DNA of 64,000 bases from Yuukianura sp. NJ FZ-2021. Taxonomy: Eukaryota. The position numbers were made by a program, and so were the translations under genes. The DNA lies in NCBI GenBank assembly GCA_046563655.1, contig CM102290.1:12028001-12092000 (forward strand), given 5' to 3'. Below are positions 1 to 64,000 of the stretch, piece by piece. A model generated the notes under the pieces. It was not told the origin of the DNA. It saw nothing but the letters and a program-made list of their open reading frames with translations, and made no database searches. The stretch's first letter is position 1, and every line of letters begins with the position of its first letter.

Positions 1-1335
1 TTCATGGGACGTTCCGAGCTTATATTCAATCAATCGGAGAAGAGACGTTCAAAGCCAAATATTCGCATATCAGTTCGCGTAACGTTTGGTTGGAAGAAGG
101 AGAGTTAATCAATGGAACCTGGATTCAACAAGCTGTTGAAGGAGCGATACAAATATTGACGGTAAACTAATAATGAAACTAAGTGTAATACCGAGCGTCC
201 TAAAGTGAGGTGAAGATTAGCTCTCTATCACTCTATCGCTGTCCGTTCTCGAGATATTTTTCAAAATTTTATTTAATAAAATTTTTTCCAAACATTAGAA
301 AATTTCGTTTTACTTGGACGTGAAAATTTTGCCCCTAAAAATAGGTTGTGATCCTCCTACGGCTCACACCGTAGAAGTTCTAAGGAATGTTCAAGTTTTG
401 ACAAAAGAAAACCATGTTCTTATTTCTTTATGTTGTTGTTTTCAGCGTAAGCCTACGAATGGGTCCGAAGAAGTTTTGGAATTTTTCAAGAAATATGAAA
501 CCAAAGCCATGCTGAAAATTTGTCCTTTGTTTTACCTCAACAATCTGCGGTGTTCCGTAGTGTTAAGTCACGGGGATTTCTGGAATGGAAATATGATGTT
601 TACTGTTAACTCAGAGACCAACCTTCCTCAAACGTGTGTTTTTCTTGACTTCCAGGTAAGTTATTAAAAAAGTAAGAATTATTTTAAGTTTTCAACAAAT
701 TATGATTCTTTTTTTTAATTTTTTAATTCCTAGACTATCAACCTTTCAACTCCGGCACAGGATTTGATTTTTTACGTTTTCTTTGTAATGGACGCGGAAG
801 TACGAAAAAGGAACTGGAAGCGTTTACTTAGCTTTTATTACGAACAAGTTCAGCAAGTAATGAGTCAGTACGGACAGAAGATTCAATACAGCCTCAGTGT
901 AAATTTCCAATTTCTTTGTCTTTTAGTCCATGTCCTGCCTAGTTTTACACATTATCTTCTTATTTCTGCTCTTTTTGTTTTGAAAAAAATTTTAAACGGG
1001 AGTAGCCGACTAGGCTTGGTTGCTTTGGAGGCACTACTTTCTTCCAAGAACGGTGCATAACAATATTTTTTCATTTTTAGGACTTGACATACGACTTTTG
1101 TACCAAAAGTGTGGCTGGATTCTTCTTCGGTTTGTATCCAATATTTGGATTCGAAGCTTTGGAAAATGTTGGAGGTGTTCAAAATTCAGATGGAAATGCA
1201 CTGGAAAATCTTTCCGCTACCATGAGCAACTCACTGGACAAACTCATGGACACACGCGGAACAGAATTTTCAAAAAGTATTGTTAAAATGTACAGAGAAT
1301 ATCAAGAGATTGAAAAATATTCACAAGATGATTGA
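1..1335 (+). CDS. Ecdysteroid kinase-like (EcKL / DUF227, choline/aminoglycoside kinase fold) gene, copy 1; 5' part outside the window
   Basis: Exons <1-161, 446-655, 734-898, 1081-1335 join in frame across GT-AG introns. The protein has FHG, the phosphotransferase catalytic loop HGDFWNGNMMF, the metal-binding DFQ, and P(A)QDL.FY, all typical of EcKL proteins. Stop TGA at 1333-1335. Confidence 0.85.
212..270. repeat. Single unit of the palindromic dispersed repeat family in the EcKL copy 1 intron
   Basis: gaagattagctctctatc...gtccgttctcgagatatttttcaaaatttt matches the units at ~3175 and ~51745. Confidence 0.65.
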
Positions 1336-2065
1336 ACAATGAAACATAAGCGACATATACTGCAGCCTAATTTTAAACATAATTTTTGACGTAATTGTAG
1401 CCTTCACATCCTCTCTTCCAATACAAACCCATTCAAAATAATTCTTAATAAACACTAATAATAAAATAATTATAATAATAAAATACTTATTACCATTATT
1501 TATTAATATTTAAAACTGTATTACCATTACTTATTAAAAGAATAATAATAAAATACTTATTTTAGAGACATAATTCAACAGCAGGACATATTTTGGTAGC
1601 GGTAAGCATGGAAACACGCGTTTCTTGAAAAAAGAAAAAATGAAATGATTTGTCCACTCAAGAGGTTCGCGTTTTCTTCTTTTTTTTGCTCTCAGTTGAA
1701 TTTTTGAGAGAAAATAAATAGTTTTTGATAAAAAGTAAAAATTCTTTGAAAGAAAGTGAATGAAATTTTCCGCTAAAAACGTCAGTATCAAGTACAAAAT
1801 GAGTATACGAGAAGTTCGCTTTATTTGTGTTCGGACACGCGTTAAATATCATTTGTTTTTCTTGTTCGTTTTTTTTCTTTTTTTTTTACGAATTTTTTAT
1901 TAAAAATTTGCATGCTTCAGAAACATGACGTTTTGATTCCACTGGCAGTATAGAAAGAAAGCGTTTATCTAACAGATATGAATGTCATTCTACGATTGTA
2001 TTCTCAAGGTTAACATTAGGTAACTCGTGATGTGTTAAGTGGAACTCAATTGAACATTTGATTCG

Positions 2066-2084
2066 TCAGTTATATAAAGTAAGT
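2066..2084 (+). promoter_or_regulatory. Probable initiator (TCAGTT) and short non-coding first exon of EcKL copy 2
   Basis: Arthropod Inr consensus TCAGTT at 2066, followed by a perfect donor GTAAGT at 2079, about 120 bp upstream of the ATG. Confidence 0.35.
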
Positions 2085-2196
2085 TTCCCTTGAAACATCA
2101 CTTTCACGAAAAGTTTCTTGAACATTTTTATCATCCAAACTTGTAACTACGATTTTTCTTTTTCTTGCTTGAAATTTGAGTAATTTGAAATTCGAA

Positions 2197-5071
2197 ATGA
2201 CGGGAGTCGCTAAAGATTTAGTGGAATTCTACACCGAAATTTTACGGAAGAATGGAATAACTGATGAAATTATGGAAGTGACCGTAAAAGTGCCCAAATT
2301 GGCGGGAGAGCAATATGCAAGTCAATGTACGGAAGTTACAGTTCATTTTTTGAACAAGGATGTACCACCACTGGAACTCTTTGTTAAAAATACGGCGGGG
2401 AATGAACAATTTGCGAAGCAAATGGAAGACGTTTTGGTTTTTGAAAAAGAAGCCCAATTTTTTAGCTCACTTCTTCCTGATGTTCTTGAATTTGCCGAAA
2501 AGCATCATGGGTATGACAGAAAAAATTATTAGAAAATTTCTTTTTGGAATTATTTCCTTGTAAATTTCCGAAATATTGTTGTTTTGCTTAATACAGAAAC
2601 GATGGCTCCCTGAAAAGCCTTTTCCCAAAATGCTATCTCGCTACGCGTGACACTGCCATTTTTAAAAATTTGGTTCACAGTGGATACACGAAGCTAAGCA
2701 GATTCACGCCACATAATCTCCATACGGCAGAGTAAATCAGACTATTCATATATAAAATAAATATGGAAATGTGAAAAATATGGAAATTATTTCTTCGCTG
2801 CTTTTGTTCGTAGATTGGTGATAAAAAATTTGGCTAAATTTCATGGGGCGTTCCGCGCTTATATTCAATCAATTGGAGAAGAGACGTTCAAAGCCAAATA
2901 TTCGCATATTAGTTCGCGTAACGTTTGGTTGGAAGAAGGAGAGTTAGTCTATGGAACCTGGATTCAACAAGCTGTTGACGGAGCAATACAAATATTGACG
3001 GTAAATATAATACTGAAACAGAGTGTAATATCGAGTGCCCTAAAGTGAAGTTAGGCATTTTGTCCATTCTATTGTAAAGAATCCTCTCAACAAAAAAGGG
3101 AAGAATTTGATTGGACGAGAATGACTTCGGTATCTTGTTGACCTAATTTTTAATGTTTTTTGAAAGTTTTTCACGAAGAGATTAGATCTCTATCGTTTTC
3201 CGTTCTCGAGATACAAATTTTCAAAATTTTAATAAATTTCGAAAAACTTGAAGGGGAATGAAAGGTGACAGAGAGGTAAACTCTTCACCCCTGAATTCAC
3301 AAAAATATGGAGTATTTTTAGAAATTTTAAAAGGGTACCCTCAGATTTTGACAAAATTTCGTAAAAATCCATTGACTGTAGCCCAAAGAATTTTAATTTT
3401 TCTTAGACTAGAAGGGAAATAAGCCTGATTGTTTTGAAATCAAAGATTATCACGTCACCAAGGAAAAAACATGGCGCTTAAGCCGAGTTCACACTGATCG
3501 CTGATTAAAATAATAATTGTTTACATGAAAATTAGCGGATGGTGTGTGAACTGGGATTTACACGGCGAAAAAAAAACAGCTTTCGTCCCTTGGGTCCCTT
3601 GAAAAATGGTTTCAAAAATTTTGTTGAAATCTAGCCTTATTTTCCCTTTAGTCTAGAGAAAAATGTAGAAAATCGCCTTGACAACTCTCTACTATAGCCC
3701 ATGCTTTTTTTTTTTTTTTTTTTTCCAAAATTTGACAAAAAACTTGATGTTCGATTTTGGAGTGTTCAAAATTTAAATTTTTTTTCTATTTATTGCAAGT
3801 ATCTTGCTAAGTGATTAGGTCTCTATCGCTTTCCGTTCCTGTGATATAAATTTTCAAAATTTAATTCTAATTTTCCAAAAATTTAAAAATTTCATATCTC
3901 GGAAATGGAAAGCGATAGAGATGTAAACAAACTCTTTTCAATATTTGTAAAAATTTCTTATGCCCTTTGAAAGTTTTGCACGAAGAGATTAGCTCGCTAC
4001 CGTTTTCGCGGTATAAATTTTCAAAATTTTGTTTAACAAATTTTTTACAAATATTAGAACGCCTTACTTGGGCGTGAAAATTTTGCCTCTAAGTTGTGAT
4101 CCTGATCACACCGTAGAAGTTCCAAAGAATGTTCAAATGTTGACAAAAAAAAACAATGCAGAATATGTTGTTGTTTTCAGCGTAAGCCTACGAATGGGTC
4201 CGAAGAAGTTTTGGAATTTTTTAAGAAATATGAAACCAAAGCCATGCTGAAAATTTGTCCTTTGTTTTACCTCAACAATCTGCGGTGTTCCGTCATTCTG
4301 AGTCACGGGGATTTGGGGAATGACAATATGATGTTTACTGTCAATTCGGAAACCAACATTCCTCAAACATGTCTCTTTATTGACTTCCAGGTAAGTTATT
4401 AAAAAAGTGAGAATTATTTTAAATTTTCAGAAAAATGTGATTCTTTTGTTTTAATTTTTTAATTTGCAGACTATCAACCTTTCAACTCCGGCACAGGATT
4501 TGATTTTTTACATTTTCTTTGTAATGGACGCGGAAGTACGAAAAGAGAACTGGAAGCGTTTACTTAGCTTTTATTACGAACAAGTTCAGCAAGTAATGAG
4601 TCAGTACGGACAGAAGATTCAATACAGCCTCAGTGTAAATTTCCAATTTCTTTGTCTTTTAGTCCATGTCCTGCCTAGTTTTACACATTATCTTCTTATT
4701 TCTGCTCTTTTTGTTTTGAAAAATTTTTTAAACGGGAGTAGCCGACTAGGCTTGGTTGCTTTGGAGGCACTACTTTCTTCCAAGAACGGTGCATAACAAT
4801 ATTTTTTCATTTTTAGGACTTGACATACGACTTTTGTACCAAAAGTGTGGCTGGATTCTTCTTCGGTTTGTATCCAATATTTGGATTCGAAGCTTTGGAA
4901 AATGTTGGAGGTGTTCAAAATTCGGATGGAAATGCACTGGAAAATCTTTCCGCTACCATGAGCAACTCACTGGACAAACTCATGGACACACGCGGAACAG
5001 AATTTTCAAAAAGTATTGTTAAAATGTACAGAGAATATCAAGAGATTGAAAAATATTCACAAGATGATTGA
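2197..5071 (+). CDS. Ecdysteroid kinase-like (EcKL / DUF227) gene, copy 2, complete
   Basis: ATG 2197; exons 2197-2510, 2597-2731, 2814-3000, 4181-4390, 4470-4634, 4817-5071 are in frame with GT-AG borders. Motifs: GEQYAS, LFVK, FEKEAQFF, FPKCY, LAKFHG, HGDLGNDNMMF, DFQ. The last four exons are near-identical to copy 1. Confidence 0.87.
3150..4030. mobile_element. Composite non-autonomous repeat (palindromic 'ctctatcgcttttcgttctcgagatataaattttcaaa' family) expanding intron 3 of EcKL copy 2
   Basis: The unit occurs at ~3172-3230, ~3815-3862, inverted at ~3880-3921, and at ~3980-4030. An imperfect ~35-bp inverted repeat pairs ~3398-3432 with ~3628-3663. Segments 3155-3360 and 3726-3775 align with 51660-51935. 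Confidence 0.7.
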
Positions 5072-5380
5072 ACAGTGAAACATAAGCGACATATACTGCA
5101 GCCTAACTTTAACATATTCTAAAGTAATCGTAGCCTTCAATTCCTCTCTTCCAATACAAACCCATTCAAAATATATTCTTTACACCGTAAGACTAACCTA
5201 ACTCACATCTAAATGAAAGTCAACAACCTGTAACGTCGTCCGTTATTAACCAATTATTAATTAAAAATCACAAAATTAGATTAAACCGATTATAAATCCT
5301 GATTGACATTGTATAAAACAAATTTTATTTTAATTTCCAACATCATTTTTTTTGCGAACGATGAGGTGCATTTTTGTTCG

Positions 5381-5532
5381 AATTTTGAAGAAGAAAACTT
5401 TATTATAGCAAATTCACCGAAGTTTATCTACGGCGTCTGCGTTATTCTGTATTAAACACAACAATGAGCGATTCATTGGACAAAATCATGGAGATAACTA
5501 AAAAAAAATTTAGTCCGTTACACGTAGGCTAG
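5381..5532 (+). pseudogene. Relic of the last exon of a third, diverged EcKL paralogue
   Basis: One frame reads LNTTMSDSLDKIMEITKKKFSP (ATG 5464) versus LSATMSNSLDKLMDTRGTEFSK in copies 1 and 2. Just upstream, in another frame, NFIIANSPKFIYGVCVIL aligns with DFCTKSVAGFFFGLYPIF. The intervening ~20 codons are missing and there is a frameshift. Confidence 0.55.
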
Positions 5533-5941
5533 GCACAATCAATTTTTCATTGGACCAAGGATTACTACAAATTTTTCAAGTACTTAGTTTACTAAAGTTT
5601 TCGCAGTATCACAGTAAATCATTGGTTTTCACTGAAATTGTTTTCGAAGTTTTGTTTTTCATTTCAGAGAAAAACTTCATTCAAAATTGAGCCCTGTTCG
5701 CTAAATTACTTTGAAGTCCAAAGTTATCTTAATTGCACAATCCAGGGCCCAGATACCAAATGCATAGATATGTATGGAAGACGTCAAATGATGCTGATTG
5801 GATGACGACAAATGCTGTTGATACCAAATAGGAATAAAATAAGAGATTCTGCATTGTGTATCAAAAAGCGCCCGTTCAGAAGTACCGATTTTTGTATCAT
5901 TTCTTCGAGTGTCTTTCCAAATTCTTCGAAATAATTCTACA

Positions 5942-6518
5942 ATGGAAGCCAAATGTAAGATTAAATTTATTCTTAATTTCTTAAATTGGAATTATTTTTG
6001 TTATATTTTTATAATGAATTTGAAAAGGTTGCTCCCATCCTGTTGACAAGTCAGAAGCAAACGTTGTACACCGTTGTTGTCATTATATGGAACACGAGTT
6101 TTCAAAAATTGAAAGTCTAGAGAAAAAAGTTGCAATGTTGGAATGTAAAGTGAAACGACTTGAAGAACTAGAAGACAAAGTTCGTGACCTGGAAGTCAAA
6201 ATTCTGACCATGGAGGATGTTGTTGCTGATGGTAAGATTAGGATTGGTCGTTGGAGCATTGAGGCAAGCTGTTCAGGAGAGCTGGTTTTCCGCGATACGG
6301 AATCGGCGGAAGGAAAACGTTATGCGTTTCCAGTGGGCGGAAACGCAGACATGTACACGTCTGGTACTGGCGGAGAAATTGGTGCCAAGAAAATTGTGTT
6401 TCCAACTAGATGGAGTATCGGTGAAGAGTCTGTGTCGTATTTAGTGTTTCGAGACCGCGGATGTAATGGACAAGACAAAAGATATGCTATGGCTGCTAAC
6501 GTCTATCGTGATGTTTAG
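5942..6518 (+). CDS. Orphan ~167-aa protein: Cys/His-rich N-terminus, coiled coil, and two tandem copies of an 'I.RWSI......LVFRD......KRYA......D' module
   Basis: ATG 5942 exon (MEAK+t), GTAAG intron 5955-6027, exon 6028-6518 in frame with the 143-aa ORF. Heptad-like segment SLEKKVAMLECKVKRLEELEDKVRDLEVKI. Internal duplication: KIRIGRWSIEASCSGELVFRDTESAEGKRYAF versus KIVFPTRWSIGEESVSYLVFRDRGCNGQDKRYAM. Confidence 0.75.
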
Positions 6519-7284
6519 ATTGTATAATTAAACCACTTTTAATTAAAAACGACAAAATAAATGATTTTGATTCGATTTTGATCTAATTCTGGCTGAACTA
6601 TTGGCATTAAACTGGTTCCGTGATTTCGTTCGACCAAGAGATGGAGCTTCTCGGAGCCTACGTGTTACTTGGACTTGGATTAAAGGGGACTTAAGCTTGT
6701 TCTTAAAGAATCCAACGGTAGGTTGGGATTTGGGTGGTGGTTGTTGAGGTGTTAATTGAAAAGACAAAGCCTTATGCAGAATACCCTGTTGGTTGCCCTT
6801 GCCACCTTTGTTGAGGAGACAACAATAGGATGATCTCCCGTTACTTTGGATACGACCACCACTCCAAGGATTTGAGGCCATCCAAGGCTCACTTCGACTA
6901 TGTTTACAGTTTCATTTTCAACCTAACACAGACGTCACCCTACGTTCTACGTCTGGTTCAATTGATCAGTCACTGTGTGTGACGTAGTTTTGTGTAGAAA
7001 GTGACAGTGTGACATGACACAGTGAGAGTCCCTTCGGAATGAAATCGAATTTAGGCCCACCACCATCCACTGCAGAACTCACTGCAAAATCAACCCTCAA
7101 GGGCCTACGTGCACCTCAACATAGGCAACAACTTGCTACGTCAACACAGACGGAGACAGACAACTGCTGACCCCAAATTCAAATCAACAGAAGTCACTCT
7201 TTCCTTCATTTTTGAATTGCAAAGTAAGTGCAGATTGCAATATAACAAGCAAACCGTTGACACTCACTGCGCAAGATCGGAAGC

Positions 7285-9402
7285 ATGGAACAAATGGAGT
7301 CCTTCCGCTCGGACGTGGGAAATCGCTGTCACAGAAGCACAGGTATGGCAAAAAGGCAGAGATTTTGGCGTGAACTGCTTTTGGTTAGCAATGTTAATAA
7401 AAACGGTTTTTTAAAAAAATGGATAAATTGAAATTCTTTCTTTTCTTTTTTCTTTCTTTTTTAGAAAAACTGAAGCGAAGACGCTGGAATGGACGTTGTT
7501 CAAGGTCGTTCCACTGCTTACTAGTGATGTTATTACCCATTACTGTCTTAGCAGCTAATTCAGACTCCCCTACCTCATCAAATCCCACAAACCTTCAGCG
7601 TCTTTCACGTGCTCATCTAGAATTCGCACTTTCGTTTTTTCGTCACCTAACGCAGGGTTCAAATCCTGAAGAAAACGTAGTCGTCTCTCCACGCAGGTTC
7701 AAAATTTAAAATCAAAAGTTTCAAAAGAAAAACTAATTTCCGAAAATAAAGTTTAAGTAATAATGAACATAATTCTTTTAAGAAAGTCATATCTTGTAAA
7801 TTTTATGTTGAAAATCGATCTTTTTAAACGTCTAATTGATCTTTGGATTTAGTATTGCCACGATTCTGTCGCAGCTATGGCTGGGCTCACCAAGTACATC
7901 GGCCACCGCGACGCAACTAGAAGAAGCCATGTATTACAAAAATGGAGGTTTGACGGCTGCGCAGGTCCACGGTGCCTTCCGGTCGTCACTCTACTCGCTA
8001 GAAGATCCAGACTATAAGGTATGGGTTATGGCTAAATGTGAAGTAAAAGTTGTGGAACGGTTTAGCCTAACAACATATATGCGCAGATGCAATTTGTCTA
8101 ATCTGTGCAGAAGCTGTAGTTAAGTTAATATCGCCTGAATACATTATTGTTCTGTTTGCAGAATGTACTACAGAGTGCCAATGCAGTGTTTGTGCAAGCG
8201 GGTCTTGCGTTGAACCCTACGTACGAAGCTTCACTGAAGAAGTTTTACAATAGCACCATTGACGAAGTGAGTTTCGACCAGGGTGAACCCATCACTCGGG
8301 CAATTATAAATCGGTGGGTGGCCAAGGAAACCCAGGGACAGATACCCGTCCTGTTGGAGTCCCCGATACCCAGCGAAACCCGGCTCTTCATTGTCAATGC
8401 ACTAGCACTGCGCGCCCTCTGGAACAACAGTTTTGACCCATCCCTCACAGTGGCCAATGGCTACTTTCACCCTAACTTGAAATCAAGGTACTGTCAAAAA
8501 TTTGTGACTACAAACCATTTTCAAGCGTTTTGCATTTGTATTTTTCTCCCAATTCACCTTTTTTTCCTTGCAGGTTCCAGATTCCGATGATGACTGGGAA
8601 GTTCAACGTTTTGATTGGTTCGAGTCCAGAACTGAAATGTCGCCTCCTGGAACTTCCATTTCGTAGTAGACGCCTCTCCATGTTCATTCTACTCCCTGAC
8701 ATTGATCGCATCAAACGAAAAGGTGACCCAGAGTATTCCAGTAGTGAATCCAAACAGCAAATTTCAAATTTAGCACATCTTGAGAGAAATCTGAACGCGG
8801 ACACTCTAAAAAAGCTTTTTGCAACTCTGAGGGTAAATTCAAACAAATTTTACCTTGCACAGTTTTCAAAAATAACGTTCGGAAAACTTAAAAGCTATTT
8901 CAAAGTGATTCTAACAAGAAAGTTTTGTTTCAGGAAGAAAAAGCAGTGCATGTGAAGCTCCCTAAACTCAGAATCCGAAGTTCCGCCCCCATTATTGAGA
9001 CGTTGTATAAAATGGGGGTGAGTGACCTCTTTGACCCAGGTCGAGCCAATCTGTCTAAAATTTCAAATTCGAGTCAACTCCATGTCAGTGCCATCACACA
9101 CAAGTAAGACCAAGCAACCAATCACAATCACGAGTTATCACATTTTGAACTCTTTTAGTACAAAGTTTGATAAAAATATGTATTTAATGAAATATTTAAT
9201 TAAATGCAGGACTGTGATTGAGTTGCATGAAGAAGGAGCTCAGGCTGCAGCGATTACAGCGACAGAAGTGCAGCGAACGTACGACGTTGTCGGAAACTAC
9301 TTCGAGGTCAACCGTCCCTTCATTTTCTTCATCTGGGATTACCAGAGTGGAGCTCTGCTTTTCATTGGGCGAGTAGCATTCCCAGAACCCCTTAGAAATT
9401 GA
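7285..9402 (+). CDS. Serpin (serine protease inhibitor superfamily), probably secreted
   Basis: Exons 7285-7342, 7465-7696, 7853-8018, 8162-8487, 8574-8832, 8934-9103, 9210-9402. Motifs: ENVVVSP.SI, INRWVAKETQGQI, IVNAL...ALW...FDP, IPMM, LELPF, LSMFILLP, V.LPK, hinge EEGAQAAAIT, FEVNRPFIFFI, LFIGRV..P. Hydrophobic signal-like LLVMLLPITVLAA. AATAAA at 9601. The first exon is less certain. Confidence 0.92.
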
Positions 9403-10059
9403 GGTCGATGACCTCAGGTCAAACGTTAGATTAGGTTTTGTTGGCCTATTCTGTCACAGCAATAGGAAACAAAGAGTCCCACTTCCCATGTCACTTGTTC
9501 CAGCCACAAGGATGCTACCGCTTAGGATTTTTAGACTACTTTTCAAAATTCCCACGTTTTCCAAATACTCACAGACATAAATGATACTCCAATGTATATA
9601 AATAAACAGTATAAGCAATAAAGAGTAATTTTTTATAAATATGAATTTCTTTTATTGAATTTTTAGGAAATCATTCTCCAAAAAAAAATTCCAAACTGTA
9701 GTCATTTTTGTCGAATTGGATATTCATTGGATATACAGTAATAAAACTTCATAGGTTTACTATGCAGTTGCAGAAGTGTGTGGGGGTAGCTGAAAATTTT
9801 GAATAACATTTTTAAATTTCCTTTTTCTTCTTTGAATTCGTCCTGCGTCTACTCGCATGTAATAATGAAAGTAAATTTTGGATTTCCTTTGTGTCAAGGA
9901 TAACTCAACGCTTTAAGAACTTGAAGATGAGAAGGTGTCGATTTTCACATCGATTAGAGAAAAGTACCGGAAGGTGTATTTAATAAGTAGGCGATAATTA
10001 CACACAGACGGACATATACAGGAACGTCACACACAATCAACGAAGGCTTATGGAAAAAA

Positions 10060-10160
10060 TACCGTAAAACTTCCTAGTAAACGCCAGGGTCAAATGTTAC
10101 AGCGCTAGAATGCTTAGTCTTCCTAAACATGCTCGAAAATGTATTAGAAGCTTTACGGTA
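10060..10160. mobile_element. ~100-bp MITE, Tc1/mariner-pogo-like
   Basis: TA|CCGTAAAACTTC ... GAAGCTTTACGG|TA: 12-bp imperfect TIRs with a TA target duplication. The same termini occur at 31989-32130, 36411-36702 and ~49136-49273. Confidence 0.65.
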
Positions 10161-12299
10161 CCACACTCCTAAAAAAACTTCCCAAAATACAGATTTTTCA
10201 AAAACTAAAATGGAATTGGCAAAGTGCAACTAAAAGTACGGCAGACATTACTCCACCATTGAGAAAATTGCAAATCCAAACATTTCCGCTCCAAAATTCA
10301 AATTTCTCTCCTCCAAATTTGAATTTTTATGTAAACATCGTATGTACGCAACAATTAATTATATTGTTAATTTTGATAACAATACCAACATAAGTTAGGA
10401 GATAAAAAAGTGTGTGTATCAGCTCCTGTGTTTGCAGTGCGTGTGAACTATTATCTGATGGGTTATGTCACGCAAGGGAGTTTGTTCCAAATGGATCCAA
10501 AATGGTAAAGAGCCCTTAAGGCCCTCCTCGTCCTTAGCGTTTTTCATAATTATGAAAAGTGCTATGCGCCACTTACATAAGACGGTGCGGAATTCAGTAA
10601 GTTGTGCGTGAAGGAAATGGAAACGAAATATTATAATTTATAGTAAACTACGAACACTTTTTTCATAAAGTTATCTTAACTCTTGGTCGTTAAGTCGGCT
10701 TAAGAGAAACGACGCATGTCCAAAAATTAACAAAGCACGAAATTTGTTGCAACGGTTGGTGAATTGCGAGCGAATACGACGCATGTACGTTTTTTTAACA
10801 CCAAAACATTCCATTTCAAAAGACGTTCGGTATCGAATTTGTCGTAGCGAGCGATGATTAGTTGAATTCGTATTTGACGCTTTGACTTAACATAAAACAT
10901 CAAAACAAGTTAGGTAGTGTTAAATTAACATCTTTCGACAGATGTAAACCCAACCTTATGATTGTCGAAGTCTTAGTTTTTGTTTGAACATACTGTTTGA
11001 CAATTGTCGCGTCGTCAAAATAATTCAGAGTGTATACCAATAAACTTAATTATCGGAGTAGTTGAGCAATAAGGGTTGTTTACACACATTGCGCAAATTT
11101 TGTGACATTTCGAATCCATTTTCTAAAGTGATACTAAACCTCATTTCAAATGATGAGGTTACAAGCAAACAGTAGTCAAAGTGATGTAATAGTCCCAATC
11201 ACGCACTTCTATAACAGAAGAAAGTTAAATAATCGTTTATCATACATATTCCTTAAATCATTGATCTACGTACGTTTAACATAAACGAAAAGAGTGAAAC
11301 GCGTTATCTGATACCCAGTGAAAGGCGAACGTGGAATTGCACAATTTCAATTTCAAGAGAAATTTCAATGATTTCGATTCGACTAAAAGTTTTTCTGATC
11401 TTACAATTTTCAAATCTTCATACCAAAACTTTCAAAATTTTCTTTACAGAAACACTTTTACTTTGTTTTTACCGCTCAATCGTAAAAATAACTTGCGGAA
11501 AGGCTCTTAAATTTTTTTCTGAAAAATCAATCAAATTTTCTTCTTTTTTAAAATTTTTCTTTTGAAAATAGGATTTATGAGGAATAGAATGACCAGAATT
11601 GGTGTAAATTCTATTTTTAAATTGATGGAGAAGTTGTAGCGTGTGTATGGAGCCTAATTTTGTCTAAACTATGGGAGATGAGCCGGAAGAAGTTGATCTA
11701 CTCCCTGGGAAAAGTCCAACCTGTTTCATATCTATTTTTTACAAGTGTGGGGATCCTTGGAAGATAACAATGGGAACAAAGAGGCCTCTGAGCAACAAAG
11801 ACTTTCCACTAAAAAAAGTGCTGGAGGAGGAAGATGACTCGGAAGATGAAGAAAGGGGTGCTGCATTGGGCAAGATGGACCAAAGTACGTGGTTGGGACG
11901 CAAGTAGCCAAACCTAACGTAAAGCCCCACACAACTTACTACATATGAAGTCCAAGAAGGTGGACCTGCATTCCAATTCGTAGGCAACACAGTCTCAAGA
12001 CGTCTTCTGTCGAGGTAACACAGGTCCTCAAGCAGCCTCAATCAGTCAGTGTCAGTTCGACCCACCAAAAATCGCCCGAAACCCACCATTGCTTAATAGC
12101 CCCACCGAAGCCACGCAGCTTGGTTCTAGTTCTGGACACGGTTTTACGGCGAACAGTAGGCATTATAACATTTTTCAAGAAGTTCAGTTTTCAGACGAAC
12201 TTGGAGCCCCGTCAAAAATAAGTTCAAAACTACCGGCTCACGAATCCGTCCCACGCGACCCACCATAGCCCCACTGCAGGCTAAAGTCCCACCGTAGTG

Positions 12300-12492
12300 T
12301 CCATGCAAACCTTGCAGACTGGTTTTTAGAGCGAAGGTGAATGTGATAAGTTCGAGTTGCGCGTTAGTTTAAAAATTTTCGGTTAGAACAGACAGAGAAA
12401 CGTTCAAATTGAAATTTTTTTTTTGTTTAAAGACGCTTTCACTCTGTCGCACAAATGAAAGTGGAGCGGCTTTCGTAGACAAGGAGGTAAGC
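12300..12492 (+). other. Possible non-coding first exon, perhaps of the GT92 gene ~11 kb downstream
   Basis: Strong donor AG|GTAAGC at 12487 after a promoter-like region. No recognisable CDS between here and the acceptor TTTCAG at 23753 that precedes the GT92 ATG. The linkage is inference only. Confidence 0.25.
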
Positions 12493-15400
12493 ATTTCTTA
12501 ATGTTCAAATCTCAGTTTTCAATTTCTCCTCTTTTGAAATTTTTCGATTCAAATGATGTTCATTTTTTGGTAACTGTTTTTCTTTAGTGATAAGAAAAAG
12601 GTTGGCAGGTTTTCCTCTTCTTTTTCAATTTGAAATTTAAATTGAAAGGTAGGATTGGAGCAAAAGAGATTTAGAAAAAAATTTGAATTGGTTTTTCGTT
12701 TGTGTCGTTGAATTTGTGAACTTGAATTTTTTTTAACAAGGTTTCTTAGAATTGGGAGAAAGGCAAAACGCAGAACGACCACGTTGCACAATTCAGTATT
12801 CGTTGTGGTAGAGCGGTCATTGAAAGCGAACGTCCCTCTTCATTCCCTGAAAATCCTTTATGTTTCTAACAATGTTATAGAAATGGAGAAAACAAAAGGC
12901 GTAAATCATAAATGAACCGAACCAGAAAAACAAAAATTTCGAAATGAAATCAACTTTTTTTCTTAGAAAATCTTTTCTGAATTTACCGGAGTTGTTAACT
13001 TTAAAAAACGATGACTTGAAATCTTCTGTCATTGGAATTGTATTGCTCAATCAACGGAGATTAAGTTAGTTAGGTTAGTTAGGAATTATCTTTAGGAGTA
13101 GGCGTCAATCGTAATTGAATTAGCACTGTACTGTTCAACACGTCTTGAGAAATTTGTGAGGACTGAATAGGTATACAAAATTCACCTTAAGATATTGCAA
13201 ATCACTTCAATCTCGCAGGTCCACTAATTGTTACTTTGCGCTGCTTTCAAAGTAAATAGTACAAAAAATGGGAGGAGCTACAAGGACAAACGCTGCTGAT
13301 TTTTACTCCTACCAACAGCAGATGCGTCAAAATTTCAAAAAGCAGATTTTTTTCTTCAAATTTTGCATCAATATTTTAGAAGTTAATTTTGATAAATGCC
13401 TTTGTTTGAAAACAAAAACTTTGGTACCGGTAGGGAGTGAATTTGTTAACCTTTGACCTTCGTTGTGACCTCGGCAAGTCAATCCCAAGTGAATTTATCC
13501 GGTACGCCATCGGAGTTGTACTCATGCGCGTTACCTAGCCTAACCAAACTGTTTTAATTGGTTGACCCTGGGCCGAAGGCGGGAAGTGTAACAAAATTGA
13601 TTTGAAATGGAGCAATTTAACAACAGGGCAGTGCCCAAATGTCAAATACCTCCATTGTTTTTTAAAGGGCATGTAATAACAACAGAAATTGCTTTACGTG
13701 CCATTTTGAAAAGAAGGAAGCAATCAAAAAATTGTAATTGAAAAACTCCGAAGTCTCTTCCGTTTTCAGAGTTTCAATTCTCAAAATATTGAAAACCTCC
13801 AAAAAAGGAAACATTGAATCCGCTACCCGTTAGTTTTGTTGAACCAATGACAAGCGTAGAGTGAAACTTCGCACGTCTCTTGCGCATGGGCGGTCGAAAG
13901 TGCAAACTGTCAAAAATTTCAATACGAAATATTCAAAATTTGTGAATGAGTCTCATTTGTATGCCTCGCATCTTCCGTCACTAAAGGAAAAGCAGATCAC
14001 CATAACCACCATATTGCATATTGGGATGACTTGAACAGATCGCTTTTACTCCTTAAAGTGGATTTGCAACAATGGCTAATTCGCAAACCCAAATTCTACT
14101 TTTTGCAAAACTCATTTGACGACTTTTTTGGGAAGCTAAAGTAACAGGAATTTGATGTCTCAAGGAGGAAATGACACGGAATGAAAATGTTTACTGCTCG
14201 GAAGCACGTGAACCAAAATTTTAAACTTTCGGTCAAAATTTGTTTCGTTTTCGCTTGCGAGAAGTTTTCTCGAATGCTCAAAATGAAGTACATGCGCGGG
14301 AAAATTTGAAAAAGAAAGGAAAAGGGCGGTTTGTAATTGCGTGTGGAAAAAATAAACGAAAAGAGGTCAGAGACTTGACCTGTCCATGCCTGCGTGCGTA
14401 TTTGGTTGCTTTTCTACACAAAGTGACATCAAGGGCTCCTAGGTCAATTTTCTACTCAAAGTAACAATATTAACCATGCGCAGAAGGTCAAATACGCTCT
14501 TCTGCGCATCGTTTACAATGAATTTTGTTGTCCACTCCAAAAAATAAAGTTACGTCAAACGCCAAAAACAGATGCACTTTGCCCTCCAAAATTCAATTTC
14601 CCACCGTACGGCGGGTGGTCACATTTTTAAAAAGTTCCCACGATGCTTCTTTTCTTTTGAGATTTTAATGATTCCTTTCCGTTTCAAATTGCTCCGAATG
14701 TCATGGCGGGAAAAGTTGAATTGAAATTTTTCAATTTCAAAAACATTTTGATTGCTTTTTGTTTACGACCTGAGGAAAATGACTTTTGTATGCTCATAGA
14801 GGGGTCACTGCTCTTTTTACGCAGGCGTATTGTACAAAAATGCACCTTTCTTACTACTCGTCTGCCCAATCATGTGATGATGATGATGCAATTTAAAAAA
14901 AATTAAAGAAGAGCCACTTAAGTCCATCTTCAAGCTAACCTATCAAATCGGATTTTATAGCAAGTGAACGTGAGTTTTAGAGTGAAAAATGGCGTCATTT
15001 TGCGACTGATTGCAACAACCAAATTGAGTGTGATTTGCGGTTTGCAAAATGATGAGACCGTGCATGTCCTAATCCTCGGCTCTAATTTGCAAATTTACTG
15101 AATCACGCATTCATTTTCTAAATTCTAATTTCAGAGCGTTACAAATAGTTGTCTTGAAAAAAACTGACTTTTTTTAAAAAAAAATTGAAATTGAAATTAA
15201 GTTTGATGGAGTCTAGTTTGTCCTTGAGACAAAATTTGCCAAGAAAAAACAGGGTTCTGTGGGTGGGCCATTTTTGGACAATTTTTATATTTGTTGAGCA
15301 GAGGATTCCATTGTTCTTTTGGTGCCTTAAATTGTGCAATTTACGTCCCATTGTCAGTCGCTCGACCGGAACTGCCGCCTCATGTCTTAGGAAAAAGTTA

Positions 15401-18400
15401 ACTTCAAGTCCGTCATCTGTATCGTCACAATACAAGTACAAGTACTGTACAACATACTAAACGAACTTGATAGAGTTCCAAGTTGACGTCGTCGTCGTTT
15501 GGTCATGCTTGAGTAATTTAGTTTTCAGAATTAAGAATTTTAATGAACTTGTTGACTTAGTTCTTCAAAAAATTACAGCCCGTCTGTCCTTGAAACAGCT
15601 TTACTAACACACACCCAGCAGTTATAAAAAAAATTTGTCCAAAAACGTTTTACTTTAACCGCTGAAGTTTCGAAAAAGTTTGGCAAAAAAAGGTCCCACT
15701 AAAAAAAATTTGGCGAAAGACGATGACCTGAAACGTCGTAAAAAGTGAGAGGAGAAAAATAACTTTTCGAAAAACTTGACAAAAAACGTATTCTGAGACG
15801 TTTTTAAGCGTTTTCGCCGAAACCAGAGATAGTTTCGTTTCTTTTTCACTTTACTGCAAGACGTTACGGTGTCATTTGAAAAATGGCGCGAATTTTAAAT
15901 ATTTGCAAATTCAGAATGGCCTTAATGTATTGTATGTCTTGTCTCTTTGTTGGCACTTATTTGTTCAGTTGCAAAAAAGAGTAAAGAACAGGACTAGCTT
16001 CTTAATTCAGAAACTTAATTCAGAGAAAAAAACTGGGAAAAGTGTTTGTAAAAATGACGAAGATGTGTGACACTTCTTTTTTAGCAGTGAAACAAATTTC
16101 ATAGTCTAAATTTCTCAATCATGCAGAGCCTTAAAATTTCCAAATTCCACTTGCAAAATTTTTTTCCGTTTGCGAAGTCATTTCCAGAGCCAGCATGAGT
16201 TTAAAAATTTGCAATTCCAAAATGGCAGGAAATCCGAATGAAATAAATTACAAGGTCCGTGACGATGTGAGGGGATGATGGTCACAACTTCCGCCGTGTT
16301 CAACTTTATGTCATTGGTCTTGGAGTTTTTACTTTACTAGTTTTTGTCATATTGCAAAACTTATAAATCACTTTCTAAGTTCCTCCAAATTTAAAAAAAG
16401 AAAAGATTTTTTAAGACTTCTTTTAAGGATGTTAGTCATGTTCCAAGTCACGACGAAACCAAGGTTTACTTTCCATGCGTCATGACATGGACACGACCTA
16501 AGGCTAAAGTTAGCCACAAATGTTTCAATCACGTCAACACTTACTTTTTCCTTTTCATCACGACCAATTAACCCACAAAAACAGACGCATGCGCAATCTG
16601 CTTTATCCTTGGCCATCATCAGTTCCTTGAAGCCCAAATCCTGGACAAAAAAATAAAGAATTTGTGCACTTTGATTTTTATAAACTTTCCAGAAAAAAAG
16701 CTCAAGTTTCTTTATTAAAAAAGAAAATTTTGAAAATTCTAACGTTCTTACAAGTTTATAATTTGGAAAAGGTAACAAATGAATGGAACCACGTCAGACA
16801 TAGTGACGACTGACGACTCACTTGCCAGCCATTCCTAGAAATTAAGCTAAATGCTAGCAAAATCTCTCTCCGTCACTTTTACAAAATTTTGAAAGAAGAA
16901 AAAACAGAGTTGAAGATTCTTTGCCCAATTTTGGAAATTGCGAAGAATAATTTCTGCATAGCACTTCAAAATCTTGTAAACTCTTCTCATTGTGCAACAC
17001 TCTGCATAATTAATTGTCACCATACTAATTATTGTTAACTCTGAATTCATTAAGGTGGCACGTTTAAAAAGGAAGCTGCTCAGACGCACTCTTAGTTTTG
17101 AAGTGGAAGCAAAAGACAGGCGTGGTCTTGCGTCATCGCTGCGTCGCCTTCTCTTCGTCAAGTGGAGGGAAATTTTGAATTTGTGTCGTCGTCGTCAATA
17201 GTTTCTTGTTTAGTGAGAGGTGCAGTAGTCTAACCACCAACTTTACATAACTGTCAATCCAAGGGCCATTTGCGTAAGGGCTCGCCTACACATGGATGTC
17301 TGAGATCATCAACTAATAAAGTAAGCATCTTAGTCAATGAAATTAGTAAATAAAAGTCAGTTTCTCTTTCAATGCACAATGCCCAAATTGTTTAGTGCAC
17401 GAATGCACAAAATGTTCCGTGTGTACATAAAAGAGTTTAGGAGGGATGCATGACTAAATTGGAAAATTAAAATTCAAAGAACCGCAATTAGTGACAACGA
17501 ACCTTAATTTAGCCCAGGATCCTCACATTTTCAAATATTCGCGCGTCTTTATTCAAACATCAAAATTTCCCTCTCTTTTGGTATCCCTAGTCCCTGAGCT
17601 TAAAAAGTTTGCACTTTGCATGCACATATTCTATCGATGAATAGTTTACATATGATGGATGAATAAAAATGAAGTTCAATTGAAAGCGTAATTGGATGTA
17701 TTTAAAGCCTTTGAAAGCCTAAAAGATTCATTTTGCATGTTTGAATTTTTGCGCCACCATTTTTCATGTTCTTTTGTTTCTGTAATGACTGCAAGGTAAA
17801 TATCGCCACTTTCTAAAGAAGTATTTATTAAACACGAAGAAATTTAAAACGTCTTAGCCGTAATTATATTTCCGCGACCATTTTTTTTATTGAATCTAAA
17901 TTTTCAAAAATTTTTATACCATGCCCTGTTCGGCGTCTAATGTAGAACTGGCAGTTTTGGGTTGCAGAAATTCATAATTTTGAGGCAACGATGATGCAAA
18001 GTTTTGAAATTTGAAATATAAAAAGTGAAGAATTCGCAGATAGACAAAAAGAGGCATGGTTGCCATTTTGCAAGTATTTTTTTAAAGATTGACGGACTGG
18101 AGTGTCTGTTGTAGCCAATTTGTATCAACACCTTTTTCATTTATCGTCTTGAGTGTACAAAAAAATTGTCAGTAAAAAATAATCCTACTTTCTAAAAAAA
18201 AATGCTTAGTCTCCTGTCAGCATACAAAATGTATGCCTTTCCTAACTCAATTTATTAATACACACACTGAAGCTTCTCACTTAAAATAAAGATTACGCAA
18301 ACGTACATAAAAGTCGTAAAAAACCTGAATTTTACTTAAGAAAATCAAATTAGACAAGAAAAGGTAAAACACGTTTAAAATCACAAAAAAAAAAGAAAAA

Positions 18401-21400
18401 AATTTCAACAAAAAAAAACAAAGAAAATACACAGATTCCAAAAATGTTTTTAAAAGCAAGTCAATACGAAAAGAAGGTTAAAAATGAAACTTAAAACTGC
18501 TTCATGAAAAGGAGAAATTTTTATAAGTTAAAAACAAGAAGTAAACTATAAAGTTTGAAGTAGAAAAACTTTGGAACTATTATTCGAGTTTCTCGTAAAA
18601 AAATATGCAAACGTGCCCACAGGAAAAAAAAACGAAAGAATTAATAAAAAATTGAACTTAAGAAAAGTTTACCGGGACGAAATTTTGGAAATAGAAGTCA
18701 GAAACCGGCATTTTTTTTTCTTATTCTTCCAAATTTGTTTCTTTCGTTTTCAAAATCGCAAAAAACATATTTTGCACCAGAATTCAAATTTTCACTACTC
18801 ATAATTGGCCGTGACGTTTCTCTGTCAATGAAACTTGCGGTTGGTGGTAAGACGGAAGAATATTCTTTTGCTAATCTAAATGTACTTAATGGCATTCGTT
18901 TTTTTCCCAACTACTGAAAATTTGCATTGGCAAAGACTCCTTATAGTGCGACTCCTTTATTCCCCTGAGAACATGTTCAGATTGGCCAATTAATCCTTCC
19001 ATTGACCTTCAGGAAACCAAGTATGCTAGAGGTCACATGCTCACAAATAAAAGTTGAAACTATTCTCTTCAATTTCATGCCACGTTAAAGGTGTGTCCAA
19101 TCTCCATCAAGTGAAATTGTCAAGTGCGGAGCTGATGTGGAAAATTGTTGCCAATTTGCTAATTTTGGGATATCATTTGAATTTAACCGCTCCTTTCCTC
19201 TTGCGTCTTTAAAGTCCACATGTTGATTAAAGTTAATTGATGCTATTTGCAAAAAGGTAAGAGTGCATGTGCAAATAAAAAACGTTATCGGCGGCCTTGC
19301 AAAGTTGCGAAATTAAAATTGCAAAAAATGGTTTTTGGTGCCGTTTTTGCACTTCCTATTGATGGACCAAAGGTCATCTAAGGTCAACGCGTATGCAGTT
19401 GAACAACTTTTTCGGCGCCAAAATCGTACAGTTTCTAAACATGAGAACATGACTGTATAAAAACGAAGAAGGGGGCGTGGCATTCAACTTGTCAAAATTT
19501 GATGCATTTTCACTCTACTTTTGATACTTTGTAAAATATGGATCAATACGCCTGTTAATATGCACTTTTCGTGCTCAGGCTTGTGAATACCAAGGGAAAG
19601 TGTGCGAAATGTGAAAAATTTGAACCAAAAGGCATTCAAAATTTTGTTGAAATTGCTCCCATTTTATTAATTTGAAACCAGAGCAAAAAATTTTTTTGAA
19701 AAATGGACAACAGCCATAGTATTTGAAATTTTGAAAATTCGACACCCTCAGCATGCAGTAAAATCACTTCCGTTGGTAACACTTTGTTGCCATATGATAT
19801 ATTGGTAATTTCAAATGTTCGCCTCAACAGTGCAGAGATGAGTGATATACATTTTTTGTAACTTAACACCTCAAGTGTCTTCTTTAATCTTCCGTCTAAC
19901 ACTCTCGAGGTGTGAAAACCATTTAAGATTCACTAGACTGGTGAAGGATGAGTAAATGTAGAGTCAAATTGAATCTTTCTAAAAGTTCATGTACAAAATA
20001 TGGGAAAGTTGTTTTGAATTTTCCCGCGCGTATCAAGACTCAATTTATTCGCAAAAACAACTTCAGGCCAGAAGATGCAACTAATTAGGCATGGGCAATT
20101 AACTTTTACATTTATGTGTTGCGCATGACTGTTACAGGAGGAGTAATTAGCACGTTCCGCTCGTTGCACATGCGCAGAAACTCGTCAACAAACAGATCCG
20201 TTAGATGAGTCTATAAATAAAACACGATTGACTATGAGCAGAAGTAATTCATTTTTATTATTTATTTTAATTTTCTAATTATATTTTCATATTGACACAC
20301 ATACTATGTAGAATGATTGATGAGAAGTCAGTAATTGAATTGAGGTGCATACGATTCGCACTGTCCAAAGGAGTGTCACCAAGCCTAACAATTGACAATT
20401 TGAAAAAATTGACAATTCAAAAAATGGCGCCCAAGCAAATTCCACTTTTTGACTTTCCCTCCCATTACTCACTTCGTTGTCAATTGAAATTCAAAGCAAA
20501 TTTAGGAAATCCAAATAAACAACGTGTCAGTGGAATATAAATTTCTGACTTTGTTTTTTTTTATTCCGACTGGTAATAATAGAATTGAAAGCATATAGTC
20601 GTGTTTCAAAATTTTGAAATTTTGTGCCAATTTGAATTTTTGGACAATTGAAATGCAAGATGCCAAGTGGATTAGGTTATGTTTCCTTTCACTTTCACAT
20701 CTCATGTAGAAATTGAAGTGGGATTTGAAATTGACAGAGAGAGACTTTAAAGCCAGTCTGAATTGCAATTCCAATTGTTTGCCAATTGGAAATGTCAAGA
20801 GGCTCAATTTCTAATCAGGTTAACCATCCAAATCGTTGTGCACGATTTGAATTATGCCGCTGAAATTTAAACTATTGCACGATTATGGCGCCTTTGACAA
20901 ATCCTTTTTCATGCAAACTAAAGGCGTCATTCTATTTAGCAGAACGTAGGAAGACGGCACGAATCAAATTCAAAACAAATTAATCAAACGGATTATCGGA
21001 GTTATTTTTTTTAATTTAGTAATTCATATTTTATTTGGGCTAGATTTTAAAATTCATAGTACCATTTGCATATGCAAAGCTCACCGCATTTCATTTTGTT
21101 TTAGAAATTCAATGACTTTTTATCCGGTTCCGACGAAACTTTATGTTTTATCTAGTACTCGATTTTTTCTTAAATCGGTAAATGTTTTTTTACTTTTCAA
21201 ATGTTAAATTTTTCATATGCTGGGTCGAAAGTAATCGATTTTTTGACCATCTCGAAATCTCAAATTACGCTTAATAGTTGTTCGGTTATTATTAGGTATT
21301 ATTTCTGAAAATTTCTTGGTTACTAATTAATACTGCAAGGGGACCTTGAGTGTATCGATATTTGACTCATTTGAGTCGAAAGTACTCATTGAGCATTTAT

Positions 21401-23821
21401 ATGAGCACATTTTAAGCTGTTGACATTGAGTGCTCATCGCACCCTTTATGATTTCCTCTCTACATGTAAAAATGCAACATGATTTCTTTGGTAGGTCATA
21501 GTGACATGAGTTTGTAAATTGCTTAACCATCAATTGAGTTGACCCTTCAGTCTTGAGGTCACCAACAGACATTACATTGTGCATACAAAAGAGTAGTAAT
21601 TTTCATAATAGTAATTTGAATGTATCTGAAAATAATACTTATGCATTTAAAACGAATGTGGGATTGACTTTGGAGTTGGAGATTTGGAAAATTTGCAACT
21701 AATACGTTTCTGGGTGTGTTCGTTTGGGATAAAACTTTGCGAAAATTGTGTGTCAAGTGCAGGGTCAACCACTCAGGGGTCATGAGTCACTCTTTTTGTA
21801 TTGCAATTGCATGTTGATGGGAAGCATTTTTGGCGAATCGCGATAAAAAATTGTTGCAAAAATCTTTTCAAAAAAGTGTAACTAGTAAATCAAGCTTTTC
21901 AAGCTGTAAACTCAAACTATTTAGCCAAAAGAATTGGAAAAAAAAATTAGAAAAAACGACATTTTTCATCCAACTTGCAGAAGGAGGAATTTACAAAGTG
22001 AGCTTTCGAATTTAGGAATTTCAAGCAGGTATGGAATTTTTGTTGTTGATTTTGACTACCTGCTTTCTCTGATGGTATGAACTTGTAGGCTGAATTTTTT
22101 TTTTGAATTTTGATTTTCAAAATTTTTGGAAAACAATTATGAGAAAAAGAAACGCTGCATGTTTTGCGCAACTCGAATTCTGTTTAGCATTGATTAATGA
22201 TCCGAGTGGCAATTGAACTCAACCGGATTAACTTTCTGCTCCAACCTACAATTTCTCCCAAGATTAATGGACTTTTGGCCTAGGCGATCAGTAACTGGCA
22301 GACTGCCAATCAACATGTCAACGTAACTTTTGGCAACACCAACTTTGTCAACTGCAAATCGGTCGAAAATCTATTCCGGATTAGATTTGAGGCCAATGGG
22401 TCACCCCCGCTTCATTAATCATTCTCTCCCAATTTGAATTTTTTGAATGTGGACTATATTGGTGTTGATCAAATTGCTCCCTTTTTAATTTCAGAGCACC
22501 TTAAATCCGCATTCTTATCGGTAGAGCGCCACCTAACTCCAAAAAAGAGTTCAGTTTTCATTTGACATGCGTCGATGTGTCTCAATTTGCATAAGTCCAT
22601 TGTGTCAACCTTGTCAGAACACACTATCTGTAATACCATAGTTGGCATAAGGTTGTATTGCTTTCAAGGTGCAACTCAATTCATATGGACATAGAGTGAG
22701 TGACCTATTGACCTTTGGAAGCTTTTCAAAATTGAACCGTAACTGATCTTTTGTTCTTCTTTGAGTTTTCATTTTCGCGTGTTATTGGTGCAAAAACCAA
22801 AAGTAAATCAAAGTAAACTGACTTTTCGTTTCACTTTGCAATTTGAAATTAAATGGTAATAACTGAACCAGTTTTTTTTTCATTTTTAAGATATTTATTT
22901 CGTGTTTTCCTTTCGTTTCGGACCACTTTGAAGGCATCTTTTGTGCGAAAATGTTCTTGTGTTTTTCGGACCGTCTTGTACATTGGAATTGGAAATTGGC
23001 AAATTCCGATTGCTCATCATCATCACTGCTGAAGAAGCTCTACGAGTTTTTTTTTATGATTTTGCTTTGGGGTGGATGCGAACATGGTCCTTGGCCTGCC
23101 GTGTTGACTTGAGGAATTTGGCATCAATTTGCAATGCAGAATTCAGGCGGAGACATTGACCTCATGGCTACCTTCCGCAGTCCACAGTAAGTGGTCGTGT
23201 GATCGAGTCCCACCGGCCCAAGGCCAAGGACCCATCTTCTTCCTGGAGCCACCACGCACATCATCCGTCAAATTTAATGAACATGAAACCAAAAAACAAA
23301 GTTAATCCAACAAAATGTGACAAAATGAACTTCACTCAACTTGATTTTAGCATTTGAATTTGCGAAACATCCTGTTCGCCGGTACCGTAAACGTCAAATT
23401 TGCAAACATGATTTTAGCGTCATAAAACTGTTATCTTCCCAAACGTGGTGGAACCTCTGGCATAGCTTAGCTCAAGTATTTACGCATTCTAAAAAGTAAC
23501 TATGATTATAGTTACATAAAAACCATGCTTTTATCACGTTTTAATGAAAGTTTGAAAACTTTGCTGATTTAAGTAATTTTGAATTGGAATTTAAAAACAA
23601 GTTCCAATCGTTTTAGTGGAATTTTTTAAAATCGCGTTTGATACAAAGTGAATTCGATTTCGGTTCCAAATTCTTTTACTCCAGATTTGCGAAACTCGTT
23701 TTTTTCAGTTTTGTTAAAATTTCAAAATTTTAAAATTTTGAAAATACTTTCAGGGGCCCTTGGATTTTGGCTGAAAGCCTCGTGCGGTACTATCGGCAGT
23801 TGCCAATCAGTTGACTTCAAG

Positions 23822-26800
23822 ATGATGCCCAACAGTGTGTGGCGCATGGGCGGGAAGCCATATAGGAGAACAGTCTTCGTTCTGCTTTGTTTCTGCATGG
23901 CCTATGCCATTTTCCATTTTGCCGCCAAAGAGTCACTGGGCGTCGGTGGACCAAGTTTATACGACGACGACATCATTCAGCTCCGACTCAGCGGCCGGCC
24001 TCAACAGAGCACCGTCGGGGCCAGTCAGCCCTATGTTGAGGGACAGTCAGTTGCTTCGGAGATTTTGGCGCCAAAATTTATGAGTTCAGTGGCTCCACCA
24101 ACGGTGAATAGAAGAAGCAGATCTAGCAGTACTGGAAGTGGCAGCAGTTTGAATGGCCTCACAGTGGCGTCCACTTCTTCAACTCCAAGCTGGAGCGATT
24201 CGGAGGAACCCCTTGTCGACAAAGAAACCAAAACGCCTGAGGCCTTGATCCTGGAAGCGGCAGCTACAATTCGAAATATTCCACTCCCGCCATTTATTTT
24301 GTCAAATACTAAAAACGGACCAAAGTACTACCGGAATGCGAGCTGTGCTCGGTTTCCGACTGTGTATGACCTTGAATTCAGCAACACTTACTGGCAGGTA
24401 TGTTTTACCGTCGGTAATTTAAGCAGCGATAAATTCCTAAGCATCAATTTCGTCTGCAACAATTTCAGAATTTTTGAAAATGTTAGTTTTACATGTTTGG
24501 TAATGTTTTAATTTTTTTGAAATTTTGGTTTTTCAAGACACTGAAAACTTCCAACGGAACGTTACACATGTACGGTGCGTACTTTGATATTCGGGAACTC
24601 AACCGGATGGGCCCGTCGCTTCGGATTCTTGGAATGATGGACCGAATCGAGCCGAACGTCACTTCGTGGTGCCAAATCTGGTTTGAACAGGAGGCGGAGC
24701 CAGTATTCTCACCGGTATGACGCATGCGTAACACCAACAAAATGGTCTGAGCCGGTTGTAATCCATATCTTTCCGTGTATATGCAGGTTTTTGAGTACAA
24801 GTACATATGGTTCAGCAAGTGGGGCAACTACAAGCAAGGAGTCTTTCAGCCATATTTGTTAGGATGTCAAGTTCCGAAGAGTCATCACGGCAAGGTCAGT
24901 CATAAAATGGACCAATCAGGGAACAGATTTCAAGAAGTACTTCAAGGTTCAAACTGATTCAAGTTTTCCCGCTCTATCTGAATTTCAGGTTCCAACGTCA
25001 GTGTCGGTGGTTGAAAAACCATGTCACCATGCCAATAATAACATGCGAGTCATCTTTAAGAAACCAAAGGTCAAGGACGGTTTTGCCGTTTGTGTTAAAG
25101 GATTAGACTTTTTACATGAAGATTTGTCCGTGCGTCTCGTCGAATGGATCGAACTGCTCGGAATCCTCGGAGCCAGTAAAATCTTTTTCTATGAACTGGC
25201 TGTCCATCCGAACATAACCAAAGTAAATACATAGAAGAATTCCAAATTAATTTATTCATATTCACATTCATTAATAATTCATAAATTTGTATTTTTTCAT
25301 CTTCTATTGTTTAGATTCTACGCTACTACCAAGGCACAGGTCAAATCGAAGTGACTCCGCTGACCCTCCCGGGAGGTCAACCGAACGACCCGAGACTTCG
25401 GCATGTCTATTTAGGCAAGAAGGTACGCATAAAAACCCATTTAAAATCGTAATTTTTTTCAAAATTCCAAAATTTATAAATTCGAAATTTTTGGGGTCAA
25501 AGGTCAACCATAAAAGACAAAATGAAGTGATTCCCTACAACGATTGTCTGTACAGAAACCTCTACCAGTATGAATACATCGCTCTTCTAGACATTGACGA
25601 GGTAATTGCTATTAATAAAACTGGATTTTAAATTTTGAAAAAAAAGTTGTAGCTTCAAGACAAGAAATGTGAAATCGTAAACTTTTTTTGTGTAAAAATT
25701 TAAACGACTTTGGCAAGGTAGTTGAGATTGAGAAGTGGAAAGTGCATATAAGCTTAAAAGAACTTTTGTGCGCATGACCTTTGAGTGGTCAAACAGGTTC
25801 AAGTTAATTTGTACAAAGTGCTGAGAATTGGGTGTGGGTAGTCTATTAACAATTTCTCCTTTCACTGTTTTTCAAGGTAATTATGCCCATGCGCAGTGAC
25901 AACTGGAGAGAGTTGATGATCAAAGTGGATCGAAAAGCCCGCGAATCCAAAAACGACTCCCGCGCATCCTACAACTTCCGGAATATTTACTTTATGGACA
26001 GTATGATGGATGGACGGACGTGGTGGCCTGGGATACCCAAGTACCTTCACATGCTACAGGTAACTTTGACGGGACTCGAATGAACGGAAACTGGTGTACC
26101 GGATACCTTTGAACGGATTTGGATGGACGGAAGTTGCGTTCTCATAAGTTGGTTCAGTTGTGCTATCTCTCCATCAGTGTACTCGTATGACAGTTTCCGT
26201 CCAAATGTGTCCGAGAATTCCAGTACATATTCAAAAAGAGAAAAGATGAAAATCAATCATTCGCAGTGCGATTCAACACGTTACTGGCAGTTCGCTTAGA
26301 ATTTTTATAGCTTCTCAATTTCAATTGATTCGTGACCTGTGAAACCATTAATTAGAAGCATCATAAATTTCAATTTCTTTTAGTTAATTGTGCTTCTTCG
26401 TCTTGGTAAGTTAGAAACAGCAATTGAGTATTTGGAAATCTCAAGTATCGCTAGAATTAACGCGAGCATGCGTAGTTTGCCTGCCAGAAACTGCTCAAGT
26501 AGTTGAGAAACATGTTGAATACAAATTACTCCATTTTTTTATAGTTAAAAGTCAAAATAAAAACTTTCGTGCTAGAAATAGGAACAGCATTGAGCAGTAC
26601 CATACAATCGCAGTTGCGAAAAATTTGAATTTGGGGCAAATTAAAAAAAAACACTATTTTTTGATACTTTCAGCATGTCTACCGATCTCGAAACTACACA
26701 AAGCCTGGCCAGTATGTCAAGTGCTTCCATAACCCCGAGCGGGTCATTACGCTCCACAACCACTTCCCTCTAGCGTGTCTCAGTGGCTCCTGTACATCAT

Positions 26801-27066
26801 TTCCCGTCGGAACGGAATTAGCCCAGTTACAACATTACAGAGCCGACTGCGTACGGGCACTCAAAAACTGTGACGAAGAGTACCGTCGAAACTCTATACT
26901 GGATTCTACCATTTGGAAGTACAAGGATGACCTGATAGAACGTGCGAATAGAGTACTTCGAACTCTTGGCTTCATCCCACCCCTCCCCACCAACCCCAAC
27001 ATCCCCACTGGGGATGGATCGCCACCCCTCTACGATAATTTCCTACAGCCACTCCAGCCATCCTAG
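23822..27066 (+). CDS. Glycosyltransferase family 92 (DUF23) type II membrane protein
   Basis: Exons 23822-24397, 24538-24714, 24787-24894, 24989-25222, 25315-25422, 25503-25601, 25877-26059, 26674-27066 splice in frame. Short basic N-terminus, TM helix (TVFVLLCFCMAYAIFHF), Ser-rich stem, then FSNTYWQ, YGAYFD.R, WCQIWF, FAVCVKGL, RLVEWIEL...LGA, YNDCLYRN, a DxD motif in LLDIDEVIMP, VKCFHNPE, LHNHFP, and AQLQHYRADC. Confidence 0.92.
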
Positions 27067-28869
27067 CTCTCACCATAACCTAATGTTAACATTAAGGTTA
27101 AAGACCCACCTTAATGTTATTTTGGGTGAGTTCATGCGTAGTTTCTACTTTCCCAACGATAACGTCGCCCTCAAGGTCACAGAGGTCAACGGAGACTTCA
27201 AAAATGCCATGATTGTAATTTGTTCCTTTTTACACTGTCGCAAAATGGAAGACTTTGAAATTAGCTTTTTTCAAGCTGGCAAGAACGCTGAAAGATTTTC
27301 AAAAAAAGAATCGGAAGACGAGAAGACGACTTTTTCAAAATTTTTTGGAAATTAAATTTTCCGGTAACCGCCATTCCTTTCAGAACCAAAAGTGTCAAAA
27401 TAGGTTTACAGTTTTAGTTAAAGCAAATTTCCAAAAAGTTCCAAAAATTTTAATTGCAATTATATAAGATTTAGTTGTAGTTAACAAATTTTTACTAACT
27501 TATACCAGTACCAGTGACTAAATGTGTTGTAGTTTAGTTTTTTATAAGAACATGATCCAACTGTCCCGGTGTGTAACTCTTGTAGTTTTGTTGTCACTTG
27601 ACCCCTGGAGGTCAGATTTAAAAATTGTAAAGTTAGGTTAGTTAAAAGCAGGAAATATGCTCAAGTCCAATATTTTAGAATCTCAGATGGAACTTAAGGC
27701 AGGAGGTTGTAGGGGTTTGGATTGAGTTCCCTTTGAGCTAAAAGTGACTTTGATCCTGGAACTGTGTGATTATTCCACTGAAAACTAACTGATTAATTGA
27801 GTAATCAAGGCTTTGATTATCAGTCGAGTGCCGATTCATTGTTTTAGTCGGTCGTTGTCTTCCTATTGGAATTTGTAAACGGACATTTACCGTCTTTGAG
27901 AAAGCAGTTAAAAACGATGGAATAAATCTAGTCGCGGGAACGGACTAAACAACGGCACAGTTTTTTTTTTTTGATTATTTAAAAAATTGTTCAACGCTAG
28001 AACTTCTTTTAGAAATTGATAATTTCATATACGCCCCTACACACGGGATTGAAAAACATGGAGAATGAAAAATTCACAAAATACTACTAAGAAATGCCAT
28101 GTCTATAACAATGGTCAGTTGTAGTGCCATCCAGCGGTGGATGCAGTTGGGTGATTGAGTGAAAACGGCGGGGATTTTGAATTCTGCTCATTCCAAATTC
28201 AACAGTTTGAAAATATTTCAGAAACTGGGAACAAGAGGCCTAGGAATCCAATAATAAAATGAAATCCTTCAAATCACCAGGCAGAATCCCCACACAAAAT
28301 ACGCTCCACAACAATGAAAAATGTCCACCAAGAGTGCAAACACATTTCAGTTGTTTGACTGCTTTTTTGAAATTTTACATTGAAGAAACTGCTATTCAGC
28401 TATTGGGGTGCTTTGATCCGCGTGTTCGGGAGCTAGACGAAAGCACAACTTGGACAAGCAAACCAAAAACGAAATTAACCAGAGTTTAGAATATGCAAGA
28501 AAGAGGGTTGATGAAGAGTAGTAACTTTAAGCGCAAAGAGTATAGCCGGCTTGTGGTTAAATTACTACCTAAAATTATAATTTGGACTACCTAAATAATA
28601 TTGTACTTGGATTTGCGAGTTTTGGAGATTCAAAGTTATAATTAAAATAAAACACCAAGTCCATTTATAACTGTACTGTATATTTTATGCTATGAAGCGT
28701 AAAAGCTAATTGCAATAAAGGTACCTTTCATGGAAGTGCAAAATGGTACAAATTAAAATTGTAATGATTACTCGTTTCTAGCAACATTTTATTATTTTTT
28801 GTAATAGAGGTCGAATGTGGCAGCTTTTTACATTTTCACAAAACAAATGAAAAAACGAGTAAAAAGTTA

Positions 28870-28941
28870 TTCCCATGCGGGGAATCGAACCCCGGCCATT
28901 CACGTGAGAGGCGAATATCCTAACCACTAGACCACATGGGA
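28870..28941 (-). tRNA. tRNA-Glu (anticodon CTC)
   Basis: Minus strand TCCCATGTGGTCTAGTGGTTAGGATATTCGCCTCTCACGTGAATGGCCGGGGTTCGATTCCCCGCATGGGAA (72 nt). 7-bp acceptor stem TCCCATG/CATGGGA, A box, anticodon arm TTCGC-CT CTC AC-GTGAA, T arm CGGGG-TTCGATT-CCCCG. Pol III terminator TTTTT at 28865-28861. Confidence 0.97.
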
Positions 28942-31677
28942 TGTTGTTGGGGGCTCGCTATTCGATGGGTGTTGAAATGGTGCAAATTCGGTTTTGCAAT
29001 TTGCCATTTGGCGAAATGGCAAATGAAAATTTATCAATTACGCTTCGCCAAGCCTTTCTTAACCTTAGTCAATCGTATGAATTAAGTATTTTATATGCTC
29101 AAAGTAGTTTAAGTTATCCACCCACGTTTTATTATAAAGGTTTTAACGGAAGCTGTCTCAATTTGGCATCATTCTATACAGTAAAATAGTATGTCTAGTG
29201 ATTACGTACTACGGTGGTAAATGTTGTGTTAGCGTAGTTCGCGTATGTTGTTGTGAGGCTCTGTGCGTATGTTTTGTGTGAAAGGTTTCTCTATATTCGG
29301 ATTCTTCCTGTGGTATGCGGTCTCTCCCATTCCCCCCATCTCATCCCAGAAGAAGTTAACAAGGAAAGTGAAGGGATCCGCCATTTGACGAAGAGGCGTC
29401 GATCCGGAATACCACGATCCACGATCATCCGTCAAAATAATCAAAACACCCAATCTCCAGTATCATTCCAGTTATTTCTACAAGATCATCTGCCCTTTCA
29501 CATCTTCGTATCCACAATTAGCAACGGGACACGGTCATTACTCTTTTATAAGTCTTAACGGTACTATTTTGGCCTCAATTGATTACGAAACTATTGAAAC
29601 TTACAAGATCATCAACAAGGAGTTCAGTTGACACACGGACTATCCGAATCTAACTGCTACGTTGAACACTTCTTCATACGTTCCAGTCTTCCAGTGTTCT
29701 TCAGTTGACATTCCACTCCTAAGCTCAACGATACTGGTGGTGACATTGCATAGGCTGCATCTCGTACCTTCGTCTCAAAGTGATTAATTGTGGCACTCAT
29801 TTACAGCATCGTTAGCGGCCTACTACTAGTTGAAACGAATTACTCGGCCCATCACTTTGACCTGTTTGACACTACAAGGACTGGTTGTTAGTGCTCTACT
29901 GCTGCACGCAGTTTGGCTCAATGCAGAATGGATTCCTAAAACCAAGGTATGCCATCATTAGTATAAGGATTTATGATTTATCACATGATTTATTGAACTC
30001 AATTCAAGAAATGTATCTCGTAAGGTTGGTGTCACTGCCTTCTAGGTCACGGTATTGTCTTGTTCGGGGATAATGGTTGCCATTGGTTATGTTTCAGAAG
30101 AGATGTGTGCAGTTAGCAGAATTAGGATCAGGATGTAAAAGCACCGACATGGATTCAACGATCGTAGAATTTCAAATCAATTGTGAAGGTTTTGAGCGGA
30201 CCGACATGATTTATGATTTAATTAATGGTTTAGTAGAGTTGGTGAAGAGAGGGAAGTGGTGTCGATGAGGATGAATCTTGTTTTGCCGTTAGATTACATT
30301 AAGATTGGATTTCCGTTGGTCTATATATTGGAATCTTGACTCATTGGTCCATCGGTGGTGGTCAATCATGCAACCCTGACATGGACATGAGTCAATCACC
30401 GTGTAAAAATTGTAACCATAACTGATTTCCTAGGTTGTTGCATAAGGTTAGCATTAGGGAGGTGAAGCCAGGCCAAGGAAACGTTTTGTGGTCGGTCGCG
30501 GTTAGAGTGGAGACTAGTTTTTTTTATGTTTAAGATCATGTTCCAATTATTCAAAAATTTTAATATTTGGGAATAATTTTAAACAGAATGACGATGAGTT
30601 TCATTCATTATTTGTTGAGTTCTCACGAGATCATGTCAGCTTTGAAATATTTGATGAGTAAATCGGTTTGTCCAAAAAATTTCCAAACTTCATCACTGTT
30701 CTCAGAAGAAACTTATCTTCTGTTAAGGCCTAAAGTATCAATCACGAAGGCTTAGTAGTCAGTCGTTTGCAATTTGAGTGGGACCGGGATCATTGCCAAC
30801 CATTATTTTGGATCTTCCTGTGTACTTTGGGAGTGACATTGGTTGAAGAATACCCTGACTCAGGACTAGTATGACTCATCCCAGTCTCCTGGAATTGAAA
30901 TGGTCCATTTTGAACTTAGAAGAACAATGAATCTATCATAAAACGTGCAGTGTTGTATTCCAAGTAAATATTAATGTTTAAATTGATAACGACTTAACCC
31001 TGTCGTACGTGTAACTTAACGGTCACCCCAATGTCATTAAGGCTATTTGACTTTTTAAGTTGGCTAACGGAACACGACACCACTTGATGACAACCATATA
31101 GCACCGTGTAATGTTGACGACCGTTTCAAATTTTAACTCTTACGACTACAAATCACGACTCACGATACTTCAACTTCACAATCTTTTGTCACTAACTTCA
31201 AACTTTACTAGCCACTATGGATAAGGCGTAAGTAGCACTTCTCCTTGGAAATGCACCATTTTTTCATACAGTTTCTCCAGGAATTGCGGCAAACTTTAAC
31301 AGTGATTCTAATTGCGGAAGTATTTCCAAAATACTTGAATACTTACGATAAATATAACTAATTTGTTGATACAATTTGACTTTGATTGACGCAGGTATAC
31401 AGAATTCAGTAGATGCGTCAGGGTCAGGTTGGGATTAGATAAAGCACTGGTTGAATTTGCGGTTAGTAAAACAATCTGGATTGCGGTTTGCGGTTGTAGG
31501 ACAATGAAGAGGTTTAGACAAACCTTCATTTGTAAATATTCAATTCCGAGTGTCAGAAATGACAGAAAATTGGTCGTGACCTTTGCTACTCTATCAGGAT
31601 CTGTATCTCGACGGAATTCCATTAGTCTACTAAAGATTAGGAAAATTAACGCTATGCTGTACGCTAACGTAAATTTG

Positions 31678-31723
31678 ATTTTGACGGCAAAAGACGGTAG
31701 ATTTTGACGGTAAAAGACGGTAG
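31678..31723. repeat. 23-bp tandem duplication
   Basis: attttgacggcaaaagacggtag attttgacggtaaaagacggtag (1 mismatch). Confidence 0.8.
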
Positions 31724-31988
31724 AGTTAGAGTTGGACCAAAATTGTCAAAGTTAGGAAGTTTTTGAAGACTAAAGACGGAAAGACTATGCTGTGAAATTA
31801 TTCCGAGTGGTTCGTAGAAGATGTTGTGACAGGTTTAGAAGTTGGATCTTCCCGCATTAATGTCTACCCTTATTGTTAGTCTCCGGTTTTAAACTTCGTC
31901 GATGACAGTTTTTCATAAACTCCCGCGTAGTTTTTCGTCCACGACTAAACAAGGTAGGTAGACAGAGAAAGTTTGATGCGGAACTACT

Positions 31989-32130
31989 TACCGTGAAACT
32001 TCAAATATAAGCCGGCTTTAATAATCCGGGGGCAAACCGGAAAAGCGTTATTGGAGACTCTCCAATACAGGCTTTGTCTCTGGATGCCCGAAAAATGAAT
32101 GTCTGGGCGTGTACTAGAAGTTTTACGGTA
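31989..32130. mobile_element. ~140-bp MITE, same CCGTAAAACTTC/TA family
   Basis: TA|CCGTGAAACTTC ... GAAGTTTTACGG|TA. Confidence 0.65.
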
Positions 32131-32454
32131 AGTAGAAACAACTTTTTAAATTCTCAAGAAATAAGGATCAGTTGAGCCGATTTTCCAAAAGTTGACTTCT
32201 TAATAAGTAGAGTAGGTTAGGTTTTAGTCTTGTTTAAAAAGCGAGGGAGAAACTTAAGCTGAAAGTTGGATCGGATTTGAGTTGTTAATTTTTAAGGCAT
32301 TGGAAGAATTTTTGAACAAGATTTTCAGAAAAAAAAAAACTTTTTCTTCAAAACTATTCAAATTGGGAATTGGACCTTAGATTTTTTTTTGTGGTGTTGA
32401 ATGACAGAGTCAATGTGTGATCGCTTTGTTTTACTACATAGCCAGTATCCTCAG

Positions 32455-32512
32455 AACGTTTGGATTTCGACTTAAAACGTTTGATTTTCATTTAAAAAAC
32501 GTTTGGATTTCG
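32455..32512. repeat. Three degenerate ~22-bp tandem units (aaacgtttggatttc...)
   Basis: aacgtttggatttcgactta / aaacgtttgattttcatttaaa / aaacgtttggatttcg, directly upstream of the proposed delta-catenin ATG. Confidence 0.6.
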
Positions 32513-32538
32513 TGGCTAATCATTCAAACTTGACGAGA

Positions 32539-35500
32539 ATGAGTGGCCATGCTCCAGGGCATATTCCAGCTGGAAATGGCGACGCCTGTTTGTAAGTATT
32601 TCAAAATGTTTCTAAATACCGCCTTCGTCTTGTCTCCTGTGAGCATAGTATTGTACGGCCTCTTTGAGTTTTTTATGCCTCGGAGTTTGTTTTCGGGTAA
32701 AATTTGTTTTTCTTTTCTTTTTTTTAATTTGTCAAAAGACGGGAAAGACTTCGGACTATAGAACAACTGAGGGGACAGAATTTTGCAACGTTTTTAATAC
32801 GAGAAAACGCAATACCAACACGGATTTCACAGTTTTCCCTTTTCCCGCCAAGAATTTTTCGAATTTCTCACAGATCAGCTTTTCAGATTGCTAGAAATCG
32901 AAATTTTTTAGTTTTCTTTTTTCTTCTGAATGATGTCAATTTTGAAAAATGATTTTCTTTTTCTTCCGTCTGTCTGTAGTCACCGTTGTATACCTCAGCT
33001 GCTGAAGCCTAAAATTGTTGAGTTTAGCACAATTAGCGAAACTTATGAGGTGGGCGGAGCCGAAAGGGCGGTCACAATTGTATCTGTTCATTTCCCTGAC
33101 AGACGGGGAAGATGAATCGCTGTAGTAGTGTAAAGATGCATGGAAACGAAGATCTTGAACAGATTTGAGATTTAAATGAGACAAGAAAAATATGGTGGAT
33201 GGGAGCACTTGAGTTGAAGTCAAGTCAAAAGACGTTGCTTGGTGATCAGAAATTGTGGTGATTATTAATAGAATGGAAGAGCCTTAAGGCTTTCGTCAAT
33301 TCAAATTTCGGTTGTGGGGAAATCAATGTTGGTGTTGCGTTTATAAAAGTTAAAAATTATGCGCGCAGGGCCATGACTCATCATCTACGCCACTCATTTC
33401 TTTTAAAAAGTTTCAGGTTTCGAACGCTTTTTGATTTTACAAGAAATTAAAGTGGGTTCCTCGTTGTGCCAGTTTTGGCAGGTTACCAAAATTTTACTTT
33501 GTGTTTTCCCGAGAAAATTTCTTATAGTATCTTTCTTATATAACTTGTCTCAAATTTTTTCGGTTTTCGAACGAATTTTTTTTTGCCAATGATGCGAAAA
33601 TGAGAAATTTTGCAGAAATTTTGCAGAAATTTGGTATTACGGCACTGATGACCTTTCGATTTTGAACGTATTTTTCGTTTTTTAGTTAATTTTTGGTTTA
33701 CTTCTCAGCTTTAGTTTACTGCTTTTGGAGTATGTTGGAAAGTGCGTCAAGAGAAACTAACTGTGCTAGGTAACTTTGACGTAGTTTGGGCTTCAAGTTT
33801 CGCTGAGCTAATTAAAGGATGAGAGATGCTGGGGAAGTTTTTTGGGCTGGAAGTATTTTGTTGATGTTGTTTCCAGTGTAATGAGCAGGCATGTGACGGA
33901 ACGACAGGAGAGAACCATCACGCGTACAGAGTACACGTCGTCTACCAGTACCAGGTGAAGTTACCTAGTTACGGAACAATTAAGGTTTAGTTAGTTATTG
34001 CTTGCCACTTTTGGGTTTTGAATTTTGGCGGACTAAAAGATTTAAGTTGTTTTTGTAGAGGATTTGGAGGGGGTACGACAAAGAGCAGAAATTTCTTTGA
34101 TTTAAATCTTTGATGTTTGTTTACCATAGGCCTAATTCACCTGTTGCGGCTTATAGACTTTGTTGTAAGATATAAAACATAAAGCAAACTGTCGCTACTT
34201 GGATACATTCCGTTTCGGTAGTCATAGCTCCAATTTGCAAATCTTCAAATCTTGGTTCGTAGTTGGCAGCTTCTGAAATTTTTTGTTCGCAAATTTTCTT
34301 TGCATTTTTTTTTTTGCAAAGTTTCTTTGTCGAAATACTACCTGCTAAGAGGGGGAGCCCTTAACAAAAGTTTCCTTGGAATATTTCTGGTTCAATGTGT
34401 TTTGTGCTTGTATCGACTTTTTGAAACTTTTTTGCTTCTTTAAAATGCGTTTCCGAAGTAAGGGTTTCGATTATTCTGGGAAATGGACCAAGTCGGAGAG
34501 CACTTTTGCTTTTTTGCTGCCATTTGAACTTTGAAGGGGAGTCAAAGGACGTATCTGTATGACTCAGAATTGCGAGTTTCAGTTTGCAAATATTAGGTTC
34601 CGAACTTATTTTATTTTCATACTGTTAGTGTTGGAATAGCACAATTAATTGCCAATTGATTTTGTATTTCTTTGAATTTGTTCCTTGTACTGGTGGCTTT
34701 TGTTCTATCGTGTTCGTCATCCGTTTTGAATTTCTGTTCCACGAAAAAGTGTAAAAGTTTATGGAGTGGGTGGAGATCGGTTTGACCTTTTGCGGAAAGT
34801 TTTGACCTTGGAAGTTGCCCAGAGTAGAAATTGGGCATGGGGTCAATGGAAATCAATGATTGATTTTCAGTGGACTCGGAAGAACTTACTGTTTGGATCA
34901 GTCAGCGGACGACGAATTCTTCTGAATGGCTGAGAATTCCTTAAGTGCTCCACTCGACCGTCCCCAAGTCATTCTTGCGCAGTGAAAGAACACTTTTTGC
35001 TTGTGTCGTGATGCTTTTCTGGATTTTTGGTCCCAAGTCTCTGATTTGAGTTATTCTAGAACTCTCATGGACGGTAACTTCTGGACAGAGTTGGCATGCA
35101 ACAAATTGAAATATTCAAAAATGAGATTTTCACTGAAGTAAAACGCAAAAAAAAGAGCAGTGCAAAATAACCCCAAGTGGAAGATACATTTTTTGCACTT
35201 TTTTGCATTTTTGTGCAATGTTTTTTACTTTTATGTAAATGTAAGTGAAATAAAATGCGAGTGAAATAAAAGTGCAGTAATTTAAAAAAAAATTATTTCA
35301 AAAATTTTTATTAAAAATTTAATTCGATTGACCTTTTTTACCATTTTTTTCACCTGCAATTCCAATGCTAGAAAACCACGAACAGTGCAAAATTTTCAAC
35401 TCTGTTCGCAGCATAACGTAAGAAATGCGTAGGAGAATGTACAGAAAGAGTTCGGTGCTTGAGTTTCCATTCCTTCGGGTTCACAAGTTACCGTCCAGAA

Positions 35501-38500
35501 GAGTCCGGTGATGGAGCTGAGTTGTGATTTGGTGAAAGGAAAAGTGAAAGTAAAGTTGATTCAATTGGAGTAATTGTGTTGGCCATGTTTGTGACAGGAC
35601 AAAGAGTGACTTGATTGTTGCGGCCACGAATGGACACGCCAGAATACATTCGGAGTCTGACAACTCGAACTCGCTCAATTCGTCCCACCAGAGCCTAGGG
35701 TCTTCCGGAGGACTCGGCGGTGGACATCATCCAACCCACTTCAACACTCTGCCACATCCCCACCACCATCAACATTCACACGCTAATAACAGTAGTACTG
35801 ACCCCAACGCTGGTTCAAGAACGCTCAAGCACCACTCCACCCAGCAGGTAAACATTGGGAGCCTACGGAAGTGGAAACTGAAACCAAAGTTAGGTTTTAA
35901 GTTAGGGTTTTACGTGAATCAGTGAAAGATTTTGTCTAACACTTACTGTTTTTGATGTTGCTAGGAGACGAGAGTGACACAAATAATTCGTGAGTTGCAG
36001 CAGATGGGCCCTGATGGTCAACAAATGGACTACTCTGGTGTCTCTGGACGAGGAAATACAGGGAATGCTCAGATGGCAGACTATGGGACTACGGGCTACG
36101 GCACTACTCCAAGGCCACACTATGTTTCGAACCCAGCTCAGGATCACATGACCTATGACCCTATGCAGGACCCATACTACGGCAGAGGCGTCCTACCACC
36201 AGAAGCTGGTCAGTTTCTTACAATCTTTCATGCCTAAAAATTCGTAGAAACTGCCAATATTCCATAAGTGTTGAGTATTCATAGTCAGACTATCGATCAC
36301 TAACAATAGGATGGGCAAACTGTGGAAAAAGAGTTCAAGTGTTGGCTGATATGCGAAACCGGAAATTTTTGAAAGTGCAGCAGACCCTCTCGTATAGCAA
36401 CTCGTTGTGATACCGTAAACTCTCTGATTATCGCCTGAGAAGTATTGAACCACTCAAAGCCTCCACCAGCACAGCAGTGTTGCTGGATATCTATTTTTTT
36501 TAACGTTTCGTCCGGTGGATTATATATTTCAGCCGGTTTTGTCCACATGAAATGACTGGATGAAATGTATATAAATGGATTCATCCGGAATCTTTCATCT
36601 AGATTTAGGTGGAAGAAATATTTTATACATCCGACAACACTGCCAAGCAGCTAATTTTTTGTTAAAAGTTAACCTCTCTCCAAAAACTTGAGTTTTACGG
36701 TATTTTTGTGAAGAGAAAAAATAGTTGCTATATGAGAGGGTCTACTGTAACCAAGAAAAATTTGAAAAGAAGCGGCGTAACCATTGTAAATGAGGCCGTA
36801 GTGGTGAATGATGTTTTAAAAGTGTATTTGGAAGTTGTCATATTTGGGGAATTTGGAAATAGGGCTCTGATTGGCAAGTTTCCAGAGCATACTTCCTTGG
36901 CCAAGAGCGCTTGAAAGCTCTGGTCTGCATTTACTCAAAGTTATTTCATCTGCTAATGAATGAAACATGCATTTCAAAAGAGTTGCCTAAAGAGCGGGAA
37001 TGGCAGAGTAAGTTTAAACGTAGTGGTGGGACTTAATTGCTTCGCTCTAAAAATGAATATGGATGAGACAGGATCCGCGTGGAGTTCCACTTCAAATGAA
37101 GATGGAGGTGAAACTTTTTTTTCCAAGTCTATGTGTGGATGGAGACATTAGGACATTTGGGGAGAGACGTTCATAACTTGCTTAGAAATTGTTAGGGTGA
37201 TGCTACACAGATTACTATGTTAGAAGAATGCGCGACGAGATGAAACTATTTTTTTAAAACTGGAGTGTTTTGAATTTGGATTTCGTGATGTTAGGAACTT
37301 TTAAGAGAAAGTTGACGTAAAGTTATGCCAGTGTAATTGCTTTCTTTTCTGTTTCTTATTAAGTTGCGAAAGCTACTTTATGTATCGACCTTACTGTCCG
37401 TCTGTCTGTCTGTCTGGTCGTTGGCGGGAATTAACTCGAAAACGGCTCAACATATTTTCATTTAATCACAACTGTATATCATTCCGGCGGGTCAACGGTC
37501 AAGGTCAACCAGGTTTATTCTTGGTATGGTATAGAGTGACCTCTACAAAAGTTGTTGGCGTTGATGCAACTTTTGTGTACATCACATGACCCCAAGTGGC
37601 CTCCCATAGCAAAACTCAACTTTTTTTCAGTTAACCGTTCATAACCATAGTACGTTAAAGTTCACAGTGTGTACTCGTGAGTGATCAGTCTTTTGCGCCA
37701 TCTTTCGCTACTTTCGTACACTCCGGGTTACGGCCGGATTTATGCTGGACTTATACTACTCCGAAAGCATCTTCCTGGAATGTCATCTCTGCTGGCATTG
37801 CGCTAATTAAGAGCGGCAAGGTGATGCTAGGCAGGATATTAATCTGAAGACAATCTTAAAATTAGTCGTAGAAAGCAAAAGTAGTTTGTTGTTTGCATCT
37901 TGGGATGTGGAGGATATGAGGCATGGAGAATGGTGGGAAACAAGAGGATTAGTGGTGTAAAAATGGCGGGGAAATTAGCGGAGAATGTTTATGACTATGT
38001 TTATTAGAAGTGACGCATTGCATATGAAAACGGTAGCATGTTGTAAGCATGGCTTTGTATTTTTGTGATGACCCAGCACATGCCTGAATTTTGAGAGTTT
38101 TTTTTTGTCGTTTTTTTTTTCGTTGATTTATGTTTCTGTTTTTGTAGTCGTCAATTTTGATTTATGATTTTGTGTTGTTTTGCTGGGTGGAATTGCCTGG
38201 AACAGGTCAGCAGGAGCGTTATGTCGGAGGAGACGGAAGCTACGCCGGAGGAGGCGACTATGAGCATGAGCAGTACATTGGAGAGTACAGAACGTACGGC
38301 GCAGGTCCACATCATCAACCATCCGCCTACTACATGTCGGATCGACCAAACTCCCCGCCGTCACTGAGTGAGAGATCAGACTCACCGTCAGTCGTTCGAC
38401 CTTTGACCTCAGGTAGACTTGGTTGCACATGCTTGATTCTTGACCTAAGTTTGAATAGTTGCGCATGAGCAGGCTTTGACCTAAGCTAGATCAGCTGGAG

Positions 38501-41500
38501 CATGATCGGCATTTGACCTCAGGTTACACATGACATACGAACCAAGATTTGTAACAGTGGAGTTTGAGTTGGTAAGATTTGTGATGTGCTCTGGGTTGGG
38601 ATGGCGGAAGGAACTGTCAAGGGCCCAGGACCCTTGAATTTGTCTCCTGTTATCTTGGCCCTGTCTCAGAAGCTGGTTTTAATCTGGTCCATGTCCTTTG
38701 TCTCTGCGTGGCTATGTGCATGGAGGCTGGTGGATTGCGGAAGTGACTGTCATTTGTCTCTGTTAGTTAGGCAGACCCACTTCCCCAGTCTGCCTAATCA
38801 GTATTTATAGGGCGGGAGTGGGAGCGGAGACTTTCACTTCCCGGGTTTCCCCGCTCTCGGAGGATTTTTCCCGGGCATTTTGCAATCATAAGTTAAATAT
38901 GTTGGAATTTTATTAATTTTCCGATTGAAACAAGATCGAACGCGTGTTTTCTTATTCCCTGGCAAGGTCAAAGGTCAATGACCTTAGGTCATATGTCAAC
39001 AATGTCAAAAATTGTACTGTTATAAGCTGTTTGCATGTAACACTCAAACAACGATCCGATTTTTAATTGGTGATCTGGAATGGAATTCTGGTACGAAAGA
39101 ATCGACTTCTTTCGGGTAATCCGGAATTTGAAACGCTCGATGCCGGGTAGTCGATTACTTTGAGTAATCGGAAACTGTGCTAAGGTAATTGTAAACTTTG
39201 TATTTTGTAGTTTGTGTGTGGTTGTGTAGTTTTTTGGAATGTTGTGCTCAGGTGGGATATGGAAGATGAAGTTGAAGGACTTTGTGTGTGGGAAAGTCGG
39301 AAGTGGATGAGTGATCTTTTGGATCCTCTTATCCCAGTCTCTCCTGGGAAATTCAAAGAGAACGGATTTGGATGTTGGGAGTCGTCTTTTAGAAACAAGG
39401 AATTCCTTTGGAACGTTCCAAAAAACCGGAAACTCAATGTTAGGTTTCAAATTCAAACAGCAGCAGGAGGGAGACTACAGGGAGTTAAAAGTGGGCAGTG
39501 AAGTTTGTGTGAACAACGGTGACTGTAGGTTAAAAGTTTTAGCTTGGCGTTTAGTCTTTAACGACTTTGGACAACCCTGATGGCACTCTCGCCCTAATTT
39601 TGATCACGAGCGATAAAAATCTGCGCCATATTTGCAAGGAGCACGTTCAGACTAAAAAAGAGCGGGAGGAATCTTCTTTTGTAAAAAAGAATCTTTGAAT
39701 AGGAATCCGGGAGCCGTTTTAGAGGTTTGTTGGAAAATGAAATGTTGGTGTTCGTCTTGTGCCAAACGGAACGGCGACTGTGTCTGACCTAGGTTTTTGT
39801 GAAGCCTTTGACTGCTGGAGCTCATAACGCTTCTGTAGCACCTTGGCGCTCCAGGAATTTGAGACTGGAAGAACCTAAGCGTTGCAAAAAAGGCTTTTCA
39901 CATTTGAGTCCGTGCCCGCTTTCTTTTTTCGGGGAAAAAGAGAATGGGAAAGTGGAAAGTCCTTGGAGACTTTTCCTTTTGGCTCAAATTTAGTAGGCCA
40001 AGCACAAGAAGTGTTCTAACCATTTCTGAGGTCGTGGCAACAGTGAAAGGTGGAATATCCCCTTTTCACAAGGTTTACGAACACTTTTCCCCATTTGGAC
40101 TTTACTGTGTGGCTTTGGCAATCGTTTGCCAATGTTCTGACTGTGCCTGTTAAGCTCTACGTAAGCTAAAAACATGCATTGATTCCCTATTGCTACACAT
40201 GAGAAAGAGGAACATTTACTGGAATGTTGGGAGTTCTTGGGACTGGAATGGGCGAGAGATCAGCGGCGGGATTCGTGAAATCGGGTTTGCGCTAAATGAT
40301 TCAAAAGAGGCCCTCCAAAAGAGAGAACCATAAATACGAGGATTTATTGACCGCCGAAGGTTTTCTACTGGAGACTAGTGTGTGTTTTAAAATCGCTTTT
40401 CATTTTTGGAACTACGAATTCTTGAGTTTGGTGCTGTGGTTAGGATAAAAAGATAGGCAGGGGTATGTTAAAAGTTAGGATATGGCAGGATATTTGCTAA
40501 ATTAGGCTGCAAATTATGATTACGAAGTTAGGATATGTTTTGTATGTTGGATAATAAAGTGAGGATAAGTCATCACTTTAGATTCGCACGGTTGAGATAA
40601 ATTATCACTGTTTGGTTTTGAATGAAAGTCAGGATAAGTGATGCGGCTAGGATAAGTCAGGAATTGGTTGTGCACGACAGGATAAGGGTAATTAATGTTG
40701 GTAGGTTTAGGAGATAAGGAAAAGCCATGAGTGTGAGGATAAGTGATAAATGTTAAGTTTGGAAGATAAGGATAAGCGATGAACGTGAGGTTCTGAAGGT
40801 CAGGATAAGTTATGACCTAGAGCATATCGATGTCAGGATAAGTTATGGAAGTCGCGAAATCGTCAAAGATCGGGTAAATTAGGAACGCTGAGTTCTATGA
40901 AAGTCAAAGTTGGAAGTCAGCATATAAAAGTAAAGTTAGGATGGTGAGTAGCACAAGAAGTTACACTAGCAACCAAATAGCCTTTTCACTGTAGTGAAAG
41001 TTAAGTTATGACATTAGGGTTATGAAAGTTGAAGATTAGCAGTTTTTGTTGGTGTCAATGACCCTGGGCGGTTGAGTTTTGGGCTGAATGTGTCTGATCC
41101 ATCTATTGTTTTTGTTTCTGAATGTGTTTGGCATTTGACTTTCGTTTTGTCCTTATAGAAGAGTAGTGGTGGAATTGGATATTGGATTCTTTTGTTTTAA
41201 TTCTGGAATGGAGATTTTAGTTCTTTGTAGAGTCCTACTTGACTCATTTCAGTTCAATCTGGGATGAGCAGAGGTTGACTTTTGTTAGAGAAGGAAGAAA
41301 TGGCTCCTGATTTCTGAAGATGTCTTTTGTAACGTCTTTTGAGAACTAAAGTTTGGGCAGCGCACATGGGGCTGACTGTTTCCGTGGTAGTGGTGGGGGC
41401 GGTTAGTCTAAAAAGTTGTAGCCAAGGCAGGCGGGAAGGAGGTGAATACTACCCGGGTTTTCTGGTTGAGCCGAAGTTTGTGGTGGGTTTCGTTCCGATG

Positions 41501-44500
41501 TGAATTTCCTTTAAGTCCTATTCCTTGGAATGCTCTCACTTCTGCATCGCTGATTCTTTTCCATTTCCCGTTTCTCTTGTCTTTGGAGATTTTGAAAGAG
41601 GCGCTGTGCTATTCAAACTTTGGTGGTAGTCTTTTCCGTGCGTTTGTGAGACAAGGCGGATAAGTTCTCATCTCAAGTCTGACGAAAGTGGAAGTTTTTG
41701 TTACTTTTTTAAATTGGTGTTAAAAAGTGAAGGGAAGGTCAGAGGTTAAGGTTAGGTTAAAGAATAAGTGACAAATCTGGGTTTGTGGTAACTGTGTCAC
41801 CCTAGAGTAAGTGTGGCCTAACTAAGTGTGTTTGGCGTGGACTGTCAGTTGGCGGATGTGGAGCCCATTTGCGGTGACTGCTCAAGTGTCACCGAGCGGA
41901 AGTGGTGTGGAACTTAATTGAGAGGGAATTGTCACCCGTTCGGTTCCCTCCGGATATGTCCACATCCGCTAAGTGTAGGGACAAGCATTTTGGCCATGTC
42001 GGGGTACTTTACCTGTTGACCTCTTTGTCTAAGTGACCTTTGACCTTTTGAAGAGTGAAAGGTTTTGGAGGAAGATGCTGAGAAGCTGTGTTGGGAGATG
42101 CCAAAATCTACTATTCGGATTTGGCTGAATGCAGGTAAATTTCTTTCTTTGGTTGGGAATAATTGCGTTTTTGGGAAGTGAATTGTTTGGCCCTGCGGGA
42201 GATCTTTTTTTGAAAAAAAAAAGTTAGTTTTTTGGAAGTTAGTTTTTTGTGGTTGTATTTTTTGTATGGAAACTGAGTCATTGAATGGTGCTGAAGATGT
42301 GATGTTTTGTGACCTACTGTGGGTTAAAGTGCTTCTGAATCACCCACAAGTCAATGTTGGCCCCCCGCCAGACTTGTAGTTTTTTTCCAGGAATAGAGCC
42401 ATCATCCTTGATTGAATCGCAGTTTGTAGGGAGGAGGAGGGGGAAGCAGGAAGTGAGGTTCAATGGCTTTTCTCGGTTCTTGGATGTTCTGAAAGTGGGT
42501 GATGGAACTGTTCATTAGGTTAAATGCAGGAGGAGAGCCTAATATTTAGACACCTAATGGAGAAAAGTTGGTAAGTTTCAAGAGATCCAGAAGATATGAG
42601 ATATCGGTGGAGATTTTTCTTTGGAAAGTGTCACTTCCAGGAACAGGGAACAAGTACGGAGTGTTCCTGGTGGAGAAAACTAGGATGCTGCGAAGTATCC
42701 GGGGGAGGGGTTTGCAGGAAGCCATTTGTTGGCGGGTAACACTAAAAACCGAAGACAAGATACTTTGAGGCCTAATTCATCAGAAAAGTCTACAAATCGG
42801 AGAGACGAGCATGTCATCTGGTCTGGTTCAACCAAAACTTCCGTGTTTTTGGGATAAGTTTGGCAATACGGTGGCTTTTTTCGCGATGAATTTGGCAATG
42901 TGAGGACTTTTTGAGTTTTCTGGCTAAGTTGATGAAGGAAGGCTCTGTTCCTGGAGATGCGTAAGGGAAAGTGAGGAAAGTCCCACGAAAAGACACACAT
43001 TATTCTTTGCTCACTTTCTCCTTGGCTCGAGTCCAGCAGGAAGCCTCCATGTTCACTTTCTACCAATAGGAAGCCACCTAACGTAAAGTAGCAAGGAAAG
43101 AGTCTTGGAAGGATGCTGGATGCTGGAATTCATCAAAGGATCAACAGCATCTTCCATTCTGATACCAAATCTCTCAGTGTCATTCCGATACACGGAGTTT
43201 TTTTTCTTTTTGGCGGGAGTTGGATTTTCGTAGACTGATGACAGCCAATACTTTTAAACTTTTATTTATTCGGAGGAATTTGATTTGTTGAAAATGTTGG
43301 TGGAAATGTCAATGACCTGGTGAATGGTAAAATGCGACTGTTTGGAATACCCGGTGGTTTTACATGGTTTAAAAACCGGGTAACACTTTTTGCATGTGCT
43401 AGCAAACCAGGATTGGAGTTCTGCTCAAATTCAAAAATATTTCAAAAACAATATCAAGAAGGCTGTGAGAAGCCAAATAATGGGTTTTCAAATTTACTAT
43501 TTTTGAGAAACTGTGAAACTTTTTATGAAAATTTTGAAAATAGCAAATTTTGGTGTTCGGTTTGAGTATAATGTGGCGATAGCGTTTTTAAAACGTGCTC
43601 CTGCATGAGAGAGAACTTTTCAACTTTTGAGAACTACTGCTGAATCGGGGACTTCTTGTGCGATTTTTTGGATTTTTTTTATGCAAACTTAACGTAAATT
43701 TGAAGTTAGGTTAGTGAATTTGTCTGTCTTAGCCTAATCTAAAGTTATTTTGAGCTGAGTAAACCTAACCTATTAGGCCGCCAACGCTTTGCTTCATGGA
43801 TGAAGAGAGAAGGATAAGGTTGACGTGACTAGATTGATGCTTGGTTGGCTTATTGGCGACTGGGAGGAAATGTGGAGTTCATTATGCACAAATCCAACCG
43901 CTACTACCCGAGAATACCCGCCTTGTTAGTGTTTTAGTGCGGGTTTTTTGAAAGACGAGTTATTTGAAAAGGACTCTTTGTAAGGAAATGTGACTCTAAA
44001 AGTCTTCGGGTTTTTCGGTTTTTTGGGATGTCATGGCGGGAAGGACGGATTGAGGGTTTTACAGTGACTGCACGAGTAGAATGTGTTGTTTGTTTATTTG
44101 TTGCGAAGAATTGTGTGGAGAAAAGCAATTTGGAAATATTTGGTCGTGTCCTGGGCCCTCAAGTCCTCTCCACTTTTTAGATTTTTCTGTTCAGATGAGT
44201 TTGGAGTGCGGAGTTGTGTTTGGGGATGGTGGGATATTGGGTTGGGACGGAGGCGGTGTGGAAAGTGAAGTGACCATTGTTCGCTCCATTTAAGAGAAAG
44301 ATGCTGGATAAGAAACCTGTCAAGAAAGTGCGAACCCATGGGTCATGCTTGCTCTTGCTCGGATTGGATACTGGGGTATTCCTGGACGGTTATGGACTTA
44401 TAATTATGGACGAACAGTGATACTGGAAATCCACTTTTTGGAAATTTCGTCCACGGCTGGATATCCAGTGGAAGAAATAGATTACCCTATTTCACGGCGT

Positions 44501-47500
44501 ATAAGTCGACTTGGCCGTGGACAACTGTCCGGTTGTTTCGTGTGGTGAGCTGGTACTACTGCTGATACGCGGGATAGGATTTGATATAGGGCGCATATTA
44601 ATTAATAATCTTAATTAGTTGAAGTTAATTAAAGACTGATGAAACTGGATTATTAATTTGTATGTTTATGTGTTTTTGAATAGACTACATGCGACAGGCG
44701 GGCTACCCACCTACTGGTTATGAAGAAATAGACTCGGGGATGGTACCCCCTTCACGTCCAGAATACCTCACACCTCTCACAAATACTCACCCCAACAACT
44801 ATGGGGAGATAGGTAAGTGGCCAGTTAAAAATGAAAATTACAGATTTTAAAACTTAGTAAAAAAAAAATTTTTTTTTTGGTGAAAATATTCGCAAGTGCT
44901 TTATTTTTGCGAAAATTCCCGGCTAGGATGAAATGAATTTTCTCTTTGAATTTAAACTTGGAAAGATAGCAAAAGAGTCCAAAAGTGTTTATGAAAGTAT
45001 CAAACCGCCTTTAGGTTTTGCGAATTTTGAAAAAATGAAAATTTTGCGGCAGATTAACGAACGTTAATTGCTAAGTCTGTGCTGAATAGAAATTCAATTT
45101 TTGATTGTTCTATGTGAAATGCAAAATGCTTGAAAACGGCGCTTTTTGTTCAGTAATTGGTTAATAGTAGCTGAGTTGCATGACATGCGGTAGTGTTAGT
45201 TGCGAAGCGATTGAAATAAGGTACATGTCGGTATGGGTTTTGCGCTCACGTTATTGCTGACCTCTGTATTTTGTTACAGCACGACATGACTTTTGACTTG
45301 AGCATGTTCAATGTTTGTGTTGTGAGTAACTTTGTGCTTGTTTTTGTTGTTGATTTTGTGTGTTTCTTTTTTTTGTGTTCGTTGTATTTGTTGGTGCCAT
45401 GTTCAGAAGAAGAGCGAGGTCGGAATGGTGGCTATTTGCTTGGTGGGAACTGGGGGACGTCGGGTGGTGGCTCAACTGCTAATGGCCCCACCAACTCCTC
45501 TACGTCACACTACGGAAATCTCCCTGTCCGCCCTTACCTCCTTGCCAGTGGAACTGGAACGACCTTACATAGCACCACGGACAATCAAGTTGAAGAAGTT
45601 TCCTCCGAGAACCCGTCACCCGTCGGAGGAGATCATGGCGTGCCAAATACAAATAATAGCAATAGTACGATGAGTAGTGGAGAGGGGAGGGTTGGAAGCC
45701 ATTTGGGTCATGGCGGCTCCACCGGCCCCACCACCTCCTCAACGACCCACCTTCATCATCATCTTCATCCCCACCAACATTCGCATCAAAACGACTCCCC
45801 TAGCAGCTCTACAAATACGAACAACACAGGTTATTGACGGCATGAAAACCAATATGCTCGATTTGGTTAAAAAAAATTTATGGGAAACCATAATTTCAAA
45901 AATTTGGAAAATGATCAAATTTTTTTAAACAATTTTTTAACCAATACCATGACCTACTTTTTACTTTTGCTGGAAAAAATGCTTTTGTGGTATTTTTTTT
46001 TGCGTGGAACTGGATGCTTCTCGTTTTAAACCATGAATTGTGCTTTTGCTTTTTACTTTAAAAAAAAGATGAACATCGACTGACCTTTGACCTAACATAT
46101 GCCTAACAAAACTTGTTACACTTTCGTATATGTTTCTATACCGAACATTTCTTGTTCGAAATTTCCAAAAAGTCTTAAACTTTTTCTATGCCGCTGCATT
46201 TCGGCCAAGAAAAGTCCCAAACTTTTTGAATTTGTCACGTTGACAAGTTTTGTGTTTTGTTTTTCAGGAGTGAGGTGGCGTGACCCTGACCTGCACGAAG
46301 TTATTCAGTTCTTGGGAAATCCAAATCCTGTAGTAAAAGCAAATGCTGCCGCTTATCTCCAGCACCTCTGCTACATGGATGATCCTGTAAAGACGAAAAC
46401 ACGCGTCCTTGGCGGCATTCCCCCTCTCGTTGCCCTCCTGAGTCACGAGCAACCGGAAGTACATCGAAATGCTTGTGGAGCTCTCAGAAATCTTTCCTAT
46501 GGTCGTCAAAACGACGAGAACAAGAAGGCAATCAAGAGTGCAGGGGGAATTCCCTCCCTCGTCCGCCTTCTCAAGAAGACTCACGATGGAGAGGTCAAGG
46601 AACTTGTGTCTGGAGTCCTCTGGAACCTGTCTTCTTGTGAGGTAATTACAATTGTAATTTCCAATTACCTTAACATAATTGACTTGAACTGGAGGTCATG
46701 ACGTTGATTTTTGTGCAGGAACTGAAAAAGGCCATCATAGATGACGGAGTTGTTCCCTTGGTAAACGTCGTAATCATTCCGCACAGTGGGTGGGACCGCA
46801 ATAACGTTAGTGGAACAAGTTCCAACCACATTCCAGATCCATGTTGGTCCACGGTTTTCAAAAATGCCTCGGGAGTATTTAGGTAAGTGGGCAGTACAAG
46901 GAAAAAGTTAGTTAGTTTTTAAATACAAATACATAGATAATTAATGATTATTAATCATTGTGTATTTTTGTGGTTGCAGAAACATTAGCTCAGCCGGGGA
47001 GTATGCTAGGAAGAAACTGCGAGAGTGCGAAGGGCTGGTAGAGGCGCTGCTCCATGTCGTCCGATCAGCCCTAGCTCGAGCCGAGGTGGACGACAAAAGT
47101 GTAGAGAACTGCGTCTGTATCCTTAGAAACTTGAGTTATCGATGTCAAGAAGTTGAGGATCCAAACTACGACAAGCATCCTCCTCCGTTAGCCCAGAACA
47201 GAGCAACGGCCGCGCCCACTGCCAAAGGAGACAACCTAGGCTGCTTCGGAGCAAAGAAGAAGAAGGAGGCTGCTCTGGCAGCATCTTCTCCGAAAGAAGG
47301 GAATTCTGTCAACGCGGGAACGGGAACGACGCGGAGTGCAAGTCAGGTCAACAGAGGAGAACCTATTAGTGGAATGGAGCTTTTATGGCAACCGGAGGTA
47401 AAAGACGTCATTACCATTTATGTTAAGCGTTACTAGATCGTGGTCAATGTCACTTTGATCCTGGAACCATTTTCTAAACTGGCGGGAATTTTTTTAACTT

Positions 47501-50500
47501 TTTCTTTGTTTGAACGTAGGTTGTGCAGGCCTATTTGGCCCTTTTATCAAATTGTTCAAATCCTGAAACTTTGGAGGCGGCAGCAGGAGCAATTCAAAAT
47601 TTGGCAGCTTGCTACTGGCAACCCAGTATAGAAATAAGGGCAGCAGTGAGAAAAGAAAAAGGACTTCCGGTACTTGTAGAACTGTTGAGAGTGGAAGTGG
47701 ATCGAGTAGTTTGTGCTGTGGCCACGGCACTACGCAACCTGGCCATTGACCAACGGAACAAAGAGCTCATAGGTACGTTTTTGACAAGTTTAAAATTTCT
47801 CTTGTTGGGATTTTGTCACTTTAAGTGTGGCAATTTTTAAGAATTTTGATTCACTTTTGATTTGTTGGTTGCAGGAAAGTATGCAATGCGTGATTTAGTT
47901 CAAAAACTTCCATCGGGACGGCCATTTGACCAGGGTGCATCGGATGATACAATAGCAGCAGTGTTGGCGACGTTGAACGAAGTTATCAAGAAGAATGCAG
48001 AGTTCTCCGGGTATGTTGATTGTAGATTTCAGAATGGTTGATTTAATTTGGAAAAGTAGCTGGTCTATTTGACCTCCATTTTGCCGCTTTGAATTTTGAA
48101 TGGAAGAGGAAGTGAACCTGTGAATTGAATTGACTTGTTTTCTCCTCTTCCTTCCTGATTAGATCACTTTTGGAGGCAGAGGGAGTAGAGAGACTAGTAT
48201 TTCTGACTCAACAGAAGCGCCGCTTCTCTCCGAGAGTTGTAAAGTTTGCCTCCCAAGTTTTGTATTCCTTGTGGCAACATCAGGTAATTTACCTCTTACC
48301 ATCCAAACAACCGCCCTCTCATGTTCCAATAATGAGGGGTGAAGGACGTGACGTGGGTACATAAACGCTTGTCTTGTCTCTCTTCCAGGACAACCGGGAG
48401 GTGTACAAGAAGGCTGGCTGGACAGAACAGGACTTTGTGAGTAAAGGAAGTGGCGGGAGGAGTGGAAGTCCAGGACCAGGCGGAAGCGGAACTGACCTCA
48501 ACTCGGCTGGTTCCCCGGTCAACAATGCCAATTCTACACTCAATCGTCCCATGGCCAGTCAGAGCGGGACGAGGTACGAGGACAAGACGATGCAGCGCGG
48601 AAACAACGTTCCAAAAAGTCCACCCCCATCATATCCTCAGGTTTGTCAATTAACATGCTTGGATTAATTTGTAATAGAGCGATCTTTTCATTAATCTGTT
48701 TCTATCCGCGCTCTTTCTAACCTCTTGTCTTTCATAAATTCAGGGAGAGGAAGTTCCACTGGGAAGTGCCATGCCTTATCCCGAAGGTTCTCATGCTCCA
48801 CCTCCGCCAGGGGCATTTAGAATGTACCCGTCACCCCCGGTAACATCCACTTACAGAACATTTCAGTTTCAGTTGTTAGAACTCGTTTTACTGTTAATAC
48901 TGCGAAGATACCGGTTTAGGACGACCGGATACCGTAAATCTCCAAGCGCTACTTACTAGGAACCGGCGAGGTCTCTTTTCTGTTTCAGTTTTCAAACTCG
49001 GTGCGAGTAGGGAAATAGCAATGTAGTAGTTGATTGCTTTAACGTGGTTCGTTTAATGGTCAGATACTTCAATTACTCGTAAAATTCTATCTAATTCAGC
49101 GGAAAACCTTGATCTCTTATGGCAACTCTCTCCGATACCGTAAACTCTCTGATTACGTCACAATGGAACACTCGAAGTTTAAGTTACGTCACATTTGGGC
49201 ACCAGGCCACCCAAAGTCTATATAATTGCTTTTTTAAAGTTAACTTCCCTGTAGAAACTTAGGTTTTACGGTGTCACGCCTAAAAAAATAGTTGCTATTC
49301 GAGAGGTTCTTCTGTACAAGCGCTTAACGCTTTTCTCGTTTTGTAACGCATGATTTTTAAGCCTAAAGTGGAACATGAGATCTACTTGGGTGGTTAGTAC
49401 TTAACGTTTCACAATACGTAAATATTATCCTTTTGTTTGTTTTCGTTGAAAAGCTGGCAAAAAGTCAAGATCTACGGTAATTAGATTGCATGATTAGGCA
49501 GAAGAGCAGAATGTAACGGAATATGGGGAAGTAATGGCGCGGAAAAGGCGATGAGGCAAAAATGCCAAATGGAGAACTTTCGGTATAAGACCAATTTAGC
49601 ATTCGAAAAACGACGAAGATTATTATAAGATTTCAGATGAATTTGAAATAATGCGCGCAAATTAATCGACTGTTTTACCCGCCATTTTTTTTAATTGAGG
49701 CTAATCCGGTGTGCTACCTAATTTTAAAAGTGATATCGAGCAAATGTATTGCTGTTGAGTTTTTTAAAACTGGATTTGGACTAACTGAATTTACGTGGTG
49801 ATTTGGTTTAGTTTTTCACATTTTTGGGTTTGTTTTTCCTGTTTCTGATCACTTTTAGCCTGGACAGTAGGTTGTAATAACGAGGGACAAAACACTCTTC
49901 ACTTCCTTCCTTCTTCTTCTGCTGGTGCGTTTTGGTAGATTTCCAAATTTGAATTATACTGTAAATTTCTTGCCTCAATTGCTCCTGTAGTTGGTCAGTA
50001 CAAACTGCTTTTCTCCGTACCAGTGTTGCTGGATGTTTTTGGATTAATTGCCACTATACACGGATGTCCGCTGGACGAAATTCGTGATTTTGGAAGAAAT
50101 GAGTTTCGCCCCTACTGGACGAAACTATTGGTGTATGGAGGAAATTGATTAATCTATTTCGTCCATTTCTTCCACTGGACATCAGTGGATGAAATGTGGA
50201 AAAAGTGGGTGTCCGGTAACACTGCTCCGTTGGCCTTAAAATTTACTTAACAAAGTAACCATGTGAATGTGATGTAATTGCTAACTAACAGATCATTCCG
50301 TCTAAATATTTATGTAACTAACTTAAAAACGAACTTAAAGCGCATGTTCCTTGGCTGAATTTTGTTTTTTTATGTAGTCATGAGACCGTAGTTGCTGTCG
50401 ATTTTTGTACGTTCGACTTGGAGTAGTGTTTAGGAGTGAAAGCTGTTTCTGGACGCATGAGTTCTTCGTATTTGTATTACTTGCTATTGGGTGGGGCGTG

Positions 50501-50765
50501 AACTTGGTTGGACGATTAATAAAGTTTTGATTTGATTTATACGCAGGTCAAACCGGGAGAACCGCTCTACGCCCAAGTTAATCGAGAGAAGAAGAAGAAT
50601 CGAGGTTATGAAGGTCCGAATTCTCGTGGCGGCTACCAGGGTGGTTTGTACAATTCCAGTCCGTTGGGCGAACCGACACACTCCAATTGGCAAGAGAGCA
50701 CAAACTCCGTGACACACTCCATAGATAACTTGTCCCATCAACCGGCTGGAGACTCGTGGGTCTAG
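32539..50765 (+). CDS. p120ctn: Delta-catenin / p120-catenin subfamily armadillo-repeat protein with C-terminal PDZ ligand DSWV
   Basis: Armadillo core exons 46268-46641, 46719-46882, 46980-47397, 47520-47772, 47875-48010, 48163-48283 ([108 protein letters not shown]). Tail exons 48389-48640, 48744-48839, 50547-50765 (EPLYAQV...AGDSWV*). Phase-compatible N-terminal exons: 32539-32591, 33877-33954, 35598-35847, 35965-36208, 38206-38412, 44684-44812, 45407-45829. The core is very secure; the first two exons are less so. AATAAA at 51591. Confidence 0.88.
36378..36749. mobile_element. Triply nested MITE in a delta-catenin intron
   Basis: Outer 25-bp TIR CAGCAGACCCTCTCGTATAGCAACT / AGTTGCTATATGAGAGGGTCTACTG|TA. 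Middle TA|CCGTAAACTC...GAGTTTTACGG|TA (36411-36702). Inner CAGTGTTGCTGGAT...ATCCGACAACACTG (36475-36642). Confidence 0.75.
37361..37628. mobile_element. DINE-1/HINE-like (Helitron/Helentron-associated) short element
   Basis: 5' hairpin aagttgc-gaaa-gctactt, a (ctgt)n microsatellite ctgtccgtctgtctgtctgtctg followed by aactcgaaaacggctcaac, and a 3' hairpin aaaagttg...caactttt. This layout is typical of arthropod DINE-1-like repeats; the family assignment is by resemblance. Confidence 0.5.
40440..40960 (+). repeat. Degenerate minisatellite with conserved core (gtc)aggataag(tt/tg)at and ~32-33-bp period
   Basis: Core at 40530, 40562, 40594, 40631, 40649, 40679, 40711, 40736, 40769, 40802, 40835 and, degenerate, 40871. 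All on one strand, with diverged intervening sequence. Confidence 0.7.
44365..44535. mobile_element. Degraded, inverted relative of the CAGTGTTG-TIR element at 50021
   Basis: atttcgtccacggctggatatccagtggaagaaatagatta (~44444-44484) resembles the reverse complement of 50150-50195. Confidence 0.45.
49097..49316. mobile_element. Second copy of the composite (outer + middle) MITE, lacking the inner element
   Basis: Shares gcaactc...gataccgtaaactctctgatta, aaagttaac..., gttttacggt and aaaaaatagttgcta...gagagg...ctg|ta with 36378-36749. Confidence 0.7.
50021..50224. mobile_element. hAT-like MITE, ~200 bp
   Basis: TIRs CAGTGTTGCTGGA / TCCGGTAACACTG. Flanks ctccgtac and ctccgttg match at 6/8, consistent with an 8-bp TSD. 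Same termini as the inner element at 36475-36642. Confidence 0.7.
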
Positions 50766-51654
50766 AGTCGTTGACCTTTGACCTGTTCAGGGGAATCGAT
50801 CAATGACCTCCGTCCCCCTGGCCAGTTCATCCCCCCTGTCAGGGACAGGAAGCAAAACAGTTCAACTTTTTATTTCCATTTCTCAAATCACACGACAAGA
50901 CTATTTAAAGTTAACGAGTAGTGAATTTTAATAAATTTTAATTAACGTTAGTTTCTCTACTACTATTTCCATAGGAGGAAGAAGCAGACAAAGTCCGTGA
51001 AATTGTGCACTCCGTACTTGCTTACCCCTGTAGAACCTTGGTGACTGCGAGCCCTTTGACCCCTTATATGTGACAACATTTCCCCGAAAATCCAGTGCTT
51101 GTCGTGGGTATTTTATCTGAGCGGGAATTGTGGACAGGATTTGTGGAACCCTTTTATTTTTGGAACTTTTTATTCCCCGGGAGTTTAGGTGAGACGGAGT
51201 GAGCAGGGATGTGCACTGTGCAGGTTAACTACCCTGACCTGTGTAGATTTTTGAGCAGAATTACCCTTGACCTGCGACCTGTGTACGAACACTGGAAGTG
51301 ACGTTTTGGGCGGCATAATGAACTTGAATGTGTTGTACTTGTGTACTCAACTTACTATACAAAAAACCTACCGTGGAAACTTTGTTAATGTCCTAGTGCT
51401 TATTTACTCTAAATATACATATTATTATTATTATTACCTAAAGTTATTGTAATTATGGACTAATTATTGTTCTACTTACAATTAATTAAAGTAAGAGTCT
51501 AAAAGTGTGAATTCAAAATCCGTTTAGAATCATAAATGGTAGGAGAACCTCAACTATACCCTCTTCTCCACACAACACAAGTACTTTATGAATAAAACCT
51601 GAAAGACTTACACGACTTTTAATGAGTTTCAGTTTGGTAATTTTATTAATTGGA

Positions 51655-51940
51655 TTTTTACAAAATTTGACGAAAAACTTGATGTTCGATTTTGGAGTTT
51701 TCAATATTTGTTAAATTTTGTCATGTTTTTTAAGAGTTTTTCGCGAAGAGATTAGCTCTCTATCGCTTTTCGTTCTCGAAATATAAATTTTCAAAATTTT
51801 ATTTTAATTTTCAAAACCTTTGAAAATTCATATCTCGGGAATGAAAAGCGATAGAGTGGTAAACTCTTCAGTGCTGAACTAACAAAAATGTGGAGTATTT
51901 TTAGAAAATTTAAAAGTATTCTAAGATTTTGACCAAAATA
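51655..51940. mobile_element. Palindromic dispersed repeat between the delta-catenin poly(A) signal and LSm6
   Basis: 38-bp inverted arms 51758-51795 / 51819-51856 (4 mismatches); flanks align with 3155-3360 and 3726-3775. Confidence 0.7.
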
Positions 51941-52232
51941 TAAAAAAAACGATTTTGAAATTTTGAAAAAAACGAACGAAAAAAAAACAGTTTTGTGAGT
52001 TAATGAACCATAGCAGTGAATTTTGAACCAATATTGGAATTGGGGCATAGTGAGACTGTTGGCGGGGATTGATTTTACTGCATTCAAATTTACTTGCGGT
52101 ATCAAGAAATCAACAAGAAGACACAAAAGAGTTGAAACTTGTTCAAAAATTATCAAGTGGTTGGTCGTCTTGTTGTCAATTACTAATTGAATTGTTTGTT
52201 GAATTGAATTTGTAGATACGGAATTAGTAAAG

Positions 52233-52579
52233 ATGAGCCGAAAGGAGAAACTTCAAGAGTACCTCGAGTCAATCAAGGGGCGTCCAGTCGTCGTTAAGCT
52301 TAACAACGGAGTCGATTACCGAGGTAAGGCCCATAAGTACAATGAGGAATCATTTTACACTTTGATTTATGGAATTAATAGCATTGTTCATTTTTGTGAC
52401 TGAAGTCCGGTTGAATCTAATCAATTTTTTCAGGTGTACTGGTGTGTCTGGATGGGTACATGAACATTGTGCTGGAGCAGACTGAGGAGTACGTCAATGG
52501 CCAGTTGAAGAACAAGTACGGTGACGCTTTCATTCGAGGCAACAACGTCCTCTACATTAGCACTCAGAAGAGGCGATAA
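52233..52579 (+). CDS. LSm6: U6 snRNA-associated Sm-like protein LSm6 (78 aa)
   Basis: Exons 52233-52323 and 52434-52579 give MSRKEKLQEYLESIKGRPVVVKLNNGVDYRGVLVCLDGYMNIVLEQTEEYVNGQLKNKYGDAFIRGNNVLYISTQKRR, with Sm1 and Sm2 motifs characteristic of LSm6. Missed by the ORF track because each exon is short. Confidence 0.96.
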
Positions 52580-52939
52580 AGAGACACTGCTGAGGCTGCT
52601 ACCTGTGACCCCACAATAGATGTTAAGTTAAGTTACAGAGGTATAGCTTGTCTAGGTTTAATATTTAACTTGATTTAACCTTTCTACTCGAATGGATACT
52701 CACTTTTCCTAGCACTACTTTGACGTATTAAATTGGATTGAGTGGAAGCATTGGACAGTTCGGTAGCCATCGGATTTTGGATGATCATGGATGGATCGAG
52801 TGTGCTTGTAAGGTTTGTCTAATATTCCTCCATTGTATTGATTTGGTTTGGTTAATTGTTCATTTATGTTTTCATTTAAGTTAATTGGCTTTGGTTAGAG
52901 ATGTGTTTACTGTTTTGAAGATGATATTGATTGGTTGAG

Positions 52940-53345
52940 ATGAATGGATCCCTTCGTTGCACGCTGATCTGAGCAAATAGAAATCAATATCCCCCATGTG
53001 CTTCTCAGATGTTTTCAGCTCCTTTCTCCTCAGCACAATCCTGACCTACGACAACATTCTTTCCAATAATCAGCTCAAGCATCTCTTGAGGTCGAATACC
53101 TTCACTCTTCTACCTAAACTCCAAGCCTGCACTTGGAATAGTAAGTTGGATTTGTTTCTTACGTACTTGGTACGTAAGTTTACTGAAACATTGAACAAGC
53201 ATTTCCAAATTACTGTTGGACTATTTTAGGGTGATAATTTCTGCAGCGAATTGATCTCCCAAATTCTACTCTTTTCTAAGCTTCTTCCTTCAATAGCATT
53301 TGGTAACTTGGATCCATTCAAATGCTATTCAAATTCGAGTTGAGG
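52940..53345 (+). pseudogene. Decayed leucine-rich-repeat gene fragment
   Basis: Reads PSLHADLSK*KSISPMCFSDV...ILSNNQLKHLLRSNTFTLLPKLQ, then after a frameshift LHLE, donor GTAAGT at ~53141, acceptor TTTTAG at 53229, then FLQRIDLP, SFNSI and TWIHSNA in shifting frames. These resemble LxxLxLxxNxL...F repeats interrupted by stops and frameshifts. Confidence 0.5.
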
Positions 53346-55146
53346 TGGATGCGCAGACGTGTTGGGAATGCTATGAGATACTAGGTGGCACAATTCGAGG
53401 TTCTGGATGATGTTTTTTTTAACGCAAATCCTGAATTTAGTGTAGCTACGTAAGTAATCAAGACGAAATTTTAGGTATTCCTCAGCGTTTTTTTTTATGC
53501 TGAAAACCAAACAAAAGACGCATTGACTATTAAAAAACAAAATCCCAATTAAGTACATAATAAAAAAAATGAAGAGAAGCAAGGGGATGCAAAATTTGGA
53601 AATTGACAAAACGGTTTGACTTTTCGTGAAAAATGGAATCGTCGCAACTTTTTTTCCTTAGTTAAGGAGTTTTCCATGCCTTCGCTATGAAATCTTTTTC
53701 ATGGACTTTGACTTTGTAATGAGACGCTTCAGAATTTCCCTTGAGTCATCATCTTTTTGGTTGATGAAGGGAAAGTGGCCAAACGCTTTCTCCAATTGGT
53801 CAATTAAGTTCAGCGCAGACGCAGAGACGCAACTCTGTCTCGTTTCAAACACAAATGCAAATCTAAAGAGACGCAAAAACTTTAATTATTATGATTTTTT
53901 TGAAAACCGCTACAACTTGAGCCGACATAAGGTCGGTGCTACTATTTTGAAAATTTGCTTTAGAACGTCATGTTTTATTTTAGGTTTTAAAGATTGTCGA
54001 AAAAGCTTGAAAATTTTTTAAAAATTTAAAGTTTGAGGAGAAAGATTTTGTAATTGGAGAGAGTTGTGCGTTGTGGAACTGGTGACGATGAGTCCTTTTG
54101 TCCTTAGTAACGTTAAAGGGGAGACAACATAAGCGTAGGAGAGTGGTTTGTTGTTGACCAGGGGAGCCTAGCAGGGTTGGGTTTTTTCCTGCTACGGTCC
54201 TCCTTGGCTTTTCACTCCGAATTCGGGTATTTTCGGAGGGTTCGGATGTGTTGAACAGTAGAGGAGCATAGTACAAGGGCTAAGGGACGGGCGTTTGAGT
54301 CAAACGCTTTCCCCTATGTCTTTCCAACAAACAACTCTTCAATTTACACAACACAGTGGTCTAAATCAACCTAAAAATGACACAAAAATATTTCTTTCCA
54401 ACCTACAATTCGTTAGCGAAAGGAGAAAGTGGAAGTGAAAATACTTTTTTAAAGTAAGCAACCAATAGTACTAACCTATACACAACCGCGTTCAGACTTC
54501 AGTTTAGTTATTGCTATTTCAGTAACTTTACTATATACTAGTTTGAAAATCTGTTTGAAATTAAAAGTACAGTGTCAAAAAATATTTCATGAAAAAAATA
54601 GGAAACAAAATAACAACGGTTTTTACCATAAAGAGAAAGTACGAAAAGAAAACATGTTCGACGTAGTGCTAAACGCAACTTAATCCAATTCAAGACGGAA
54701 TTCAAAAGTACAGCTTCATTTTAGCTGTACTTTTTGGGCAACTCTTTTGTGTCTTGTGGACCACTGTGATTCGGAGAGCTGGATTCGGGAAATGTTGTGA
54801 ATTGCGCGAAGCCTTGCGCAGAAGCCGCTATATGAACATTCGGATTTAGATGAGGGTAAGGGAAGAACATGGGCGAAGGGAACGGATCTCACTCAACTTT
54901 CCCTTGGACTTATCTTCAACTGTTTACTTTTTTATTTTTCTAGTCACATTATGTAATTAGTAACTAATTGACACTCGCCTTCCTGCAAGGGACTCCAAGG
55001 GCCCACCACTCAAAACCAACCAAGGCTCTCTATTCATTCCGTAAGTACCCCTCTTGTATATGTGTGGAACAAACAGAGAGTAGAGTGTCTGAGTGTTTGT
55101 GCTAAGGGAAAGTATTCCAGCGTTCACTAAAGTCACTTTCGTCACC

Positions 55147-57451
55147 ATGGAGACTGTTGAGTTGAGTGACGAAGCTTTAGCGGCAGAGTCTGTCATCACG
55201 GTATACACGACGTCGGGTCACAACAATCGTTTCATAGTGACCACAACCAGCGGCGGAGTACTTGAATCCATGGCTCAGCGGAATGCCAACAGTGTAGTGC
55301 TTGAGGACTGTGAAGAAGGTGACATTGAAGAAGAAGTAGTCGACGGATCGCTGCTCATCACGACAGATGACGTAAAATACGATGATCACGTGATTCAGGC
55401 GGAAGATGACGGATCAGGCGGGCATCTTCAGGCAGATGACGACGAAGAGCCCCACCATCACCACCACCATCACCATCATCACCACCTTGATCACCATCAA
55501 GACCAAGCCCCTGACACCACAGTGCTCGAGTCCCACCACCAGTTGACTTTGGCCCATGCCCCTTCCCACCATATGATTCCCATTGCAATTCAACAACATC
55601 ATCACCACACAGGAGCCGGAGGGGAGATTTTTTCGCCTGGTCTAGTGCTGACGAGTGCTGGCGGAAGACCGTCGCGAGTCGTAGTGGTCACTTCGCATGG
55701 AGCCCTTACGACAGCAGCCCATCTAAACAGTCTGAATACCCTGGGGCTCCATCATCGTTTTCAGGTGAAGCAAGAAGAGCTCCAGACAGCAGCCGAAGAC
55801 TTGTCACTGAGTACGTGTACGTCGGTTGGGCCGGATCAGGCGTCGACTCAGGCCCCCTCCAACATTGCCCACATTTCTAACATCAGTCTCCTCACCCACC
55901 AGCACGGAAGTACACACCAGGCCATACGCTTTCACTCCTCGCACTCCCAGTCCATCTTAGCTCACAGTCAGGACAGTCTGCACTCACATTCCCTCGGTGA
56001 CGACGATGAGGACGAGTCGTCACAGTGCAAGTCCAGCAGCGATGGACGGGATGGAACACTGACAGTGATTGTGCCACCACAGCTGACTGACCAAGACTCA
56101 CACTCTCCGTCAGGACTTGACTCCAACGAAGCCTCACTCCTGTCTCCCAAGTTGTCACCTTCGAGCGGCATTACTGTAAGTGTGAGCAGTATGATTGACG
56201 CATCCGAGTACCACCGTGGCCTCCAAAGTGAGCATGGAGGCTACCAGGCCCTAAGTTCCGTCAACGGAAGGCTCTCCCCGGCCGGTTTCAGTCCGGGTAC
56301 CGGTAATTCCCAATATGCTACCTTGACTCCACTCCAACCTCTACCACCAATTTCTACCATGTCAGACAAGTTTGCCTACGGCCATGCTGGAAATGTGGCC
56401 GGCTCTTTCACGGTTATGCACAACAATGGACTGGCCAACTTGGGCCTCGGCGTCAGTTCACCCTATTCATCATACGAAAAGTTACCATCCATGGGCATTT
56501 CACCTCAACACTACTCTTCTCCGACGAATGGACTTGGGGTAGGACTGGGTCACCAACACTCCCCGTCAATGTCACCGCACTATGGCCAAAACGGACTCGG
56601 CTCGTCACCAAAAGCCCTTTCACCAAACGGCTACGACTCTTACGGAAGTAATGGCAACGGAGCCCGGGACTTGAGGGCCTCTCTACACAATTCAGGCGTG
56701 TCACACAGTCAGAGTCCGTCGCTGAGCCCACCAGGTACTATCCACCACCACAACACGTCTCCACCGCACATGACCTTCAACGTCGTCCAGTCCGGTATGA
56801 ACCAAGTTCAGGTCAACGGACTGACCTCTCTCAGCCCCAACTCAACACCACACAACTCTCCACCATTGGCCGGAGCCACCGCCGTGGTCGTGACCCACCG
56901 TGACGCCTCGTCTCCACAAACTTCCAGTCCTCTTTCAATTACAATGTCCATGTCGTCTCCACTGACGGGCGGGAGTCTGACGACCCAGGCCCTGATCTCT
57001 GCTCATTCACACCAACAGCAACAACATGCTCACTCCCACCCCCACATCAGTCATACCCACCATCAGCAGCAACAAGGCTTGAGCCACGCTCTTTCTTCCC
57101 ACGGTGGGACCTCCAAGACAAATCAAAGTAGTGGTGGCGGGGGGAACTTGACAGCGACTCCTGCAGGTTCAGGGAATAGTGGGGCTTCGTCCGTGTCAGG
57201 GTCAGGGGAACTGGAGGAAATCAATACAAAGGAACTGGCTGCTCGGATCAGTGCAGAGTTGAAGCGATACAGCATCCCACAAGCAATATTTGCCCAGAGG
57301 GTGCTATGTAGGTCACAAGGCACGCTCTCTGACCTCCTCCGCAATCCAAAACCTTGGTCAAAACTCAAGTCCGGCAGAGAGACGTTTCGTCGGATGTGGA
57401 AGTGGCTCCAGGAACCAGAGTTTCAACGCATGTCTGCCCTCCGCATGGCAG
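55147..57451 (+). CDS. onecut: ONECUT-class transcription factor, first coding exon with the CUT domain; homeodomain exon not in the window
   Basis: Kozak-like caccATGg at 55147 in a 792-codon ORF. Poly-His tract, the ONECUT-specific YATLTPLQPLPPISTMSDKF box, and CUT domain EEINTKELAARISAELKRYSIPQAIFAQRVLCRSQGTLSDLLRNPKPWSKLKSGRETFRRMWKWLQEPEFQRMSALRMA. Donor G|GTGAG at 57452, at the intron position conserved in ONECUT genes. Confidence 0.96.
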
Positions 57452-60400
57452 GTGAGCTAAAAAGTAAATGACACTTTTTCACTCCTTTGTTAATTAGTTG
57501 CTTCAATTTCTTCAATTACTTTGAGTATAGTCTTTTACGACCAAGATTCAAGTGAAAGTCAACGGAGAAAGTCATAGAATCTACAAAATCTGTGACTTTT
57601 GACCCCGAAATCTCTTTTCTCCGTTGACTTTCACTTTTGCAGCGTTAGATCTTCTCCAACTTGCTATTTTCATGACCACGCTTAATCTGCCGGATTTGAA
57701 CACGAGTCAGGTTGGCGTGACACCCTGTGTCCATCCCATGTATGAAATTTTTCATAAATTTCTAAATACCAAAAGTGAAAGTTTCTTCATAAATGCAGGA
57801 ATATTGAATTTTTTAGTTGTTAAAAATTTCAAACTTTTTTGTTTTTAAAAATTCAAATTCTTAGCTATTTTTGGTCAACGGATGTACAAAAATTACGTTT
57901 AAAAACTTTCCTCAATTTGCCGTTGTTTCAAATTTCGGTGTGTATTTGATTTGGCATGGACTCTACAACTGCACTTTTCAATTTCAAAATTTTGGAAAGT
58001 CTTTTTTTTTCTTGTAAAGCTTATCGGTTGTTAAATGATAGGTTTTTAGTTGGAGTTTGGTTGTATGTCAAAGCAACAAGGTTGCACAAGTCGTAACTCC
58101 TTCTTACTGGTTCCGAGGTTAATTTGATTTGTTTGATTGGTGACATTGGACCATGTCAAAGGTCCACAAAGTCTCAAGAGGTCACAAGTTCAGTTCCCAA
58201 GCGAATGAGTGGGAAGGAACATAATTGGTTTGGACTCAATTTCCAAACCTGACTTGCATTTTCATCGTTTCCTGCCCATTACTAACTTAACTTGGACTGT
58301 AAAGGTTAGGTTATGGAGAACTCCATTTCCATGTCACATGGCAGGGAAAGTGGGCATGGACGGTTCTCAGGAAGGAATTGTGAGTAGAAGCTACGGAGAG
58401 CTTTTCATGCTAATTCTGTCCACCACGGTGAAAGCACCGGCTAATGCACTTTGGTCTTCCTTATTCTTCTGCCGAGGTTCAGGTTAGCCCAAGTGCTATG
58501 AGTGTCTATAACGTTAGGTTTAGGCTAACGCTAAACTAAAGTTTTGATGTTGGATGTTCCCATTCATATTGAAAGTGATTTTGGTTATGCTTGCATGTTT
58601 TGCTTCAATAGGTTTCCAATTGGAGGCGTACTTTGTTGTTTCGGTTCGAACCATCATGAAATATTGGGAAACAAAAGAAAAGCTATTGTCCATCATTTCT
58701 CATCTAAGGACAACCAATCACAATCCAGCATTCGGGTTAGGTTAGTTGCCGATGTCCAACACAAGACAAAGTGATTTGGGTTTCGGTTGAGTCACTGGGA
58801 AAGTGCAGAGTTAAATCAGGGGAAATGAGATATTTTGGCAACTTGTGCTCTGTTTTGCACGAAATGCGTCTCTGCTTCCGGAAATGGTGGAGATACTGTC
58901 GGCCAGTAGAGCACTGTCGATCGCTTAAGCGTCTAAGTTCTTCTTAGTTTAAGCGTCTAGAGCTTAAAAAACTAAAGAGGGAGAGATATTAGTTGGATGG
59001 GAACAAACAGGCTGAAATGAGGCTTGGATCCGAGACTTTCTCTCTACTCTAAGCCTAACTTTCTTTTTGGCCTTCTGTCGTTATATTTCATGTTTTTTTT
59101 CTTCGGAGGGTGGGAAACTGGCCGCGAGAAGTTGGAACTTTTAGTTGTACTTTTTTTATTTTTTGGTTAAAACCTCGAGGTTCCAGGTACGACGGAGTGA
59201 AAGTTCCTTCTTTTGTTATTTGGATCCAGTGGGGGGAAGGACCTAACGTAAGCAAGGGAAAAGTGAGCTGCTAAGCGTCTAGCGCTGGATGTAGCGTTGC
59301 TGGTTAGGCTAGTCGATTCTGGCGAAAGGGCTAGGAGGTGCCCTTTCCTCTTGGAACTGGTGGTGTGAGGAGATATAATTTATTCTAGTCGGTCTAAACC
59401 TGAACAGACAACTTAGAATTGTATTAGAAGCACACCAAATTCAAAATGCTAAATCCAAAAGGTGACGGTTTAGGCTAAGGTTCTTCTGGAAGAGAAAGTA
59501 AATCATGTCTCCAGTCGTTCCTTCAAGGGAAGATGCAATTCGGCTAAAGCGGGACATGAACGCGGGAAGGCTCAAAAAGCCGCAAGTGTGGAGACTTTGG
59601 TGCCTTAAGGCCTCTGTGGTCACTGCGGTTCAGGAGCTCCAAGTCCCCCTATAGTCGTAGTCACTCCAGGACGGAACCTAACCACCTAACGTAGCTGTGA
59701 CTCATCAAATATGAACTTCCCTTTGTCTGTTTTGGTTTTCTGGAAGGAGGGCTGTGTGGACAGGTCGACTGGCAGGGGGTGACACTGTGACAAGGACGGA
59801 GCGACATGTCCATATTCTTTGACTCAACAACGAAACAACATGCGGCAATAACTTGAAGTGACTCACATAAACCACTGAAACTGTTAACTTCAATGTAAAA
59901 TCAAATGAAACTAGTTCAAGTGAAAGTAGCTGCAAGGATATGATGGCGTTTTGGCATTTGAAAGTTCGAGTTTTTGTACTTTTTTTCGAAATAGTCGATT
60001 TCATTTTAAAGATTTGTTTCGAATTTTAAGATTCGGGCGAATTTCTTCTGCGACGTTTGATATGGCTACTTTTTTTAGTATTTGAAAATTCCCGCGGAAA
60101 AAATCGAGAAATGGCCACCAAGCGGTTGGTGGGGCTTTAAAGGTGGAGCAGAGGATTAATTGGAGGTGGTGGGTCAGAGGTCAGAGATATTTGTGCAGAA
60201 TTGGCCATTAGATGAAACCATCGTATTAATAATTGGATACGAGTTGGGTTATAGGGCTGGAGTGGCTAATGATTTGGCTCATTAGACTTTTGTTCTTCTG
60301 TTAATGTTGTGTCCCTATTACATTCTGATTGGAATATTAGGATCCAACAGGAAGTCAGAGAGGGAACTTTAGCTGCCAAAATGGACTCTGGCTACCCCCA

Positions 60401-63400
60401 AAAGATCCGGGAAATTCAAACTCACTTTCTCCAATGAACCTTCCAGAACTTGGCCTAATGACTTTGTAACTGACTCTTCAGTAGACTCTTGTTTCATCTC
60501 TTTCCTTAATTGACATAACACAGGCTCATGTGGGAGCCAATACTTGCAGTAGCGTAGAGTAGCAGAAGCTGGTTTGCAAAATTTTGTTACAAAGAATTAC
60601 ACGTTTTCCACAATTTTTCAAAGTGAAACCAATTCAAAATTTCCAAATTTTCAAACCCTCGACAATTAATAATTTTCAGTTTAATGCAACGATCTGTGCA
60701 TAGTTTGCAAAATTTTCCGATAAAGTGAAATTTTTTCCGAAATCCAAATTTTTGAAAAAGTCAAAATTTCGTAGCCTCAGTTAATGTCTGTCGGTTATGC
60801 AATTTTGAAAACTGGCTTTTGTCAAAACCAAACTTTTTTTTTTACTTTTTCAGAATATTTTAATTTTAGCCTTTTCAATTTTTTTTGTCGTGAGTAGAGT
60901 CAGATGTTGTTCGGGAAGTTTTTACAGTATGAATTTTTTGTAGTAGTATTTCACCATTGGTGAAGTATGTTCTCGTTTTTCGTTTTGTACGGAATTGTAC
61001 GAGACTTTTTTCTCAAAATTTTTACAAAATTAGTTTTTGTTAGTGTGGGGGAAAATTCTGGAGATTTTTGGCCATGTGAAAGGAAGAGTGCGGAAGTTTC
61101 CGTAGACAGGCTGAATGATTCATGGCAATTTTCGGTTGAGTGTTACAGCCGGCGGAGGGTTTAGCGAAGTCCAGAAGAGCGGATGTGAAATCTAAATTGA
61201 AAGGAAGTACACGGTTGCCATGACAACGGCCCAGGGGTGTCCAGGTGGAAGGTTCCCTTAAGGGCTCCCCCACTCCTCTCGCTCTAACTTACCAACCGAA
61301 GTGTCCACCTACACATAAGGCCCTACATCATCAGCCGAATTAAAAGTTAATGTTTTAAAAACAGTGTTTTAAAAAAGAGTAAATCAAACCGTGACTTCCC
61401 GCCACGCGGCAGATGCTGCTTGAGCTTATGCTTGTGTCTAAAGTCAAATGTTTCCACCTGGAAATTTGTAATTTGGAATTGTGCCTTGGAGGCTAAGGGT
61501 AGGGGGTACTTCTTGGCCAAACAATGGACGGGTTGAAGTGTAGTTGATTCCATTGAGAGATTATGACACTTAGGGACTTAGAGTGAAAGTCAATGACATC
61601 CAGAAGGACTTAAGGGAAACATCTCTCTTTGTCGCTGACGCACAAACGGTGTCCTATTGTTTTTCGGAAGTTGGAGCCGGGAGCTTTTCGTGTCGTGTTT
61701 CATCTTCCCAAAACAAGCACGAAGAACAGGAAAGTTTCACAGCATTGTTCGCACTTGTTTCATTCTCACCATCATTAACTTTCACTCGCATCTTTTTGAA
61801 AGTTTAATAATCCATAAAAACTTGGTGACCTGACTAGCACTGACAACAACGAAAGGTCACCAAACTTACCTAAATGTATACCAAAAAAGTTATAACAACG
61901 ATTACATACGATCACAACATGACTAGTAACTAACGACTACTGTCATTTAAGCTAGATGTACGAAGTGCAATGCAGCGAATCGTGAATAGATTTGAACTTT
62001 GAAATTTTGAAAATTTAAAAAAAGCGTTGGATATAATTTTACTTGGACTTAAGACGTAGTGAAAGGTGTTAGACGGAGAGTAGTGTTGAAAAGCTTTGCT
62101 CTGAGGGAGAAAGTGTTGTTGGATTAAATGCCAGTTAAACTTTGACTCTTCATTTCCAAGTGCTTTGCCAGAGGTTTTTTGGCCACGAACATCTCTATGC
62201 TTTCACTTTTAAAAGATTTTAGAAATGATTAAAGAGAAAAGAACGAACTCCGGCGGCTTCTACTTCAAAAGCTCCTTAAATACACTTTACTTACTTTTTT
62301 CACTTTTTTTCGCTTTTGGGGGAAAAAGAAATGGGGGAACATCGAAACTCAAAAGTTTTGGTTTATGAACTTTTTCATTTGAAAAAAAAAAGCAGCAAAG
62401 ATTGTAGGAGAAAGCATAAGCGAGAAACTCTGTTTGAGTGTATCGTGTGCTAACTTGTATGGGAATTTGGTTATTTGATTGGAAATTTTGAGGTATTTGG
62501 AAATTTCGGAAATGAGAAATTTTTGTGGTGAGAGAAAGGTGAACGACGTTAGGGTTTAAAATTATAAATTTTTGATGAAAATGTGTAGAGAGCGATGGTT
62601 AGGTTATAGTTTAGGTTGGTTAGGATGAGATTTAGGATGGTAGGGAGAGTAAGATGACTTTGTTTGAGATGAGCTTGAGGCTGTTGGTGGTGAAAGTGTT
62701 TTCGGAGTACGTGTGACATGTGCAGATGGATTTAAAGATGGTGTTACGTTAGGTTAAGGTTAGGCTAGGCTCCAGAAAGTGATTGGAATTTGGATATTGG
62801 CGGGAGGAATGTTGTGGAACTGCGGAGATTGATCAGAGGGCTTCTGGATTAATGAGATCCACTTCCAGAACCGGTGGAGCTCACGGAGCCACCGTGGTTC
62901 AAAGTCCCTACTTACTATGTAGGATGAAGATCTTGTAACTTTCACTTTCTATTTTCACTTCCAATCTTCCGTGAGGAAGCACAGGATCCCTTCCGGCCAT
63001 GGACTGGGTAATTTTTTATATGGAAATTAATATTCCTTAAATCCTATGCACTGCTCTCCACCACCTAAATCCCTCCTTTTTGGTTTCCTTGGCAACTGGT
63101 GAAAATGTCAATCTCAACAAATATTTGCTTACACGCATTCCTGTGCGGTTCCTGTAAAACACTTTCTCCATAGGCTGGTATGTTCTGCTGAGATGTAAAA
63201 AAAACTTTCCAGGTTTTTTTTCCAAGGGCCTTTTGTGTAAAAAATTTCCAATAATTGTCGTTATCTTTATTTTTGAATTTTTTGAAACAAAAATTGTAAA
63301 ATCATTCAAAATTGTATTATTATGAAAAACGGCGTTTCTTACACGAATAGCAATAAATCGGAGCTAAAATTCGCCAAGGAAACGAGAGCTGCCGCATTTT

Positions 63401-64000
63401 TTCAATTTTGGAAGAAAACAATTAAAACTCGACTTGAGTTGACCAAAGTCCCTGTCTTAGACAAGGTCAAGAGAGAATCTTTTGTTCTAGAGTTGACTTT
63501 CGTCGTGGGTTTAGCCAAGGGGGGCCCTTGAAGGGGCCCACTGTTCAACGGAAGCCAGGATTGTTGTTAATTGGGAGTGGCTCCATTGTTGCTTTTGTGT
63601 TTCGCCTCCTCCTATTGTGCCATGTGACTTCGTGGGGTGGGAACTTCTGAGACGGTTATGACAGTGGTCCCCCTCCCTTCCCCCCATCAGGGGGAGGGGG
63701 GACCGTCCATATGCAGAGGGGGAGGGGGACTTTTCATATGAATGACTCTAATTTTTCATTCCTTCGGAATTTGACATGTGGCTGAATCCCGTGACTCTTG
63801 GATGCACAAGGGGGCTTTCTTCGTAAGGGAAAGCAACGAATGTTTCCACAGTAGCGAATATTTGTTTTCTCCCGCCGACTTACTCCACTCCTTCATTTTC
63901 TGTGGAAATGGATAGGCTATTATGTTACAGAAAACTTAATCACCCCCTTTCAACTGACACATCTCAAGCAATACGAGAATGTCTTTCTACTAAAACTCTC

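Follow-up and report, generated by a model that had tools for sequence, protein, structure and literature searches.

Collectins present C-terminal binding heads on a trimeric alpha-helical neck, and the same arrangement of neck and terminal heads, shared with other trimeric coiled-coil lectins, is predicted for the trimer of a protein encoded at positions 5942-6518 (+) of the window, the 64,000-nucleotide stretch of DNA analysed here. The likeness is one of architecture, but the head of the window protein is not a C-type lectin domain, a collagen region is absent, and the window copy lacks a signal peptide. The stalk recalls the designed peptide Coil-VaLd (1coi), which likewise has Val at a and Leu at d and was the second-ranked match (E 0.15) in a PDB sequence search where the stalk matched designed trimers only weakly (E 0.11-0.15). 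Also among the closest systems are the bulb-type (GNA-like) beta-prism II lectins, including the Marasmius oreades mannose lectin (4tkc), the SRK ectodomain (5gyy) and the lectin part of UmbA4 (9oee). The mannose-binding motif of beta-prism II lectins is QxDxNxVxY, which is absent both from P0001 (the window protein translated from position 6030, to which the module residue numbers below refer) and from the family consensus; B_lectin gave no match in P0001 at E<=10 and none in 34 three-module family members at E<=1. Pfam likewise finds no Lectin_C, Collagen or H_lectin domain in P0001, and the H-type lectin domain occurs in the viral contig L005 as a separate domain beside the module.

Conceptually nearest to the proposed head among published structures are three-chain beta-prisms. 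In the N-domain of the zamilon virophage protein Zav_19 and in lactococcal phage RBP necks, four strands per chain form a three-chain prism on a three-fold axis beside a three-helix bundle, and possible sugar density on the prism faces has been noted (bioRxiv 10.1101/2023.01.23.525297). The strands of these prisms intertwine between chains, which sets them apart from the head proposed here. No sequence or fold match to trimeric beta-prism fibre domains was obtained, a monomer-based fold search being unable to test for a three-chain prism. By sequence, the head of the window protein matches no lectin family. To the reading in which a trimeric stalk carries two units of three modules each, together acting as a multivalent and probably glycan-binding head, we give about an even chance.

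Direct reading of the sequence gives a two-exon gene encoding a 167-aa protein. The stalk (6096..6224, +) spans about 5.5 heptads, agreeing with the roughly five of the original prediction, and is predicted to be a parallel three-stranded coiled coil with Val/Ile at a and Leu at d. Its hydrophobic residues are spaced 3-4, with I/V/V at a and L/L/L at d over the first 2.5 heptads, followed by one discontinuity and then L,V,L,I,M,V; AF2 models residues 7-60 as a helix at pLDDT 86-96. Behind the stalk, module 1 (6234..6380, +; residues 69-117) runs from IRIGRWSI through LVFRD to KRYAF and the following loop (module HMM E 6e-12), with AF2 strands at E69-72, E75-79, E84-89 and E97-101. Module 2 (6387..6515, +; residues 120-162), reading RWSIGEE...LVFRD...KRYAM...YRDV, forms the C-terminal end of the protein (module HMM E 3e-14). 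The two halves of the head align with a BLOSUM62 local score of 50, a value reached by none of 5000 shuffles (mean 21.0, sd 4.3, max 44). The duplicated module of about 45 aa that had been claimed, with its second copy terminal, therefore stands, but its finer description needs correction: in each copy 7 residues, instead of the claimed six, lie between RWSI and LVFRD, and I-x-x-RWSI is inexact, since the residues ahead of RWSI differ between copy 1 (IRIGRWSI) and copy 2 (IVFPTRWSI). The IRIGRWSI stretch is common to the window protein and the virus-like protein P0043.

Across the family, the module of ~45 aa follows the pattern W-x-I-x-E-E ... L-V-F-R-D ... G-D/K-x-R-Y-A-F and ends in Y-x-D-[LMV]. 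Columns invariant over 12 sequences include W75, D89, R97, Y98, A99, F100, I130 and E133, together with L138, V139, R141, D149, R151, Y152, A153 and D161. The polar residues of E-E, R-D and D-x-R-Y show little or no variation among family modules, a conservation that suggests a repeated site; module 1 of the window protein is without the E-E pair (EASCSGE).

The module family appears to be described by no library. Against P0001, Pfam returned only sub-threshold coiled-coil noise, and NCBIfam and PHROGs gave no match; a PDB profile search with the family alignment A2 produced 0 matches at E<=10, the ESM Atlas held no usable match to P0001 or to the three-module protein P0018, and full-text literature searched with the module motif stretches yielded nothing on the module. 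The original prediction could assign the protein to no named family and had itself named a known Pfam family as contrary evidence; neither Pfam nor NCBIfam, PHROGs or PDB sequences supplied one. Weak matches to DUF6882 in 5 of 34 members (best E 0.0027) lie below the cut-off and were discarded as noise.

The family is rare, and most of its members are metagenome proteins. A phmmer search of 1.84 billion representatives returned 13 proteins at E<=1e-3, of which 11 were accepted (E 1e-35 to 3e-5). The two rejected, P0007 and P0010, are huge bacterial proteins with architectures of Peptidase_S8 plus a T9SS tail and BspA-LRR plus GH85_C repeats, in which weak repeat matches at 25-34% local identity had been summed and the motif is absent. 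The family profile search yielded 35 proteins of near length and 8 longer ones. Only three members carry organism names, namely those of Arcella intermedia (P0025) and Pelomyxa sp. (P0028), both Amoebozoa, and of the chrysophyte Dinobryon divergens (P0064), the remaining matches being JGI, ENA, Logan or NCBI metagenome-type entries; no animal-proteome name occurs among the matches from protein collections of 1.8-5.8 billion. A viral scan with the three-module alignment confirmed 3 of 66 pattern stretches, located on three IMG/VR contigs of which two belong to giant-virus bins; together with the named protist members, these bear out the originally suggested occurrence of such motifs in microbial eukaryotes and large DNA viruses. 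When the two-module alignment A1 was used for the viral scan instead, none of 6 pattern stretches held up, and P0063 yielded none; 0 of 37 were confirmed in 185,579 prokaryote genomes, and tblastn against INPHARED phage records found none.

The three-module proteins of protists and metagenomes share with the window protein the same ~45-aa module, including W-x-I-x-E-E, L-V-F-R-D, G-D-x-R-Y-A-F and a terminal Y-x-D-[LM], at 33-44% identity to the window head. They differ in carrying three modules per chain and no coiled coil, and in the tree they stand apart from the two-module subfamily by a long branch. Often they stand alone at ~141 aa or lie C-terminal to Peptidase_S8, Peptidase_C1 or Tectonin. 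A module HMM built in the course of this work was run over 91 proteins (P0007 and P0010 left out), and 90 of them, many being near-identical cluster members, were found to carry the module: three copies in 67, two in 16, one in 6 and six in 1. In 76 of these 90, no more than 3 residues separate the module from the C-terminus. Among the 16 two-module proteins, seven constitute a coiled-coil subfamily, comprising the window protein, P0002 (L001), P0003 (L002), P0004-6 and P0008, and the other nine are mostly short and from short contigs. Module triplets are C-terminal in the Peptidase_S8 proteins P0035, P0037, P0064, P0065 and P0068 and in the Peptidase_C1 protein P0012, and lie downstream of Tectonin in P0067 and P0069. 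As appendages of secreted proteases and tectonin, such triplets occupy the usual position of binding modules, which by analogy makes a binding role likely. A different order is seen in the cluster of P0086 (610 aa) and P0070, in which a three-module set lies N-terminally, ahead of ~270 residues without a Pfam match; one member has six modules.

All six one-module proteins are long viral or virus-like proteins. The L003 ORF, of 963 aa, has fibrous repeats and one module at the end; the L004 ORF (3798-5111, +) has a membrane segment at its N-terminus together with an Xlink (hyaluronan-binding link) domain, a collagen triple helix and one terminal module; and in the L005 ORF the module, at residues 345-392, stands just ahead of the separate H_lectin domain (411-478), with a Peptidase_S74 fibre-chaperone gene upstream. 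The domain combination of L004 is unusual for a virus. These contigs hold dense intron-less ORFs, with Hsp70, protein kinase and GST as neighbours in L003 and UCH and a minor-capsid-P2-like protein in L004, and such contexts fit large DNA viruses, as judged from gene content. The giant-virus fibre-like proteins (L003 and L005 from giant-virus bins, L004, and the virus-like P0043, P0063 and P0044) share the same module at module HMM E 1e-14 to 1e-19 and would be trimeric by other parts, namely a collagen helix, an H-type lectin or a fibre-chaperone neighbour. They differ from the window protein in having one module per chain, in being long and fibrous or membrane-anchored, and in their viral genomic context. 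The simplest rule covering these architectures would be that three modules make one unit, supplied either by one chain or by three chains held together through a collagen helix or coiled coil.

In sequence, the window is animal DNA. Directly downstream of the stalk-protein gene is a serpin gene of several exons (7401-8955, +; Pfam Serpin E 1.6e-24 and 2.3e-7), an Arm-repeat ORF is recognised by Pfam at 46.1-46.7 kb, and a 792-codon open frame (55093-57471, +) with a CUT domain at its end (E 1.7e-33) probably represents one large exon of a homeobox gene of the ONECUT/CUX type. Rfam, at gathering threshold, recognises a single tRNA gene (28870-28941, -) and nothing else in the window. Integration of the stalk-protein gene in host DNA is indicated by the serpin gene 0.9-2.4 kb downstream, by the CUT and Arm genes in the same window and by the intron, and the gene resembles host genes in GC (0.44) and GC3 (0.36). 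No second copy of the gene was found within the window. Two direct repeats precede the gene, one of ~550 nt (429-981 / 4164-4717; 91-93% identity, ~3736 nt apart) and one of 166 nt (1-166 / 2840-3005; 95% identity, 2839 nt apart), and the same short ORF occurs at 860 and 4596; this looks like local duplication or a dispersed element. Between 30000 and 46000, GC skew is strongly positive throughout, at 0.11-0.32 per 2 kb and highest at 40-42 kb, and AT skew is negative.

How the gene came to be in an animal genome bears on its interpretation. In a tree built on the C-terminal 100 residues, the seven two-module proteins with a coiled coil fall on one side of a branch with support of 100/99 and a stem of 1.12, and within this subfamily the window and L001 proteins group with that of L002 (97/87). 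A module-level tree of 48 columns leaves 27 of 50 inner branches open, names no donor and does not separate viral from protist sequences as nearest. Copies of the gene are present in DNA contigs of two organisms from two studies, and alongside them the samples contain several diverged versions, perhaps paralogues or haplotypes, one with a replaced inter-module linker seen in both organisms. To call the protein an orphan, as originally proposed, is therefore too strong, given the distinct coiled-coil two-module subfamily and the diverged extra copies in the same DNA samples. Horizontal acquisition stays a hypothesis: the patchy distribution and the lack of any match from a named animal proteome favour it, and the donor-less module tree and host-like GC and GC3 do not. 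A horizontal origin is nonetheless plausible, given how patchy the distribution is.

The alternative that survives best, itself doubtful but deserving serious consideration, is an old eukaryotic family that has been kept in few lineages or is unannotated in animals, with the two-module coiled-coil subfamily as its animal or opisthokont branch. Such a history would agree with the well-supported subfamily branch and its length of 1.12 from all three-module proteins, with the predicted spliceosomal intron and host-like composition, and with the diverged extra copies in the DNA of two organisms. The L002 homologue, moreover, has an intron past its signal peptide and a fragment of RT, like animal genomes, and the hosts of L001, L002, P0004-6 and P0008 could be animals. 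However, protein collections of 1.8-5.8 billion sequences gave no match named from an animal proteome, the named members are all Amoebozoa or chrysophyte apart from giant-virus contigs, and broad vertical inheritance would need very many losses. Transfer into the animal lineage remains the preferred hypothesis for the origin.

The gene model itself is also subject to a rival reading. As read from the sequence, exon 1 (5942..5954, +) holds the ATG-led codons of MEAK and one base of a Cys codon divided by the intron (T|GT), and its ATG at 5942 is the first past an AT-rich upstream region and has a good context (acaATGG). The following intron (5955..6027, +; 73 nt, phase 1, GT/AG) reads GTAAGA...AAAAG, and both the donor GTAAGA at 5955 and the acceptor AG at 6026-6027 match the splice consensus; its GC content is 13.7% versus 43.8% for exon 2, and one contig of the DNA runs carries 1-nt insertions within it at 6010 and 6016. 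Exon 2 (6028..6518, +), part of an open frame at 6024-6518, closes with a TAG stop at 6516-6518, and a candidate polyadenylation signal, AATAAA (6556..6561, +), follows 38 nt past the stop by consensus. The ATG, GT/AG intron and stop so read sustain the two-exon gene of the original prediction, with splicing predicted. Since the split codon T|GT encodes Cys, the protein would begin MEAKCCSH...HRCCH...H, a Cys/His-rich N-terminus (CCSH...HRCCH...H; 5954..6095, +) that bears out the claimed CC.H...H.CCH pattern. Cys also occurs just ahead of the coiled coil in relatives, as CSCC in L002, CGC in P0004 and a single Cys in L001.

A different transcript would change this picture, and we consider it rather unlikely: an upstream exon might add a signal peptide and make the protein secreted, or translation might start, with no intron involved, at the ATG of 6087-6089, giving 143 aa without the Cys/His region. 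Signal peptides occur in the relatives P0004-6, P0008, P0016, P0028, L001 and L002, and those of the subfamily (P0004-6, P0008, L001 and L002) lend weight to the first possibility; the L001 relative begins with MDKYNIILLGFTTLLTFCNFSMA, and in that of L002, which begins with MSTLVIFGVLVATSVFTTACHG, a ~54-nt intron comes next. It is, besides, unusual for a first exon to have only 13 coding nt. Against this, the 5.9 kb upstream of the gene on the + strand held only T-rich low-complexity ORFs and no credible signal-peptide exon, the 5942 start has its good context and consensus donor and acceptor sites, and many three-module family members are likewise without a signal peptide. The two-exon model, which we retain, leaves the window copy without a signal peptide, so that it need not act outside the cell.

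Structure prediction, which had been proposed for the monomer and trimer together with a Foldseek search, gave a mixed outcome. For the window protein, modelled by AF2 as a monomer from 7 sequences, the head was poor (pLDDT 37-68), whereas the three-module P0018, with 34 sequences, reached pLDDT 93.6 and pTM 0.88 and showed thirteen strands, equal to 3 x 4 plus a closing C-terminal strand. Foldseek found no match at E<=1e-3 in the PDB (best TM about 0.2-0.28) or in BFVD. The three-copy model of P0001 did pass, scoring 0.67 against 0.00 for the best of 3 controls, with contact agreement of at least 79% and partner pLDDT of at least 72 across runs. The mark used was reached by 21 of 30 proteins solved as same-chain pairs and by 0 of 23 single chains (17 of 29 and 0 of 30 in eukaryotes), a calibration on two copies and not three; the pass may also reflect solved coiled coils already known to the predictor. 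In the model, in-register contacts at residues 20-65 continue into both modules, and low-error cross-chain pairs of L85 with W75 and F87 place module 1 against module 1 of the next chain. The window protein is thus most likely, in these models, a parallel homotrimer held by its Val/Ile(a)-Leu(d) coiled coil. The idea of a stalk with a beta-rich head resembling trimeric fibre or head proteins gains from this homotrimer model and from the occurrence of the same module at the end of giant-virus fibre-like proteins.

The same observations could be accommodated if the module were only a trimerisation or folding nucleus, like foldon or collagen NC domains, and the animal protein a structural fibre or scaffold without a specific ligand. 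This appears unlikely to us, although it accounts well for the viral proteins, where the terminal module closes a long fibrous protein in both ORFs in which it is terminal, once straight after a collagen helix. Collagen helices require a trimerisation nucleus and would need one such as this, and both the position of the module at the end of 76 of 90 family proteins and the cross-chain module contacts of the trimer model would suit such a cap. On the other hand, 67 of the 90 proteins hold three modules in one chain and need no trimerisation, many stand alone at ~141 aa or sit C-terminal on secreted proteases or a tectonin lectin, where binding modules are usually found, the window protein already possesses a coiled coil for trimerisation, and the near-invariant E-E, R-D and D-x-R-Y suggest a repeated site. 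These points favour a head with a binding role.

Selection on the head adds to this. In comparison with L001 and L002, pN is 0.23-0.30 and pS 0.83-0.87, the latter saturated, and 12 of the 17 best-supported exon-2 differences listed are synonymous, including 8 of 9 within the head, with 106 more differences across the stretch. The original prediction had regarded a lack of purifying selection as grounds for questioning the gene; judged from these values, the head is under purifying selection. Between stalk and head, both the L001 and the L002 homologue are broken, L002 by an in-frame TAA at 2158-2160 and L001 by a +1 frameshift at about 3410-3428, and in both an ATG after the interruption was taken as the start by the gene caller. 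Read by eye, neither the TAA of L002 nor the frameshift of L001 has an intron that would keep the frame, and the interruptions could be pseudogenes, assembly errors or something regular. That the window ORF belongs to a small gene family as a silent or decaying member without present function is very improbable, for although these interrupted homologues and the several diverged copies in the DNA samples recall families with pseudogene members, the window copy has an unbroken reading frame between ATG and stop as well as consensus splice sites, its head combines pN of 0.23-0.30 with saturated pS, and its listed exon-2 variants are predominantly synonymous.

In the preferred reading of a trimeric stalk with a multivalent head, three chains would assemble as a parallel homotrimer through the Val/Ile(a)-Leu(d) coiled coil, and the Cys/His cluster atop the stalk may staple them together. 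Each chain would end in two ~45-aa modules predicted to be four-stranded and beta-rich, and three modules are predicted to form one closed pseudo-threefold unit. Such units would draw three modules from a single chain in protists and one from each of three chains in giant-virus fibres, and the two-module subfamily would supply 2 x 3, giving two stacked three-fold units on the stalk. Much as collectins or viral fibre heads do, this head would bind a surface ligand, probably a glycan, multivalently. The gene itself would probably be an ancient acquisition by the animal lineage, with a protist or a giant virus as donor. More broadly, and only tentatively, the module may represent a new three-fold fold of four-stranded sheets, used with one to three modules per chain in giant-virus fibres and secreted proteins of protists, which was captured by an animal lineage from one of these two sources, placed on a trimeric coiled coil and expanded into a multivalent recognition family under purifying selection.

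If true, one assembly principle would be met in three ways, with the modules threefold in a single chain, single on a collagen trimer or paired on a coiled-coil trimer, and the module rule would constitute a direct prediction on quaternary structure. The stalk-protein gene would then be a candidate animal gene common to giant viruses and amoebae, and possibly the representative of a new class of recognition or adhesion proteins.
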